A DNA stretch of 64,000 nt, from assembly GCA_029262415.1 (NCBI GenBank), contig JAJCZL010000037.1, forward strand, positions 14,504 through 78,503, in the 5' to 3' direction. The notes beneath the pieces are model-generated. The model had not been told where the DNA came from and searched no databases. It saw nothing but the letters and a program-made list of their open reading frames with translations. This document shows positions 1 through 64,000 of the stretch, piece by piece. A program made the translations under genes and the position numbers. The stretch's first letter is position 1. The number at the start of each line of letters is the position of its first letter. The stretch is from Deltaproteobacteria bacterium (lineage in GTDB: Bacteria; Desulfobacterota; Binatia; UBA1149; JAJCZL01).

Positions 1-559
1 CTACGTCATCCAGGAAGGTGGGCTCTTCCCGCACCTAACCTCGCTAGAGAACCTCCGACTCGCGCCTCGCTCATTCGGCGAGTCCGTCGATCAAATAAAC
101 CGCCGGGTACACGAACTAACCGAGCTGGTCGGGCTCTCCCACCCCCTCCTGGAGCGTTACCCAGCGCAACTTTCCGGCGGTCAACGCCAGCGCGTAGCAC
201 TGATGCGCGCGTTGATGCTCGACCCCGAGATGTTGCTGCTCGATGAGCCGCTCGGCGCCCTGGACCCGATGATCCGTGCCGAACTCCAGGACGAGCTGCG
301 GGTGCTCTTCAAGACACTGAGGACGACGGTCGTGCTCGTTACCCACGACCTCGCCGAAGCAGCCTACCTCGGAAATCGCATCGTCCTGCTCGACCAGGGA
401 CGGGTTGTACAGGACGGCGGCGTCAGCGACCTTTTCGAACGCCCGGCGACGGACTTCGTGCGCTCCTTCGTTGCCGCACAACGCGGGTTCGACTGTTCGC
501 GTCAGCGCTCGGGCGAGAATCAGCATACCGACGGGGCGGAGACTGGAAACCAACGGTGA
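1..559 (+). CDS. ABC transporter ATP-binding subunit, osmoprotectant (OpuA/ProV-like); 5' end lies outside the window
   Basis: Frame from base 2 reads YVIQEGGLFPHLT...LSGGQRQRVALMRALMLDPEMLLLDEPLGALD...VTHD (Q-loop, signature, Walker B, H-loop); stop overlaps the next gene. Confidence 0.9.
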   Translation, partial: YVIQEGGLFPHLTSLENLRLAPRSFGESVDQINRRVHELTELVGLSHPLLERYPAQLSGGQRQRVALMRALMLDPEMLLLDEPLGALDPMIRAELQDELRVLFKTLRTTVVLVTHDLAEAAYLGNRIVLLDQGRVVQDGGVSDLFERPATDFVRSFVAAQRGFDCSRQRSGENQHTDGAETGNQR

Positions 560-2106
560 GCAAACCCCTCCAGCTGGCGCTCGCCACGGTAGTTACCGCA
601 CTACTGCTCACATCCACCACCGCGAACAGCACTGCGGATACGGAAGGCCTTGACGCCGAAGGCTCGGGTTCGGATACCGTCATCACCGTCGGGTCCAAAA
701 AATTTACGGAAGCCGTGTTGCTCGGTGATATCGCGACGCTCACCATCCGCGCGCGTGGGCTGGCGGCCGTGCACCGCCGCCAGCTCGGCGGCACTCGAGT
801 ACTGTGGAACGCTCTGCGCGCAGGCGAGATCGACGCATACCCGGAATACACGGGCACGATCAGGAAAGAGATCCTGGCGGGAACACACATCGCCCCCGAC
901 CTACGCTCACTCGCCGATGCCCTCGCCGCGTTCCAGGTTTCGGTCTCGAGGCCTCTCGGATTTGCCAACAACTACGCACTCGGGATGCGTGAAGATACCG
1001 CCGCGCGTGCAGGGATCCGCAATATTTCCGATCTGCGTGGGCGAACCACGCTCCGTATGGGCTTCAACAACGAATTTATGGACAGAGCCGACGGCTGGCC
1101 CGGCCTGATGCGCACGTACCGACTCAGCAACCACAGCGCACGCGGGCTCGACCACGACCTTGCATACAAGGCGATGGTGTCCGGCGGCATCGATGTCATG
1201 GACCTCTACACCACTGATGCTGAAATCGCGCAGTACGGGTTACGCATTCTACGAGACGACCGCGGCTACTTTTCGAACTATGACGCGGTGATACTCTACC
1301 GAAGCGACTTGGCCGGTCGTTGGCCGGTTGCCGTCGCAGCGCTGCAGTCGCTCGCCGACACGATCTCCGAACCCCGCATGATCGAGATGAACGCGGCTGC
1401 GAAGATCAAAGGCGTACCCGAGCTCGAAGTGGCACGACGTTTTGTCACCGATGCGTTTGGCATCGATGTCTCTGTACAAACACGGGGACGGCTCTCACGG
1501 GTGCTGCTGCGCACGCGAGAGCACTTATGGCTGGTCGGGGTCTCGATGACTGCTGCCGTCTTAGTTGCACTACCGCTCGGTATCGTCGCCGCACGCAACG
1601 CCCGGGTCGGACATGCAATGCTCGCAGTAGCCGGCGTCGTGCAAACGATCCCCGCACTCGCCGTGCTGGTGTTCATGATACCGGCCCTAGGGATCGGCGG
1701 GCCGCCGGCAATCGTCGCGCTGTTTCTTTACAGTCTGCTTCCGATCCTACGCAATACCCACGCGGGGTTGCGAGGGATTCCGGCCTCATTGATCGAATCG
1801 GCCGACGTACTGGGGCTCACGCCCAATGAACGTTTGCGCTGGATCGAGTTGCCTCTCGCTTCACCTTCCATCCTGGCGGGTATCAAAACCTCGGCGGTTA
1901 TCAACATCGGAACCGCAACACTAGGTGCACTCATCGGTGCAGGGGGCTTTGGCCAGCCCATACTCACCGGTATACGTCTCGACAACATGGCTTTGATCTT
2001 GGAAGGGGCGATCCCCGCGGCCGCGTTGGCCTTGGTCGTTCAGGTAGCGTTCGAAGCCGTTGAACGCGTGCTGGTTCCGGCCGGACTGCGTATAACTGCG
2101 GATTGA
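556..2106 (+). CDS. Glycine betaine/choline ABC transporter, fused substrate-binding protein + permease
   Basis: Signal peptide; OpuAC-type motifs VGSKKFTE, IDAYPEYTGT, GFANNYAL; C-terminal TM domain with EAA loop LIESADVLG and GAGGFG. Confidence 0.9.
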   Translation: MSKPLQLALATVVTALLLTSTTANSTADTEGLDAEGSGSDTVITVGSKKFTEAVLLGDIATLTIRARGLAAVHRRQLGGTRVLWNALRAGEIDAYPEYTGTIRKEILAGTHIAPDLRSLADALAAFQVSVSRPLGFANNYALGMREDTAARAGIRNISDLRGRTTLRMGFNNEFMDRADGWPGLMRTYRLSNHSARGLDHDLAYKAMVSGGIDVMDLYTTDAEIAQYGLRILRDDRGYFSNYDAVILYRSDLAGRWPVAVAALQSLADTISEPRMIEMNAAAKIKGVPELEVARRFVTDAFGIDVSVQTRGRLSRVLLRTREHLWLVGVSMTAAVLVALPLGIVAARNARVGHAMLAVAGVVQTIPALAVLVFMIPALGIGGPPAIVALFLYSLLPILRNTHAGLRGIPASLIESADVLGLTPNERLRWIELPLASPSILAGIKTSAVINIGTATLGALIGAGGFGQPILTGIRLDNMALILEGAIPAAALALVVQVAFEAVERVLVPAGLRITAD

Positions 2107-2164
2107 CCCAGCTCGTGGCTAGGACTGCTTCAGCCGGTACAGCCCACGGTATATACAGCCTCGC

Positions 2165-2845
2165 ATGTGCGGACGCTTCACCTTGACCGCGGCCGAGTCG
2201 GCCGTCGGTGAACACTTCGGAATCGCATCGTCGTTTGAGTCTGCGCCGCACGAAACGGCGCCACGTTACAACATCGCGCCGACCCAACAGGCGCTCGCGA
2301 TTCGAGCGAACAAAGACGGGACACGGACTTCGGCCGGATTAAGATGGGGACTGATACCTTCGTGGGCGAAGGACGCAACGATAGGCGCTCGACTGATAAA
2401 TGCACGTGCTGAAACGGTCTCAGAGAAGCCCTCGTTCCGCACGGCTTTCAAAAAAAGGCGATGCCTTATCCCGGCCGACGGATACTACGAATGGCAAAGG
2501 ACAGATGACGGCAAACAACCTTTCCGCATCGGGATGGAAGATTGGCGCGTTTTCGGCCTTGCCGGGCTTTGGGAGCAGTGGACCAACGCTGACGGACTCA
2601 CGGAGGAGACCTTCACACTGATCACCACGACCACGAATCCGCTAACCGAGCCTATCCACGACCGGATGCCGGTCATCCTTACGCCCGCAGACTACCAACG
2701 CTGGCTCGACCCATCATTCGACGACAAGAACACGCTGCAGCGTCTTCTGCGGCCGTACGGCGAAGCGCACATGCAGGCCGTCGCTGTTTCGACTTGGGTA
2801 AATAACGCCCGCCACGATGACGAGCGATGCATACAGCCGGTCTAG
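2165..2845 (+). CDS. SOS response-associated peptidase (SRAP/YedK/HMCES family)
   Basis: N-terminal MCGRF (catalytic Cys2), RYNIAPTQ, WGLIPSW, INARAET, RRCLIPADGYYEW, IHDRMPVIL. Confidence 0.95.
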   Translation: MCGRFTLTAAESAVGEHFGIASSFESAPHETAPRYNIAPTQQALAIRANKDGTRTSAGLRWGLIPSWAKDATIGARLINARAETVSEKPSFRTAFKKRRCLIPADGYYEWQRTDDGKQPFRIGMEDWRVFGLAGLWEQWTNADGLTEETFTLITTTTNPLTEPIHDRMPVILTPADYQRWLDPSFDDKNTLQRLLRPYGEAHMQAVAVSTWVNNARHDDERCIQPV

Positions 2846-2939
2846 GCCGACTCAAGACTCACCCGCCCGGGCGAGTCGGTCAGTGATGTGGCGAAATCGA
2901 GCGAGAGACCGTCGAGCAAGGCTGCGCGGCGGGTCATCG

Positions 2940-2968
2940 ACTTCACATTCCGCGCGGAATGCTGAAGT
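2940..2968. repeat. Palindromic repeat copy 1 (core CATTCCGCGCGGAATG at 2946-2961)
   Basis: ACTTCA-CATTCCGCGCGGAATG-C-TGAAGT: perfect 16-bp palindrome with extended arms; identical core at 4410 and 18675. Confidence 0.85.
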
Positions 2969-2992
2969 GCCGAGATGCGCGGATCGGCGTTA

Positions 2993-3008
2993 TATTCCGC
3001 GCGGCATG
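2993..3008. repeat. Degenerate palindromic repeat copy 2
   Basis: TATTCCGCGCGGCATG, 14/16 match to the core. Confidence 0.65.
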
Positions 3009-3182
3009 TTCAAGCGTTGATATGCTTGATCGGAATATCAACTGAAGCGCGATGACGATTTTTCTTGACAGGTTTTTCGGCCTCATAGTTTCGCGGCTAC
3101 GCGACGTTCTCTGACCAACGCAAACTTTTCGTCCCAACGACGTCGAACGCTTGGCAGCGTGGCGCCGGTTTGCTCTGTCAGC

Positions 3183-3198
3183 GATTCCGCGCGGCGTC
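3183..3198. repeat. Degenerate palindromic repeat copy 3
   Basis: GATTCCGCGCGGCGTC, keeps the 11-nt ATTCCGCGCGG. Confidence 0.4.
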
Positions 3199-3247
3199 GC
3201 GACCCGTGCGCCGACGTGCATGAAAAAACCCGTGTTAGTCTCGGCTT

Positions 3248-4379
3248 ATGAAAACCAACACTTCTATGGAATTCAACACTTCGCTTGCAGACCTCCCGGA
3301 GCAACAGCTTCTCCAGCGCTTCGCCGACCTGGTCGGTCAAGACCGACACAATACCGCGCAGCTACTCGCGCACATCGGCGAGATCGACGAGCACAGGCTG
3401 TGGGCCAAGCACGCGTGCCCGTCGATGTTCGCGTTCTGTATGGAGCGTTTTCATATGTCGGAGTCGATGACGGCCAAGCGCATCTGGGCCGCGCGCACTG
3501 CGCGGCGCTTCCCGGTGATTTTGCCGATGGTAGCCCGAGGCGAATTGCACCTAAGCGCTATCAACCAGCTGGGCAAGCATCTGACCGAAGACAACCATCG
3601 ATCGTTGCTCGGGCGTGCCAAGCACAAGAGCTCACGAGAGATTGATGTTTTGCTGGCCGAGCTGGCTCCGCGACCTGATGTGCCTTCGCGCGTGCGCGCG
3701 CTGCCGAGACTGGCCAGAGGCGTCGCGGCTGCGGAGACGCTGCCGGCAAACGCGCAAGAGGATCGCGGGCCCGACGAGCAACGCGGTCCCGACGGGCAGT
3801 GCGTGCCGAACGGCGTGCTGAACTGCTTGCCGGCCGCGGCCAAGCCCTTCCCCGTTCACAAACAAGTCGTTGCGCTCGCCCCCCGGCGTTTCAAGATCGA
3901 GATCACCGTGGACCAGCGCACTCACGATCAGCTCCGTTCGCTGCAGGATTTGCTAGGCCACCGATCACCGAGCGCAGACCCTGCGATGATTGTCAGCCGC
4001 GCGATCGAGTTGCTCCTCGACGATACGCTGAAGAAGAAGGCGGCGGTCGCCAAGGCTTCCGGCACCGGAGCGGTTGTCACCAGGGCGGCGCGAGCTGGCG
4101 TCGAGCCGAGCACCAAGCTAACACGCGCGATTCCCGCTGCGATTCGGCGCGAAGTACGGAAACGCGACGTCGGTCGTTGCACGTTCGTCGATCAACAGGG
4201 ACGGCGCTGCCGGGCAACGAGGTGCATCGAATACCATCACGTGATCCCGTACGGCAAAGGCGGCCGCCACGAGGCAGAGAATATCGCTACGTTGCCGGGC
4301 CCACAACCAGTATCAGGCAGAGCTGGATTACGGACGAACTTTCATGCTGAGCAAGCGTCACGGCGCGGGTCTACATTAG
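3248..4379 (+). pseudogene. DUF222-like/HNH endonuclease family protein, frameshifted inside the HNH motif near 4286
   Basis: N-terminal LLAHIGEIDEHRLW...PSMFAFC; RAIPAAIRREVRKRDVGRCTFVDQQGRRC...IEYHHVIPYGKGGRHEAENI; the motif continues as LRCRAHNQYQAELDYGRTFM...* in another frame (4287-4379), not in the called ORF that runs to 4531. Confidence 0.8.
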
Positions 4380-4402
4380 TTCATGCTGGGCAAGCGTCAC
4401 GG
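4341..4402 (+). repeat. 23-bp direct repeat with 39-bp period
   Basis: TTCATGCTGAGCAAGCGTCACGG (4341-4363) vs TTCATGCTGGGCAAGCGTCACGG (4380-4402), one mismatch. Confidence 0.85.
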
Positions 4403-4407
4403 TTACC

Positions 4408-4427
4408 CACATTCCGCGCGGAATGTG
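4408..4427. repeat. Palindromic repeat copy 4 (perfect 20 bp)
   Basis: CACATTCCGCGCGGAATGTG is its own reverse complement; just 3' of the HNH gene. Confidence 0.9.
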
Positions 4428-4444
4428 CAGCCGGGCCTGTCATT

Positions 4445-4780
4445 GACGGTGTCTCTCATCTTGCGAACGCCTTTAGAGCCACTCGCATCATGCCGGAGCC
4501 GGCGCCAAGGCCATCATCCGCCGCAGGTTAAACGCACTGCATACCAATGCCCATTCGCCGCTGACCTTGGAGACCCCCCGGAGCATGAACGGTTGGCGCC
4601 GCCGTCTCCATCCTCACCGTGCTCGTCGTCCACGGCGGGGTTGACCTCGTCGATCTTCTCCAAGATCTCTGCGATCTCTCCGTTGACCGAGTAGCACTGC
4701 TCGAACGCCGCCAGCTCGAGATCCTCGACCACGTCGTCAAGGAGGAAGACCGGATCGCGCAGGTTGTCACGAATCCATTT
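4445..4780 (-). mobile_element. Internally deleted IS1182-family relic (N-terminal, middle and C-terminal transposase fragments plus one terminal IR-like end)
   Basis: Minus strand reads WIRDNLRDPVFLLDDVVEDLELAAFEQCYSV / EIAEILEKIDEVNPAVDDEHGEDGDG, then in another frame FMLRGVSKVSGEWALVCSAFNLRRM...* (stop 4488-4490); GACGGTGTCTCTCATC at 4445-4460 resembles an IS end. Confidence 0.75.
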
Positions 4781-5055
4781 CCCGGCAGTGCCCCACGCGG
4801 TGCGATGCCGAGTTTTTTGAGGACGGCAATCCCCGCGGCCTTGCGGTACAGAGCATGAGGTCCCTGGTTGAAGACAAAACCGTCCTCGACGAGCGAACGG
4901 GCCCGGCCCCCGGGGTGCTCGGCTCGTTCGATCACGACCACGCGCTTGCCGGCGCTTGCCACCAACGCAGCGGCTGCGAGTCCGGCTAGACCGCCGCCAA
5001 CGACGGCAAGATCCACGCTATTCTCACTATTCTTGGGTCGCTGTTGTTGGCTCAT
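4775..5055 (-). pseudogene. Truncated FAD-dependent oxidoreductase (phytoene dehydrogenase-like N-terminus)
   Basis: DLAVVGGGLAGLAAA...VVIERAEHPGGRARS...FNQGPHALY; homology ends after about 95 aa at the IS relic. Confidence 0.75.
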
Positions 5056-5095
5056 GGTTGCAAACTCCCGGTGTCTTAGCGCACCCTGCAAAGTT

Positions 5096-5121
5096 CACGA
5101 GCCGGCCCGCGAAAAGGTTAC
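5096..5121 (-). promoter_or_regulatory. Possible ECF sigma promoter for the oxidoreductase
   Basis: Minus strand GTAAC-N17-CGTG about 40 bp upstream of ATG 5055; fits the generic ECF AAC/CGT pattern. Confidence 0.25.
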
Positions 5122-5768
5122 GAGCCCGACGGCAGAGGCTTAATTTCACCTACGCGCAACGCGGCCTCCACCACCGCGGCGGTCTCGTCGTTCGCGAGCT
5201 TCTCGGTGATCTTCCACCCAGCGTCGGTTTTCTCATAGTGACCGACTAAGCGCTTGGACGGCACGCCGAGCGCGTAGATGACCAGCGCGTACCGAGGGCC
5301 GTAGGTGATTTCAGAGATGATGTAGAGCTTATCGATCTGGGCAAAAAAGGCCTGATTTTCCTGCTCCGCGGTACCGTCGGAAATGAGATTTGCGATTTCG
5401 AATCGGTCCTCGTCTGTGTGGTTACTGAGAATCCACTGCTTGTCGTAGTTCTTCATCGCATAGAACTCGGAAATCACTGTGTCGGTCGGCGTGTCCCAAC
5501 TGGCTGTGTCGCGATCGACCTCCTCTGCCACGATCGGTGGATCGTGGTACTTGCCACTCAGCACAACCTCAACGAACTCGTTGTCTGCCTTGCCCTCCGA
5601 GAGCTGCCCCGTAGACCACAGCTCGCCCTTGACCGCGCGAAACACGATCGACTGGGTAGCTGCTTCTTTAGGCTGTTCGGGCTGCTCAGGTGCAGCTTTG
5701 CACGAGACCGAGAACGCCAGCGCGGCGATGAGAACCAACCGACCTATCCGATGCTCGAGGCTCTTCAT
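5118..5768 (-). CDS. Hypothetical lipoprotein
   Basis: 216-aa ORF with hydrophobic leader ending FSVSC, acidic globular body; start overlaps the stop of the upstream gene. Confidence 0.7.
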   Translation of the reverse strand: MKSLEHRIGRLVLIAALAFSVSCKAAPEQPEQPKEAATQSIVFRAVKGELWSTGQLSEGKADNEFVEVVLSGKYHDPPIVAEEVDRDTASWDTPTDTVISEFYAMKNYDKQWILSNHTDEDRFEIANLISDGTAEQENQAFFAQIDKLYIISEITYGPRYALVIYALGVPSKRLVGHYEKTDAGWKITEKLANDETAAVVEAALRVGEIKPLPSGS

Positions 5769-6097
5769 TTTTCTTCTGCTCCGCTTGGACTCTCGCCTGT
5801 TGAATGATTTAGGAACCGCCCCTCCATATCGACCATGACACCGCCGCCTTCGACTGGTGAGGGCACCTCGCGCAACCCGTCATGGGTGTCGCGCGGATTC
5901 GGGCTCGGCCGCTTACCCGGAGGCGCTGGAACAAACTCTCCAGTGTCCGGATCGATGTAAGCACGCAATCCCGGATCGTCTGCGGTGGTGCTCAGCGCCT
6001 TCGGCTCGGCAACCACTTGGGGCGCGGACGCCTCACATCCGGCGGCAAACAAGAAACTACACAGCACTACGCAAAAAGATCGCACGACATTATCCAT
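5765..6097 (-). CDS. Small secreted/lipoprotein, paralog of the small genes at 20069 and 21808
   Basis: Lipobox-like FAAGC; GLRAYIDPDTGEF...GLREVPSPVEGGGVMVDMEGRF, similar to GLVEVASPVPGGGIIVDLGGGF at 21808. Confidence 0.7.
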   Translation of the reverse strand: MDNVVRSFCVVLCSFLFAAGCEASAPQVVAEPKALSTTADDPGLRAYIDPDTGEFVPAPPGKRPSPNPRDTHDGLREVPSPVEGGGVMVDMEGRFLNHSTGESPSGAEEK

Positions 6098-6345
6098 GGC
6101 CATTCCTGTATGCGGCGGCGCGCGAAACGCGCGCCGCAACGACCACGAATGTTACGCCGGCACGCGGATGTTCGCCAACTCCGGATAGACCCCAGGCCCT
6201 CCCGTCGCCACCGGGCCGCTGACGGGCAGTGGCACAACCCTTGCTTTGACTGAATTGAAGTGCGGCCGCGTGGCGGACGTGAGCCGACGCTTCCACCCGA
6301 ACTCTCATGCAACAACACCCGCATTACGCAGAGAAAAGCACACGT

Positions 6346-7113
6346 ATGCTCAAGGTGGACTTTCACGTTCACAGCTCCTTGGACCCCGTCGACAACTTGC
6401 CACTCGGCATCGTCGAAACAATCGAGCTGGCAGCCTCACAGGGTTACGACGCGATCGCGTTCACCCACCACGACGCCTACTACCGAGAAGGTGCTGCAGC
6501 ACGTGCCGCTTGTGAGCGCACTGGGCTGATCGTACTGCCGGGCGTCGAGTGCACCCTCGACGGTGGTGGTCATGTGTTGGTGATCAACTGCGGCAGCGAA
6601 GTCGAAGGGATCTCAACGCTGGCAGAACTCGAAGCCATACGTCGCCCCGAGCACCTGATCATCGCAGCCCACCCCTTTTATCCGGGCAAGGGCCTCGGCG
6701 AGGAACTGTTGACCGAGTGGGTCGAACTCTTCGATGCACTGGAGTGGTCGAGCTTCTGGAACGAGACCGTTTCGCGCCCCAACTTACGCGCGCGCGCGTT
6801 CGCCGAACGCTACGACATACCCGTGATCGGTACCGGCGATGTGCACCTTGCCGACCAATTCAATCGCACCTACACGATGGTCGAGGCGCGCAAGGAGCCT
6901 CTCGCGATCATTGATGCGATCCGTAACGGACGTTTCGAGGTCGATAGCCGGCCGCTCAGCCTCGGCGAGATGGTCTCGGTGTTGACAAGGCTCGCGGCAC
7001 GCAACCACCTAATGAATAGCAAATTCTGGCGACGGCTGCCCGAGACCCTCGCCGACATTTACATCGGCCGAGGGCGTCAGACGATGCCGTTGGCAAGCAG
7101 CGATGCGCCCTAA
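6346..7113 (+). CDS. PHP-domain metal-dependent phosphoesterase
   Basis: KVDFHVHS, AIAFTHHD, LPGVEC, GHVLV, AAHPF, GTGDVH. Confidence 0.9.
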   Translation: MLKVDFHVHSSLDPVDNLPLGIVETIELAASQGYDAIAFTHHDAYYREGAAARAACERTGLIVLPGVECTLDGGGHVLVINCGSEVEGISTLAELEAIRRPEHLIIAAHPFYPGKGLGEELLTEWVELFDALEWSSFWNETVSRPNLRARAFAERYDIPVIGTGDVHLADQFNRTYTMVEARKEPLAIIDAIRNGRFEVDSRPLSLGEMVSVLTRLAARNHLMNSKFWRRLPETLADIYIGRGRQTMPLASSDAP

Positions 7114-7130
7114 CCGAGGAACAATCAAAC

Positions 7131-8315
7131 ATGAGCACGAAGACAAGTACCGCCAACCGCGCATCGAAAAAGCCGGCCAAGGCCGCCGACAGGACGAAGA
7201 ATTCGAGCGCGAAGGTAAAGAGCGGAAAACCGACGTCGGCAAAGACCTCACCCAAGCGAACCGCGGGTTCGGCCAAGACTAAGTCGTCGGTACCAGCGAA
7301 GGCTGCGGCAAAGAAGGCTTCCAAGTCCACGGCAAAGCCGCGGGCTAGACGGACGCGGGAAAAGACAGAGGCCAAGCCGAGCGTCAGTGTCGTCATCGTC
7401 ACCCGTGACGCCACAACCCAACTACGCGAGTGCTTACAAACCCTGGCGTGCGACGGTTACGCAAAGACGCTTTCCGAGAAACACAGTACTCGCGAAGTCT
7501 TTGTCGTCGAGGCCGGCAGCGGAGAACACACCACGCCGATGATGGCTGCGGAGTTCCCGGCCGTCGTGCTGATTCATCGGCCGGATAACGCGGGGACTGC
7601 GCGCAGCACAAACCTTGCAACCGACGCTGCGGTCGGCAGATACATACTCTTGTTAGATCCCGAGACGCGGGTGTCTAAAGGCACGGTCGCGAAGTTGGTC
7701 GAATACATGGAGAATCACCTACACGTCGGAGCTGTCTCCCCTGAGGTCGTCGACGAGAATGGCCAATGCTGCGCGGGCCCTGAAACGTTCCCGTCGTTGC
7801 GCGAAGAATTCGCCCGCGAGTGGCGACCGCTAGCGCAACGTGTCGGCATCGAGCCCAACCAAGTCGCGGTTCCCAAACAGGCCTCGTCGGTCGACTGGGT
7901 GGCACGGCACTGCATGCTCGTGCGCAGAAACGCTCTCAAACAGGTCGGACCATTCGACGACGGCTACTCGATGTACTTCGCAGAGGCCGACTGGTGCCGC
8001 CGCGCACGCCGCGTCGGTTGGGGGATCCACTACCACCCGGGATTGTCGGTGAGGAACCAGAGATCCTCATCTTTCGTGCGAGAAAGCCTTCGCGGGTGGC
8101 CGAAGTACCAGTTCGAGGCCAGTCGGCGCCACTACTTCCGCAAGCATCACGGGGCATCAGTCGCGGTGCTCGTCGACGCACTACACGGGCTACGCACGGC
8201 CGCGACGGCTACAAAAGCGGCACTGGAACGTGCCCGCACCCGAGGCGGTGACCTCGGCAATAAATGGAAACGACAGATCGAAAAGTCGCGCCGTAACCTA
8301 TCCGGCCAAGTCTGA
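7131..8315 (+). CDS. Glycosyltransferase family 2 (WbbL-like) with an approx. 80-aa Lys/Ala/Ser-rich N-terminal extension
   Basis: VSVVIVT...LRECL, GRYILLLDPE, VGPFDDGYSMYFAEADWCRRAR..GW, SRRHYFRKHHG. Confidence 0.85.
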   Translation: MSTKTSTANRASKKPAKAADRTKNSSAKVKSGKPTSAKTSPKRTAGSAKTKSSVPAKAAAKKASKSTAKPRARRTREKTEAKPSVSVVIVTRDATTQLRECLQTLACDGYAKTLSEKHSTREVFVVEAGSGEHTTPMMAAEFPAVVLIHRPDNAGTARSTNLATDAAVGRYILLLDPETRVSKGTVAKLVEYMENHLHVGAVSPEVVDENGQCCAGPETFPSLREEFAREWRPLAQRVGIEPNQVAVPKQASSVDWVARHCMLVRRNALKQVGPFDDGYSMYFAEADWCRRARRVGWGIHYHPGLSVRNQRSSSFVRESLRGWPKYQFEASRRHYFRKHHGASVAVLVDALHGLRTAATATKAALERARTRGGDLGNKWKRQIEKSRRNLSGQV

Positions 8316-8346
8316 CCCGGCCGAGACTATCGGTAACTCCACGCAG

Positions 8347-9249
8347 CTAAGCGCCTGTTCTCGTGCCTCCGCTGACTGAACCAGGGGGATAAACGCGCTC
8401 GAGAAACTCGATCACCGCGTTGGAGAAGGCATCGTTTCGGTCACCCGCAACCATATGCGCGGCACCCGCAACGTCCCGATACTCTGCATGCGGGGCCATC
8501 GCGAGGAACTCCTGGGCGGTCTCTTCACTGACCACGTCGCTCCGCCCTCCTCGCACAAGCAGAGTCGGCAGGCGCAACGCTCTCGCTGCACTCTCCAACT
8601 TGGCCGGGGTATCGCTCGCGCGTCGACCATATTCGGCCGACCCAACAAACGCCGGATCCCAACGCCAACGGTATCTCCCGTCCTCTCCTTGGCGCAGATT
8701 CTTCGCCAGCCCTGCAGGATCGGACGGTCGCGGTCGATGCGGAAGAAATTCAGCGACGGCATCGGCAGCGTCGTCGAGCGAGGCGAAACCCTCCGGCTTC
8801 GCGCGCATAAAATCGACAATGCGCCTCACGCCTTCGGGTTCAGTTCGCGGGGTGATGTCGACCAGGACCAGGCACGCTGCCGGGGACTGCGGCTCGCGCG
8901 TGGTCGCAGACAACGCGACCATCCCGCCGAGCGACGCGCCGACCAACGCAACGGCACTGCCCCGCCCGCGCAATTGGTCGACGACGTCCTCGATGTCGTC
9001 GACTAAAGAGTCAAGAGAATACCCGCCGGCACCCGCCCAAGCACTCTCGCCGTGGCCACGGGCGTCCAACGCCAACCCGTAGTAGCCACGCCCGGCCAAG
9101 GCGCATGCCGTCGATCCCCAGGCAAAACGCGTCTGCCCGCCGCCGTGCAACAGCAAGACCACCGGGTCGGCAGGATCACCCCACGCGCTCGCAGCGAGAG
9201 CAAGGCCGTCTCGCGAGCGGAACTCGATTATTGTTTCGCGATACGCCAT
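8347..9249 (-). CDS. Alpha/beta hydrolase
   Basis: LLLHGGGQT, LDARGHGES, nucleophile elbow GASLGG, LLVRGGRSDVV, AAHMVAGD. Confidence 0.92.
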   Translation of the reverse strand: MAYRETIIEFRSRDGLALAASAWGDPADPVVLLLHGGGQTRFAWGSTACALAGRGYYGLALDARGHGESAWAGAGGYSLDSLVDDIEDVVDQLRGRGSAVALVGASLGGMVALSATTREPQSPAACLVLVDITPRTEPEGVRRIVDFMRAKPEGFASLDDAADAVAEFLPHRPRPSDPAGLAKNLRQGEDGRYRWRWDPAFVGSAEYGRRASDTPAKLESAARALRLPTLLVRGGRSDVVSEETAQEFLAMAPHAEYRDVAGAAHMVAGDRNDAFSNAVIEFLERVYPPGSVSGGTRTGA

Positions 9250-9412
9250 AGTTCTGGTCTCCGCCCGCCGAATCGGAGATGCTAAGGGCTTGCGGTGCCC
9301 GCGTCAACGCGACGGTTGCGCCCATAAGGAGAAGCAGTGCCCGAACTCATCAAGGATTCCACACCGATCTTGTCGGTCGGTACCAACGACCGCGATCCCG
9401 AGTGAGTCGAAG

Positions 9413-10282
9413 GTGAGCAAGCCAACCGGGTCTCTGGGAACACCCGTAATTCGAGTCCTCCTGATTGAGGGCGCGGCAAACACCTGCATTTTGACGCTAA
9501 AACTCGTAGTGGGATTGCACACAGGGTCAATCGCCATCCTCGGGGATGCGCTGCACTCGTTGACCGATCTTCTCAACAATGTCCTCGCGTTTTTCGCTGC
9601 TCGGGTGGCGTACGCGCCACCGGACCCCGACCATCCTTACGGACATCGTAAATTCGAGCCACTCGCGGTCTTCGCGCTCGCGACCCTACTCTCGGCAGTC
9701 GCCGTACAGATCATCGTGCACGCGTTCACGCGGCTGGGAGAGCCGATCGAGACCAGTACATGGGCACTGGCGACAATGGCCGTAGTCTTGGTGGTTAACG
9801 TCGTGGTCTCAGGATGGGAGGCCGTACAGGCGCGCAAACTCGAGAGCGACCTGCTGCGTGCCGATGCATCCCACACCTTCAGCGACGTCTTGATTACATC
9901 TGCAGTGATCGCCGGTTGGCAGGCCGCCGCCCACGGGTATCCGTGGGCCGATCCGTTGCTCGCGATGTTCGTAGCCGTGCTGGTGTTTTACCTTGCATAC
10001 AGCTTGTTTCGCCGCGCGGTCCCCGCGCTCGTCGATCAAGCCGCGGCCAACGCCGTAGACGTCGCCCGTACCGTCAACGCTATTCCCGACGTGCGCGAGG
10101 TGCGACGCATTCGATCACGCCAGGGTGGCTCGGGGACCGTGGCCGATGTGATCGTGGCGGTCGACGGCGATCTGTCGACCGCACGTTCCCATGAGATCGC
10201 CAATACCATAGAACGGGCATTGGAAAGCAAGCTCGGCATCCGCGACGTGACGGTGCACATCGAACCCGCGACGAAGAGATGA
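9413..10282 (+). CDS. Cation diffusion facilitator (FieF-like) transporter; start taken at GTG 9413
   Basis: SIAILGDALHSLTD, PPDPDHPYGHRKFE, LRADASHTFSD, C-terminal SHEIA...VTVHIEP. Confidence 0.9.
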   Translation: MSKPTGSLGTPVIRVLLIEGAANTCILTLKLVVGLHTGSIAILGDALHSLTDLLNNVLAFFAARVAYAPPDPDHPYGHRKFEPLAVFALATLLSAVAVQIIVHAFTRLGEPIETSTWALATMAVVLVVNVVVSGWEAVQARKLESDLLRADASHTFSDVLITSAVIAGWQAAAHGYPWADPLLAMFVAVLVFYLAYSLFRRAVPALVDQAAANAVDVARTVNAIPDVREVRRIRSRQGGSGTVADVIVAVDGDLSTARSHEIANTIERALESKLGIRDVTVHIEPATKR

Positions 10283-10316
10283 TCCGGTATACACACAACC
10301 ACCACGGAACAGGTCT

Positions 10317-11153
10317 ATGGCGTACGAGAATTATACCGCACTAAAAATCAACACCGACGGCGGCGTGGCCGATATCACCATCGACCATCCCCCGCTGAAC
10401 CTCTTCGACGTTACGCTGATTACCGAGATGGACAGGCTCGGTCGCGAGCTCGAACACGACGACGAAGTCCGCGTCATCGTGTTCGAAAGCGCGAACCCGG
10501 ACTTCTTTATTGCCCACGCCGACGTCAGCATGATTCAAGCGTTAACCGATAACGCTCAGCCGCGCCCGTCAGAACCCAACATGTTTCAGCAGATGTGCGA
10601 CAGGTTCCGCCGTATGCCCAAGGTGAGCATCGCGAAGATCAGCGGGATAGCGCGCGGTGGCGGGAGCGAGTTTGTGCTCTCCCTCGACATGCGCTTTGGC
10701 GCGATCGGCAGGGCCGTACTGTCCCAACCCGAGGTCGCCCTCGGAATCATTCCGGGCGGCAGTGGAACACAACGCCTGCCGCGACTGATGGGGCGTGGGC
10801 GCGCACTGGAAGTGATTCTCGGCTGCAGCGATTTCGATGCCGAAGAAGCCGCACAATACGGTTACATCAACCGTGCACTTGCCCCCGAGGAGATCGACAG
10901 TTTCGTATACGGGCTGGCAAGGCGCATCGCGCTGTTCCCCGCGCACGCACTGGCTGCAGCGAAGCGCGCAGCTGCAGCGGCCGAGCCCGATCCGGTCGCG
11001 GGCCTGATTGAAGAAGCGGCCGCTTTCAACGAGGCGGCGGCCCACCCCGAAGCACGACGCCTCATGCAGAGCTTCCTCGACAACGGCGGACAAACCGTCG
11101 ATGTCGAGCGCGGCGGCCTCGAAGACTTAGTGGCCAGGCTGAACCGCGATTGA
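10317..11153 (+). CDS. Enoyl-CoA hydratase/isomerase family protein
   Basis: SANPDFFIAHAD, IAKISGIARGGGSEF, QPEVALGIIPGGSGTQRLPRLMG. Confidence 0.92.
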   Translation: MAYENYTALKINTDGGVADITIDHPPLNLFDVTLITEMDRLGRELEHDDEVRVIVFESANPDFFIAHADVSMIQALTDNAQPRPSEPNMFQQMCDRFRRMPKVSIAKISGIARGGGSEFVLSLDMRFGAIGRAVLSQPEVALGIIPGGSGTQRLPRLMGRGRALEVILGCSDFDAEEAAQYGYINRALAPEEIDSFVYGLARRIALFPAHALAAAKRAAAAAEPDPVAGLIEEAAAFNEAAAHPEARRLMQSFLDNGGQTVDVERGGLEDLVARLNRD

Positions 11154-11626
11154 AGCACGAGACCGACAGCGACGAGCTCTTGCGCGAGCTTCAGAGGCTA
11201 CTCGACCGAAGCACCGCGACGGCCGGCCCTGCAGCATCGACATCGGTGGGCACAGCTGGACGGCAGATGTCGGCCGAACAATTGCTTGCGTTCTGGGAAA
11301 CCGCCGGCGTGCTCGCGATGACGACGGTCGGCCGCAACGGAGCTCCCCACTCCGCCCCTGTCCACGCGCGTATTCGTGGCGCACATCTCTCCCTGGTCGT
11401 CTACGACAACACGCTGCGCCGACGCGACATCGAGCACAACCCCAAGACATCCTTCGTGACATGGGGACGAAACGGGGAAGCCGTCATCATATACGGGAAT
11501 GCGACCGAAGTGCCGGACAGCCTGAGGCCGACGCGTGACTCACGCGAGGGCGAGAAGCGCAACGTCGTCGAGATCGACGTCAAGCTAACCCGTATCTACG
11601 CGATGCGTGGCCGCAACGAGGGCTGA
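11150..11626 (+). CDS. Pyridoxamine 5'-phosphate oxidase-like (split barrel) protein
   Basis: LAMTTVGRNGAPHSAPV...RRRDIEHNPKTSF; 4-bp overlap with the previous gene. Confidence 0.7.
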   Translation: MKHETDSDELLRELQRLLDRSTATAGPAASTSVGTAGRQMSAEQLLAFWETAGVLAMTTVGRNGAPHSAPVHARIRGAHLSLVVYDNTLRRRDIEHNPKTSFVTWGRNGEAVIIYGNATEVPDSLRPTRDSREGEKRNVVEIDVKLTRIYAMRGRNEG

Positions 11627-11675
11627 CCCGGAGCGGAGCCGTCCAAACCCAGCGCGACCACGCGAGAACTACCGG

Positions 11676-12581
11676 CTATTCGCCGTCTATGTCGCCGTCG
11701 TCGCTGTCAGCTTCGGCTGTTAACCCGGAACCACCCACCAGCGAGCCGTAGAGGTCACAGCGCCGATCCCTGAACAGACCGAACGAAGCACGGTTGCGGC
11801 GTATCTCGGCGAGGTCGAAACTCGCCATCGCGAAGCCGTGTTCGCCGTCGCCGACTTGGTCAACGATTTCACCGCGGTGGTCGCAAACGAAGGAGTGTCC
11901 GTAGAACGTCTGACCGTTTTCATTACCGACGCGGTTCGCCGCCGCTAACGGTACGACATTGGCAACCGCATGGCCCTGCATCACTCGCTGCCAGGCCTTC
12001 CTGGTATCGAGGTCGGGATCGTCGGGTTCGCTGCCGATGGCGGACGGATAGACGAGCACCTCGGCGCCCTGCAAGACCATCGCGCGCGCGGCTTCGGGGA
12101 ACCACTGGTCCCAACAGATCCCCGCACCCACCACACCATGGCAGGTCTCCCATGCACGAAACCCGGTATCGCCCGGACGAAAGTAAAACTTTTCTTCGTA
12201 TCCAGGTCCGTCGGGAATGTGCGACTTTCGGTACACCCCCAGCACCGAACCGTCACCGTCCACCATCGCTATGCTGTTGTAATAGGATTGCCCGTCTCGC
12301 TCAAAAAAAGAGACCGGTACGACTAGGCGACGCTGCGCACACAGCTGCTGAAATTTGCCGATGGTCGGGTGGTTTTTCAGCGGCTGCGCGAGATCGAAGA
12401 AGCGCTCGTCCTCGTGTTTGCAGAAGTAGCCTCCCTCAAACAGCTCAGGAACCACCACGACGTTGGCACCGGCGTCGGCGGCCTCACTGACGAGGTACAT
12501 CGTGCGGTCTACATTATCGCGAATATCTTCGGCGAACGCCGTTTGAACGACCGCAACGTTGACCTTTCGTATTTCACTCAT
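11676..12581 (-). CDS. aguB: N-carbamoylputrescine amidase
   Basis: Nitrilase triad motifs VPELF, YRKSHIPDGPGYEEKFYF, GICWDQWFPEAAR, YPSAIGSEP. Confidence 0.95.
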   Translation of the reverse strand: MSEIRKVNVAVVQTAFAEDIRDNVDRTMYLVSEAADAGANVVVVPELFEGGYFCKHEDERFFDLAQPLKNHPTIGKFQQLCAQRRLVVPVSFFERDGQSYYNSIAMVDGDGSVLGVYRKSHIPDGPGYEEKFYFRPGDTGFRAWETCHGVVGAGICWDQWFPEAARAMVLQGAEVLVYPSAIGSEPDDPDLDTRKAWQRVMQGHAVANVVPLAAANRVGNENGQTFYGHSFVCDHRGEIVDQVGDGEHGFAMASFDLAEIRRNRASFGLFRDRRCDLYGSLVGGSGLTAEADSDDGDIDGE

Positions 12582-13597
12582 GGCTTCGGCTGTTGCTGTG
12601 TAATGCAGTGGAATGCACCACCACCGGTCAGAATCGCCCGTGCCGGAACCCCAACCGTCGGGCGACCGGGGAAACAGGCCTGAACAACATCAACAGCCTC
12701 GTAATCGTAGCGTGTCCCATACACTGGAACCACCACCGAGCCGTTGGCGACATAGAAGTTCGCATAGCTTGCAGGCATCGGGTTTCCGGCCGAATCCGCG
12801 ACCAGTCCCGGTGAAGGAAGTTCAACCACTTCGAGCCGATGCCCATCGCAATCGCGCGCGCGGCGCAGGTCTTCGGCGACGGCGGTCAATACCGCGCGGT
12901 TGGGATCGGCGGCATCACGCGCGGTCATGCACACGACCCTGCCCGGAGCGGTGAAGCGGGCCAGTGTGTCAACGTGACCATCGGTGTGATCGTTTGCAAG
13001 ACCCCTGTCCAACCATACCACCGTGCGTGCCCCCAGGGACGCCGCAAGCGCTCGTTCGATATCGTGCTCGGAAACACCCGGGTTGCGGTTCGCGTTAAGC
13101 GCGCACTGACGGGTCGTCAAGAACGTGCCCTGCCCGTCGGTATCTAGAGCGCCACCCTCGAGCACTATCCCGGCCCGGTGCGACGACGTCCGAGCGAGCT
13201 TTGCCACCCGCCCGGCGACTTCGCGATCCTCGGGGAACACGTACTTACCGCCCCAACCGTTGAAATCGAACACCACCGCCGCCAGCCCGCCGTCGCCGAG
13301 CCTCACGAACACGGGCCCGGTGTCTCGGAGCCAGATGTCGCCGAACGATCCACGGTAGAAGCTGATCTCGGCGCCCGCAAGCGCGGCAGACGCCTCGGCT
13401 TCACCGCGCTCGTCGCGCACCAGACAGGCAACGCGCTCGCCGGAGATCGCCGCGCACATCGCGGCGAATTCACCGCGGGCGGCGGCAAGATCTTCGCCCC
13501 ACAGATCGGCGTGGCTCGGCCAAGCCGTCCATACCGCCTCGTGAGGCTCCCACTCCGCAGGCGTGCGGACTCCGGGTCGGTTACGCTGCTGCGTCAT
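12578..13597 (-). CDS. aguA: Agmatine deiminase
   Basis: PAEWEPH, DIWLRDTGP, FNGWGGKY, LEGGALD, DHTDGHVD, ASYANF, GGGAFHCITQQQP. Confidence 0.95.
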   Translation of the reverse strand: MTQQRNRPGVRTPAEWEPHEAVWTAWPSHADLWGEDLAAARGEFAAMCAAISGERVACLVRDERGEAEASAALAGAEISFYRGSFGDIWLRDTGPVFVRLGDGGLAAVVFDFNGWGGKYVFPEDREVAGRVAKLARTSSHRAGIVLEGGALDTDGQGTFLTTRQCALNANRNPGVSEHDIERALAASLGARTVVWLDRGLANDHTDGHVDTLARFTAPGRVVCMTARDAADPNRAVLTAVAEDLRRARDCDGHRLEVVELPSPGLVADSAGNPMPASYANFYVANGSVVVPVYGTRYDYEAVDVVQACFPGRPTVGVPARAILTGGGAFHCITQQQPKP

Positions 13598-13701
13598 GGT
13601 AGTCCGCCAACAATGCGGCAAGCCGCAGCTTTGGACAAGTCGGCATCCTTGTACACGACGGCTGGCAACTATCCACGAACCGTGGCATCTTTCCGGCCTG
13701 T

Positions 13702-14052
13702 ATGGAAAGACCACCAACGAGCATTATCGCCCGCTTCCTTTCGATCGCGCTGGTTGCAGCGGCCCTCGGCGCTGCCCATGCCTATACTCCGCAGGACAGC
13801 ACCGAGATCGGCGCCCTTTACGTGATGACTGTCGAGGGTATGACCTGTGCCGTCAGCTGCGCTCCCACGGTGCAAAAAGCGCTGTCGGCAATTCCCGGAG
13901 TCCGTAGCGCCGTGGTCGACTTCAACCGCACCCAAGCGGTCGTGCGGATGAAACAGGGACAAGCTTTGACCGCCGAGGAATGTGACGCCTCATTCAACAA
14001 CGCGGGTTACTTCGTCAGCGATTTCCGGCTCAAGGGTTCGGACCCAAGCTGA
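13702..14052 (+). CDS. Secreted heavy-metal-associated (HMA/MerP-like) domain protein
   Basis: Signal peptide ending AAHA; MTVEGMTCAVSCAPTVQKALSAIPGVRSAVVDF...NAGY. Confidence 0.8.
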   Translation: MERPPTSIIARFLSIALVAAALGAAHAYTPQDSTEIGALYVMTVEGMTCAVSCAPTVQKALSAIPGVRSAVVDFNRTQAVVRMKQGQALTAEECDASFNNAGYFVSDFRLKGSDPS

Positions 14053-15386
14053 CCCTCGCGCCGGCGCCGTCCCATCCAAGCAAGCAACGCCAGGCCCGGC
14101 AACGCTGCGACCGTGGTGATCACGAAGAACGTTACCCAATCGTAGTTCTCAGCGAGCCAGCCTCCCGAAGTCGCTAGCCACGTGCGCGCAACCGCCATAA
14201 ACGACGTGAGCAGCGCGTACTGCGTCGCGGTGTAGCTGACGTTGCACAGGCTCGACAGGTAGGCGACAAACGCCGCCGTCCCCATCCCGCTCGCGAAGTT
14301 CTCAAAGCCGATGGTTACCGCAAGCATCGCGGTGCTATGACCGACCATCGCCTGAACCGCAAACATGAGGTTCGAAAGCATCTGCAAGATTCCGCAGATC
14401 CACAGCGACCGGCTCAGCCCAACCGCGTTCATGAGCCCGCCGCCGGCCCCGGCACCGACCAGTGTGGCCGCCAATCCAAAGCTCTTCACCACCGTCGCGA
14501 TCTCGGTCTTGGTAAACCCGACCTCGAGCAAAAAGGGATTGGTCATCACGCCGGCAAGCGTGTCGCCGAATTTGTAGAGCATCACGAAAAGCAGGATCGT
14601 CGCCCATCCCTTACGCTGCATAAAGTCGGCAAACGGACACACCACCGAGCCGTACAGCCACGCGGCGGCGCGACCAAAGGCCCCGGAGAACGCCGGACGC
14701 GCGGCCAAGAACTCCTCGGCCCTGGCCTCCAGCGCGCGTGACTCCGCCGACGCAACGACTTCGGGTTCACGACCGAAAAGTGTCGCGAGCATACCTACCC
14801 CGACCAACGCGGCCATGAATGCGTAGACTTCGAACCATCCCCAGAACTCGGCCAGGTACAGAGCGCCGGCGCCGGACACGAGCATTCCGACGCGGTAGCC
14901 GAAGACGACTGCCGCCGCGCCCGCTGCTTGCCGGCGCTCTTCGAGAAGCTCGACGCGGTAGGAGTCGATGACGATATCTTGGCTCGCAGAGCAAAACGCC
15001 ACGATGACTGCGCATAGCGCAGTCATCCATGCATTCTGCGCGGGGCTGGTCATCCCGAGCCCGACCAGGCTCGCGGCAAGAGCGGCCTGTGTCGCCAGCA
15101 TCCAGCCGCGCCGCCGGCCCAGCAGCCTTCCCAGCACTGGAAATTGCAGACGGTCAATCAACGGAGCCCAAAGAAACTTCAGCGAGTAGGGCGTAGCGAC
15201 TGAGGCGAACAAACCGATGCTGGTCTTGCTGATCCCGGATTCCGCCAGCCAAAAGGTAAGCGTCGAGAACGTCAACGCCAGCGGTAAACCACTGGAGAAT
15301 CCGAGCACACCGATACCGAGGATGCGCGGGTCACGATAGACCGAAAGGCCTGCCCGAAGGCCCGACCAGCGGCCGACCGCTACCAC
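14007..15386 (-). CDS. ampG: AmpG-family muropeptide MFS permease
   Basis: [59 protein letters not shown]. Confidence 0.93.
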
Positions 15387-15919
15387 GCACCAGTCTCGCC
15401 CGGCGGGGCCGCACGTGTGAGCAATATCTCGTCTGACAACGAAGCCCGGTAATCGTTCAGGGCCCAGCGCACACTCGGAAACGCGATCTCATCCCAAGGA
15501 ATGTCGTCCCAAACAAACAAACCGACCGCCTCGCTCTCCGGCCCAGCCTCGACGTCGGGAGTAATCAGCCGCGCCCTAAATATCATGTGCACCTGCGAGG
15601 CATGTGTTACGTCATAGGCACCGAGCAGCCCGTCAAACTCAAAACGTGCGCGCGCCTCCTCCCAGGCCTCGCGGGCCGCGCCCTGCTCCATGCTCTCGCC
15701 AACCTCCATAAAGCCCGCCGGAAGCGTCCAGAATCCTTTACGTGGACCGATTGCCCGTTTGCATAGCAAGATGCGACCCTCCCAAGCCGCAACGACACCG
15801 ACGATCATGCGCGGGTTGTGGTAGTCGATGAACCCGCATTGACCACAGACCGAGCGCTCGCGTTCGTCGCCTTCGGGAACCATGGAGGTGAAGTGCTTCT
15901 TGTTACCGGATCCGGCCAT
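15380..15919 (-). CDS. NUDIX hydrolase with N-terminal zinc ribbon
   Basis: [13 protein letters not shown], Nudix box [37 protein letters not shown]. Confidence 0.92.
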
Positions 15920-16059
15920 TGAACCAGTGTGCCGTTGGTCGCGACGGGCCACAACTCGCGCACACCGGCTCAACGGCGCCGGACCACTGGACCCATTACG
16001 ACCAAGTAGCGAGCCGGCGCGCGAGACACTGACACTCGCCGCTGCTAGCTTGCAGAGCT

Positions 16060-16401
16060 ATGGCAGTCCTCAAAGTAGCCAAGTGCGACGCGCTCGGCGT
16101 CGGCGAAACAGTGAAATTCGAATTCACTCAAGACGGTGCAAGACGCGAAGGATTCGTGATCCGTCATGCATCTGGCATATCGGCGTACCGCAACGAGTGT
16201 AGACACATTCCTATGACAATGGACTGGGTCGAGAACCGCTTTCTCTCGCGCGATGGTTGCTACATCCAATGCTCAACGCACGGAGCGCTCTTCGAGATCG
16301 ACACCGGCCTGTGCGTAGCGGGCCCACCAGAAGGTAAAACCCTGCGGTCTTTGGATGTTCGCGAGGAAAACGGCGAGATTCTCGTTACCGTTGAGCGCTG
16401 A
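16060..16401 (+). CDS. Rieske [2Fe-2S] ferredoxin
   Basis: AYRNECRH...IQCSTHGALFEIDTGLCVAGP. Confidence 0.92.
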   Translation: MAVLKVAKCDALGVGETVKFEFTQDGARREGFVIRHASGISAYRNECRHIPMTMDWVENRFLSRDGCYIQCSTHGALFEIDTGLCVAGPPEGKTLRSLDVREENGEILVTVER

Positions 16402-18577
16402 ACCCGCGTCCACGCAGCCACGCGGTCAGACGCGAATGCTCCAAGTAGGTGAGTTCGCGCTGCAAAGGCCCGATATCGCTTTGCTCACCCGGGTCGCGCT
16501 GGAGATCAAAGATCGAGAGCGTTCCAGGGCCTGCCGAGTAAACGGTCTTCCAATTGCGATCGCGAAACCCGAACTCGTAGGGCGGATACGGCGAGAAGAA
16601 AAAGACAAAACTCTCCAGTGTTCGCTCAAATACGCTCCGTCCCGTCCACAACGATGAGCCGGGCACCCCGAGCAGCTGGGTGATCGTTGGCGGGAGATCC
16701 GACAACGACGCGATCCCTTCGATTTGCGATCCACCCAAGGCTACAGGGTTGAACAACGCCAGCGGGACTCGGATGTATCGTTCTTGGAGGCCAACTCCAG
16801 TATCGGCTGTCACGTGCGCTGTCCCGATGACGGCAACAATCGTAGTCTCGGCCAGACCGTTGCGTTCAAGAGCCTCTAAGATCTTTACGACGGCTGCTTC
16901 GGCACCACGCGCGTCCGGACTTCCCAGCGCAATAGTGTGATCGTGAGAGTCCGCGTCCAGACCGAACACCACCACGCCCAAGAACGGCGGCCGTCGGTTT
17001 TCACGCGAAGCCGCTAATTCCGCCTCGATTTGCGACAAGACGCACCCACCCCAAGAAGAATCCGGCTCTGCGCAACCTGCTCGTGCTTGCAGATCGTTTT
17101 TCAGTCCGTGAGCCCGCAGGAAGCGCGTCACAACGTCGTCCGGCGATGCGAACACCGCGCCGGTCACCGATCCTCTGATCAACCAGGTATCGTAGCCGTG
17201 CGCGGAGAGCAGCGCAGGAAGTGATGTCACTCCGTCTCGCGGCCTAGATGTAAACGGAGACGCGTAAGCTAGCGGCGGTTCATGCCCGGTGATGATCGCA
17301 TACAGCGACTTATCTGCCGACGGCGCGGGTGCGTAGATGTCAGACACCGTCACAGAGCCGCGGCGGAAGCGCGACAACCGCGACTCGGTTTGCTCCTGCG
17401 TCGTCGCGGCCATCGCCACTTCGAAGAATGCCGGAGGGAGACCCTGGACAACAACAACCAGCGCATTGCGGATTCTCGACTCATGATCGACCGCGCCAGC
17501 ATCTTGATTTCCAATGCTCGCATCAACACCGACATGCGCCCGCGTGATGCTCTCGTATTCCTCGCTCGCCCACGTCGGCGGCACGGCATCCAAGAGGTCG
17601 GCGTAAGCAAGCGCTCCACCGGAAGCTCGCAGCGTATGCATCCACGGATTTTCGAGTGCTGAGGCGCGGACATCGACGTCCTCGACCAGGACACCCGAGA
17701 CCTGGAGATATCCCGCCACCAAAGCGCACAAGGACACTGTCACCCACACCCGCCAACCCTCGCTGTGAAAAGCTCGCACCAACCGCCGTGTGCCTTCGAG
17801 GAGCAGAACAAATGCCGACAAGAACGCTGCAAGTGAAGCTGCGCTGTGCACCGAGGCGAGACCGGCCACGGTCGGGCCGACGCTTGGCGCCCCTAACCCC
17901 CGCGCGGCACGCACCCACTGCGCGGACCACGGCGCATCGGTGTGTTCGACACTCAATAGGTTGAGATAGGCGTGCAGGACCAGGCCAAGACACACTCCCC
18001 GAAAACACCAGATCATTGCGCGTCTTAGCGCCGGTAATGCCGCGAACGTGCCACCGATGCCCGCCGCAAGAAGCGACAATACCGCTATCAACGCGACGTC
18101 CTGGTTAGCGAGCAGAAGAGAGCCCGGCCAGCCGGGCGAGCCCTGAGGAAGCTCGAGTAGCAAGGACGCGCGGATCAAGACGCTCAACACACAGGCGGTA
18201 AAACCGGCACAGACCGCCTCTACCACCGCGCTCTCCGGCCACGCATTGACCAGCCCCCCCGCCCGATTGGCAAGCAGCGTCGCAAACGAGAAGACCAGGC
18301 CGGCGACCAGTACACCCCACGCCGCCGGGGCGCGAATCAGCATGCGCATCGCGCGCGGCGGGCTCTCGGCCAGGCTGAGCAGCGGTGGAGTCTCGGCGGT
18401 CGGCGGTCGGTACGCCTCGGCCGGCGCGTAGGGGATGATGCGGCTGGACACGTCCAGGTCGCGAGCACTCGTTCCGCCGCCCCTCGCCAACGCAGGCGTA
18501 GCGGCAGCCGAAGATACAATCCACGCGCACAGCAACAGCGCGAAGACCCGCAGAATATGTTTAGGCCCCCCCGACAT
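16385..18577 (-). CDS. Membrane-anchored sulfatase/LTA-synthase-like protein with degenerate active site
   Basis: About 7 N-terminal TM segments; C-terminal domain RNALVVVVQG...SLYAIITG...LERNGLAETTIVAVIG...IRVPL...SLSDLPPTI..LLG...GRSVF...FDLQRDPGEQ. Confidence 0.7.
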   Translation of the reverse strand: MSGGPKHILRVFALLLCAWIVSSAAATPALARGGGTSARDLDVSSRIIPYAPAEAYRPPTAETPPLLSLAESPPRAMRMLIRAPAAWGVLVAGLVFSFATLLANRAGGLVNAWPESAVVEAVCAGFTACVLSVLIRASLLLELPQGSPGWPGSLLLANQDVALIAVLSLLAAGIGGTFAALPALRRAMIWCFRGVCLGLVLHAYLNLLSVEHTDAPWSAQWVRAARGLGAPSVGPTVAGLASVHSAASLAAFLSAFVLLLEGTRRLVRAFHSEGWRVWVTVSLCALVAGYLQVSGVLVEDVDVRASALENPWMHTLRASGGALAYADLLDAVPPTWASEEYESITRAHVGVDASIGNQDAGAVDHESRIRNALVVVVQGLPPAFFEVAMAATTQEQTESRLSRFRRGSVTVSDIYAPAPSADKSLYAIITGHEPPLAYASPFTSRPRDGVTSLPALLSAHGYDTWLIRGSVTGAVFASPDDVVTRFLRAHGLKNDLQARAGCAEPDSSWGGCVLSQIEAELAASRENRRPPFLGVVVFGLDADSHDHTIALGSPDARGAEAAVVKILEALERNGLAETTIVAVIGTAHVTADTGVGLQERYIRVPLALFNPVALGGSQIEGIASLSDLPPTITQLLGVPGSSLWTGRSVFERTLESFVFFFSPYPPYEFGFRDRNWKTVYSAGPGTLSIFDLQRDPGEQSDIGPLQRELTYLEHSRLTAWLRGRGFSAQR

Positions 18578-18673
18578 AGCGACTTTCCAGCCTAGCGGGA
18601 CAAACGGATGAATCCATCGCCGGAGCCTCCGGCGGGCTCCGGCGGGCTACCTTTCGCGAGCTGAAACCGCGCT

Positions 18674-18691
18674 ACATTCCGCGCGGAATGT
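18674..18691. repeat. Palindromic repeat copy 5 (perfect 18 bp), intergenic
   Basis: ACATTCCGCGCGGAATGT, same core as the copies flanking the HNH gene 14 kb away. Confidence 0.9.
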
Positions 18692-18760
18692 GGATAACTC
18701 GGCGCAAAGTACACCGGCGGCACGATGATCGGTCCGCTCAGTCACTTGTGTAGAGCTTCC

Positions 18761-20065
18761 CTAGTACCCGAGCCCGGACCGCGGCGACGTGGGCCGTGGG
18801 GCGTCAGGGCGGGACGCGCCGGAGTCGGGACGCGGAATGTGCGGCCTGTTGGGGTTGAAGCGTTTGTATTCCTCGGCCGTGGAGACGTTACAAACCGGGT
18901 TCGATGCCGCGCATGATCCAGAAGACGCCCCGCAGGTCAGCCGTACCGACTGCCCGACTGCGTAGCGCAGGATCAGCAACGCATCGGTTGCGGTGATCGC
19001 TGAGCTCGCGTTGACGTCACAGACGCCGGGCATACAGGCTTGGTTGCCGACCGAGGCCTGTAACGCGCCGAACGCATCGGTAGACGCGATCAGACCGTCG
19101 GCGGTGAAGTCACCGCAGGCGGGACCACCCATCGTCAACCATCCTACGTCGATCAGTAGTTGTACCGACCTTTCGATGTCGTGATTGGGCCCCACGTACT
19201 GGGGCTCCATGATGTCGTCGGGAGAAAGTGCGGTGCTGAAGTGCGAAACGCTTGAACCAGCCTCGAAGAACGCAGGGGCGTACATCTGAACGTGGCAGCT
19301 GGCATGGGTTCCGGATCCGAGATCGCCGGCACTTTTGCTGACAGCCGAGCCCGTCCAATGCAGGGCGTTGACCGCTGTGGCGCCGAGTGCACGCTCAGTA
19401 TTGCTCATGACCGGGAACGAAAGCCCATTGCAATGGTTCTCGAGGTTGACCATGTAAGCATCGTCATAGCCGAGCATCTTGCTGCCGAAGAAAGCGTTCA
19501 TCGGGGTAGCAAAACCAAGGCCGTGGCCGAGCTCGTGGATCAACACGGAGACGAGATCGATCTCTCCCGGTCCCGCATTGCGATCGAAACCGTAATACCA
19601 CCCGATATCGCAACCGGCGCCACCTACATCGCTGTTGAACTGCGCGAAGATGTCGCCCAGGCCCGAGCCGAGGTCGCTGCCCGCGAGTGCATCCGCCAAA
19701 GCCGAGGGGTACCACGTCTCAGCCCTGCGCGCCGCGGTGAAGTCTCTGAAGAACGTCATCGCTCCAGCCGCGCCAAGCAACACCCCCGCTCCAGGCGTGC
19801 AGCCTAGGCTGTCAAACTGTGCATCGACGATAATCTCAACGCTGCTGTCCAGACGCGCAGCCCAAATATCGGCAGCAAACTGAAAAGCATTCAGCCGCTG
19901 TGCCCCGAGTGTCGCACCGGTGTTCCCGCCGACAGGTGCAACAGGTGTTGCATCGAGGAAGCCTTCACCGGTGGTGTCGTTGTTTACAATGCGGAACGTC
20001 GCCGCCGACGCGTTGCCTGCGAAGAGTGCCACGGCGACAAAACTGACCAAGAAGAGCTTGCGCAT
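18761..20065 (-). CDS. Secreted zinc metallopeptidase-like protein with C-terminal dockerin-like domain
   Basis: Signal peptide; PVGGNTGATLGAQRLNAF, WYPSALADALAG, zincin motif HELGHGLGF, GSSVSHF, MEP Met-turn; CGD..ADG..STDA...CDVN..TATDALLILRYAVG. Confidence 0.85.
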   Translation of the reverse strand: MRKLFLVSFVAVALFAGNASAATFRIVNNDTTGEGFLDATPVAPVGGNTGATLGAQRLNAFQFAADIWAARLDSSVEIIVDAQFDSLGCTPGAGVLLGAAGAMTFFRDFTAARRAETWYPSALADALAGSDLGSGLGDIFAQFNSDVGGAGCDIGWYYGFDRNAGPGEIDLVSVLIHELGHGLGFATPMNAFFGSKMLGYDDAYMVNLENHCNGLSFPVMSNTERALGATAVNALHWTGSAVSKSAGDLGSGTHASCHVQMYAPAFFEAGSSVSHFSTALSPDDIMEPQYVGPNHDIERSVQLLIDVGWLTMGGPACGDFTADGLIASTDAFGALQASVGNQACMPGVCDVNASSAITATDALLILRYAVGQSVRLTCGASSGSCAASNPVCNVSTAEEYKRFNPNRPHIPRPDSGASRPDAPRPTSPRSGLGY

Positions 20066-20068
20066 AAC

Positions 20069-20461
20069 TCAGCGCTCCTCCCCAACTGCGGCCATGCATT
20101 GGCCGACCGGCTCGCGCGGCACCACCGGCGCGCAACCCGCTTCAACACTGTGCGCGTCGCGGTTCGGACCGACGACCATCATGTGCAAGAAGCCGCCTTC
20201 GGCATGCACACCGATTCCGCCTGTGGGCCCTTCGACCGCAAATTCGGTCACCGCTCCGATAGCCGGACCCAATTCCAAGTAGGCGGGCAAGGGCAGATCC
20301 TCGCTTCCATCACCACTAAATGGCTCGATCTCGCTGAAACTCCCGCTCTCAGGATCACTGAAGACCACCTGGGCTACCGCGTTGCCGGCGGTCAACGCCA
20401 TTACCACTACGGCAATCACGGCGACACGGCAGAATCGAAAATCCTTCATTGCGTTCTCCAT
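20069..20461 (-). CDS. Small secreted partner protein upstream of peptidase
   Basis: Signal peptide ending AVA; GGIGVHAEGGFLHMMVV...AGC; 3 bp from the peptidase start. Confidence 0.7.
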   Translation of the reverse strand: MENAMKDFRFCRVAVIAVVVMALTAGNAVAQVVFSDPESGSFSEIEPFSGDGSEDLPLPAYLELGPAIGAVTEFAVEGPTGGIGVHAEGGFLHMMVVGPNRDAHSVEAGCAPVVPREPVGQCMAAVGEER

Positions 20462-20621
20462 CACCTCTCCAACCTCGTAATGCGAGGCTCGTCTATTTTG
20501 GCACGTCACGCCTAAACCCGGCCGCGGAAAAGACTGCTACGCGACCCTTCGTGAGCCTGCCCGGTGCAGAAAAACCCGCGGTTTCATCGAGTCCTTGCGG
20601 CCTGCGCAGGCACAAGCCGTG

Positions 20622-21797
20622 TTAGGGGCAAGTCAGCTCGACGGGCTGGCCGACCGCGTATTGGACAATCAACAGCGCATCGGTAGCCGTCACCGCCATG
20701 GTCGAGTTGACATCGCATACCTCGACCACACAGTTCTGCGTTCCGACGGATGTGTTGAGAGCTTGCAGTGCGTCGGTTGTGGACACGTTGGTGTCTTCAT
20801 TCGCGTCGCCGCACGCCACAGAAGGAGCGACTACGAGCTGCCAGCCGAGGTCGGTAAACAACTCAAGCGTGCGCTCGAGATTGTGATTGGCGCCGGTATA
20901 ACTCGGCTCCATCAGCTCGTTCGGTGCAAGCGCCGTCGAGTAGTGCGAGACCGAAGACCCCTGCTGTGCGGGATTCGGTGCGTACATCTCGACGTGCCCA
21001 GAGGCGTGCGCGCCCGAAATAAGATCGCCGCTGCCGGCGACGACCGTCGGTCCGACCCAGTGTAGGTCATCGCTACTGGTACTGGCGGCTACGCGCTCGC
21101 CATCACTCATGTCAGGATAGATCTTACCGGTGCCGTGATCTTCAAGGTTGAACATGAAGACGTCGTCCAACCCACCGAACTTCTGTCCGGTCGGTAGGTT
21201 GACGAATGCAGCGAATCCGAGCCCGTGTGAGATCTCGTGCAGTACCACGGTGGCGAGATCAATCTTTCCCGGCGGCGGAGTGCCGTCGAGTCCGTAGTAC
21301 CAAGTGTTAGGAAACGAACACGTAGTCCCGATCGAGCTGTTGAACGTCGCACGAATGTCGCTGTTACTGGGCGCAAGGTCTGAACCGGCCAGCGCGTTGG
21401 CAAGAGCCTGAGGGTAGTACGTAGCGCTCAACTGTGCACCGACAAAGTCACGATGCACGGTCTGGGTTCCTGCCGAGCCGAGGATAGCACTCGTCAAGCC
21501 ACAGGTCAGCGGATCGAAGTTCGAGTCGACGAGAATCTCTACGTCGCTCACCAACCGCGCGCTCAAAAGCGATGCCGCAAAGTCGAAGACGTTGAGCCGT
21601 TGCTGGCCGAGCGTGGTTCCGTCGTTGCCGCCGACCGGGCTGACCGAAGTGTTGTCGTTAAACCCTTCACCCGCTCCGTCCAGATTGACGACGGTAACGG
21701 TCGCGGCGTGGGCGGCGGATGCTGGGACGAGAGCAGCGGCGAATGCGGTCGCAAAAAGGGCTGCGCCGAATACGTTCCGGGTTCGGGTGCGTCGCAT
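20622..21797 (-). CDS. Secreted zinc metallopeptidase-like protein with C-terminal dockerin-like domain (paralog of 18761)
   Basis: Start at MRRTRTR after a GGGG RBS; PVGGNDGTTLGQQRLNVF, HEISHGLGF, GSSVSHY, ELMEP; CGDANED..STTDAL...CDVN..TATDALLIVQYAVG. Confidence 0.87.
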   Translation of the reverse strand: MRRTRTRNVFGAALFATAFAAALVPASAAHAATVTVVNLDGAGEGFNDNTSVSPVGGNDGTTLGQQRLNVFDFAASLLSARLVSDVEILVDSNFDPLTCGLTSAILGSAGTQTVHRDFVGAQLSATYYPQALANALAGSDLAPSNSDIRATFNSSIGTTCSFPNTWYYGLDGTPPPGKIDLATVVLHEISHGLGFAAFVNLPTGQKFGGLDDVFMFNLEDHGTGKIYPDMSDGERVAASTSSDDLHWVGPTVVAGSGDLISGAHASGHVEMYAPNPAQQGSSVSHYSTALAPNELMEPSYTGANHNLERTLELFTDLGWQLVVAPSVACGDANEDTNVSTTDALQALNTSVGTQNCVVEVCDVNSTMAVTATDALLIVQYAVGQPVELTCP

Positions 21798-21807
21798 GTC
21801 GATCCCC

Positions 21808-22173
21808 CTACTCGTGTTTGCCGCGAGTTGCGCTGTTGTTATCTGCGTGAGAGTGCGCACAGTCGCTGTGCAACACACCACCGGGGTCAACAACAGCGAC
21901 CATAACGCTTTCGAATCCGCCGCCAAGATCGACGATAATGCCGCCTCCGGGCACCGGGCTCGCGACCTCGACAAGGCCGACTGTCGAGGTGCGCAAGCGT
22001 GCCTGCACCCCCGGCGAATACTCCGCGACCGATGACGCCTGTACGCCGACCGGAGGCTGCAGCTGGATGGTTTGCGCGTCGGCGTCGGTGCCGACTGCCG
22101 CAACAGCAGCTACGACAAGCGCCGTAAGAAGCGTGTTGCGGTATCTGCTGCGGCTTGGGGTATCGATTGACAT
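21808..22173 (-). CDS. Small secreted partner protein upstream of peptidase
   Basis: AAGGAG RBS, signal peptide; RTSTVGLVEVASPVPGGGIIVDLGGGFESVMVAVVDPGGVLHSDC. Confidence 0.78.
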   Translation of the reverse strand: MSIDTPSRSRYRNTLLTALVVAAVAAVGTDADAQTIQLQPPVGVQASSVAEYSPGVQARLRTSTVGLVEVASPVPGGGIIVDLGGGFESVMVAVVDPGGVLHSDCAHSHADNNSATRGKHE

Positions 22174-22424
22174 GCGTTGCTCCTTATCCCGTCGCGCGAA
22201 CATCCGCGCCTAGGGATTTCATTGAGCAACGGCTGTGCCACCCGGTGGCGCTGGAGTTTTCAGCGGCTACGGAGACAGCGCAGGCACAATCTCGGCGTGA
22301 TTTTATTGACTGTCCGGCATGGGGCACACGGTCGTGTCCAGGCCATCGGCTACTTGACCGCGCAAACGCGGCACGCGAAGCCATGCTCTCATGCTGAGAC
22401 GACGCCTACACGGAAGTGCAGGCC

Positions 22425-23162
22425 TCAGGTAAGTTCTGAGGCGAAGAGCCGGGTCAGCCTTTGCCAGGCATCTGCAGCCGACTTTTCGTGATAGTCCTCG
22501 CGAGCATCGCAGAAGAAACCGTGGCCCACCCCGGGGTAGACGACAACGTCGTGATCGACACCGTCGGCGCTGAGCCGGTCACGGATTGCCTGGATTTGGT
22601 CGGCTGGGATGTAACCGTCCTTATCGCCGAAGAGACAGAGAACCTTGCCGGCGATCTTGGCGGTTCGCTCAATGGTCGCCGGCTGCTCCCCTCCCGGCGC
22701 GCCGACCGCGATCCCGCCCCCGTAAAAGCTGACTGCCGCCGCGACCGGCAACTCGCAGGCGGTGAGGTAGGCGGCGTGGCCACCGAAACAGAACCCCATG
22801 ACGCCGACCCCCTTGCCTCCGACGTCAGAGCGGGCCTTCAATGCGTCGATCGCCGCACGGGTATCCGCGAGCAACTCAGTCGCGGTGACCTTATTCATCA
22901 GCTCGAGCCCCTTGCCCAACCCTTCGGCGTCATATCCGAGTTCGATGCCCGCAGCGGTGCGATGAAATAGATCGGGAGCCATCACCACGTAGCCTTCGGC
23001 GGCGACGCGATCGGCGACCGAGCGAATGTGTCCGTTGACACCGAAGATCTCCATAAAAAGCACCACGCCGGGATGCGCCCCGGCTGCTTCCGGCCGCGCG
23101 ACGTAGGCCGGCATCTTACCGCCATCCACGGATACTTCGATTCGCTCACTTGTCGTTCGCAT
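22425..23162 (-). CDS. Dienelactone hydrolase family protein
   Basis: EIFGVNGHIRSVADR, APDLF, GVMGFCFGG, FGDKD, GHGFFCD. Confidence 0.95.
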   Translation of the reverse strand: MRTTSERIEVSVDGGKMPAYVARPEAAGAHPGVVLFMEIFGVNGHIRSVADRVAAEGYVVMAPDLFHRTAAGIELGYDAEGLGKGLELMNKVTATELLADTRAAIDALKARSDVGGKGVGVMGFCFGGHAAYLTACELPVAAAVSFYGGGIAVGAPGGEQPATIERTAKIAGKVLCLFGDKDGYIPADQIQAIRDRLSADGVDHDVVVYPGVGHGFFCDAREDYHEKSAADAWQRLTRLFASELT

Positions 23163-23287
23163 GTCTATTCCTCCAGGCGGGTACGGTTAGCACGCCGACA
23201 ACTGAAACTCCATCGAAGAAGCGCTGGCGGAAAAGGGCGTTGGAACAACCCAAGCGAACGCCGATAAGCCGGATTAAGCAGCCCGGG

Positions 23288-23770
23288 TCAGTTCTTGGAT
23301 TCGACCCACTTTGGGCGCACCGCTTTGCCGCCCTTGGCGTCAAACACACCCATGATGGTACAGCTTCGTGCGAGACCGCTTTTGTTCACACAACGCAGAC
23401 GCTCGCCGGCTGCGACTGCAACGCCCGGCTTGAAGTAGGTACAACCCGCGTTGCCGTAGGTGAACCTGACGTTCTCGTCACTGGTCGCTACGTAGACAGC
23501 GGTATGATCCGAACAGGCCTGCGTCAGCATGAACGTCCCGGTGCGCGGAGCCTCGTACAACACCCAGCTTGCGCCGGACGGCGCGACCGCAGTGGCACTT
23601 ACGGTGTGCCCGGCGATGCGCCCGGTGTACTCAACCGCTGCAGCGCTCGAAGCGAACCACAGCAACAAAAACGCGAGCACAATGAACGTAACAAAGCCGA
23701 GCGCTGCGACTCGATCGGATCGACCGAAAGATGCGAGACGGCGCGCGGCGGTTTCTTCGGTAGTACGCAT
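23288..23770 (-). CDS. Hypothetical secreted protein with 4 Cys
   Basis: GAGGTGAG RBS; hydrophobic leader ending SAAA; plausible coding composition. Confidence 0.6.
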   Translation of the reverse strand: MRTTEETAARRLASFGRSDRVAALGFVTFIVLAFLLLWFASSAAAVEYTGRIAGHTVSATAVAPSGASWVLYEAPRTGTFMLTQACSDHTAVYVATSDENVRFTYGNAGCTYFKPGVAVAAGERLRCVNKSGLARSCTIMGVFDAKGGKAVRPKWVESKN

Positions 23771-23946
23771 GTTTCTCACCTCAGCCGCTGAGTCTATCGC
23801 CGTGCGCAACGGCTTGTAAAGATTATGTTCTAAAAAACAGCCATCATTGGATGCGGACACCGCACTGCGCCGCCTAGCCCCCCCCAACCCCCCAGCTGAG
23901 CTTAGCCGAGTCGCACCACAACTCGATTCTCAGTAGAGCCTGTCGT

Positions 23947-26900
23947 TCATGAGCCGTCTTCTCCGGACGGAGGCTGCCTAGCGCCGGCTTGACCCAGCGC
24001 TGTCGTGGGCGTGTCGTCGCCGGCAACCGCGACCGGCATCGCCGTCACCTCGCCCCCGGGCCACGACTTAACGTGAAGGTCGCGTTGGGGAAACGGAATC
24101 CCTATTCCGTGTGCTGCGAGTTCGGCGTTGATCTGAGTGTTGACCCGGTCCTGAACCACGACTCTTTGGATGACGTCGCTCACAAACAGACGCAACTCAA
24201 AATCCAACGAACTCTCTCCGTGGTTGACGAACACCACCGACGGCGCCGGGTCCTTGAGAACCTCGGGGTCGCCGGTTGCGATCGCCGCCAGGATCGCGCG
24301 TACCTGCTCGATGTCGCTGCCGTAGTCGACGCCGATCTTGACCACCAACCGTGTCACGCTGTCGGCAAGCGTCCAGTTGATCACGTCTTGAGTGATGAGC
24401 GCCCGGTTGGGAACAAGAACCTCTTGCCGGTCAAAGTTCAGGACCGTGGTTGCGCGAATATTGATCCGCTGCACACGGCCTACCACAGTGCCTATGGTCA
24501 CCTGGTCGCCGACACGGATCGGACGCTCAACCAGCAGGATGATACCGCTGACAAAGTTCGAGACGATCTCTTGCAAACCGAAACCGAGCCCGACACCCAT
24601 CGCCGCGATCAGCCACCCAAGTCTCGCGGTGTCGAGTTTGAGTGTCGACGTCACCCACCATGCAGCGATGAACACCAAGCCGTAGCGGGTCATGGTTACG
24701 ATTGCATAGCGCAACCCGGTATCGAGACTGACGCGCGGGAACAGCGTGAGATCATAAATCCCCGGCAGATCTCGCAACAACCAGCCCGTCGCGAGCACCA
24801 AACCGACCGCGAACACGAGATCGGCGGCGGTAACGAACTCCGGACCGTCGGCACCAACACCAGCTTGCCAAATGTCGATAGAAACCAGTGTCTGCCAGGC
24901 ACGCTCGTCGAATCCCCAGATCAGTGCGAACAAATAGACGGAGACCAGCACGAACAACCAACGCGCGATCGCAGTGAGTTCGATGGCGGGCGGTTCCTCG
25001 ACCGGATCACCGGTCTTGGCTGCCTCTGCCTCTGCTTCATATTTTTGCAGTCTGCGTCTATGCGCTTGGTAGCGACCTACAACCGCGGCTACCCGGCGAT
25101 GTAGCGGAGGCAGCACCGCCGCGGCGATGACACTGAGCCCGACGGCACGGGCAATGTAGAGCGCCGCAAACCCGTAGCCGACGACATAAAGGACCGGTGA
25201 TGCGAAAACCAGAACTGGGAACAGCACCCGCCACAGGCCTCGCCTGCGGTGCATCACCCGTGCTGTCACGCCTCGTACCCCATGCGTAATGACGACCGAG
25301 TTCGGCCGAAATACCCGGAAAGCGCAGAAGGAAACGACCAGCGCGAAGCCTGCCAGGGCTAGACGCGGAACCGCTATGAACTCGAAAGGTTCGGCAGAAG
25401 TAATCGCCCACGGAATCATCAGCGCCGCGAATCCTACAAGTGCGACCCGGCCGCCGCGGTGGATTGCCGCGGCAACCGCCGCCGGAATCCCCACGGCCAG
25501 CACGAAAACGCCGTCTGCTCGGAACAGAACGCGGTTCAACGAACGACCGAAGACGAGTACCGCGAAGGCGCGCAGACCTGATGCCGCGACCAGTCCTAGG
25601 CCCTCGGGCAGCCCCAAGCTCGAGATAACGGCTGCCGTGAACCATACGTAGGCAGGAAAAAGCACGATGCGTAGGAGGTCGACGAAGACCCTCGCAGCAA
25701 GCCGCATTGCGCCTCGATTGTAGCCGGCGTCCTGTTGCTCTCGCCCGCGTGCATACTGGGTGAGCCCACGCCACACGAAAAAGAAGATCAACGGCGCAAC
25801 GAAGAAAACCACCGCCAAGTACATGGATCGATAGGACGAAGTCAGGTCGCGGTAGGTCTGCCCCAATGTTGCCGGTGATCCGGCGCGAACCGTCCAAGCG
25901 CCGAACTCCTGCAGCTCGTGCGATAGCGTCCGCAACGTTTCCGTTCCGATCGGATCGCGATCACGAATCCACAGGACCCGCGCGCGGATGAACGTATCAA
26001 GTTCGTCGAGCGCGAAGGTCCGGTCGAGCTTGAGCGACTCGAGCCGCTGACCTTGCGCGATGACATCACTCAACGCGGTCTTCTCGGTGTTGAGCAGCCC
26101 GCGCAGTTCGTCGCGCACCCTCGCTGTTCGCGTACGCAGGTCGGCAGCCGCATCCTCGGAGAGTCCTTCGCGGATCGCCAGTATATCTTTGCGCCAAATG
26201 TTGGTGAGGTCGTAGAGAGTGTTGTCGACTTCAAAGTGAAGGTCACGGTATCGCGACAGCTTCTCAGCGACCGACGGCGTGACTGCGATGCCGAGCGATT
26301 TGCGCTTCAGCGGGATCTGCCGAAGCGTGTTGCGAACCAATTGCGCAACCTGTCCGCTGCTGCCGTGTTGCGTCAGGTACTGACGTAGGCGTTCGAGTGC
26401 GGTTCGATCCTCGACAATACGCAGCTCCTGCTCGTTGACTTCTTTGCTGAGAACGACGGCGAAGTCCTGCAACTGGCTGGTCTGGGCCCGCGCCCGCAGG
26501 ACCTTGGCCTCCCAGTCAGCCAGCATCTTACCGGCAGGCCCCTCGGCCGCCTGCGCTTCAATCTCCTTGGCGGCGAGTTGCTCTTCGAGCTGCTTGCGGC
26601 GCGAAGACTCCTGCTGACGGAGCGCGCCACGATACTGCGCGAGTTCGCGTTCGAGCCGTTCCCCGGCGCGTTTCGTAGTTTCGACGGCAAGCGCCCGGTA
26701 GGCGTCCAGCTCCGGCGCCGCATCGCGTGCCGCATCCATCACTTCGACTGCGCGGCGCGCAATCGACTCGTTGAGGCGTGCATTCGCGAGTTCAAGAGTT
26801 ACTGCTGCTGCGTTGTCGCCCTGCGCGGACTTAGCCTCTTCCTCGAGCGCTTTCTGGCGTTCAACCGCCGCGGCGGTCCGTGCTTCGAGCTTGGACCGTT

Positions 26901-27474
26901 CTTCGCCCGCCTCTGCTTGACGCTTCGCCGCAACCGATAGCGCGGCGCTGATCGAGTCGAGGGTCTCACGCAGTTTCGCAGCTTCCTGCTCTTTAATACG
27001 CAGGCCCTGCAGTGTAACCACACCTAGATCGGCAATGGCCGGCTTGCCGGTCTCGTCAAATGCCGCGGCTTGCTTACGCAACGACTCGGAATCGCGCCGG
27101 CTCTCCCCGAGATCGGTTTGCAGCTGCTCATGCCGATCGATTAACGAGTCAAGCTCCTCGAGCAGCGAGCGACGCCGCTCGAGGCCGCGCCTGACACGCT
27201 CGTCAACACCGCCGGTTGCGCCATTTGCTGGAATGGTCGCAAGTCGCGAACCCACCTTCTCCAATTCTCCGGCAACTTCAGCGCGCAACAGTGCACCCTT
27301 GCCGACGTTCGACCACGGCCCACCGGCCTGCCCCACGGCCTGCAACGGCGCAAGCGCTGTCCCCGCGAGCGTCACCACAAAAACCGACAGCACGGCGGAG
27401 AATCTCACCACGGGCCGTGATGCGCCGGGTGAGCGCAACCACCCAATCGATCCGGCATGAGGTAGTCTAAACAT
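23947..27474 (-). CDS. Large mechanosensitive channel, MscS family (MscK/KefA-like)
   Basis: Signal peptide, long periplasmic coiled coil, many TMs, MscS core GVGLGFGLQEIVSNFVSGIILLVERPIRVGD...INIRAT...VPN...INWT...GIPFPQRDLH. Confidence 0.93.
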   Translation of the reverse strand: MFRLPHAGSIGWLRSPGASRPVVRFSAVLSVFVVTLAGTALAPLQAVGQAGGPWSNVGKGALLRAEVAGELEKVGSRLATIPANGATGGVDERVRRGLERRRSLLEELDSLIDRHEQLQTDLGESRRDSESLRKQAAAFDETGKPAIADLGVVTLQGLRIKEQEAAKLRETLDSISAALSVAAKRQAEAGEERSKLEARTAAAVERQKALEEEAKSAQGDNAAAVTLELANARLNESIARRAVEVMDAARDAAPELDAYRALAVETTKRAGERLERELAQYRGALRQQESSRRKQLEEQLAAKEIEAQAAEGPAGKMLADWEAKVLRARAQTSQLQDFAVVLSKEVNEQELRIVEDRTALERLRQYLTQHGSSGQVAQLVRNTLRQIPLKRKSLGIAVTPSVAEKLSRYRDLHFEVDNTLYDLTNIWRKDILAIREGLSEDAAADLRTRTARVRDELRGLLNTEKTALSDVIAQGQRLESLKLDRTFALDELDTFIRARVLWIRDRDPIGTETLRTLSHELQEFGAWTVRAGSPATLGQTYRDLTSSYRSMYLAVVFFVAPLIFFFVWRGLTQYARGREQQDAGYNRGAMRLAARVFVDLLRIVLFPAYVWFTAAVISSLGLPEGLGLVAASGLRAFAVLVFGRSLNRVLFRADGVFVLAVGIPAAVAAAIHRGGRVALVGFAALMIPWAITSAEPFEFIAVPRLALAGFALVVSFCAFRVFRPNSVVITHGVRGVTARVMHRRRGLWRVLFPVLVFASPVLYVVGYGFAALYIARAVGLSVIAAAVLPPLHRRVAAVVGRYQAHRRRLQKYEAEAEAAKTGDPVEEPPAIELTAIARWLFVLVSVYLFALIWGFDERAWQTLVSIDIWQAGVGADGPEFVTAADLVFAVGLVLATGWLLRDLPGIYDLTLFPRVSLDTGLRYAIVTMTRYGLVFIAAWWVTSTLKLDTARLGWLIAAMGVGLGFGLQEIVSNFVSGIILLVERPIRVGDQVTIGTVVGRVQRINIRATTVLNFDRQEVLVPNRALITQDVINWTLADSVTRLVVKIGVDYGSDIEQVRAILAAIATGDPEVLKDPAPSVVFVNHGESSLDFELRLFVSDVIQRVVVQDRVNTQINAELAAHGIGIPFPQRDLHVKSWPGGEVTAMPVAVAGDDTPTTALGQAGARQPPSGEDGS

Positions 27475-28417
27475 GATTCCTCAACATCAACTCTTTTGGG
27501 TGCGGTTCGAGGTAAGTCCGCCCCGACCAGCACTCAACACCGTGCAGCCTTACGTGATGACGAATCAACGTAACCGGGACAAGGATAGGAACGAGTCCCG
27601 CGCCGTAGTCGCGAATTGCATCGCGAAGCTCGGCGCGCGAAGCAGCGTCGAGCGACTCGCGTAGATCTCCGGTCATGTGCTCGAGAACCTTGACCTGCCG
27701 CTTCCTTGTGGCGATCTTGACCAGCGTTCGCATGAAACCCCGCTGGTAATGTTCGGCGAAGAGCGCACGCGGAGTATCTTTAACTGCAGCGACGATTCTG
27801 CCGAGTGCGCGGTAGTCAGGTTCGGAGTGTGCCAGCAACTGCATCTTGTGGCCGGGATGGAACGTGACCACGTGTGCGCGCGTCCATCTGCCCGAGAACA
27901 GCTTTCGCACACGACGGTACGCAAACATTCGCTCAATAAAGTTCTCGCGTAGCGGCGGGTCGTGCAAGCGGCCCTCCTCTTCGACCGGAAGTCCTTCGAC
28001 ACGGTCTAGCAGCGCCTGCGCGAACATACCCCCACCGTTGCGCCGCGGCGTCGCGCCTGCGCGATAGACCTTTACCTTTTCCATCCCACAACTCGGCGAG
28101 TTCTTTTTGAGGACGTAAGCGGATAGGTCCTGGCGCGTGAGTTCGCGCACCCGCTTGGCCGCCCACGACTCCATCGAACGCGTGTGGTCGGTCCCGCTCT
28201 TCTCGGCGATCATACGAACCTGGCCGCCGTCCTCAACCAAGCGGACGGTCTCGCGCGGAACCCCCATCCCAACTTCGACTTCCGGACACACCGGTACCCA
28301 CTCGACCCAAGGCCCAAGGACGTCGGTCAAGAACCGATCGCGCTGGTGGCCGCCATCGTAGCGAACCTGGTTGCCCAGCAGGCACGAAGAAACACCGATG
28401 CGCAGCGAAACACCCAT
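27467..28417 (-). CDS. DUF523 (TudS-like Fe-S domain) + DUF1722 protein, YbgA family
   Basis: IGVSSCLLGNQVRYDGGH, VCPEVEVGMGVPRE, KNSPSCG, PVEEEGRLHDP.LRENFI, YLEPHPKELMLRNHV. Confidence 0.92.
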   Translation of the reverse strand: MGVSLRIGVSSCLLGNQVRYDGGHQRDRFLTDVLGPWVEWVPVCPEVEVGMGVPRETVRLVEDGGQVRMIAEKSGTDHTRSMESWAAKRVRELTRQDLSAYVLKKNSPSCGMEKVKVYRAGATPRRNGGGMFAQALLDRVEGLPVEEEGRLHDPPLRENFIERMFAYRRVRKLFSGRWTRAHVVTFHPGHKMQLLAHSEPDYRALGRIVAAVKDTPRALFAEHYQRGFMRTLVKIATRKRQVKVLEHMTGDLRESLDAASRAELRDAIRDYGAGLVPILVPVTLIRHHVRLHGVECWSGRTYLEPHPKELMLRNHV

Positions 28418-28455
28418 CTCATGACTGGTATGCCCCGGCTTCGCCACGCTCGCGC

Positions 28456-29661
28456 TCAGGATTCGGTCGCGTCGTCTGGCTTGCACTCTTCGGCGTCGGC
28501 GAGACCGCGCAGATAGTCGTAAGAATACATACCGGTGTCGTGTCCGTCTTCCCACATGAAACGCACGGCGTAGCGCCCGACGCCCTCGGCGCCAACTAGA
28601 ACCGCCGGTTCGGCCTTGACGAAAGTTAACGAACCTGAGTGCCCCTGGCACGCAGCGCATGGGCACCAACCGCGTAAACCTTCCGATCTATATACCGTGG
28701 TCGCACTGTCGCTCCAGGTGATGCGAACCAACTGGTGCTCTTTGTCGTGGACAATCTCAACCGGCTCGGGGGCATCGCTCTCTGCGCTGCGCCGTTCGAT
28801 CGCTTTTTGTACTTCGACCGCGAGATCGGCAAATACCCTGCTCACAGGGTGGCCGGGAGCCGACTCCACGATCGGCGTACCGTTGTCGCCGGCCACGCCG
28901 ATAGCTGGATCAATCGGAATTTCGGCGAGTAGTCGCAGACCGAGCTTCTCAGCCGTCTCGCTCGCCTCGCGGGTACCGAACAGCTCGTCAACATTGCCAC
29001 ATTTAGGACAAACGAAACCCGCCATGTTTTGCACCACACCCAGCACCGGCACGTTAATTTTGTGAAGCATCGCGACGCTGCGCTCGACATCCGCCAATGC
29101 AACGTCCTGGGGTGTGGTCACCACAACCGCGCCGTCCAAGGGAACCTCTTGCGCGAGCGTCAGGGGAATATCGCCGGTACCGGGTGGCAGGTCGACGACA
29201 AGGTAGTCGACTTTCCCCCAAGCCACACCGCGCAAGAACTGCTTGGTCGCGCTCATCGCCATCGGCCCGCGCCACACCACTGGAGCGTTATCATCGAGGA
29301 AAAAACCCATCGACATTACTTCAATCCCGTGGGCCTTAAGCGGTGAAATCATGTCGCTTTTGCTGTCTGCTGGGCGCGGCTGACCAGCGACCCCAAGCAT
29401 CAACGGAGCACTCGGGCCATAGATGTCAAGATCAGCGTACCCGACGCGGCTACCAAGCGCCTTGAGCGCGAGTGCGAGGTTGGACGCCACCGTCGACTTG
29501 CCAACCCCGCCCTTGCCGCTGACAACGGCGATAATGTGATCGGCGGTCGGCAATTTAGTCTTGCGCGACTGACCGGCCGCGCCCTCGGCGTGGCCGTGAC
29601 CATGACTGTGGTTATGGCTGTGATCGTGGTTGTGATCATGGTCGTGGTTGTGATCAGACAT
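28456..29661 (-). CDS. Mrp/NBP35 ATP-binding Fe-S carrier with His-rich N-terminus and C-terminal DUF971 domain
   Basis: MSDHNHDHDHNHDHSHNHSHGHGH; SGKGGVGKST, WRGPM, DLPPGTGD, CPKC; C-terminal LRGWCPCAAC...VGRYAVRFMWEDGHDTGMYSYDYLR. Confidence 0.92.
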   Translation of the reverse strand: MSDHNHDHDHNHDHSHNHSHGHGHAEGAAGQSRKTKLPTADHIIAVVSGKGGVGKSTVASNLALALKALGSRVGYADLDIYGPSAPLMLGVAGQPRPADSKSDMISPLKAHGIEVMSMGFFLDDNAPVVWRGPMAMSATKQFLRGVAWGKVDYLVVDLPPGTGDIPLTLAQEVPLDGAVVVTTPQDVALADVERSVAMLHKINVPVLGVVQNMAGFVCPKCGNVDELFGTREASETAEKLGLRLLAEIPIDPAIGVAGDNGTPIVESAPGHPVSRVFADLAVEVQKAIERRSAESDAPEPVEIVHDKEHQLVRITWSDSATTVYRSEGLRGWCPCAACQGHSGSLTFVKAEPAVLVGAEGVGRYAVRFMWEDGHDTGMYSYDYLRGLADAEECKPDDATES

Positions 29662-30760
29662 TGACAACCTCCGCGACCGGAAGTTCGATGACGATCCTGC
29701 CCGCCAACGACTTGAACGCAGCGGCAGCTTCAGAATCTCCTCCGGCTGCCGCAATCGGCCGGCCCTTGTCCCCCGCCTCGCGCACAGCACGGAGCAAAGG
29801 CACACCACCGAGGAAGGCGACCCCGTATTTCTCGGCGACGCGCGCGCCGCCGCCGGCACCAAATACCGCGGTCTGTTCTCCACACGAAGAACAAACGTGA
29901 AAGCTCATGTTCTCGATTACACCGAGGACGGGCGTCGCGGCCTGCTGGAACATTTTGACACCGCGTTCGACATCGGCCAACGCCACGTCTTGAGGTGTGG
30001 TAACAATAATTCCACCGTCCAGCGCTATCGTTTGCGTAAGAGTCATCTGTACGTCACCGGTGCCGGGCGGGAGGTCGAGAATCAAGTAGTCCAACTCGCC
30101 CCAGTTAACATCGTTAAAGAACTGGCCTAGGGCTTTCGAAAGCATCGGGCCTCGCCAGATCAGCGGGGCGCCTTGGCCGACAAAAAAACCCATCGAGACG
30201 AGTTTGACTCCGTAGCGCTGGATCGGGATGAGGCGGCCGTCTTCGTCGCTCTGCCCCTGCTTACTACCCGCGAGCCCGAACATAGTCGGTATGCTCGGAC
30301 CGTAAATATCGGTATCGAGCAAACCGACCCGGTGGCCTGCTTTCGAAAGCGCAACCGCGAGGTTGGATGCAACTGTCGACTTACCAACCCCCCCTTTGCC
30401 GCTGGCCACGGCAACTACACGTTTGATGCCTGCCGGCTTGCCCGGCCCACCGCCCATCGCCGTCGCCATTTCACGTGCCTGCGCCCTGCGGTCGGGCGCG
30501 CCCTGTTCGACGATGATCTCCGGTTTCGGAATACCGTCGATAGAGTCGAGAAGTTTTTCGACGCTCGCCAGGACCTGCGCCCGCACATCTGCGTTCTGCG
30601 TTACGATCGAAAGGTGCAGCTCAGTGGCGTCATCGCGAAAGCGGATGTCCTTAACGACACCAAATGAAACGATGTCTCGGCTGAAACCGGGATACTTGAT
30701 CTCCTTCAGACGTTCTTTGAGTTCTTCAGCGGTCATTGGATCCTTGTTTCTCTCCGTCAT
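29654..30760 (-). CDS. apbC: Mrp/ApbC iron-sulfur cluster carrier with N-terminal DUF59 domain
   Basis: LKEIKYPGFSRDIVSFGVV; VASGKGGVGKST, WRGPM, DLPPGTGD, VTTPQDVAL, ENMSFHVCSSC. Confidence 0.92.
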   Translation of the reverse strand: MTERNKDPMTAEELKERLKEIKYPGFSRDIVSFGVVKDIRFRDDATELHLSIVTQNADVRAQVLASVEKLLDSIDGIPKPEIIVEQGAPDRRAQAREMATAMGGGPGKPAGIKRVVAVASGKGGVGKSTVASNLAVALSKAGHRVGLLDTDIYGPSIPTMFGLAGSKQGQSDEDGRLIPIQRYGVKLVSMGFFVGQGAPLIWRGPMLSKALGQFFNDVNWGELDYLILDLPPGTGDVQMTLTQTIALDGGIIVTTPQDVALADVERGVKMFQQAATPVLGVIENMSFHVCSSCGEQTAVFGAGGGARVAEKYGVAFLGGVPLLRAVREAGDKGRPIAAAGGDSEAAAAFKSLAGRIVIELPVAEVVNV

Positions 30761-31091
30761 AGCTAACTTTGCGCCGGAAGCGCCTTGCTCGGGTCCGCGC
30801 ACTCAAGCCCCCCAAACGGGTGTGGGGCGGTTATGAAATTCACTGCATTGGAGGCCCTGTCGGCTCGAGGGGGGCCAAAACTTCGACCGCCCGTATATAA
30901 GGGATACCCGGCGCAGAGGACAGTCCGGGGGACGTGCGCGGGGGGCATAAGTTAGAGCTTCGGCCCGGTCACCGCGTCTCAGAGACGCCCCGCTTCGGCC
31001 CGACGGGCCGCATAGTCACTTGACGGGCGCGATTTTTCCGGGCTAACGTCGACGGTCGGAGCTGCCACGCGGCGCCCAAGAGCCGACACTC

Positions 31092-32273
31092 ATGTTTATT
31101 CGTACCCTGGTAATCCTCGCTGCGAGCCTTTTTGCGGCTCCCGCCTCTCCTGTGCCCGCCGAGGCCGCCCTGCCGCAGTTCTCTCCGGATGCTCTGCGTT
31201 GCCAAAGGGCGACCATCAACCGATCGGTCGACTTCCTCCGCGCCAGCCTGACCACGCGGCAGGCGTGTCTGCAGGCCCGCGTTGACCAACAGATCCCTGC
31301 CGAGACCGACTGTCTAGTCAGCACTGCGCAGGACTCGGGCCACGCAGAAACCGACCTCCAGCTGCGCCGTGCCGAGGCCGAGTTGGCGCAAGAGATCGCT
31401 CGGGCGTGCACCGGCTTTGACTTCTCCGAGCTGCAATTCCCCGGCCCCTGCCCGGATCCGGACGGCGCCCCGTACGACTCGCTCAACCACGCCAATTGTT
31501 TGATGCAGAAGATCAACGCAACCGTCGCCAAACTGCTGCCGATCCAGTACGCACCGCTGCCCGAAGGGCTCGCCGACCTACGTCAGAAGGACCGTAACTG
31601 CCAAGACGACATCGCAACCAAGTCCGGCCGCCTGCTGATCAGGGAGTTCCGCGACCGCGCCCTGTGTATCTTCCGGCAACTCGACGGTCGCGCGAGCGTC
31701 GACGCGGAATGCCGTCGCGAAGCAGAGCGCAACCAACCCGACACCGGCGATACCCAAACCGACAACGATGTGCTCAGCGCCCACAACAAGGTCCTTGTCG
31801 GTATTGCCGAGACCTGCAACAACGTAGATCTCAGCGATATCGGCGCACCGAACGCGTGCGAGCACCCCGAGGGCTCCGTGTTCGGCCTTGCCCAACTCGT
31901 CGAGTGCATGTTTGAAACCCATCACCTCGAGGCGTTCCGCCTGATAGACGTCGTCACTCCGTGGGGATCGATGTGCGGCAACGGCGAGTTGAACGTACCG
32001 CCGGAGGACTGCGACGACGGCGACCAGACCTTTACCCGTGGCGAAGCATGCATGCCCGATTGCACGGCGACGAAATGCGGCGACGCTGACGGTGACAGCG
32101 CCGTTGACGTCGTCGACGCGATGCTCGTAGTGCGATCGGCAATCGGTGTGTTCCCCTGCTCCGCCGGTGTTTGTGACGTCGACGGCGACGGCAACCACGA
32201 CGCCACCGACGCCATGCAGGTGCTGCGCCGCTCTGTCGGCCAAAACGTGTCGATGAACTGCCCCGCCCAATAA
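31092..32273 (+). CDS. Secreted Cys-rich protein with internal duplication, CGNG..CDDG repeat and C-terminal dockerin-like domain
   Basis: Signal peptide; two helical Cys repeats (RCQRATI...RQACL; NCQDDI...RALCI); CGNGELNVPPEDCDDGD; CGDADGD..VVDAM...CDVDGDG..DATDAMQVLRRSVG. Confidence 0.8.
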   Translation: MFIRTLVILAASLFAAPASPVPAEAALPQFSPDALRCQRATINRSVDFLRASLTTRQACLQARVDQQIPAETDCLVSTAQDSGHAETDLQLRRAEAELAQEIARACTGFDFSELQFPGPCPDPDGAPYDSLNHANCLMQKINATVAKLLPIQYAPLPEGLADLRQKDRNCQDDIATKSGRLLIREFRDRALCIFRQLDGRASVDAECRREAERNQPDTGDTQTDNDVLSAHNKVLVGIAETCNNVDLSDIGAPNACEHPEGSVFGLAQLVECMFETHHLEAFRLIDVVTPWGSMCGNGELNVPPEDCDDGDQTFTRGEACMPDCTATKCGDADGDSAVDVVDAMLVVRSAIGVFPCSAGVCDVDGDGNHDATDAMQVLRRSVGQNVSMNCPAQ

Positions 32274-32360
32274 GCCTCACCAGCACCCGCCCCCACGACC
32301 GCTGCCCAGCAGACGATGCCGCTGTTATGAACTGACGGCGCGCGGTGCTACGAGACGGGC

Positions 32361-33113
32361 ATGGACCTCGCCCTAAAAGACAAAACCGCGATCGTCACCG
32401 GTGGTGCGTCGGGCATCGGACTGTGCACGGCGCGTTTTCTGCAACGCGAAGGTGTCCGCGTCCTAATCGCCGACATCCAAGAAGAAACGCTCAAGGAGGC
32501 CGCGGCCACGCTCAACCAGGGTGAGGTCGAGACATTCGCGCTCGACGTGCGCCACTACGACGCGTGCGAGGCTATGGTACGGCACGGCATCGAGAACTTC
32601 GGCCACGTTGACATCCTTATCAACTCGGCGGGCATCAGCGGCCCCGCGCTGCTCTTCGTCGAGACCGGGCCGGAGGATTGGCACGACCTTATTGAGATCA
32701 ACCTGATCGGCGTAATGAACTGCTGTCGTGCCGTGACTGAGCACATGATCGAGCGAGGCTCAGGCAACATCGTTACGCTCGCCAGCGAAGCCGGCAAGGG
32801 CAACGAAAAACGCATCGTCGCCTATGGCGCGACCAAAGGCGGCGTCATCTCGTTTACCCGCGGGCTCGCAATCGAGCTCGGCCGCCACAACATCAAAGTC
32901 AACTGTGTCTGTCCCGGTGTGACACACAGCCCGATGACGGCCTACCTAAAGGACAGTCAAGAACTCGAAAAACGCTTCGCCTCGGCATACCCGCTGGGTC
33001 GGCTGGGAATACCCGAAGACATCGCGCCGATGATCGTGTTCTTGTGTTCTGACCGCACCTCGTGGGTGACCGGCCAGGCCATCAGCGTCAGTGGAGGCTT
33101 CGGGCGCAGCTGA
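32361..33113 (+). CDS. Short-chain dehydrogenase/reductase
   Basis: TGGASGIG, NSAGI, YGATK, VNCVCPG, PLGRLG.PEDIA, TGQAISVSGG. Confidence 0.95.
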   Translation: MDLALKDKTAIVTGGASGIGLCTARFLQREGVRVLIADIQEETLKEAAATLNQGEVETFALDVRHYDACEAMVRHGIENFGHVDILINSAGISGPALLFVETGPEDWHDLIEINLIGVMNCCRAVTEHMIERGSGNIVTLASEAGKGNEKRIVAYGATKGGVISFTRGLAIELGRHNIKVNCVCPGVTHSPMTAYLKDSQELEKRFASAYPLGRLGIPEDIAPMIVFLCSDRTSWVTGQAISVSGGFGRS

Positions 33114-33190
33114 CAACGCAACCGGCGGCATGCCGACGAGCCGCTTGCCCCGCGCATGCCTTTGCGGCCCAAGCCCGCGTCCTCGGAGCG

Positions 33191-33203
33191 GAAATGCTAT
33201 ATT
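33191..33203 (+). promoter_or_regulatory. Candidate extended -10 promoter of the metal/SPFH operon
   Basis: GAAATGCTATATT = TG-N-TATATT about 45 bp upstream of ATG 33248; also resembles one half of a Zur box. Confidence 0.3.
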
Positions 33204-33247
33204 GTCCGGCGACCGTGGACCCCGAGGCACGGTTGTAGTCGCGTACT

Positions 33248-35500
33248 ATGGACCTCATCGCCAACGTACTGATCGAGACCGCGCGGATCCTCTACGAGGG
33301 TTCGCTGTTTATTCTACTTGGGTTTCTGATCGCCGGGCTGTTGCACGAGTTCATGCCGACCAATGCGATCGCGCGCCACCTCGGCCGCGACGACACGAGC
33401 TCGGTCACGCTGGCCGCGCTATTCGGTGCGCCTATCCCGTTGTGTTCCTGCGGAGTGCTGCCCGCCGCTGCGGCATTACGGAATAAAGGCGCGAGCCGCT
33501 CTGCGCTGCTGTCTTTCCTGATCTCGACACCGGAGACGGGAGTAGACTCTATCGCGCTGACCTATGGGTTGCTCGGCCCGGTCATGGCTATCGTACGACC
33601 GGTTGTCGCGGTCATCACCGCGATCGTCGCCGGCCTGGTCTCGATCCTCCTGCCTGAAACCGACGAGGATTTGCTCGACGAACGACTCGGCGAGGCTGAG
33701 GATTCATGCCACCAAAACCACACCCACGCGCCAGGCGAGGCCGACCACGAACACCCGCAGGGCGGCGCAAGCTACAGCGGCGGCAGCGGCCTCAGGCCCT
33801 CTGCGAACCCAACCGGCACGCCCGCCGACCGCACACGTCGGGTACTCAACTACGGCTTCGGTACGCTGCTTGACGAGATCGCGTTCTGGATGGCGCTCGG
33901 CATCGGCCTGACCGGTGTGCTCGCCGCACTGCTGCCCAGCGACTTCTTTTCAGCTGCGCTCGGGTTAGACCGCGGCATCATGCCGATGTTGTTGATGATC
34001 GTCGCTGGGTTGCCTTTGTACCTGTGCGCAAGCGCATCCACGCCGGTGGCAGCCGCTTTGATCGCGAAAGGCCTTTCGCCCGGTGCCGCGCTGGTATTCC
34101 TACTGGTTGGCCCGGCAACCAACGCCGCAACTATCACGGTGGTCGGAAAACTGTTGGGCTCACGCAGACTCAAGGTTTACATGGCCAGCATTATCGGCGT
34201 GAGCCTCGCAGCCGGGATTGCCGTGGATGCATTCGGCGGCGAAGCCGTACGCGCAACCGCTTTCTCGCGCACCGTGACGCCCGGCTATGACTTGCTGTCG
34301 ATCCTCAAACTCGGTGCCGCTTTCGTATTCTCCGCCCTGCTGTGGACGAGCCTGCGGCGCATCGGACTTTCAGCGGGATTATCCGACCTGCGTGGACAAG
34401 CCGTGCGTATGGGAAGCACCCTCAGCGGGCTACGGCTGCGTGACCTCATACGTCCGCCGGTTCTCGCCGCAACCGCCGTGCTCATAGTCCCTTTCGCGTT
34501 GCCGAGGTTCGCGCTCGTCGTCGAACCCGGACAACGCGGGGTCGTTCAACGCTTCGGCCACGTAACGGCCGGTGATCTGGCCCCGGGGCTGCACTGGCAT
34601 CTGCCACCACCACTGGGTCGCGGAACCGCTGTCGACGTTGACCGGATCCGCGCAGTACCCATCGGCTTCGAAGAAACTGAGCGTGGCGGTCGCCTGGTGC
34701 TCGAAGCCGAGGCTTACTATCTAACCGCGGACGAGAACCTCATCGACATCCGTTCTGTGGTCACCTACCAGGTCAGCGACCCGGTCCGCGTCGCACTGGG
34801 CACTGAAGATCCGGATCTGCTGGTCCGCGGCGTTGCACGACGTGCACTGGTGGGCGTGGTCAGCACGCGTAGCATAGACGGCCTGTACACCAGTGGTCGC
34901 CGCGAAGCCGAGCTCGCATACCGCGACGCGATAGAAAACTATGTGCGCATCCGCCGGTTGGGTATCCGAATCAAGGATGCACGCTTTCTCGACGCGCATG
35001 CACCGGCAGCAGTCCACGACGCGTTCCGCGACATTGCAAGCGCCCTCGAAGACAGAGAAACCGACATCTACGTTGCGCGTGGCTATGCTCTCGAGCGTGA
35101 AGCCGAGGCCTCGGGCGAATCCGTTCAGCGCAAACTCGCAGCCGACGGCGACTCCGTAGCCATGCGACTCCGCGCCGCCGCGCGTGCGCGGGCGTTTACC
35201 GCGCTAGAGGGCGCGCGTGCCGGGAACGCGGTAACGACCGACTATAGATTGAGTCTTGAATCAATCGACAGGACTTTGGCTGGTACTCCGTTGTACATTC
35301 ACGACCGTCGCTACCACGCCACCGACATCGACCTGTGGCTCGGCTTCGGAGCGCTAACCCCACCCTCAGGTTCCCCACTGGCAGTTTTTCCGATCACCTC
35401 CGACTTGACACGCGATAGAAACTCGGACGACGCCGTGCCGAACAACGCAGTACCCAATCGCAGCAATACCAACGGCCCGGCGCCGACTGATAAGGAATGA
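33248..35500 (+). CDS. DUF318/SO_0444-type metal permease fused to a C-terminal HflK-like SPFH domain
   Basis: PIPLCSCGVLP, FLISTPETGVDS, His-rich loop, PLYLCASASTPVAA..GLSPGAALVFLLVGPATN; from about 34508 EPGQRGVVQRFG..PGLHWHLPPP...YLTADENLIDI...VHDAFRDIASALED. Confidence 0.9.
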   Translation: MDLIANVLIETARILYEGSLFILLGFLIAGLLHEFMPTNAIARHLGRDDTSSVTLAALFGAPIPLCSCGVLPAAAALRNKGASRSALLSFLISTPETGVDSIALTYGLLGPVMAIVRPVVAVITAIVAGLVSILLPETDEDLLDERLGEAEDSCHQNHTHAPGEADHEHPQGGASYSGGSGLRPSANPTGTPADRTRRVLNYGFGTLLDEIAFWMALGIGLTGVLAALLPSDFFSAALGLDRGIMPMLLMIVAGLPLYLCASASTPVAAALIAKGLSPGAALVFLLVGPATNAATITVVGKLLGSRRLKVYMASIIGVSLAAGIAVDAFGGEAVRATAFSRTVTPGYDLLSILKLGAAFVFSALLWTSLRRIGLSAGLSDLRGQAVRMGSTLSGLRLRDLIRPPVLAATAVLIVPFALPRFALVVEPGQRGVVQRFGHVTAGDLAPGLHWHLPPPLGRGTAVDVDRIRAVPIGFEETERGGRLVLEAEAYYLTADENLIDIRSVVTYQVSDPVRVALGTEDPDLLVRGVARRALVGVVSTRSIDGLYTSGRREAELAYRDAIENYVRIRRLGIRIKDARFLDAHAPAAVHDAFRDIASALEDRETDIYVARGYALEREAEASGESVQRKLAADGDSVAMRLRAAARARAFTALEGARAGNAVTTDYRLSLESIDRTLAGTPLYIHDRRYHATDIDLWLGFGALTPPSGSPLAVFPITSDLTRDRNSDDAVPNNAVPNRSNTNGPAPTDKE

Positions 35501-35504
35501 ACGA

Positions 35505-36422
35505 ATGAGCCCAACCGCAAAGATCTTTCTCGGGATTGCCGTGCTTGCGGGTAGTCTGCTCGCGGCGACCTGCGTCGTTATCGTCGATGAGACCGAACAG
35601 GTGGTGGTCACCCAGTTCGGCAAACCGACCGCTGTGCACACAACCGCCGGACTGTACGCCAAGCTACCTACGCCGTTCCAGCGTGTGACGCGCATGGACA
35701 AGCGGCTTCTATTGACCGAAACAGACGAGAACGAGTTGCTCACGGCCGACAAGAAAAACGTGGTGGTCTCCGCGTATATGTCCTGGCGCATTGCCGACCC
35801 ACTCGGCTACCTCTCCGCACTTCGTACCCGCGAGGCGGCGGAGAACCGACTTCGCGCGCTCATACAATCGGAGTTGGGAAGTGCGCTCGGCGATGTCGAG
35901 TTCGCCAGGCTGGTATCCGCTGATGGAGACGGCTCCGGCCTGCGCGCGTTGGCCGCAAAGGTCGAAGCGAAGTGCACCGAAACAGCCGACCAGAACTTCG
36001 GCATCGCGGTGACCGACTTCGGGATCACGCGCCTCAACTTCCCTTCACAGAACCTGCAAAGCGTGTTCGGTCGGATGCGGGCTGAGCGCTCACAGATAGC
36101 CCGATCCTTCCGCAGCGAGGGCAAAGCCGAGGCGCAGAAGATCCGCTCGCAGGCCGATCGCGAGCGCGTCGAAACGCTCGCCGCCGCCGAGGCCGAAGCA
36201 ACGCAACTGCGTGGCGAGGGTGAAGCAGAGGCCGCCAAGATCTACGCCGAAGCCTATGCCGGACACCAAGACTTCTACCGTTTCCTGCGTACACTGGAGA
36301 CCTACGAGAAAGTCCTCGGCGAACAGACCACATTGATCTTACCGAGCGATACCCCGCTTTTCGGCTTATTGACGACCGGCAAGGTCGGCAGGACTCCACC
36401 CTTGCCTGGACGCGACAAATAG
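35505..36422 (+). CDS. hflC: HflC-like SPFH protein
   Basis: VDETEQVVVTQFGKP, LTADKKNVVV..WRIADP, VFGRMRAER..A..FRSEG, LRGEGEAEAAKIYAEAY, FYRFLRTLETY. Confidence 0.9.
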   Translation: MSPTAKIFLGIAVLAGSLLAATCVVIVDETEQVVVTQFGKPTAVHTTAGLYAKLPTPFQRVTRMDKRLLLTETDENELLTADKKNVVVSAYMSWRIADPLGYLSALRTREAAENRLRALIQSELGSALGDVEFARLVSADGDGSGLRALAAKVEAKCTETADQNFGIAVTDFGITRLNFPSQNLQSVFGRMRAERSQIARSFRSEGKAEAQKIRSQADRERVETLAAAEAEATQLRGEGEAEAAKIYAEAYAGHQDFYRFLRTLETYEKVLGEQTTLILPSDTPLFGLLTTGKVGRTPPLPGRDK

Positions 36423-36429
36423 GGAACGA

Positions 36430-37338
36430 GTGCAAGGACTTCTCTCATACGTCGGGCGGGCGCTCGCAGCGACCTTGCTGCTTACTTACGTCGCAAGCGG
36501 GCTCTACCAGGTCGCTGCAGACGAAAGTGCAGTCGCGCTTCGCTTGGGTCGCGTCGTCGGCCGCGATGTGTTGCCGGGGATGCACTGGAATCCACCTTGG
36601 CCTTTTGGCCGCGTAGTCATCGCGCAAACCGCGACCAGCTTCATCATGCCGATCGGCTACCGGTTCCAACCACGTCCCGATGTGTCACCAATCTCAGATA
36701 TGTGGCTGACCGGCGACACCAATGTCATCACTGCACGCATGATTGTGCAGTACCGGATCAAGAGCCTGACCGACTTCGTGCTTTCGAATGATTCGCCACG
36801 CGAGCTGGTTCGCCGCACCGGAGAACGGGCACTCGCCGAGCTTCTCGCCGGTGAAGGTGTCGATGGCGTACTGACAACCCGCCGCAACACTATTCCGACA
36901 GCCGTTCGGGAACGCGTTCAGGAAGTTCTCGACCAGCTGGAGGCAGGGATCGACATCCAGTCGGTCAACATCGAAGAGTTCGCCCCACCGGTCCAGGGTG
37001 GCGTGCGCGGCGCGTTCCAGGACGTTCAGAACGCGAAGTCGGACCGCGAACGCCTCATCCACGAAGCACGCGCGCAGGCCGCCCAGTCTGTGGCCGAGGC
37101 CAAGGGCGAGGCCGACCGCATCGTCAACGCCGCAGCCGGCAGCAAACGCGCGCGCACCGAAGAGGCCGGCGGACGTAGCCGCCGCTTCGCGGCCCTTGCC
37201 GCTCAGCACGCCACCTCGCCGGCCTTGACCGAAGAACGGTTGTTCTTGGAGACGATGGAGAAAGTTCTCGGACGTACGCGTAACTTTGTCGTCGAACCCG
37301 GTCCTGGCGGAAGCGTCAAACTCCGGGTGCTGCGATGA
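36430..37338 (+). CDS. hflK: HflK-like SPFH protein
   Basis: SGLYQV..DESAV..RLGR..PGMHWNPPWPF, LTGDTNVI..VQYRI, VRGAFQDVQNA..DRER, TEERLFLETMEKVL. Confidence 0.88.
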   Translation: MQGLLSYVGRALAATLLLTYVASGLYQVAADESAVALRLGRVVGRDVLPGMHWNPPWPFGRVVIAQTATSFIMPIGYRFQPRPDVSPISDMWLTGDTNVITARMIVQYRIKSLTDFVLSNDSPRELVRRTGERALAELLAGEGVDGVLTTRRNTIPTAVRERVQEVLDQLEAGIDIQSVNIEEFAPPVQGGVRGAFQDVQNAKSDRERLIHEARAQAAQSVAEAKGEADRIVNAAAGSKRARTEEAGGRSRRFAALAAQHATSPALTEERLFLETMEKVLGRTRNFVVEPGPGGSVKLRVLR

Positions 37339-38405
37339 GGCTTCCTTTTGTGCGCAGCGTCCCGTTCGCGCGCTGCGCCGCTGCCTCAACCACCATCGCG
37401 TCAGTTACCGCAGTACTTGCATTGCTCGGCGGCTCAGCGTGCAACCCGGACAGCCTACCGCGTAGCGATGATCTGCGGTCCGGCCATCAGGGGCTCAGTA
37501 TAGTCGTCACTATCCCTGTACTTGCGTTCATAGTGCGCGAAGTTGCCGGTGATCGCGGCAGCGTACGTTCGCTGCTGCCACCCGGCGCAAGCCCCCACAC
37601 TTTTGAACCGACGATCGGCGACGTGCGCGCGGTCGACGCGGCCGATCTACTGATCTCGGTGGGCGGAGGCTTCGATGACTGGGCGGTGCGTTTTGCCGAG
37701 ACCGGCATGAGTTCACCGAAGAGGGATTTGCGCAGCATGCGCATACTCGATTTGAGTGGCTTGCGACTACTCGCCGCCGAGCACGTGCACGGGCGCGACG
37801 AACATCATCAGCCCGACGAACTCAGGCACCACCAGGGTCCCAAAAGAGTGCCCGGCGCCGCCTCCGACCCACACGTTTGGCTCGACCCGGTGCAGGTTCG
37901 TGACATCATCGTGCCTGCTGTTGCGCTCCGGCTTGCACGCTTGGACCCCACCCACGCCCATGCGTATCACTCTCGTGCCGCCGACACGGTAACGATGCTG
38001 ACCGAGCTGGACAAGTCGATCCGAACCGAGCTGGCGCGTGCACCGCGCCGTGAATACCTGGCGTTTCACAACGGCTGGCGCTATTTCACGGCGCGCTACG
38101 ACCTGCGCGAGATCGGCGTTATCGAGGAAGCGGCAGGCGAAGAACCGACACCGCGAGAGATAGCAGCGTTGATCCGCGGCGCACGCAAAGCCCAGGCTTC
38201 TGCGATTTTGATCGAACCCCAGTTGGGTGCACGTATGGCCGACACCGTCGCAGCAGAGTTTGGCGGAACCACGGTCACGGTCGATCCGCTCGGCGATCCA
38301 CGCGCCCCCGAGCGCTCGGGATACCGAGTCTTGATGGAATACAACGCGCGTGCCTTCGCACGCGCCCTCGGCGCGGACCAAAGCGCTGGAGACACACGGG
38401 GATGA
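37335..38405 (+). CDS. Zn/Mn ABC transporter substrate-binding lipoprotein (ZnuA-like)
   Basis: Lipobox GSAC; PGASPHTFEP, His-rich loop, DPHVWLDP, FHNGWRYF, IEPQ, VDPLG. Confidence 0.92.
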   Translation: MRLPFVRSVPFARCAAASTTIASVTAVLALLGGSACNPDSLPRSDDLRSGHQGLSIVVTIPVLAFIVREVAGDRGSVRSLLPPGASPHTFEPTIGDVRAVDAADLLISVGGGFDDWAVRFAETGMSSPKRDLRSMRILDLSGLRLLAAEHVHGRDEHHQPDELRHHQGPKRVPGAASDPHVWLDPVQVRDIIVPAVALRLARLDPTHAHAYHSRAADTVTMLTELDKSIRTELARAPRREYLAFHNGWRYFTARYDLREIGVIEEAAGEEPTPREIAALIRGARKAQASAILIEPQLGARMADTVAAEFGGTTVTVDPLGDPRAPERSGYRVLMEYNARAFARALGADQSAGDTRG

Positions 38406-39253
38406 GCCGTGAAAACCCTGATACGGTCGTCGAGGTCCGCGACCTCAGTGTGCAACGCAACGGCATCGATGTACTCGAAGACATCACGTTCTCTGTCCGC
38501 CACGGTCAGTTCATCGGCTTGGTCGGTCCAAACGGTGCAGGCAAAACTACTCTACTGAAGGCGCTCCTCGGCTTGATCCCCGTTACGCGCGGGAGCATCC
38601 GCGTACTCGGTGCGCCGCCGGGCGACCGCGCCTACGACGCCCACGGCATCGGCTACGTGCCGCAACGGCAAGAAATCGGGCGTAATTTCCCCGCGACCGT
38701 GGCCGACATCGTCATGATGGGCCGGTTCTGCTGCATGGGACCGCTCTCCTTTCCGCGCAAGAAAGACTGGCTACACGTCAAGCGTACACTCGCGCTAGTC
38801 GGCCTCGAACACCTCGCCGAGCGCAGCATCGGGCAACTCTCAGGCGGTGAACTGCGCCGCGTAACCTTGGCGCAGGCCTTGTGCGCGAGCACGCGTTTGC
38901 TGGTACTCGATGAACCGACCATCGGGCTGGACTTGCCGGCAGAGCACGAGTTTTACGCGCTGCTTGCTAAGCTCAAAGCTGACCTCGGACTCACGATCAT
39001 CGCGGTCTCCCACGACTTGGTTGCACTGGGCGGACGGGCGGATGAACTCATCTGCATCAACCGGCGCATGCACATCCACGGAAACCCTGAAGACGTAGTC
39101 CACAGCCACGCCATCCGTGAGGCTTACAGTTGCGAGTTCAGCTTCCTGGCCGGCGAGCTTGCGCATCATGAAGGCGTACGTCCGCACGACGGGCCCGCAC
39201 ACAGCCACGACGAGGACACGCCCGGGCGGGACGACGGACATGGCGACAAGTAA
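38402..39253 (+). CDS. Zn/Mn ABC transporter ATP-binding subunit (ZnuC-like)
   Basis: GPNGAGKTT, IGYVPQR, LSGGELRRV, LVLDEPT, VSHD; His-rich C-terminal tail. Confidence 0.93.
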   Translation: MSRENPDTVVEVRDLSVQRNGIDVLEDITFSVRHGQFIGLVGPNGAGKTTLLKALLGLIPVTRGSIRVLGAPPGDRAYDAHGIGYVPQRQEIGRNFPATVADIVMMGRFCCMGPLSFPRKKDWLHVKRTLALVGLEHLAERSIGQLSGGELRRVTLAQALCASTRLLVLDEPTIGLDLPAEHEFYALLAKLKADLGLTIIAVSHDLVALGGRADELICINRRMHIHGNPEDVVHSHAIREAYSCEFSFLAGELAHHEGVRPHDGPAHSHDEDTPGRDDGHGDK

Positions 39254-40047
39254 TGTTTGAGTTCGAGTTCATGCAGCGGGCGATGACGGCGGCGGTGGTC
39301 ATCGGACTCCTTTGCGGGCTGCTGGGGTTCTTCGTTGTCTTGCGTCGGCTTGCGTTTATCGGCGTCGGAATCTCCCACTCCGCGATCGGAGGCGTAGCGA
39401 TAGGATTGCTGCTGGGCATCGCCCCGATGCTCACCGCAGCGGTATTTGCGATCGCCGTCGCACTCGGGATTGCGCGGGTTTCGAAGCGCGGAGGGCTGAG
39501 TGAAGACGCGGTCATCGGGGTATTTTTTTCGGGGTCGATGGCGCTCGGCGTGGTGTTGTTCAGCCTACGACGCGGGTTTCGCCAAGACCTCTTCGGTTAC
39601 CTATTCGGCAACGTATTGACGATCTCATCTGCTGAGCTCGTGCTGCTCACCATAGTTGCCGCTGTGGTGGCGCTGGTGTTGGTGCTGCTGTTCAAGGAAC
39701 TACTGTTCATCTCGTACGACGAAGAACTCGCGCGCGCGTACGGACGACCGGTCGACTTACTCAACTCCGCTCTGCTGGTACTGCTCGCCGTCACCATCAT
39801 CATCGGCGTGCGCCTGGTTGGAGTATTGCTCATCGAGGCGTTACTCGTCGTGCCCGCCGCGACGGCCTCACTGTGGACCGATCGGTTTCGTGCGCAGGTG
39901 GCGCTGTCGGCGTTCTTGGGCGCGGGTTGCGGGGCGCTGGGGTTGGCGGCGGCTTACGGGTTGGATATTGCGGCGGGGGGAGCGATGGTGCTGGTCGGCA
40001 TCATCACGTTCTTTACCTCGCTGGTTCTGCGGCGCGCTACTGTTTAG
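39253..40047 (+). CDS. Zn/Mn ABC transporter permease (ZnuB-like)
   Basis: FMQRA, GFFVVLRRLAFIG..ISHSA, EDAVIG, YLFGNVL, VGVLLIEALLVVPAA. Confidence 0.93.
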   Translation: MFEFEFMQRAMTAAVVIGLLCGLLGFFVVLRRLAFIGVGISHSAIGGVAIGLLLGIAPMLTAAVFAIAVALGIARVSKRGGLSEDAVIGVFFSGSMALGVVLFSLRRGFRQDLFGYLFGNVLTISSAELVLLTIVAAVVALVLVLLFKELLFISYDEELARAYGRPVDLLNSALLVLLAVTIIIGVRLVGVLLIEALLVVPAATASLWTDRFRAQVALSAFLGAGCGALGLAAAYGLDIAAGGAMVLVGIITFFTSLVLRRATV

Positions 40048-40127
40048 CCCGTAGCCGCGCCACACCCGCCGACCCGCCCCGCACGCGCGGGTTTCCTCAG
40101 CACGCCGCGCCGCGTATAACCGCCGCC

Positions 40128-41759
40128 ATGCACGGTGGAAAACTAGCAGCTAGAGGACTCAAGAAAGCCGGCGTGGATACCGTATTCACACTCTCCGGCG
40201 GTCACGTCATGCCGATTTACGACGGCTGTCTTGACGAAGGGATTAAGGTCGTCGACGTACGGCACGAACAGGCCGCGGTTCACGCCGCCGATGCCTATGC
40301 ACGCCTGCACCCCGGGCGGGTCGGAGTCGCAATCCTGACCGCTGGTCCGGGCGCAACCGACGGCGTAACCGGCATCGCCAACGCCTGGCGTGCAAACTCC
40401 CCTATTCTCGTCTTCGGCGGCCAGGGTCCGCTCGTGAACCTGAGAAAGGGTTCACTTCAAGAAATGGACCACATCAGTGTGATGCGTCCGATCACCAAGT
40501 GGGCTGAAGCCTGTTACGCGACCGACCGCATCGGTGAGTACGTTGAAGAGGCGATTCGTTACGCGTTGGCCGGCAATCCGGGCCCTTCTTACCTCGAGAT
40601 CCCGATGGACGTGCTGTCCGGTCCCGTCAATCTCGAAACGGCATCGTGCCCGGCACCGCTCGCACCGCCGCGGCTGCGTCCCGAACGCGCCCTGGTGAAG
40701 CAGGCGGCCGAGATGGTCCGCGATGCCAAGATGCCGATGGTCATGTGCGGAACCGGTGTTAAGTGGTCGAACGGCGCCGATGCACTCGCGCGTTTTCTCG
40801 ATGCGACGAAGATGCCCGCCTACTGCAACGGTATGGGCCGTGGGATGGTCGCGCACGACAGTCCCTACTTCTTCAACCGAACGCGCCGCGACTACATGGA
40901 GTCTACCGACCTGGTCATTCTCGCCGGTTCGCTACTCGACTTCCGTATGCGCTTTGGACAGTCGATCCCCGCCGAAGCGAAGATCATCCAAATGGATCTG
41001 GATGCCACTCTCATCGGTCAAAACCGCCGCGCCGATGTCGGGTTGGTCGGCAACCTCGGGCTCACCTTCGATACCTGGGTCGAAGTCATGAACGAAGAAG
41101 GCATCTCGTGCGACTGGAGTCATGTCGTCGAAGAGTGGCGTGCTAAAGAGGTTTCAGAAGAGGAAGCCCTGAGAAGCAAGCTCACCTCCGATGAAGTGCC
41201 GATCGATCCGATGCGATTGTGCAAAGAGATCGCAGACTTCGTCACCGACGACATGATTGTGATCGGCGACGGTGGCGACATCGTCGCCAAGACCGCGAAG
41301 GTACTGCCGGTTCCCAAAAACGGCTTGTGGATGGATCCGGGTCCGCTCGGCACACTTGGCGTCGGTATGCCGTTCGCACTTGCCGCGCAGCTCGCGCATC
41401 CCGACAAGCGCGTGCTGATCGTTTACGGCGACGGTAGCTTCGGACTCAACGGCTTCGAGTACGACACTGCCGTGCGCTTCGGCCTGCCCATCGTCGGCAT
41501 CATCGGCAACGATGCGGCCTGGGGACAGATGCTGCGTCCGCAGGTGATGATGTACGGTGAGGACCGTCTGGTCGCGACCGAGCTGGCACCGACCCGCTAC
41601 GACAAGGTCGTCGAGGCGCTCGGCGGTCACGGCGAGTACGTGACTGAGCCCGGCGAGATCCGCGGCGCACTGGAAAGAGCGTTTGCGAGCGGCAAAGCGG
41701 CCTGCGTGAACGTCATGATGCGTCAGGACCGAGAATTCGGCGGCGGCATCTACGTCTAG
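40128..41759 (+). CDS. Thiamine diphosphate-dependent enzyme, acetolactate synthase-like (ILVBL/2-hydroxyacyl-CoA lyase-type)
   Basis: FTLSGGH, VRHEQAAVHAAD, TAGPG, IGDGGD, WMDPGPLGTLGVG, ThDP motif GDGSFG...NDAAWG; no small regulatory subunit nearby. Confidence 0.88.
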   Translation: MHGGKLAARGLKKAGVDTVFTLSGGHVMPIYDGCLDEGIKVVDVRHEQAAVHAADAYARLHPGRVGVAILTAGPGATDGVTGIANAWRANSPILVFGGQGPLVNLRKGSLQEMDHISVMRPITKWAEACYATDRIGEYVEEAIRYALAGNPGPSYLEIPMDVLSGPVNLETASCPAPLAPPRLRPERALVKQAAEMVRDAKMPMVMCGTGVKWSNGADALARFLDATKMPAYCNGMGRGMVAHDSPYFFNRTRRDYMESTDLVILAGSLLDFRMRFGQSIPAEAKIIQMDLDATLIGQNRRADVGLVGNLGLTFDTWVEVMNEEGISCDWSHVVEEWRAKEVSEEEALRSKLTSDEVPIDPMRLCKEIADFVTDDMIVIGDGGDIVAKTAKVLPVPKNGLWMDPGPLGTLGVGMPFALAAQLAHPDKRVLIVYGDGSFGLNGFEYDTAVRFGLPIVGIIGNDAAWGQMLRPQVMMYGEDRLVATELAPTRYDKVVEALGGHGEYVTEPGEIRGALERAFASGKAACVNVMMRQDREFGGGIYV

Positions 41760-41780
41760 CACCCGCTTTTGTTCCATAGG

Positions 41781-41816
41781 CCCCGCCCCTCGAGTCCTTG
41801 ACTCAGAGGGGCGGGG
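41781..41816 (+). terminator. Strong GC hairpin after the ThDP enzyme gene
   Basis: CCCCGCCCCTC-GAGTC-CTT-GACTC-A-GAGGGGCGGGG; no clear U-tract on the + strand. Confidence 0.5.
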
Positions 41817-41820
41817 GTCG

Positions 41821-41854
41821 TTGAATCCAGGCTCAACAATGAACCCGAATTCAA
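41821..41854. promoter_or_regulatory. Candidate tandem TetR operators
   Basis: TTGA-ATCCAGGC-TCAA (41821-41836) and TGAA-CCCGAA-TTCA (41840-41853) at the TetR gene start. Confidence 0.5.
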
Positions 41855-42561
41855 ATTTGAGAATCGTGCCCCAGACGGGGGGTAGTGGTGCCGATGCAGC
41901 CCAGCGGCGCGAGAACAACTCACTGCGCGTGCTGCAGGCTGCGGAATCGTTGTTCAGCAACTCGGGTTTCTTCGAAGTCTCGATGGCTCAGATCGCCGAT
42001 ACCGCCGGGGTCGCCGTCGGCACGCTGTACAACCTTTTCGGTAGCAAGGAACAACTCTACCGCACGCTCACCCACACGCGCACCGAGGCTTTCCTCGAAC
42101 GCGTCAGCGCTGCTGTCGGCCGCGGCACCTCGCCAATCGACTGTCTCGACCGCTACATCGACGAGATGACGGCGATGTTCCTCGAACAATCCGCCCAACT
42201 GCGTACCTACCTGAACGTGATGGCCGATGCGCGGCTGTCGTTCTCGGCAACCTTGGCGCCCGAAACACGCGAACTGTTCGAAGAGGGTAACAGGATGTTG
42301 GCCGGCTTCATCGCCGACGGAATCGCCGACGGCACATTCCGGCCCGTCGACCCCTACCGAGGCGCGGTCGCACTGCAGGCGGTCGCGATTGAGTATTTGT
42401 TCATGCACGTCGACGACCCCGAGAATCACCCGATCGAAGAGTTGCTACCGGAGTTGCGCGCGATCGTAATAGGTGGGCTTACGAACTCGGAACCGCGCGG
42501 TAAGGGCGCTGCGCTCGCGGCACTCTCGAGCATCAAGGCACACCCCAACAAGAAGGAATGA
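41839..42561 (+). CDS. TetR/AcrR family transcriptional regulator (start could be GTG 41866)
   Basis: VLQAAESLF...GF..VSMAQIADTAGVAVGTLYNLFGSKEQLY; GIADGTFRPVD. Confidence 0.93.
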   Translation: MNPNSNLRIVPQTGGSGADAAQRRENNSLRVLQAAESLFSNSGFFEVSMAQIADTAGVAVGTLYNLFGSKEQLYRTLTHTRTEAFLERVSAAVGRGTSPIDCLDRYIDEMTAMFLEQSAQLRTYLNVMADARLSFSATLAPETRELFEEGNRMLAGFIADGIADGTFRPVDPYRGAVALQAVAIEYLFMHVDDPENHPIEELLPELRAIVIGGLTNSEPRGKGAALAALSSIKAHPNKKE

Positions 42562-43418
42562 ATGGAATGGCCGATACCCCGCTTCGATCCGCCCAGCCCC
42601 GACCGTTGCTGCGCGCCAGTGGTTATGCCTCGGTGGTTCTCCCCGCCGTGTGCGTGTTGCTGCTCGCCGGGCCCGTACAGGTCGGTGCCGACGAGCCCCT
42701 GAGCGGACTCGAGATCATGCAAAAGAACGACCGTGCGCGTCGCTCCGACACCGAGCATCAAGTCATGACGATGACGCTGCAGAACAGCCGCGGCCAGCAA
42801 CGAGTGCGAACTATCGAGGGTTGGTCCTTAGAGGTCACTGAAGACGAAGAACGACGCTTCTCTAAATTCCTCGAACCCCCTGACGTCAAGGGAACCACGC
42901 TTCTGTACTACGACTATACCGCCAAGGACGACGACACCTGGCTGTACCTGCCTGCACTGAAGAAGGTGAAGCGTATTCTCTCGACCAACAAGAAAGACTA
43001 CTTTATGGGTTCGGACTTCACCTACGAAGACATGGAGAACACCGACCTGGTGAACTGGGAATACACCCATACCGGTAGCGCCGAGCAGGACGGCGTCGAC
43101 TGCTACGTCGTCAACGGCCTCCCCAACAACGACGACGAGCGCAGGCAAACCGCCTACTCGCGTATCGTCAACTGGGTCGGCAAGGAGGACTTCATCTCAC
43201 GCCGCGTCGAGTATTACGACAAAAAAGACAGGCTTTCCAAGGTACTCCGGTTCGAGGAGATCCGAGCGGTTTCCGCCGCCGATTCACGGCAGCGTGCGCA
43301 TAAGTTCTTAATGGACAATCTCATCACCAAACACAAGACCGAACTTGTGTTCAGCCAAATAGAGCTCGACGTAAAAGTCGACGACGACATCTTCAGCCAG
43401 CGAAACCTAAGGCAGTAG
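42558..43418 (+). CDS. Outer membrane lipoprotein-sorting (LolA-like) protein
   Basis: FLEPPDVKGT..L...DDTWLYLPALKKVKRI..FMGSDFTYED, VEYYDK. Confidence 0.88.
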   Translation: MNGMADTPLRSAQPRPLLRASGYASVVLPAVCVLLLAGPVQVGADEPLSGLEIMQKNDRARRSDTEHQVMTMTLQNSRGQQRVRTIEGWSLEVTEDEERRFSKFLEPPDVKGTTLLYYDYTAKDDDTWLYLPALKKVKRILSTNKKDYFMGSDFTYEDMENTDLVNWEYTHTGSAEQDGVDCYVVNGLPNNDDERRQTAYSRIVNWVGKEDFISRRVEYYDKKDRLSKVLRFEEIRAVSAADSRQRAHKFLMDNLITKHKTELVFSQIELDVKVDDDIFSQRNLRQ

Positions 43419-43424
43419 TCCTTA

Positions 43425-44789
43425 GTGGATCATTGCGGGAAATCCGACGCCGCCGGTGACGGTGTTAGCCGGCACCGCGGCCAGGGCTCAACGACGCAAG
43501 CGGTCCTAGCTGTTTGCACTCTCGCTATCGTCTTCGCAGCGGCACTCGCTGATGCTGACCGGGTCAACATCAATGGATACTTACAAGAGTCGATCGCAGT
43601 TCGTCGAGATCAGCTCGACGATGTCATGTTTCACCGCCAAACCTTCAACGCCGAAGTAGAAGGCGAGATCACCGAAAACGTCGGTTTCTTATTTGAAGCA
43701 GACCTGTGGCGAGACGACCCGCACTTTCTCGAACGCGACTCCTATAAATCACGTATCCGCGAGGCACACGTAAAGTTCCGTTTCGACGAATTCGATCTAC
43801 GCTTCGGTCGGTTCCAGATCGGCTGGGGCCAATCGGATGCACTCATCATATCCGATCAAGTTACGCCGTTCGACCTGACCAACTTCATCGTCCCCGAGTT
43901 TGACGAGATCCGCCAGGGAGTCGATGGCGCGCTGCTCGACTACTACTTCGATAGCGGCGACGAACTACAGCTGGTCTGGCTCACCCGCTTCATCCCTCCC
44001 AACTTCCCCGACCACGACTCACCATGGACTTTCGTCGACAACGAAGCCCTGCAAGCAAACGGTCTGACTTTCCAAGACCCCGTCGATCCCCCCTGGACTG
44101 TCGCGAACTCCGAGTACGGCATACGCTACCAATCCCACCCCGATTGGGCCGACTGGTCAGTTGGATACCTGCGTAGCTGGACCGACATACCGACTCCGCG
44201 CTTTTTCCTTCCCAACGTTGTGCCGATCTACGACCAATTTCATATGTTCATGGCTGACATTGCCTACCCCAAGGGTAACTACCTGTTTCGTGGTGAAACG
44301 GTTTACGAGGTCGGCAAAGCACACTCAACATTCGACCCCGACAACCCGTTTACGTTGCAAGCCCTCGACACCGTCAACGCAGGTTTTGTAAGCGAACACG
44401 ATGTTTGGCGGACTTTGGTCGCCGTAGAAACCAAGCCCGACTTTGACTGGTGGCAACAGGCAGATCTGACCTTCCAACTGGTGCACGAGCAGTTGATCGA
44501 CCCCCATCCCGCACTTGTTGAAGAGAATGAGACGAATTATCTGGTCATGATCGCCTCGGCCGCGTACAAGAACGAGACGATCAAACCGCGCCTTCTCACC
44601 GTTGTGAACCCTGACGGCGACGATGCCTGGATCCAGACCAAGATCGATTTTGAGCCATTCGACAGCTGGCGGTTCACGATCGAGTACGACCAGTTCATGG
44701 GACACGGCTTCGACGGACGAAACGGCGGGAACTTCGGGATGTTCAACGATAACGACCTGTTTCTCGCGTCGGTGCGCTACAGCTACTGA
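43425..44789 (+). CDS. Outer membrane beta-barrel protein, DUF1302-like
   Basis: Signal peptide; IREAHV..DLRFGRFQIGWGQSD..ISDQVTPFD; C-terminal FGMFNDND..ASVRYSY. Confidence 0.78.
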   Translation: MDHCGKSDAAGDGVSRHRGQGSTTQAVLAVCTLAIVFAAALADADRVNINGYLQESIAVRRDQLDDVMFHRQTFNAEVEGEITENVGFLFEADLWRDDPHFLERDSYKSRIREAHVKFRFDEFDLRFGRFQIGWGQSDALIISDQVTPFDLTNFIVPEFDEIRQGVDGALLDYYFDSGDELQLVWLTRFIPPNFPDHDSPWTFVDNEALQANGLTFQDPVDPPWTVANSEYGIRYQSHPDWADWSVGYLRSWTDIPTPRFFLPNVVPIYDQFHMFMADIAYPKGNYLFRGETVYEVGKAHSTFDPDNPFTLQALDTVNAGFVSEHDVWRTLVAVETKPDFDWWQQADLTFQLVHEQLIDPHPALVEENETNYLVMIASAAYKNETIKPRLLTVVNPDGDDAWIQTKIDFEPFDSWRFTIEYDQFMGHGFDGRNGGNFGMFNDNDLFLASVRYSY

Positions 44790-44806
44790 GACAAGGCCGA
44801 CTGCGC

Positions 44807-47146
44807 GTGTACGAGCAACTCATCCGGTTCGTCATCCGGCGACCGATCGTTACGATCCTCACCGTCGGTCTGGTGACTGCGCTATTTGCCGTCCAGATAC
44901 CAACCATTCGTGTCGAAACCGACCTTGACGGTTTCATACCTGCCGACGACGACGCCGTTATAAACCAAGACTACATGGAGAGTGTGTTCGGCAGGCAGAG
45001 CTTGCTGCTGATCGTCATAAGAAACACCACCGACCCAGACGGTATCTACAACCCACACACGCTTGGCCGACTGGCCGAGATCGGTGGTTGGCTCAGTACA
45101 CGCAACGAATTTGAAACAGCGCTGACCTCGGACTTGCGTAGCCTCGCGACCGCGAACGACATTCTGGCTGACGAAGACGGCTTGACCGTAAAGCCGTTCA
45201 TGGAGTTTCCCCCCAAGACGCGCGAGGACGCCCTCGCCGTCAAGACTGCGCTCGAAAACAACGCGATATTCTACGGCACCCTTGCATCCGAAGACGGGCT
45301 CGCCGCGTTGATTCTCGTGCGCGAGTCCGTGCAAGGGAAAAGCGACCGCCCCTCTACCTATTTCGGCGTCAAAGACTACCTCGATCAACTGCAGGCGTCC
45401 GGCGGCGACGAAAAGTACTTCATGGGCGGTCTGCCCGTCGTTCAGGGAGTGTTCGAAAAGTACATACCTGCCGAAGCGGTTCGCATGCTCCCTCTCGTAC
45501 TCATCTTGATCGGGATATTTCTTTTTGTGGCGTTTCGTAGCGTACGCGGAGTGCTTATCCCAATGGCTATCCTCTTCTCCACCGAGTTATGGATGCTCGG
45601 GTTCCACGCAGCCTGCGATCGTCCGTTTTACACAATAAGCTCCATCCTTCCGGTGATCATCGTCGCGATTGCCGTCGCCGATTCGATCCACTTGCTCGCG
45701 CGCTACTATGACGCGCAGCTCGAGTTTCCCGCACACGGTCGCGAATACATTGTCGCTTACACGATGCGCGAGATGGGCGGACCGATCCTGATGACGTCGA
45801 TCACAACCGCGGTGGGGTTCCTATCGATGTACACGACGCGGATACCTCCGCTGCAGGACTTCGGGATCACCATCAGCTTCGGGATCATGGCGGCGTTGAT
45901 TTTGACGGTGGTGTTGATTCCGGCCTTCCTCATGCTGATGCCGCTCAGGAGCAAAGAGTACGAAGCCGATCCCACAGGCGTAGGATCCGGGCCGATCCAC
46001 GACTTCTTGACGGCTTCTACCCGTTGGGTGCTGCGCGCCCCTCGGCTCACCATTTTCGCGTTCGTGGCCTTAGTCGTCGTCACCGGGGCCGGCATCCCCT
46101 TTCTCAGCACCAACAGTGCACTCGTCAAGCAATTCAAGTCCGGCCACTTCCTCCGCGACGCAGACGCAGTCGTTAACCGACACTTCCCAGGCAGCTCGAT
46201 CCTCGACCTCGTGGTCTGGGGCGAAGCAGACGGGACCATCAAAGAACCTGAGATCCTCCGACGCATCGACCGCTTCCAAACCGAGATCGAGACTATCCCA
46301 GGCGTCGGCGACAGCTTTTCGATAGCCGAGATGATCAAGCGGATGAACCGGATGATGCACGGCGACGACCCGGCATTTGAGACCATCCCCGACAGCAAGG
46401 AACTCGTCGCACAATACCTGCTGCTCTATTCGATCTCGGCTGATCCTGGAGATTTCGACGACGTGGTCGACTACGGTTACCGCCATGCACGCGTGATGGT
46501 CTACCTGAACAATCCCGGGACACATCTCGCGCGTGAGGTCGAGGGCCGCGCGCGCGAACTGAGCACCAAGATATTCTCCGCGCTCGGACCTGTGCCGGTG
46601 CAAACGATTCTTGCCGGCTCAGCCTATCAATTCGGACACACCGAACACCACGTCGTCCGCGGTCAAGCCGGCACGCTCATCGTCTGTCTACCAATCATGC
46701 TGCTGCTGAACTGGCTGATGTTCCGCAGTAGGGTCATGGCGCTGATGTCCATCTTGCCCGTCACGATCAGTGTCATCGTGATCTATGGAAGTATGGCTTA
46801 CGTGGGCCTTACGCTCGAGATCGCCAACGTCATGCTTGGCGGGATGGCGATCGGCATCGGTGTCGACTTCGCGATCCACTACTTGTTCAAGTACCGCCTG
46901 TTCCGCAACCGCGGCCTCGATCACGAAGAGGCTGTGATCGCCACCTCCACAACCGCCGGTCGCGCGCTACTGTTCAATGCGATCGTGTTGTTCGCCGGCT
47001 TCTTGGTAATGCTGACGGCCCGCTTCAACCCGCAGATCAAACTCGGCTCGCTGGTGGCTGCCACCGTTCTGATCTGCTATGTCAGCACAATCTACCTGTT
47101 CCCCGTGCTGCTGCGCTCGGTGCCGGCAAAACGGTTTTCGGTATGA
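44807..47146 (+). CDS. RND superfamily MMPL-type transporter
   Basis: Two repeats with IAVADSIHLL, MTSITTAVGF, IGIGVDFAIH, TAGRALLFNA. Confidence 0.92.
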   Translation: MYEQLIRFVIRRPIVTILTVGLVTALFAVQIPTIRVETDLDGFIPADDDAVINQDYMESVFGRQSLLLIVIRNTTDPDGIYNPHTLGRLAEIGGWLSTRNEFETALTSDLRSLATANDILADEDGLTVKPFMEFPPKTREDALAVKTALENNAIFYGTLASEDGLAALILVRESVQGKSDRPSTYFGVKDYLDQLQASGGDEKYFMGGLPVVQGVFEKYIPAEAVRMLPLVLILIGIFLFVAFRSVRGVLIPMAILFSTELWMLGFHAACDRPFYTISSILPVIIVAIAVADSIHLLARYYDAQLEFPAHGREYIVAYTMREMGGPILMTSITTAVGFLSMYTTRIPPLQDFGITISFGIMAALILTVVLIPAFLMLMPLRSKEYEADPTGVGSGPIHDFLTASTRWVLRAPRLTIFAFVALVVVTGAGIPFLSTNSALVKQFKSGHFLRDADAVVNRHFPGSSILDLVVWGEADGTIKEPEILRRIDRFQTEIETIPGVGDSFSIAEMIKRMNRMMHGDDPAFETIPDSKELVAQYLLLYSISADPGDFDDVVDYGYRHARVMVYLNNPGTHLAREVEGRARELSTKIFSALGPVPVQTILAGSAYQFGHTEHHVVRGQAGTLIVCLPIMLLLNWLMFRSRVMALMSILPVTISVIVIYGSMAYVGLTLEIANVMLGGMAIGIGVDFAIHYLFKYRLFRNRGLDHEEAVIATSTTAGRALLFNAIVLFAGFLVMLTARFNPQIKLGSLVAATVLICYVSTIYLFPVLLRSVPAKRFSV

Positions 47147-47180
47147 GAACGGGCCGAAGACTTTTTCTCGGCTGACGCTC

Positions 47181-47633
47181 TCAGCCGATACGGCGGTGAT
47201 CCCAACTCGAGATTTTCTCGGGTTGGAAGATCAACGCGAACCGTTTGCGAACCTGCGCGCGCACCATGTCTGCAACCACATCTTCTTCGGCGCCCATATA
47301 CTTCGCCGAGTTCGCAACACCGATGCGATAACAAAGCTCTTGGTCGTCGACAACCTGATAGCGTCCGCGCATGAACACACCGCGGAGTTGGTTGTACTGG
47401 GTACCATCCTCGATCAAAGCCGAACCACGATCGTCGCGCTCGATGTTCTTGACCTTCTGCGAGGTCTTGTAGGTATGCATGTGAGCGAGCCCGTCGATCA
47501 TCGAAAACCACATCGGCACCAGGTGCGGCCAGCCGTCGTGATTGATGGTTCCCATGATCAAGGTTTTCGAACCAACGATATAGTCGAGTACCTCTTCGTC
47601 ACTCAGAGCGATGGAAGATCTTTGATTTGCCAT
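47181..47633 (-). CDS. PPOX-class (probable F420-binding) split-barrel protein
   Basis: MGTINHDGWPHLVPMWF, SQKVKNIERD, YNQLRGV, ISSWDHRRI. Confidence 0.88.
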   Translation of the reverse strand: MANQRSSIALSDEEVLDYIVGSKTLIMGTINHDGWPHLVPMWFSMIDGLAHMHTYKTSQKVKNIERDDRGSALIEDGTQYNQLRGVFMRGRYQVVDDQELCYRIGVANSAKYMGAEEDVVADMVRAQVRKRFALIFQPEKISSWDHRRIG

Positions 47634-47638
47634 TTCGC

Positions 47639-48289
47639 CTACCAATCCGCCGGATCGTCGTAGAACTCGTCGAGGAACTCGTCACTGCCGCCGTTCTCTT
47701 CGCGGAAGTCTCCGTCCCAGTGCTCCCGGGCGGCCTCCTTCATGTACAGTTCCTCATCGGTAATCGGAAGCGGCGGCTCCTCGCCACGGTCTTTGGCGTC
47801 GGTAGCGGCCTGCTGCGCGGCATTCTCTTCGGCTTGACGCTTGTGGCGTTCGTCGAGCAAAGGCGGCCGGACATCTGGAAAGTTCGGGTCAAGATACGGG
47901 TCGGGCAACGCCAAACCGAGCTCCGGCCTCGCCGCCGGAGACGGCAACGGCTTGACGCCGTCGGTGGGCGGCAAGCCATCTATCCCGTCCTTTGCCTCGC
48001 CGCTCAGAATCGACTCGGGAGGCGGCTCATGCGGTCGCAACCTGTCCTTGCTCCAATACATATCAGCCGCGGGATCTGCCGGTAACTCTTGGCGTGCATT
48101 GCCACGCGCCTGCCCGCGCTCGAGCGGTGCGCGCGTCGCACCGGTGGGACCGACCGGTAGGTTCTGTGCAGCGCCGCTGCCGCAAACTACCGACACCAGA
48201 AGCGCTGAAACGACCAGCGTCGCACCAAGCCCTGTGCAACTGCGGGTGCACCCGTGAGCGCGGGCAGGTCTAGATGACAATTGAGTCAT
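47639..48289 (-). CDS. Hypothetical secreted Pro/acidic-rich protein
   Basis: Hydrophobic leader; fills the gap between co-oriented genes. Confidence 0.5.
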   Translation of the reverse strand: MTQLSSRPARAHGCTRSCTGLGATLVVSALLVSVVCGSGAAQNLPVGPTGATRAPLERGQARGNARQELPADPAADMYWSKDRLRPHEPPPESILSGEAKDGIDGLPPTDGVKPLPSPAARPELGLALPDPYLDPNFPDVRPPLLDERHKRQAEENAAQQAATDAKDRGEEPPLPITDEELYMKEAAREHWDGDFREENGGSDEFLDEFYDDPADW

Positions 48290-48845
48290 CGCTCCAATCG
48301 TCGCGCAGCATCCCGTGCTCCATGTTGAGGGGAAGGATGTAGTTGCGCATCACCCGAATAGGATGAATCAGCCGCATGGTCGAGACCTCGTCGATGATAC
48401 CCGGCTTTTTATGGCGCTCTTCGAGTGCCGGGACGATTTGCTCCTGAAACTTCTCGATGATGTCGGCATCCGAGGTTCCATCGATGAGCATTACCAAAGC
48501 CACCCGCCCATCGACCTCGGCGACGTGCGACTCGTAGACCGATTGCGTGAACACTGTCGCAACTTTGGGCTCTTGTTCGACCACCTTCAAGAGCTGCTTT
48601 ACCGTCACCCCGATTTTGCAGCGGATGATGTAGAGGTGACGACACAGATAGCGACCGGTTCCCGCAGCAGACATGTCGATTTCGGCGAAGTAACGAAGCA
48701 ATCCGTCGTCTTCCAGCCTTTGTCGCTTCTTTCCCACTGTCTTAGGCGAGATGCCCCTTTGCTCGGCCAGTTTATTGTCCGAGATCCTGGGGTTCCTGAT
48801 CAGCGCCTTGGCTATTTTGACTTCCTGTTCGTCGAGATCCTTCAC
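48270..48845 (-). CDS. Lrp/AsnC-like winged-helix regulator, divergent from gltB
   Basis: DLDEQEVKIAKALIRNPRISDNKLA...ISPKTVGKKRQRLEDDGLL; GAGG RBS before GTG 48845. Confidence 0.8.
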   Translation of the reverse strand: MKDLDEQEVKIAKALIRNPRISDNKLAEQRGISPKTVGKKRQRLEDDGLLRYFAEIDMSAAGTGRYLCRHLYIIRCKIGVTVKQLLKVVEQEPKVATVFTQSVYESHVAEVDGRVALVMLIDGTSDADIIEKFQEQIVPALEERHKKPGIIDEVSTMRLIHPIRVMRNYILPLNMEHGMLRDDWSDDSIVI

Positions 48846-48873
48846 CTGTGCCTCTTTTGGGTATTCACTGCCG

Positions 48874-48889
48874 AAATATCCTAATATTT
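48874..48889. promoter_or_regulatory. Candidate operator between the regulator and gltB
   Basis: AT-rich inverted repeat AAATAT-CCTA-ATATTT in a high-GC background. Confidence 0.35.
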
Positions 48890-49002
48890 GGAGCGTAATG
48901 GCTAGTATACCCAGGTATCCGCCCGGGCGCCATTCTTCTTGACTCGGTTTTTGGCTTTGGCTACCTTTGGCGGTCACGCCTCCGCTAGGGGGCTACAAGA
49001 CT

Positions 49003-52000
49003 ATGGCGCCCTTAGACACATACCGAACCAACACGATGGGTCCACTGTACGACCCCTCGACCGAGCACGACAGTTGCGGCGTCGGTTTCGTCGCCAATTC
49101 CAGCGGAGAGCACACCCACAAGGTCGTCCTCGACGGCATAGAGGCTCTCGAACGGCTCGAGCACCGCGGCGCCTGCGGCTGCGACCCCGAGTCGGGCGAC
49201 GGCGCCGGCATCCTTATTCAGGTCCCGCACGGCTACCTCGAAGCGGCCTGCAGGCAAGACGACATTCGACTCCCCGAACGGGGAAGCTACGGCGTCGGGA
49301 TGGTATTCCTCCCGCTCGACGAGGTGCTTCAAAGCCACGCGCGCGGCCTCCTCGACTCTGCGGCCAAGGAACTCGGGCTCGACTGTCTGGGCTGGCGCGA
49401 CGTTCCCGTCGATGAGGGCTACTGCGGTAAAATTGCACTGTCGGGTAAGCCCCACATCGCGCAGGTGTTCTATGCCCCCGCGGGCGACCCCTTGGACCAA
49501 CACGACCTCGAGCGCCGCCTCTACATCATCCGCAAACTAGCTGAGAACACCACGAAAGCCGCAGCCGGCGTGTTGGAACGCGACTTCTACATCTGCAGCC
49601 TTTCGTGCCGCACCATCATCTACAAAGGGATGCTGATGCCGGAACAGCTCAAGGGGTTCTTCCCTGACCTGTCCGATCCTAGCTGCACGTCCGCCCTCTC
49701 GCTCGTCCACTCGCGCTTCAGCACCAACACGATGCCGAGTTGGCAGCTTGCACAGCCCTTCCGCTACCTAGCCCACAATGGCGAGATCAATACGGTTCGC
49801 GGAAACACCAACTGGATGAACGCCCGCGAACGGCTGTTCAAGTCCGACAGGTTCGGCGAATACATGCAGCGGCTCTTGCCGATCGTGCCGCCGCGACAAA
49901 GTGACTCTGCGGTGTTCGACAACGGCCTCGAACTGCTGTTCCAAACCGGCAGGACACTCGCCCACGCGGCGATGATGATGATCCCCGAGGCGTGGGAGAA
50001 ACACGAATCGATGTCGGAGGAGAAGAAGGCGTTTTACCGCTACCACTCCTGCCTGCTCGAACCGTGGGACGGTCCGGCATCAATCGCGTTTACCGACGGC
50101 CGCTCAATCGGCGCTGTGCTCGATCGAAACGGACTGCGCCCCTCGCGCTACCTGGTCACCAAGGCCGGATACGTCGTCATGGCCTCGGAGACCGGCGTGC
50201 TCGACATCCCCGCCGAGGACATCGCATACAAGGGACGTTTGCAGCCGGGGCGTATGTTCTACGTCGATCTGGAAAAACAGCGCATCATCGACGACGGCGA
50301 GATCAAGCACGAGATGGGTTCGCGCCGGCCCTACGGCGAGTGGCTGAAGGACAACATTGTCGAGATCCGTAGCCTTCCGGCAGCGAAGAAAGTGGCAGCG
50401 CATTTGACCGGCGAAGAGTTGTTCGTGCGCCAACGCGCCTTCGGCTTCACAACCGAAGATCTGCGCGTTCTGCTCGAGCCGATGGCGCTGAACGGCCAAG
50501 AACCCATCGGTTCGATGGGAACCGACACGCCGTTGGCCGTGCTCTCGAACAAGCCGCAGCTGATCTTCAATTACTTCAAGCAGCTGTTCGCGCAGGTGAC
50601 CAACCCGCCCGTGGATCCGATCCGCGAGGATATCATCATGTCGGTCAACGTCACCACCGGGCGACAGTCGAACCTCTTCGATGAAACACCGGACCACTGC
50701 CGTCAGCTGTCGCTGCCCAGCCCGGTTCTGACCAACGAGGAACTCGCACGCATCCGCGAGATCAAAACCAACGGCCTGAAGAGCGCGACGGTTGCCATCA
50801 CTTTTCCAGCGAAAAGCGCTGAGAAAGGGCTCGACGCAGCGCTTACACGGATCTGCAACGAGGCGGTCGCCGCGATCGATGCGGGCGCGGAAATTTTGAT
50901 TCTCTCCGACCGCGACGTCGATGCGCAAAACGCCGCTGTCCCCTCGCTGCTCGCAGTCGGTACCGTGCACCATCACTTGATCCGCGAAGGAAAGCGCACG
51001 CTCGCCGGCTTGGTTGTCGAGACCGCCGAGGCGCGCGAGGTGATGCACTTCTGTCTGCTTACCGGCTACGGCGCAGCAGCGATCAACCCGTACATCGCAC
51101 TCGATACGTTGATCGAAAAGGCCAACGCCGGGCACCTTCACGGCCACAGCGCCGAAGAGGCGATCGAACACTACAAAAAAGCCATCGACAAAGGACTGGT
51201 TAAGACGATGTCGAAGATGGGTATCTCGACGCTCGCAAGCTACCGCGGCGCGCAGATCTTCGAGTGTATCGGGCTGAACAGTTCAGTCGTCGAACGTTGT
51301 TTCACCTGGACGCCTTCGCGTATCGCGGGGGTCGGACTCGACGCAATCGCCAAGGACGCCGAGTTCCGCCACGACTTCGCTTTCGGTCCCAAGGCCGCCG
51401 AGGTCGCGGGTCTGGACCCGGGAGGCCAGTACCACTGGCGTCGCCGCGGCGAGTACCACCTGTTCAACCCCGAGACCGTCGCCAAGCTGCAACACGCGGT
51501 GCGTGCTTCGGTGCCCGAGGTCTACGCGCAGTACGCAAAGCTCGTCAACGACCAGAGCCGCAACCTCTGTACATTGCGCAGCATGCTCGAGTTTAAGCCT
51601 GCCGACCACCCCGTTGCTCTTGAAGAGGTCGAACCGGCTGTCGACATCGTTAAGCGATTCAAGACCGGCGCGATGTCGTATGGCTCCATTAGCGCCGACG
51701 CGCACGAGAACCTCGCGATTGCGATGAATCGCATCGGCGGTAAGTCAAACACCGGTGAGGGCGGAGAGGACCCCAAGCGATTCACTCCCGATACAAACGG
51801 CGACCTTCGCCGCAGCGCGATCAAACAAGTCGCATCTGGACGTTTCGGCGTAACGATCAACTACCTGACCAACGCAGACGAGATTCAGATCAAGATGGCG
51901 CAAGGTGCCAAGCCCGGCGAGGGCGGACAACTGCCGGGTCACAAAGTCGATGAGGCGATCGCCAAGACACGCTACTCGACTCCAGGAGTGGGCCTGATTT

Positions 52001-53553
52001 CTCCGCCGCCCCATCACGACATTTACTCGATCGAGGATCTCGCGCAGTTGATCCACGATCTCAAAAACGCGAACCCGAGCGCGCGCATCAGCGTTAAGCT
52101 GGTCGCCGAAGTCGGAGTCGGCACAATCGCTGCGGGGGTATCCAAAGCCAAGGCCGACGTGGTCCTGATCAGCGGCCATGACGGGGGCACCGGGGCATCG
52201 CCGCTGAGTTCGATCAAGCACGCGGGCGTGCCTTGGGAACTCGGCTTGGCCGAGACCCAACAGGTGCTCGTAGGTAACGACTTGCGCAGCCGCATCCGCG
52301 TCGAGACCGACGGCCAACTCAAAACCGGCCGCGATGTAGCGATCGCGGCACTGCTCGGCGCTGACGAGTTCGGTTTTGCGACCGCCGCACTGGTGGCCTC
52401 GGGCTGTATCATGATGCGCAAGTGCCATCTGAACACCTGCCCGGTAGGTATCGCGACCCAGGACAAGGTGCTGCGTGAGAAGTTCGCGGGCAAGCCCGAA
52501 CACGTGATTAACTTCATGTTCTACGTGGCCGAAGAGCTGCGTACGATCATGGCCATGATGGGTTTCCGCAAAGTCCAGGAAATGACCGGACGCTCGGACC
52601 GGCTGGTGATGTCACGTGCCGTCGACCACTGGAAGGCACGCCACCTAGACCTGTCGGCAATCCTTGCCAAGCCGGAGGCTGCGCCTGGGGTCGGCATCAG
52701 TGGAACCGGCAAGCAAGACCACGGCCTCGACAAGGCCCTGGACAACAAACTGATCGAGCTGGCCAAACCGGCGCTCGAAGAGCGCAAGCCGATCGAGGCA
52801 ACGCTGCCGATCTCCAACATCAACCGTACGGTCTGCACGACTCTTTCGCACGAGTTGACCAAGCGTTACGGCGAAGAAGGACTTCCGCCCTACACAATCA
52901 AGTTTAACTTCGTAGGGTCGGCCGGCCAGAGCTTCGGTGCGTTCATGGCTAACGGAATCTCAGCGCGTATCGAAGGCGACGCCAACGACTATTTCTGCAA
53001 GGGCATGTCGGGCGGCCACGTCGTCATCGCGCCGCCGAAGAAGGCGACTTACAAGGCCGAAGACAACATCATTATCGGCAACGTCGCGCTATACGGCGCG
53101 ACCGCCGGCGAAGTGTTTATCCGCGGACGCGCCGGCGAACGTTTCTGCGTGCGCAACAGTGGAGCAACCACCGTCGTCGAAGGGATCGGCGACCACGGCT
53201 GCGAGTACATGACACGCGGCCTTGTGGTCTGCCTCGGTACCACCGGGCGAAACTTTGCTGCAGGGATGAGCGGCGGCGTGGCCTACATTCTCGACGAGGA
53301 CGGGAGCTTCGCGAGCCGCTGCAACCTGGGCATGGTCGAGCTGTTCAAACTCAAGGACCAGAACGACCGGAACGACCTCCACCAACTCGTTCAGCGCCAC
53401 CAGCAGTACACGGGAAGTCACGTCGCCGGGCGCTTACTCGCCGATTGGAACGGCTCATTACGCACGTTCGTCAAGGTCATGCCGACCGAGTACCGCAAGG
53501 TACTCGAGCAAATGCACCTGGATACCGAAGCAATGAACCTGGCTGCAGTCTGA
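49003..53553 (+). CDS. gltB: Glutamate synthase large subunit
   Basis: [78 protein letters not shown] domain. Confidence 0.99.
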
Positions 53554-53593
53554 CCGTACAGACGCCTCGGTCGAGCAATACAACGGAACGAAG

Positions 53594-55048
53594 ATGGGCA
53601 AGACAACAGGTTTCATGGAGTACCAGCGCGAGACGCCGGGTCGGCGTCCCATCGAAGAGCGGTTGCACGACTATCGCGAGTTCGACGATAAGCCGACGAA
53701 AGATCAGCTCACCAAACAGGCGGCTCGCTGTATGGATTGCGGCGTTCCGTTTTGTCACAACGGCTGCCCGCTCGGCAACGTGATTCCTGACTGGAACGAC
53801 CTCACCTACCACGGTGACATGCGTGCGGCGATCGACTCGCTGCACGCCACCAACAACTTCCCGGAGTTCACCGGCCGGATCTGTCCGGCGCCCTGCGAAG
53901 AAGCCTGCGTGCTCAATATAAACGACGATCCGGTCACCATTAAGCTGATCGAGAAGAACGTCATCGACTTCGCCTGGGAACAGGGCTGGGTAAAACCGCA
54001 CATAGCGGAGCACAAGACCGGCAAGAAAGTCGCAGTGGTCGGTTCGGGTCCCTCCGGCATGGCATGCGCCCAGCAGCTCGCACGTGCCGGACACGATGTC
54101 ACGCTGTTCGAGCGCGCCGACCGTATCGGCGGCCTGCTGCGTTACGGCATACCCGACTTCAAGATGGAGAAGCACTGCATCGACCGGCGGGTGGAACAGA
54201 TGCAGGCAGAGGGCGTTACCTTTAGGACCAGCACGACCATCGGTAAGGACGTTTCCGTCGATCAGTTGAAGAAGGAATTTGACGCAGTTTCTCTTTGTTT
54301 GGGGGCTACCGATCCGCGAGACCTCCCGGTCGACGGGCGTAACCTCAACGGCGTGCACTTCGCGATGGAGTTCCTCCCTCAACAAAATGCACGTAACGCA
54401 GGCGACACCACACCGCCCGAGAAGTTCCTCAGCGCGAAGGGTAAACACGTCATCGTCATCGGTGGCGGCGATACCGGTTCGGACTGCATCGGCACCTCGA
54501 ACCGTCAGGGCGCCAAGAGCGTCACCCAGATAGAGATTCTGCCCAAGCCCCCCGAGTCACGAACCGACGAGATGCCCTGGCCCTATTGGCCGATGATCTT
54601 CCGCACCTCGAGTTCACAAGAAGAAGGCGTCAAACGTGACTTCGCGATTTCGACCACGCGCATCAGCGGTGAGAACGGCACCGTGAGGAAGCTGCACGCT
54701 GCCCGCGTAGAATGGAAGAAAGACGCAAACGGTCGCCCACAACTGACCCAGTTGCCCGGTAGTGAGTTCGAGATGGAGGCGGATTTGATCCTGCTCGCGA
54801 TGGGCTTTCTAGGCCCCGAGCACCAGGGCCTGCTCGACGACTTAGGCGTCGAGTACGACCAGCGCGGCAATATCAAATGCGACGCGAGCTACGCATCATC
54901 GGTACCGGGCGTCTTCGCCTGCGGCGATGCCCGGCGTGGTCAGTCACTGGTAGTGTGGGCGATCTGGGAGGGGCGCGAGTGCGCGCGCGGCGTCGATACT
55001 TTCCTGATGGGTGAAACCCGCCTCTCGACCAGCCCGCAGCTCACCTAA
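53594..55048 (+). CDS. gltD: Glutamate synthase small subunit
   Basis: [58 protein letters not shown]. Confidence 0.99.
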
Positions 55049-55085
55049 GCACCGGGGCAGCGACCGCCCGGCACTTTGTCGTACT

Positions 55086-55973
55086 ATGACACCCAAGCAA
55101 CTGCTCAGCTTTCTCGGGGAATGCGGTTTCCGCTCGCACACCAGCGAAAGCGCGATGTGGTACGAAGCCGGCCCGCGCTTTTGGCTTGCCAGCCCGAGCC
55201 ACGAAGCGATCGATCCGCCCGTCACCGAGCAGCGCGAGGTCATGCGTGCGACCGGCGCGCTCGGGCTTCGCTACATGACTGTCGATAACGCAGAGCGCGC
55301 ACGTAAGAGCTTTCAGATGGTCGCCTCCGGGTCCGACTACACGCTGGACAAACTGGCATCCAACGCTCGCAGCAAGATCCGTCGCGGCTTAAAGCGCCAC
55401 GAGATTCGGCCGATCACAGGCGAGGAACTGAAGACTGCCGGCCGCGAAGCTTTCACCGACACACTAGCCCGCCAAGACCGCGAGAAGACCTATCCGTTTG
55501 AGAAATGGCATCGCGTACTCGAAGCAGTCGATCGTGAACCAGGCGTCGAGATCTGGAGCGCCTGGTTCGAGGGGGAACTTGCGGCCTATCTGATGGTCTT
55601 TTTGATCGACGACGTCTGTGAGTTCTACCAGGCGCGCTCGCGCAACGCGCTGCTCAAGCACTACCCCAACAATGCGCTGGTCTACTACCTGACCGAAGAG
55701 ATGCTCGTACGTCGCGGCCTGCGCCAAGTGACCTACGGCATCGAATCTCTCGAAGAGACAGAGTCAGTGGACTCCTTCAAGCTCTCGATGGGCTACGTCA
55801 AGAAACCTTTTGCACAAAAGATCGTCTTTCATCCCGCAATCGACACCGTGCTACGCATTCCGGGCGTCGTCCGCGGCGTCGAATGGATGGGAACCCGCGA
55901 GACTTCGGCCTCCTACTGGCGCAAAGCCTACGGCCTGCTCAACTTCGCGGGGCTTACAGGCAAGCAGCCTTGA
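55086..55973 (+). CDS. GNAT-fold protein (FemAB/CelD-BcsL-like)
   Basis: LASNARSKIRRGLK, IWSAWFEGELAAY, HYPNNALV, VDSFKLSMGY. Confidence 0.7.
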   Translation: MTPKQLLSFLGECGFRSHTSESAMWYEAGPRFWLASPSHEAIDPPVTEQREVMRATGALGLRYMTVDNAERARKSFQMVASGSDYTLDKLASNARSKIRRGLKRHEIRPITGEELKTAGREAFTDTLARQDREKTYPFEKWHRVLEAVDREPGVEIWSAWFEGELAAYLMVFLIDDVCEFYQARSRNALLKHYPNNALVYYLTEEMLVRRGLRQVTYGIESLEETESVDSFKLSMGYVKKPFAQKIVFHPAIDTVLRIPGVVRGVEWMGTRETSASYWRKAYGLLNFAGLTGKQP

Positions 55974-57202
55974 AGGCCAAACGCCCACCTACCGCCGTGG
56001 TTGCCCCCGACAACCCTGCAGCACTGGCGATCTCGCGTGAGCTTGGAGCGGCCGGCGTTCCGGTGGTTCTCGCGCACCACCATGGCGACGGCCCCGCGCG
56101 ACATTCAAAGTATACCCGTCTGGTTCGTGTGCCCGACCTATACACCGACACGCAAGCCTGGGCCGAAGCATTGGCGCAGATCGCCCGCGAACTCCGCACA
56201 GAAGAAGGCGTCAAGCCTTTCTTCTTTCCGACCGAGGACGCCGCGCTGCTGGCCGGCAACGCCCATCATAATCTGCTCGCTGAACATTTTCGTTTTGCCT
56301 ACGCGACACCGGGCGTCATCGACGCGATCGCCGATAAACGCTCGCTGTATGCCGCCGCGGAGCGTGCAGACGTCGCTGTCCCCGCGCACCAAGTAATCAC
56401 CGAGCCGGGCGAGGCGGCAAAGCTCGCTGGCCGTGATGGGTGGATCGTCAAACCGTCGTGCCGATATATCCTCGACGGCAAAGGCATCAAGACCTTTCTT
56501 TCGATTACCGGCGGATCCAAAGCCATCGGCGGTGATCCGGCCGAGGCCGCGCGGCGGGTTGTCGAAGCGGGCTTCCCAGTGCTGGCGCAGGAAGAAATCC
56601 CCGGCCCATTTTCTGATTTGGTCAGCGTCGGTCTTGCCGTCGGCCCAGGCGGCGAGATCATCGATGCGTTTCATTCACGCAAAGACTGCGAGTACCCCGA
56701 GCCTTACGGCGACGGGCTCATCGTCGAGTTAACTGCGGACCCGGGTATCACCAAGCCCACGCTCGCACTGCTCGGCGAGCTTGGGTATTGGGGAATCTGT
56801 GACGTCGAGTTTAAACGCGACGCCCGTGACGGGCGCTTCAAGCTCCTCGACGCCAACCCGCGTGCTTGGCTGTGGATGACGCTCGGAACGTTGAGCGGCC
56901 ACAGTCTGGCAGTCGAAGCGCTCAATGCCGCTATACGCGCGCAAGGCAGCGGCGAACAGCCGGCCGTTCCGATCCAAGCCAACGCCGGCTTCCGCCGCTG
57001 GGTTTCGGCGCGTGGAACCGCCGGGTTCCTCGCCAAGTGCTACGACCGCAAGCGCCACGGCGCGACGCTCCCCGCCAGGCTCGCCGTCGGCGTCGCAACA
57101 ACCGCAGCCGCCAACCTGGCCGGGTTCGGCGACCCGACCTACGCAAGCCTGGAAGCCTGGGCTGCGCTGTTCCGCGCGGCACGAAAACAAACTGGTTGGT
57201 AG
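55970..57202 (+). CDS. ATP-grasp carboxylate-amine ligase (D-aspartate ligase-like); start taken at TTG 55970
   Basis: LAISRELGAAGVPV, FFPTED, DKRSLY..A..ADVAVP, WIVKP, LAQEEIPG, GICDVEFKRDARDGRFKLLDANPR. Confidence 0.85.
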   Translation: MKAKRPPTAVVAPDNPAALAISRELGAAGVPVVLAHHHGDGPARHSKYTRLVRVPDLYTDTQAWAEALAQIARELRTEEGVKPFFFPTEDAALLAGNAHHNLLAEHFRFAYATPGVIDAIADKRSLYAAAERADVAVPAHQVITEPGEAAKLAGRDGWIVKPSCRYILDGKGIKTFLSITGGSKAIGGDPAEAARRVVEAGFPVLAQEEIPGPFSDLVSVGLAVGPGGEIIDAFHSRKDCEYPEPYGDGLIVELTADPGITKPTLALLGELGYWGICDVEFKRDARDGRFKLLDANPRAWLWMTLGTLSGHSLAVEALNAAIRAQGSGEQPAVPIQANAGFRRWVSARGTAGFLAKCYDRKRHGATLPARLAVGVATTAAANLAGFGDPTYASLEAWAALFRAARKQTGW

Positions 57203-57214
57203 TTCCGCCCGCGT

Positions 57215-57784
57215 TCAGGGAGCGCGGAGGTCTTCGCCGAGCGCGCTACGCTGCGCTGCAGACAGATCAGCACAAACCTTCATCTCGGGATGATCAACGC
57301 CGAGCTTCGCGCCCGCGCCTTTGCGCAACGCCTCGGCCGCAGCAGCCCCGAGTGCAAAACGGATATAGTGCACTGCGGAGATGCGCTCCGCGGAGACCTG
57401 GCGCATGTCGAACTCCGCCTGCGTACGGCCGGCGCCGTCAACCTCTAGATACACGTGATCCTCCAGGCCGAGTAGTCTGCGCAGCCACACGTCGCGGGTT
57501 TTCTCATCGGAGTACTCGATGAGAAGTGTGGCCCTCAGTTCCTCGTCGCCGGGCACCAATTCGTTGTAAGTCTTTAGCTCGTGGGCAATCGCTCGGGGAT
57601 CGCTAATGGCCTCGACACGCATCATCTCTTGTACTTGGTAACGAACGGTATCGCGGTTCTCGAACAACACCGTGATGTGGTCACCCACCGCGACGCGTCT
57701 GGGTGCCTTGAGCGCGAGGGTGCGCTTGCGGACGGTGTCTCGCTCGAGCACGTAGTCTTCGTTCGACTTGATCTCGGAAGCCAT
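57215..57784 (-). CDS. DUF3501 family protein
   Basis: KAPRRVAVG..ITVLFENRDTVRYQVQEMMRVE..ELKTYNELVP..LRATLLIEY, SAVHYIRF. Confidence 0.9.
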   Translation of the reverse strand: MASEIKSNEDYVLERDTVRKRTLALKAPRRVAVGDHITVLFENRDTVRYQVQEMMRVEAISDPRAIAHELKTYNELVPGDEELRATLLIEYSDEKTRDVWLRRLLGLEDHVYLEVDGAGRTQAEFDMRQVSAERISAVHYIRFALGAAAAEALRKGAGAKLGVDHPEMKVCADLSAAQRSALGEDLRAP

Positions 57785-57792
57785 GACAGGTC

Positions 57793-59178
57793 TCACTTCG
57801 CATCTCCTATCACCGTACCGGGCCCGGTCGCGGCCTCGGGGTCGGGGTCGGGCGTAACGGCGACCTCGAAACCTTCGTCACGATACGCACGCGCAAGTAT
57901 CTGTATGGGGTGCAAAGGCTTGGTGCCGGTAGCCTGTTCGATTTGGATCGCAGCGAGCGGACAATCGGTCGCGGTTAGACAGCCCTCCCCCTGCATCTCA
58001 TTGAACACCCGTTTACCGATCTCCATCGAGGTTGCAAAGTTCTCCTTTTTCATCGCCCAAGTCCCGTCGTGGCCGCAGCAGCCCTCGACCAAACGAATCT
58101 CGGCACCCGGAATGGTCTTCATCATGTCGCGCGAACGGAATCCGATGTTCTGCGCGCGCAGGTGACACGGAACGTGGTAAGCGACGTGCTCGGGTGTCGA
58201 CTTGAAACCACAATCGAAGGTTCCCGCTTTCTTCAGCGTGAACAGATACTCGTTGGTATCCATCGTCGCTGCAGCCAGTTTGCGCGCGTCTTCTTGTAGA
58301 TCGCGGTCAACCAGATTGGCGTACTCCTTCTTGAGCATGTACGAGCAGGTCGGGTTGATCGCGAGCACCGTGTGCCCCGCCTCAACGTGTACGCGCAGCG
58401 ACTCCACGTTAGCGCGTGCCTGTTTACGCGCGAATTCGACGTCGCCACCGTCAAGCGCGGGCATGCCGCAACAGGTCTGTTTTGGGCTGTGCACGCGCAC
58501 GCCGTTTCGCTCGAGAACTTCGACCGTATCACGGCCTATCTCTGGGTTGTTGAAGTTCACGAAGCAGGTATGGAACAGCACCACCTCACGGCCGCCATCG
58601 GTGACGGTGTTGGTCCGCGGACGCTTCGACAGCCACTGCTCGAAGGTTTCTTCGGCGAATTCCGGAAGCGCCTTGTCGCGGTGAATGCCGAGCATGGTTT
58701 CCATCATCACACGGTGGAACTTTGCCTTGTTAGCCGTGTTTGCCAGCTGCGCAACCTTAGTGGCGATCTTGCCGAGCGCTACCGGGTTGCCGAGGATCTT
58801 CTCGCGCATACCGACACCTTGGCGCTTAGCACGCTGGGCGGTGTAACGTTGCAGCAGACGCGGGAAGTCGAGATCGAATTCGTGCGCGTCATCGGCCGTG
58901 TACGGACACTTTACGTAGCAGAGCTTGCACTGGTAACAGTCATCAACGACCTTCTCGACTTCACGTGCACTCAACTTGCGCACGTCGCCGTCGTTGCGGT
59001 CTACGGCGTCAAACAGCGACGGAAAACTCGGACACAGGTTAAAGCACAGACGGCAGCCGTGGCAGACGTCGAAGACCCGTTCGATCTCACCGTCGAGCGC
59101 CGCGCCATCCCAGTACTTGCGATCCCCCGGGTCATAGCTCAAACCGCTGGTCGGACTCGCCCGGATGTTGCTCATCAA
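57793..59178 (-). CDS. Rubrerythrin-associated Fe-S oxidoreductase (4Fe-4S dicluster + CCG domains)
   Basis: CHGCRLCFNLCPSF, CYQCKLCYVKCPY, CCGMP, YHVPCHLRAQ, CCGHDGTW, TDCPLA. Confidence 0.92.
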   Translation of the reverse strand: MMSNIRASPTSGLSYDPGDRKYWDGAALDGEIERVFDVCHGCRLCFNLCPSFPSLFDAVDRNDGDVRKLSAREVEKVVDDCYQCKLCYVKCPYTADDAHEFDLDFPRLLQRYTAQRAKRQGVGMREKILGNPVALGKIATKVAQLANTANKAKFHRVMMETMLGIHRDKALPEFAEETFEQWLSKRPRTNTVTDGGREVVLFHTCFVNFNNPEIGRDTVEVLERNGVRVHSPKQTCCGMPALDGGDVEFARKQARANVESLRVHVEAGHTVLAINPTCSYMLKKEYANLVDRDLQEDARKLAAATMDTNEYLFTLKKAGTFDCGFKSTPEHVAYHVPCHLRAQNIGFRSRDMMKTIPGAEIRLVEGCCGHDGTWAMKKENFATSMEIGKRVFNEMQGEGCLTATDCPLAAIQIEQATGTKPLHPIQILARAYRDEGFEVAVTPDPDPEAATGPGTVIGDAK

Positions 59179-59202
59179 AACCCCGCTATCGAAGAGCTGA
59201 GC

Positions 59203-59619
59203 TTAGATCTCGCTGAGCCCTTGGGTGAATCGGCCGGCATGCGACTTCTCGGCCTTCGCAAGGGTCTCGAACCAGTCGGCGATCTCATCGAAGCCTTCTT
59301 CACGCGCGGTCTTGGCCATGCCGGGGTACATGTCGGTGTACTCGTGGGTCTCACCCGCAATCGCAGCCTTCAGGTTGGCTTCGGTATCACCGATCGGGAG
59401 ATCGGTGGCAGGATCGCCGACCTTCTTAAGATAGTCGAGGTGGCCGTGGGCATGACCGGTCTCGCCCTCCGCGGTGTCGCGGAACAAACCGGCAACATCG
59501 GGGAAGCCCTCAACGTCAGCCTGCTTCGCAAAGTAAAGGTAACGGCGGTTGGCTTGCGATTCGCCGGCGAAAGCAGCTTTCAAATTATTGTGGGTCTCGC
59601 TTCCTTTTAGTTCAGGCAT
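59203..59619 (-). CDS. rbr: Short rubrerythrin (no rubredoxin domain)
   Basis: [42 protein letters not shown]. Confidence 0.95.
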
Positions 59620-60091
59620 CGTTTGTCTCCTTGGTTTTGCAGCGCGGGCAGAGCCCGTAGCCGGTAACTTTGATTTCTTGTACTTCGAACCCGCCCGACT
59701 CTAAACGATCGACACCGAGAGCGTCGTAGGCCGCGCTATAAACGTCGGTCACACTTGCGCATGACTTGCAGATCAGGTGGTGGTGCTTGTGTGGGTTGGC
59801 ATCGAAACGAGCGTGGCTGGATGCAGTCGCGACGCCGTCGACAAGGCCTTTTTCCACAAACAGACTGAGATTACGGTAGACGGTCGCAAGCGATATTCGC
59901 GGAAGACGCTCTTTGACGCGTCCGTGCAGCACTTCGGCTGAGGGATGGTCTTTGCTGGATGTAAGCGCCGCGAATATGACGCGCCTCTGCGGGGTGTCGG
60001 CGAGCCCTACATCCCTGCAGCGCCGTGCGAATTCTGCAGCCGCGGGTACGGATGCTTGGTCGCCTAATATGGAGTCTACGTTCTCACTCAT
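59612..60091 (-). CDS. perR: Fur-family regulator, PerR-like
   Basis: TPQRRVI, DHPSAE, ISLATVYRNL, RFDAN..KHHHLICKSC..VTD, GLCPRC; heads a rubrerythrin operon. Confidence 0.85.
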   Translation of the reverse strand: MSENVDSILGDQASVPAAAEFARRCRDVGLADTPQRRVIFAALTSSKDHPSAEVLHGRVKERLPRISLATVYRNLSLFVEKGLVDGVATASSHARFDANPHKHHHLICKSCASVTDVYSAAYDALGVDRLESGGFEVQEIKVTGYGLCPRCKTKETNDA

Positions 60092-60125
60092 GGCTGGGAC
60101 TCCCGGCCCTGCGGCCACGGTTACG

Positions 60126-60144
60126 AATGATAATCTTTCCTAAT
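60126..60144. promoter_or_regulatory. Fur/PerR-box-like operator
   Basis: AATGATAATCTTTCCTAAT, AT-rich 7-1-7-like site about 35-50 bp upstream of perR. Confidence 0.6.
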
Positions 60145-60158
60145 CCGGTGTCAACAGC

Positions 60159-60755
60159 TTACAATTCGCGTCTTCCCTCAATCGCGCGCCCGAGTGTAAC
60201 CTGGTCGGCGTATTCCAGGTTGCCGCCTACGGGGATGCCGTGCGCAATTCGGCTTACGCGTACTGCGAGCGGCTTGATCAGGCGGGCAAGATAGACCGCG
60301 GTCGCCTCCCCCTCGACTGACGGGTTGGTCGCAACGATGACTTCTTTGACCTGATCGGACTGCAAGCGCCCAAGCAGTTCTTTGACGCGTAACTGTTCGG
60401 GGCCGCGTCCATCAAGCGGCGAGATCGAACCCTCGAGCACGTGATACAGGCCACGGAAGCCGTGACTGCGCTCGACCGCAAGCAGATCGGAGGCCTCCTC
60501 GACGACACAAATAATCGAGCGGTCGCGGCGCGGGTCTTCGCAGATCTTACACGGATCGGTTTCAGTAAGCGCGAAACACACACTGCAGTGCTTGGTCTCA
60601 CTCTTCAGACGGGCGAGCGCCTCTGAGAGGTGGATCGGATAACCGTCTTCACTGCGAAGGATGAAGAACGCCAAGCGTGCGGCGGTCTTCTCACCGATAC
60701 CCGGAAGCTTGCTAAGTAACTCGACGACGCGGGCCAATGCAGGAGGATATGCCAA
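60159..60755 (-). CDS. recR: Recombination mediator RecR
   Basis: LPGIGEKTAARLA, CSVC..DPCKIC, ICVVEE, YHVLEG.ISPLDG, ATNPSVEGEATA, GGNLEYAD. Confidence 0.98.
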   Translation of the reverse strand: MAYPPALARVVELLSKLPGIGEKTAARLAFFILRSEDGYPIHLSEALARLKSETKHCSVCFALTETDPCKICEDPRRDRSIICVVEEASDLLAVERSHGFRGLYHVLEGSISPLDGRGPEQLRVKELLGRLQSDQVKEVIVATNPSVEGEATAVYLARLIKPLAVRVSRIAHGIPVGGNLEYADQVTLGRAIEGRREL

Positions 60756-60768
60756 CGCGGTGGGTCCG

Positions 60769-61086
60769 CTACCCGAGACCCGGGATGTTCATCCCGCCGG
60801 CAACGTCTTTCATCTCTTCATTCATGAGTTCCTGCGCTTTGACAATCGCGCTGTTCACCGCCGTGCGCACGAGTTCCTGAAGGAGTCGCTTGTCGTTGCG
60901 GTCGAGCAGTGACTGCTCAATCTCGATCTTGCTGACAACCAGCTTGCCGCTGATCTCGACGCTGACCATACCGCCGCCGACGTCAACTTGAACCTTCTTC
61001 TTGGCGACTTTCTTCTGGATCTTGCTCATCTGCTTCTGCAGACTGCGCGCCTGCTTGATCATCTCGAACATCGATGGTTCCGACAT
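60769..61086 (-). CDS. ybaB: YbaB/EbfC nucleoid-associated protein
   Basis: MIKQA..LQKQM, GGGMVSV, LQELVRTAVNSA; located between dnaX and recR. Confidence 0.93.
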   Translation of the reverse strand: MSEPSMFEMIKQARSLQKQMSKIQKKVAKKKVQVDVGGGMVSVEISGKLVVSKIEIEQSLLDRNDKRLLQELVRTAVNSAIVKAQELMNEEMKDVAGGMNIPGLG

Positions 61087-61109
61087 CGTAGCGACTCCTT
61101 CGGGACTTC

Positions 61110-62921
61110 TCAGTCTTCCAGTCTAGTGATTTTCTCAATGCGGCCGCCCAACCGGTCGATCGCCTCGCGGACGAGCGGATCGTTGGCGGCATCTTCTCTT
61201 ATCTTCGCGTCGCGTTCGGCGTCGATGGCAGACAGCGTCATGCCGGGGCCTTCCTCGAGCGGCTTGTCGTGCAACACTTCGAGCTTGGCATCCGCACCGA
61301 AGAACTCGGTAACCGCAGCTTGCAGGCGTGCCGCCGTCTCCGGTTGCGCGATCTTGTCGCGAAACGTCGACAGCGTCGGGTGGATTCGAAGACCGTGGTC
61401 GCCGATGCTCAACACCTCGCAGTTACTCAGCGCGACATACAGCTCGATACCTGCGCTGCGCTGCGCCGCAGTAAGAAACGCCTCCCAGCGATCGGCGTCG
61501 GAGCCGGCCAAACGATCGTTCGCACTGGGCACATCGGTTGAGCTCTCCCCGCCTCCTGAGCGTAGGGGACCACTACCCCCACTGCTTGCACCGACGCGTG
61601 CGTCTTCGTCACCCGGCATCGGCGCCTCTTCTACACCCGACGTTGCGGCCTCCCGGCTGCGCCCCGCGGCGCCGGCATGGCTCTGCGAGCCTCGCCCAGA
61701 AGAGGGCGCCGCCACGCGCGGCCCTGCATTGCCGCGATCGACTCCGCCGGCGGAGCCGCCGCCACCGCCGGACCCAGCTGTGGCGGCGGCCTGTTCGAGC
61801 CGCGCGAGCACCTCGCCCACCGATGCAACCGAGTCGAGACACGCGGCCTTAAGCAGACCCATCTCGAGTACAAGCTCGGGTTGTCCACCGCGGCGCAGGT
61901 CCGAAAGTGTTGCAAGCAGCGAGTTAAAGATGCGATGCAAATCCAGCGCAGAGCGAGACTTTCCGAGCTTGACAGCAGTTTCGCGGAAAACCCCGCCGAC
62001 AGTCTCCGACAGCCGCTTCTCGCCCGCAGCACCGACCACGGAAGTGTGACGCAACAACTCGAGGACTTCGCCGAGGAAGCGCTCCGAATCGAACGCAAAC
62101 CCACGTAGCGCTGCTACTGTCTCGACTACGCGGTCGGGCCGCGACTCAAGGATCGCTGTAACCATTTGCGCGACCAAGGCGTGATCGGGCATGCCAAGGA
62201 GTTCGGCAACCTCGGCAGCTTTCACCGATTTGCCGCCAACCGCGGCGACTTGCTCGAGCAATGACTGGGCGTCGCGCATGCTGCCGTCCGCCTCACGCGC
62301 AATGAAGGCCAGTGCCTCCTTGGGCATTATAATGTCGTCGCTCTTACAGATGTGGTCGAGGTGTTCGGCGATAGTATCCGTCGCGATGCGACGGAAATCG
62401 TAACGCTGGCAGCGCGAAAGGATCGTGGCCGGAACTTTCTGCCATTCGGTCGTCGCCATCACGAACTTCACGTGCGCAGGCGGTTCCTCGAGTATCTTCA
62501 ACAAGGCGTTAAATGCCGGACCCGTAAGTTGGTGAACCTCATCGATAATGTAGATCTTGTAATCAGAGGCAGCCGGGCGGTAGGCGGCGGAATCGATGAT
62601 GTCACGTACTTCGTCGATACCGCGGTTGGACGCGCCGTCGATTTCGATGACATCGACCGAGGCCCCCGAGAGGATCTGCTCGCAAGTCGCGCAGCTGTTG
62701 CAGGGCTCCGCGCCCTTTTTTCGATTTCTACAGTTCAGCGCCCGTGCTAGAACCCGCGCCGCCGTGGTTTTGCCAACCCCGCGGATGCCGGTAAAGAGGA
62801 ACGCATGTGCCACGCGATCGGAATCGATCGCCGTAGCCAACAGCTTGGTAACGTGGGGTTGTCCGACAATGCTCGCCCAGGTATCCGGGCGCCAACGTCG
62901 GGCTAAAACTTCATAGGACAT
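61110..62921 (-). CDS. dnaX: DNA polymerase III subunit gamma/tau
   Basis: YEVLARRWRP, GIRGVGKTT, zinc module, EIDGASN, IIDEVH, TILSRCQ, GSMRDA; Gly/Ala-rich linker then a C-terminal domain. Confidence 0.98.
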   Translation of the reverse strand: MSYEVLARRWRPDTWASIVGQPHVTKLLATAIDSDRVAHAFLFTGIRGVGKTTAARVLARALNCRNRKKGAEPCNSCATCEQILSGASVDVIEIDGASNRGIDEVRDIIDSAAYRPAASDYKIYIIDEVHQLTGPAFNALLKILEEPPAHVKFVMATTEWQKVPATILSRCQRYDFRRIATDTIAEHLDHICKSDDIIMPKEALAFIAREADGSMRDAQSLLEQVAAVGGKSVKAAEVAELLGMPDHALVAQMVTAILESRPDRVVETVAALRGFAFDSERFLGEVLELLRHTSVVGAAGEKRLSETVGGVFRETAVKLGKSRSALDLHRIFNSLLATLSDLRRGGQPELVLEMGLLKAACLDSVASVGEVLARLEQAAATAGSGGGGGSAGGVDRGNAGPRVAAPSSGRGSQSHAGAAGRSREAATSGVEEAPMPGDEDARVGASSGGSGPLRSGGGESSTDVPSANDRLAGSDADRWEAFLTAAQRSAGIELYVALSNCEVLSIGDHGLRIHPTLSTFRDKIAQPETAARLQAAVTEFFGADAKLEVLHDKPLEEGPGMTLSAIDAERDAKIREDAANDPLVREAIDRLGGRIEKITRLED

Positions 62922-63042
62922 TATCGGCGGCGCCTGCGAACTCCCGGAGTTATCACCGGAGTCGAAAACCCGCAAGGAGGTGGGCCTAAGACCGCAGTCA
63001 GCCTAGCTTTTCAGGTATCGGCGTGCGGCGCTCAAGGGTGAC

Positions 63043-63876
63043 TCATTGGCGCACACCGCTCCAGATATCGGTGCCGTCACACGAACAGCCCGCGGCGTCA
63101 CAGAACTCCCAAGAAACGTCACCGCCAAAACTGTCGCCGTCGGTGCCAATCGTGATGATGCCGGCATTAAAGGTCAGCCCGCCGTCTTCGCTGATCTCAT
63201 AGGAAACCTTGGCGGTACAGGCATCGAGTCTCCGGAAACGCTCGTTCATCACCGGAAGGCTCGGTCGCACAATGATGATCTCGTCATCGATCGTCTGCTC
63301 CAGTGTGACGATAGCGTTGATCGGATTGTCGAGACCGTGACCGCAATTCTCTTGCGTAGGTGTCAACGAGAATAACCAATCCCCGCTCAGGCTCTTGGCC
63401 ACGCACGGCAGAGTGGTGGTGGTTGGTGGCGCACACGACGCACAAGAGAGCGAAACGTCTTGCCCTACCCCGGCCTGCAGGATCAACAGACCGTCGGTCG
63501 CATTGGTGTTTCCCGAAAAGTTCACGTCGCAAGCACAGGCTTCGCAGTCGGCCGAGCCTACGGCGGTACGCAGCGCGATATTCGCATCGGTCGCGCTTAC
63601 CAAACCGTCGGAATTCGCATCACCGCAGACATCGATGCGAGCGCCACCGGCATGCGCGAGGTTAGGCAGCGCCGCCGTTGGGACGCCGAGGAGCATCATC
63701 GCTAGCAGCAACAACCCAAGGATGATCGCCGCGAGCGCGCAGTTGCGCCGGAAAGTCGAGCTGTACCCTAAACGTGCCACCGATACCCGTATTGCCACGC
63801 CCGGCGCCGACAGTCGAGCGAGTATCGGCGTGCTGTGCGGCCCCCCGACGCGGTTCAGCATCCCCCGGCCGCGCAA
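63043..63876 (-). CDS. Secreted protein with N-terminal dockerin-like domain (true start probably downstream of the ORF-track start)
   Basis: Hydrophobic leader; CGDANSDGLVSATDANIALRTAVG..CDVNFSGNTNATDGLLILQAGVGQ; PTTTT linker; C-terminal beta-rich Cys domain. Confidence 0.78.
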   Translation of the reverse strand: MRGRGMLNRVGGPHSTPILARLSAPGVAIRVSVARLGYSSTFRRNCALAAIILGLLLLAMMLLGVPTAALPNLAHAGGARIDVCGDANSDGLVSATDANIALRTAVGSADCEACACDVNFSGNTNATDGLLILQAGVGQDVSLSCASCAPPTTTTLPCVAKSLSGDWLFSLTPTQENCGHGLDNPINAIVTLEQTIDDEIIIVRPSLPVMNERFRRLDACTAKVSYEISEDGGLTFNAGIITIGTDGDSFGGDVSWEFCDAAGCSCDGTDIWSGVRQ

Positions 63877-63967
63877 CCGCGCCCGGCGCCGGACGCTCGA
63901 CCCGGCATCACGCGTTGAAAGCGGCCGCGACTACGGTTAGCTTCAGCCCCTGACAAGGCTTCGTTGT

Positions 63968-64000
63968 GGAGAGGTGTCCGAGTCCGGTTTAAGGAGCACG
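63968..64000 (+). tRNA. tRNA-Ser, 5' portion (cut by the window edge before the anticodon)
   Basis: GGAGAGGTGTCCGAGTCCGGTTTAAGGAGCACG matches the acceptor stem and D-arm of bacterial tRNA-Ser. Confidence 0.85.

Follow-up and report, generated by a model that had tools for sequence, protein, structure and literature searches.

The six-gene run at positions 33248 to 40047 of the window (the whole stretch of 64,000 nucleotides that was analysed) may encode a dedicated HflK/HflC-type membrane scaffold that carries its own client, a metal permease, and would serve as a zinc-homeostasis unit; judged from sequence, we give this reading about an even chance of being right. Its core comprises the fusion of a permease with an HflK-like SPFH protein (permease::K1), an HflC-like protein (C) and a free HflK-like protein (K2), a widespread arrangement that appears to give such scaffolds a built-in transporter client. 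A lack of known clients is the main reason why the function of bacterial SPFH cages outside FtsH control is poorly understood. The permease::K1 fusion joins client to scaffold, with two dedicated partner subunits kept across at least ten phyla, and the module offers a genetically defined system for asking how an HflK/HflC-type ring affects a transporter. It is also testable, since Bradyrhizobium australiense (locus L031) and B. erythrophlei (L033) are among its carriers and have been cultured. Additionally, the automatic label 'Cu/Zn efflux transporter' becomes questionable for proteins sitting with zinc importers.

Operon layout and the permease::HflK fusion

All six genes lie on the plus strand and are tightly packed, in the order permease::K1, C, K2, znuA-type gene, ABC ATPase and ABC permease. 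The co-oriented, overlapping arrangement described in the earlier note is borne out by the ORF list and a junction check, with gaps of 4 nt between genes 1 and 2 and 7 nt between genes 2 and 3, ATGA overlaps at 37335 (K2/znuA) and 38402 (znuA/ATPase), and TAATG at 39253 (ATPase/ABC permease). The identical six-gene order is found in one relative of the same family and in three of the same order, and because it recurs in this way it is not a product of chance. The ORF list contains no ArsR/ZntR-type regulator adjoining the operon in the window, and a motif search found no Zur-like site.

Gene 1 (33248..35500, 750 aa) encodes the fusion of an SO_0444-family metal permease with K1 (PF03773, NF033936, PF01145). 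ArsP_1 (PF03773, DUF318) matches residues 12-326 at 5.9e-42, residues 13-333 score 358.7 bits against NF033936 ('SO_0444 family Cu/Zn efflux transporter'), passing its cut-off of 300, and Band_7 (PF01145) matches residues 424-613. The name of this family, which refers to Cu/Zn efflux, fits poorly with the importer neighbours of the module. The alignment of gene 1 homologues begins at residue 1, and the best 120 homologues listed all carry both PF03773 and PF01145. The permease domain (residues 1-335, 33248..34252) is marked by columns invariant in two alignments, C66-S67-C68, P95-E96-T97, C260 and T265-P266 occurring in 78/78 rows of alignment A5 and 68/68 rows of A4. The AF2 model of gene 1 (mean pLDDT 83.3, pTM 0.65) has the permease helices interrupted at these invariant motifs; no solved structure matched the permease domain at E<=0.001. 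An acidic, His-rich disordered loop (residues 138-200, 33659..33847), recognised by its His count (5 per 30 aa) and by pLDDT below 50 over residues 157-182, joins the permease halves. Residues R195, R197 and R198 lie alongside it, and by the positive-inside rule the loop probably faces the cytoplasm.

Behind the permease, the AF2 helices include an extra transmembrane helix (residues 349-372) and an Arg-rich helix (residues 374-394), together at 34283..34441. The linker holds seven Arg within residues 370-398 and has little conservation in alignment A4. The two helices probably act as a topology adaptor at the junction of permease and HflK-type membrane anchor. K1 itself (residues 399-684, 34442..35299) contains an HflK-type membrane helix, an SPFH domain and a coiled coil whose helix is 73 residues long. 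It aligns with E. coli HflK (chain 7vhp_E, residues 54-346) at E 1.9e-18, and its best Foldseek match is 7vhq_E at 1.1e-12; its score against the hflK model TIGR01933 is 115.1 bits, under the 159.4 cut-off. Searching with the K1 part alone returned contig-end fragments (40-51% identity) followed by canonical HflK (about 30%), and no stand-alone K1.

Gene 2 (35505..36422, 305 aa) encodes C, which scores 190.2 bits against hflC TIGR01932, over the 134.4 cut-off, matches E. coli HflC (7vhp_G) at 8.8e-36, carries an N-terminal membrane helix and has the HflK-type partners K1 and K2 on both sides. Gene 3 (36430..37338, 302 aa, GTG start) encodes K2, with about 12 residues ahead of its membrane helix; it scores 177.6 bits against TIGR01933, over the 159.4 cut-off, and matches E. 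coli HflK at 2e-32. K1, C and K2 each align across the entire cage-forming region of E. coli HflK/HflC.

In E. coli, HflK and HflC alternate in a large cage at the periplasmic side of the inner membrane. By analogy, K1, C and K2 would most likely co-assemble into an alternating K/C ring or cage at the same side, with probably periplasmic SPFH domains and with K positions taken partly by free K2 and partly by K1 with its permease. One scaffolded membrane patch would then hold the Cys/Glu-lined SO_0444-type permease in several copies, and the extra helix and the Arg-rich cytoplasmic linker may fit the periplasmic C-terminus of the permease to the in-to-out HflK anchor. The scaffold could govern permease clustering, activity or lifetime locally.

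Zinc importer genes and the neighbourhood of the module

Genes 4-6 appear to form a zinc-type importer of the ZnuABC type, as indicated by their PF01297, PF00005 and PF00950 matches and their His layout. Gene 4 (37335..38405, 356 aa) encodes a ZnuA-type periplasmic metal-binding protein (PF01297, 4.4e-66), gene 5 (38402..39253, 283 aa) an ABC ATPase (PF00005, 4.4e-29) and gene 6 (39253..40047, 264 aa) an ABC-3 family metal ABC permease (PF00950, 1.4e-66). The best solved relative of gene 4 is Synechocystis ZnuA (1pq4_A, 2.4e-31), with histidines of the PHT, DPH and FH motifs aligned; we take these three to be the metal ligands of 1pq4-type ZnuA. The residues ahead of the gene 4 Cys are G-S-A, presumably a departure from the typical lipobox consensus, and the lipoprotein label given to gene 4 in the earlier note is at best putative. 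The His-rich loop of gene 4 (6 His per 30 aa) and the C-terminal tail of the gene 5 ATPase (6 His per 30 aa, residues 251-280) complete, with the permease loop, the three His-rich stretches that had been pointed out previously. The importer scores below the equivalog thresholds that NCBIfam sets for ZnuA, AztC and MntC, and the best NCBIfam match of gene 6, AztB, scores 198.1 bits, under its cut-off of 280. Translational coupling ties the importer to the module, so uptake and permease would be made together.

The wider distribution was surveyed in the best 80 genome loci, 49 with a fused and 31 with an unfused permease. Permease::K1 is followed by C and then K2 in 43/43 fused loci with enough downstream DNA, and none of the 31 unfused loci has an SPFH neighbour. 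From the HflC side, the neighbourhood check that had been suggested gave a concordant picture: module-type C occurs in 3/301 genomes sampled from the phylum, with a fused permease upstream in 3/3. The claimed linkage of the module to metal transporters holds in full for the fused permease, but ZnuABC is no constant partner, lying 3' of the module in 7/49 fused loci and 5' in 1/49. Among six regions taken from relatives, ZnuABC follows K2 in four (region G421 is the genome of locus L012, already among the seven), and its linkage is confined to order-level relatives of the window. In other lineages the module is coupled to a ZIP zinc transporter, which lies directly upstream in 10 fused loci, often with a start/stop overlap. 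The coupling of ZnuABC or ZIP to the module is indicative of zinc homeostasis more than of classical efflux under metal stress.

The opposing reading is an ordinary Cu/Zn detoxification exporter with an accessory scaffold, in which ZnuABC or ZIP would be separate functions sharing a transcript in some lineages. The NF033936 score and the conserved CSC motif favour it, as does the absence of a recognisable metal gene close by in about 30/49 fused loci in a rough flank survey. Moreover, the portions of the sources available (PMC3219624; bioRxiv 10.1101/072470) describe SO_0444 and Shew_3410 as required under Zn/Cu stress, phenotypes that concern unfused members of the family only. Conversely, an ArsR-type neighbour occurs at 15/31 unfused loci vs 0/49 fused ones, start/stop coupling to the module is seen for two unrelated types of importer gene, and plasmids have next to no trace of the module (one match, unfused, among 72,556 records). 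We regard a plain efflux pump as rather unlikely. Within the preferred reading of a scaffold with a built-in client, export from the cytoplasm seems a somewhat better guess than uptake for the permease direction; the permease would then act next to the importer as a valve for relief or proofreading.

The earlier note had proposed that zinc is concentrated in a chamber facing the periplasm, or passed there between the permease and ZnuA/ZnuBC. This agrees with the translational coupling of K2 and znuA, the module-ZnuABC order kept in order-level relatives, the second, independent tie to ZIP importers and the probable periplasmic position of the SPFH domains. Yet ZnuABC adjoins the module in only 8/49 fused loci, most carriers are without an adjacent binding protein, the analysis gave no sign of ZnuA entering or binding the cage, and the result would be a futile cycle if an efflux-type permease supplied an importer; we consider such channelling highly improbable. 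The module might instead assemble itself into an SPFH nanocompartment that handles metal, a closed K/C cage with permeases in its wall and a private periplasmic and membrane space beside the zinc importers, and would then belong to a broader, undescribed class of SPFH trios wired to unrelated metal transporters (fused SO_0444 permease, P1B ATPases, ABC systems). This is a quite doubtful extension; if true, the compartment might be used for zinc supply to exported proteins in scarcity or as a push-pull zinc valve.

Relation to canonical HflK/HflC and FtsH

The genome of the window has a canonical hflK-hflC pair, ftsH and hflX, all on contigs other than that of the operon, and its canonical HflK scores 283.5 bits against TIGR01933. 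The search for a second, canonical hflKC that had been recommended was positive throughout, the pair being present also in 5/5 other carrier genomes tested (6/6 in all). As had been observed, neither ftsH nor hflX lies in the window; the only Peptidase_M41 (ftsH) match in the genome is on contig C1, and HflX likewise. No ftsH was found within about 10 kb of the module or permease at any of the 80 loci. Five further carrier genomes have one full-length ftsH match apiece, and the single ftsH there and in this genome argues against a module-specific FtsH paralogue.

In a quick SPFH tree that included 26/43 complete module sets, module C forms its own clade (support 99), apart from canonical HflC. 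The canonical K clade has a support of 97 and K2 is its sister (95 together, 84 for K2 alone), with K1 outside both. The K1, C and K2 subtrees contain matching sub-clades, and the three were therefore inherited together. In the permease tree the fused forms are not a single clade (AU p 9.5e-11), so the fusion was lost or gained more than once. Because canonical hflKC is present elsewhere and the module clades are separate, the module is best read as a dedicated scaffold with the permease as its built-in client. This sustains the proposal that the SPFH triplet is an assembly apart from the canonical FtsH modulators, and the gene fusion identifies the permease as the probable metal-transporter client that had been predicted.

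A link between FtsH and the module is conceivable, given that K2 and C pass the equivalog cut-offs for FtsH modulators and that canonical HflK is the sister group of K2. The K1-C-K2 ring might house the single FtsH of the cell and present the tethered permease, perhaps also the importer, for regulated proteolysis, with transporter levels tracking metal status. The alignment of all three SPFH proteins with the cage region of E. coli HflK/HflC and the retention of FtsH in every carrier genome checked are consistent with such an adaptor, whereas the separate canonical pair in all six carriers, the missing ftsH/hflX linkage, the lack of an extra FtsH paralogue and the score of K1 under the hflK cut-off tell against it. 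On balance we judge it unlikely and prefer the dedicated scaffold.

Comparison with known systems

No description of a permease::HflK fusion was found in the literature searched. The E. coli HflK/HflC-FtsH complex (PDB 7vhp, 7wi3, 9cz2, 9paw) is the closest structural counterpart, K1 and K2 being HflK-type and C HflC-type in sequence and predicted fold, with an N-terminal membrane helix, SPFH domain and long coiled coil, and with adjacent genes. The module differs in having three subunits instead of two, in the fusion of one K behind a roughly 340-residue permease and adaptor helix, and in forming clades apart from the canonical pair of the same genome and free of hflX/ftsH linkage. An HflK-FtsH contact at Arg191 is cited as reported in PMC12048511.

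Gene 1 resembles Shewanella oneidensis SO_0444 (NF033936, ArsP family) in passing the family cut-off and in its invariant CSC, a motif given as the family hallmark in the accessible text of bioRxiv 10.1101/2022.07.06.499078. SO_0444 is unfused and beside a ZntR-type regulator in the section of PMC3219624 consulted, whereas the gene 1 permease bears an SPFH protein, lacks a neighbouring regulator of this kind and is probably co-transcribed with an importer. Genes 4-6 parallel Synechocystis ZnuABC (ZnuA, PDB 1pq4) in the His positions and His-rich loop of gene 4 and in the matching ATPase and ABC-3 permease of genes 5 and 6, but the window importer is coupled to an SPFH module.

Eukaryotic stomatin-channel complexes (aquaporin-1/stomatin, PDB 9zd2) likewise have an SPFH oligomer engaging a membrane transport protein, and 9zd2_E is among the Foldseek matches of K1; unlike in the module, the association is non-covalent, the ring homo-oligomeric and the clients unrelated. 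The nearest precedent, likened by description, is Pseudomonas aeruginosa PA2435-PA2439, which combines the P-type ATPase gene hmtA with three SPFH proteins (PaFlo5-7). A class-level genome search toward this type of trio examined six regions and found only K-C pairs. The K-C-K triplets beside P-type ATPases that the earlier note mentions agree with the excerpts of PMC4542158 and PMC11761036 on this locus. There too, three tandem HflK/HflC-like genes adjoin a zinc-related transporter, which differs from gene 1 in being a separate P1B ATPase rather than a fused SO_0444 permease. In the assays covered by the available portion of PMC13086221, none of them zinc limitation, triple deletion of the trio gave mild phenotypes only. 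The parts of the other two sources at hand report that the trio is induced 9-14 fold on Zn depletion, with a putative Zur site near (PMC4542158, Table 2), and that its proteins increase in low Zn (PMC11761036).

Organisation of the six-gene operon

The six plus-strand open reading frames claimed by the earlier note were recovered at exactly the same coordinates, along with their tight junctions (gaps of 4 nt and 7 nt, then ATGA overlaps twice and TAATG once) and their histidine-rich stretches, which are real. Gene 1 (33248-35500, +, 750 aa) encodes a permease::K1 fusion, gene 2 (35505-36422, +, 305 aa) encodes C, and gene 3 (36430-37338, +, 302 aa, GTG start) encodes K2; these three form the module. 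Pfam assigns a ZnuA-fold binding protein to gene 4 (37335-38405, +, 356 aa), an ABC ATPase to gene 5 (38402-39253, +, 283 aa) and an ABC-3 permease to gene 6 (39253-40047, +, 264 aa).

The N-terminal part of gene 1 is an ArsP_1 permease (PF03773, formerly DUF318), and gene 1 scores 358.7 bits against the NCBIfam model NF033936, 'SO_0444 family Cu/Zn efflux transporter' (cut-off 300). Its SPFH part (Band_7), K1, resembles HflK at 115.1 bits, below the NCBIfam cut-off of 159.4, while C is HflC-type (190.2 bits, cut-off 134.4) and K2 is HflK-type (177.6 bits, cut-off 159.4). The closest solved relative of gene 4 is the zinc-specific ZnuA of Synechocystis (1pq4_A, 2.4e-31), with the PHT, DPH and FH histidines, which we take to be zinc ligands, aligned and the His-rich loop at the same place.

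Upstream of the module, scanning the window and 49 loci with two mismatches allowed gave no consistent match to a gamma-proteobacterial Zur-like palindrome. The sole element common to the upstream regions of near relatives is GCTATnTT-like, lies ~50 bp before the start and reads like a putative -10 box; a sigma-70 promoter scan found nothing. A short-chain dehydrogenase gene (32361-33113, +) ends 134 bp before the operon, and at locus L012 a similar gene ends ~20 bp ahead of the permease start; such genes cluster near four fused loci, which may be chance. Elsewhere in the window, at 59203-60118 (-), a Fur-family regulator gene (168 aa, PF01475 at 97.3 bits) overlaps the start of a putative rubrerythrin-like ORF (138 aa); such a pairing suggests PerR-type peroxide control more than Zur.

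Conservation of the module and its separation from canonical HflK-HflC

Of 7,997 candidates scored in a word-index search of proteins with gene 1, 3,112 passed E<=0.001, and PF03773 and PF01145 both occur in every one of the best 120 listed. Among one-genome-per-species contigs, 589 of 599 pattern matches encode a relative; the best 80 loci were kept and, being ranked by likeness to gene 1, are not a census. Reading them by tblastn with the window's proteins and by reading frames yielded 49 fused and 31 unfused loci. C follows the fusion in 45 of the 49, and C then K2 in 43; five incomplete loci are cut by contig ends (L013, L014, L038, L050, L086), and at the sixth exception, L077, the fusion frame is broken with C and K2 still there. 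No SPFH gene adjoins any of the 31 unfused permeases. Record titles place the carriers in Myxococcota/'Deltaproteobacteria', Binatia, Eiseniibacteriota, Acidobacteriota, Gemmatimonadota, Planctomycetota, Rokuibacteriota, Tectimicrobiota, and Alpha- and Betaproteobacteria, among them two Bradyrhizobium species in culture, B. australiense WSM 1791 and B. erythrophlei GAS478 (L031, L033).

A K1-alone search, with fused proteins falling outside its length range, found no free-standing K1, returning only fragments on 1-2.5 kb contigs (40-51% identity) and then canonical HflK at ~30%. Of 301 genomes sampled evenly across the window's phylum, 3 have a module-type C (E<=1e-62), each with a fused permease just upstream. 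In the class of genome G006, protein C matched in 362 of 400 genomes (a tally including four flagged unpublished: G049, G151, G306, G318), nearly all with a single canonical HflC, and the 6 regions examined there are all plain K-C pairs, with no hmtA-type SPFH trio among them.

A quick IQ-TREE analysis of 97 SPFH rows comprised K1, C and K2 from 26 of 43 complete module sets (hand-picked for spread, 17 omitted for size), three extra upstream C copies, five canonical K/C pairs and six stomatin-type outgroups. The HflC side (support 99) splits from the HflK side (100). Module C and the extra copies group together with support of 99, separately from canonical HflC. Canonical HflK forms one clade (97) with K2 as its sister (95 together, K2 alone 84), and K1 makes up a third group (64). 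The same sub-clades appear in the K1, C and K2 subtrees, indicating that the three genes travel together. In a permease-domain tree of 80 rows (L068, which has an internal stop, was excluded), a single clade (93) unites 24 unfused permeases, and six 'unfused' rows nest among the fused, one of them, L076, being cut by a contig end. A single fusion origin on this tree, expressed as an all-fused grouping, was rejected (AU p 9.5e-11), the tested group having been adjusted by adding L076 after the tree was seen. An old fusion that was lost several times since would explain this most simply.

The assembly of the window's genome (3.9 Mb, 83 contigs, 96.8% complete) contains eight Band_7 matches: three in the module, two in neighbouring genes on contig C57, one of stomatin type on contig C76 and two that are partial. 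The C57 pair, overlapping genes for proteins of 352 and 289 aa with equivalog scores of 283.5 and 234.3 bits, is a textbook hflK-hflC. A second, canonical hflKC is thus present, so the module does not hold the genome's only hflK/hflC, which favours the earlier note. Another adjacent SPFH pair accompanies the module in all five further carrier genomes searched, and four of these pairs entered the tree as canonical HflK/HflC. Pfam HflK_N is absent from the canonical HflK of the window's genome as well, making its absence from K2 uninformative.

That K1-C-K2 serves as an FtsH adaptor is unlikely. The sole FtsH (Peptidase_M41) match in the genome lies on contig C1, as does HflX; five more carrier genomes have one full-length FtsH match each, and no ftsH lies within ~10 kb of the permease in the 80 loci. 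Arg191 of HflK, a residue reported to contact FtsH (PMC12048511), did not map onto the alignment, where Arg was counted at 185 and 193 instead.

Metal-transport neighbours

ORFs were called roughly on either flank and tallied by Pfam family, which gave a ZIP zinc transporter in 10 of 109 upstream ORFs scanned and ZnuA in 6 of 116 downstream ORFs. The ZIP-carrying loci belong to Planctomycetota and Gemmatimonadota, the ZIP stop often overlapping the permease start, with start/stop coupling to the fused permease at L034, L041, L043, L047, L049 and others. The link to zinc-uptake genes therefore recurs in a second, unrelated form. At L069 (5813-8250), a locus without SPFH partners, the permease behind a ZIP gene is 541 aa long and ends in a 215-aa C-terminal extension that matches nothing in Pfam. 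An acetamidase/formamidase-family gene (PF03069) accounts for 5 upstream ORFs and Band_7 for 3, including the extra HflC-like copy of Bradyrhizobium-type loci. Bradyrhizobium- and Burkholderiales-type loci carry this fourth SPFH gene and a PF03069 gene ahead of the module (L031, 7726-9853; also L026, L033, L055, L077, L086), and the extra copy forms its own clade in the SPFH tree (100).

By tblastn, ZnuABC follows K2 at seven loci (L010, L011, L012, L015, L016, L017, L030) and lies ahead of the module at L051. Six of 40 relatives of the window's genome carry the fusion: ZnuABC follows K2 in same-family G411 and same-order G413, G417 and G421, but not in G448 or in G411's second copy, the G431 copy being cut by a contig end and left out of this comparison. 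The two G411 module copies (L161 and L165) differ, one having ZnuABC and a fusion 60% identical, the other being divergent (39%) and lacking ZnuABC. Two ZnuABC lineages occur after K2, at 47-72% identity to the window's (L161, L166, L012) versus 24-40% (L162, L163, L010, L011). Coupling to ZnuABC is thus characteristic of this lineage. On contig C67 (L157, 1363-3260), the window's genome also has a second ZnuA-like gene (PF01297, 177.8 bits) with an ABC-3-like permease, located after a 434-aa ORF of unassigned type; a ZIP gene was looked for there genome-wide and not found.

The permease may export metal, as suggested by its SO_0444 family membership and by unfused members whose mutants are Zn/Cu-sensitive (PMC3219624; 10.1101/072470). 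The module may serve zinc economy rather than stress efflux, given its importer neighbours, the lack of ArsR-type regulators at fused loci (0 of 49, versus 15 of 31 unfused loci with one alongside the permease) and its essential absence from plasmids, where 72,556 records gave one match, unfused.

Structural model, proposed scaffold and closest precedent

The AlphaFold2 model of gene 1 (68-row alignment, mean pLDDT 83.3, pTM 0.65) depicts a permease built of helices that are interrupted at the invariant CSC (66-68), PET (95-97), C260 and GPATN, a His-rich disordered loop (157-182), an extra membrane helix (349-372), an Arg-rich helix (374-394) and a membrane helix (403-421), followed by the SPFH domain, a 73-residue helix and a disordered tail. 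E. coli HflK is its top Foldseek match (7vhq_E, 1.1e-12). The permease-alone model (33248-34282; pLDDT 86.2, pTM 0.83) has no PDB match at E<=0.001, and the family appears to be without an experimental structure; its weak matches are elevator-type carriers (Pho90, E 0.023; VcINDY and ArsB, E 0.17-0.21), a possible likeness that serves as a lead only. Positive-charge clusters occur at 78-84, 195-198, 301-309 and 370-398, and all four would fall on one side if the CSC and C260 helix pairs are re-entrant hairpins. The N-terminus is thus probably outside, the His-rich loop cytoplasmic and the SPFH domain periplasmic, a placement that would agree with the topology expected of C and K2, N-in with a single helix.

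Sequence alignments cover HflK 54-346 with K1, HflC to 328 with C and HflK 84-349 with K2, spanning the region modelled in the E. coli HflK/HflC cage (79-355 and 1-329; PMC12048511). A scaffold dedicated to the permease best accounts for the fused gene, its obligate partners and their separate clades, and we hold this reading with evenly balanced confidence. The proteins probably form an alternating K/C ring with the K positions divided between K1 and K2, in which case the K1:K2 ratio would set the number of permeases per ring, and the ring could cluster, gate or control turnover of the permease. The interpretation in the earlier note is partly supported, as to a dedicated scaffold apart from canonical hflKC and not as to ZnuABC as its constant partner; the zinc-channelling chamber it envisaged is speculation and highly improbable.

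Literature searches yielded no description of a permease-SPFH fusion or of this operon; the arrangement, in which a zinc operon joins a transporter client to a scaffold of the HflK/HflC type, was not found in print. In P. aeruginosa, the three HflC/HflK-family genes PA2437-PA2439 adjoin the P-type ATPase gene hmtA; mutation of znuA induces them 9-14 fold, and a putative Zur site lies nearby (PMC4542158, Table 2). Their proteins increase in zinc depletion (PMC11761036), and a 2026 study, as far as its accessible text goes, names them PaFlo5-7 and reports only mild deletion phenotypes (PMC13086221). As an SPFH trio beside a zinc-linked transporter, likened to the module by description, PA2437-PA2439 would be its closest precedent by analogy.
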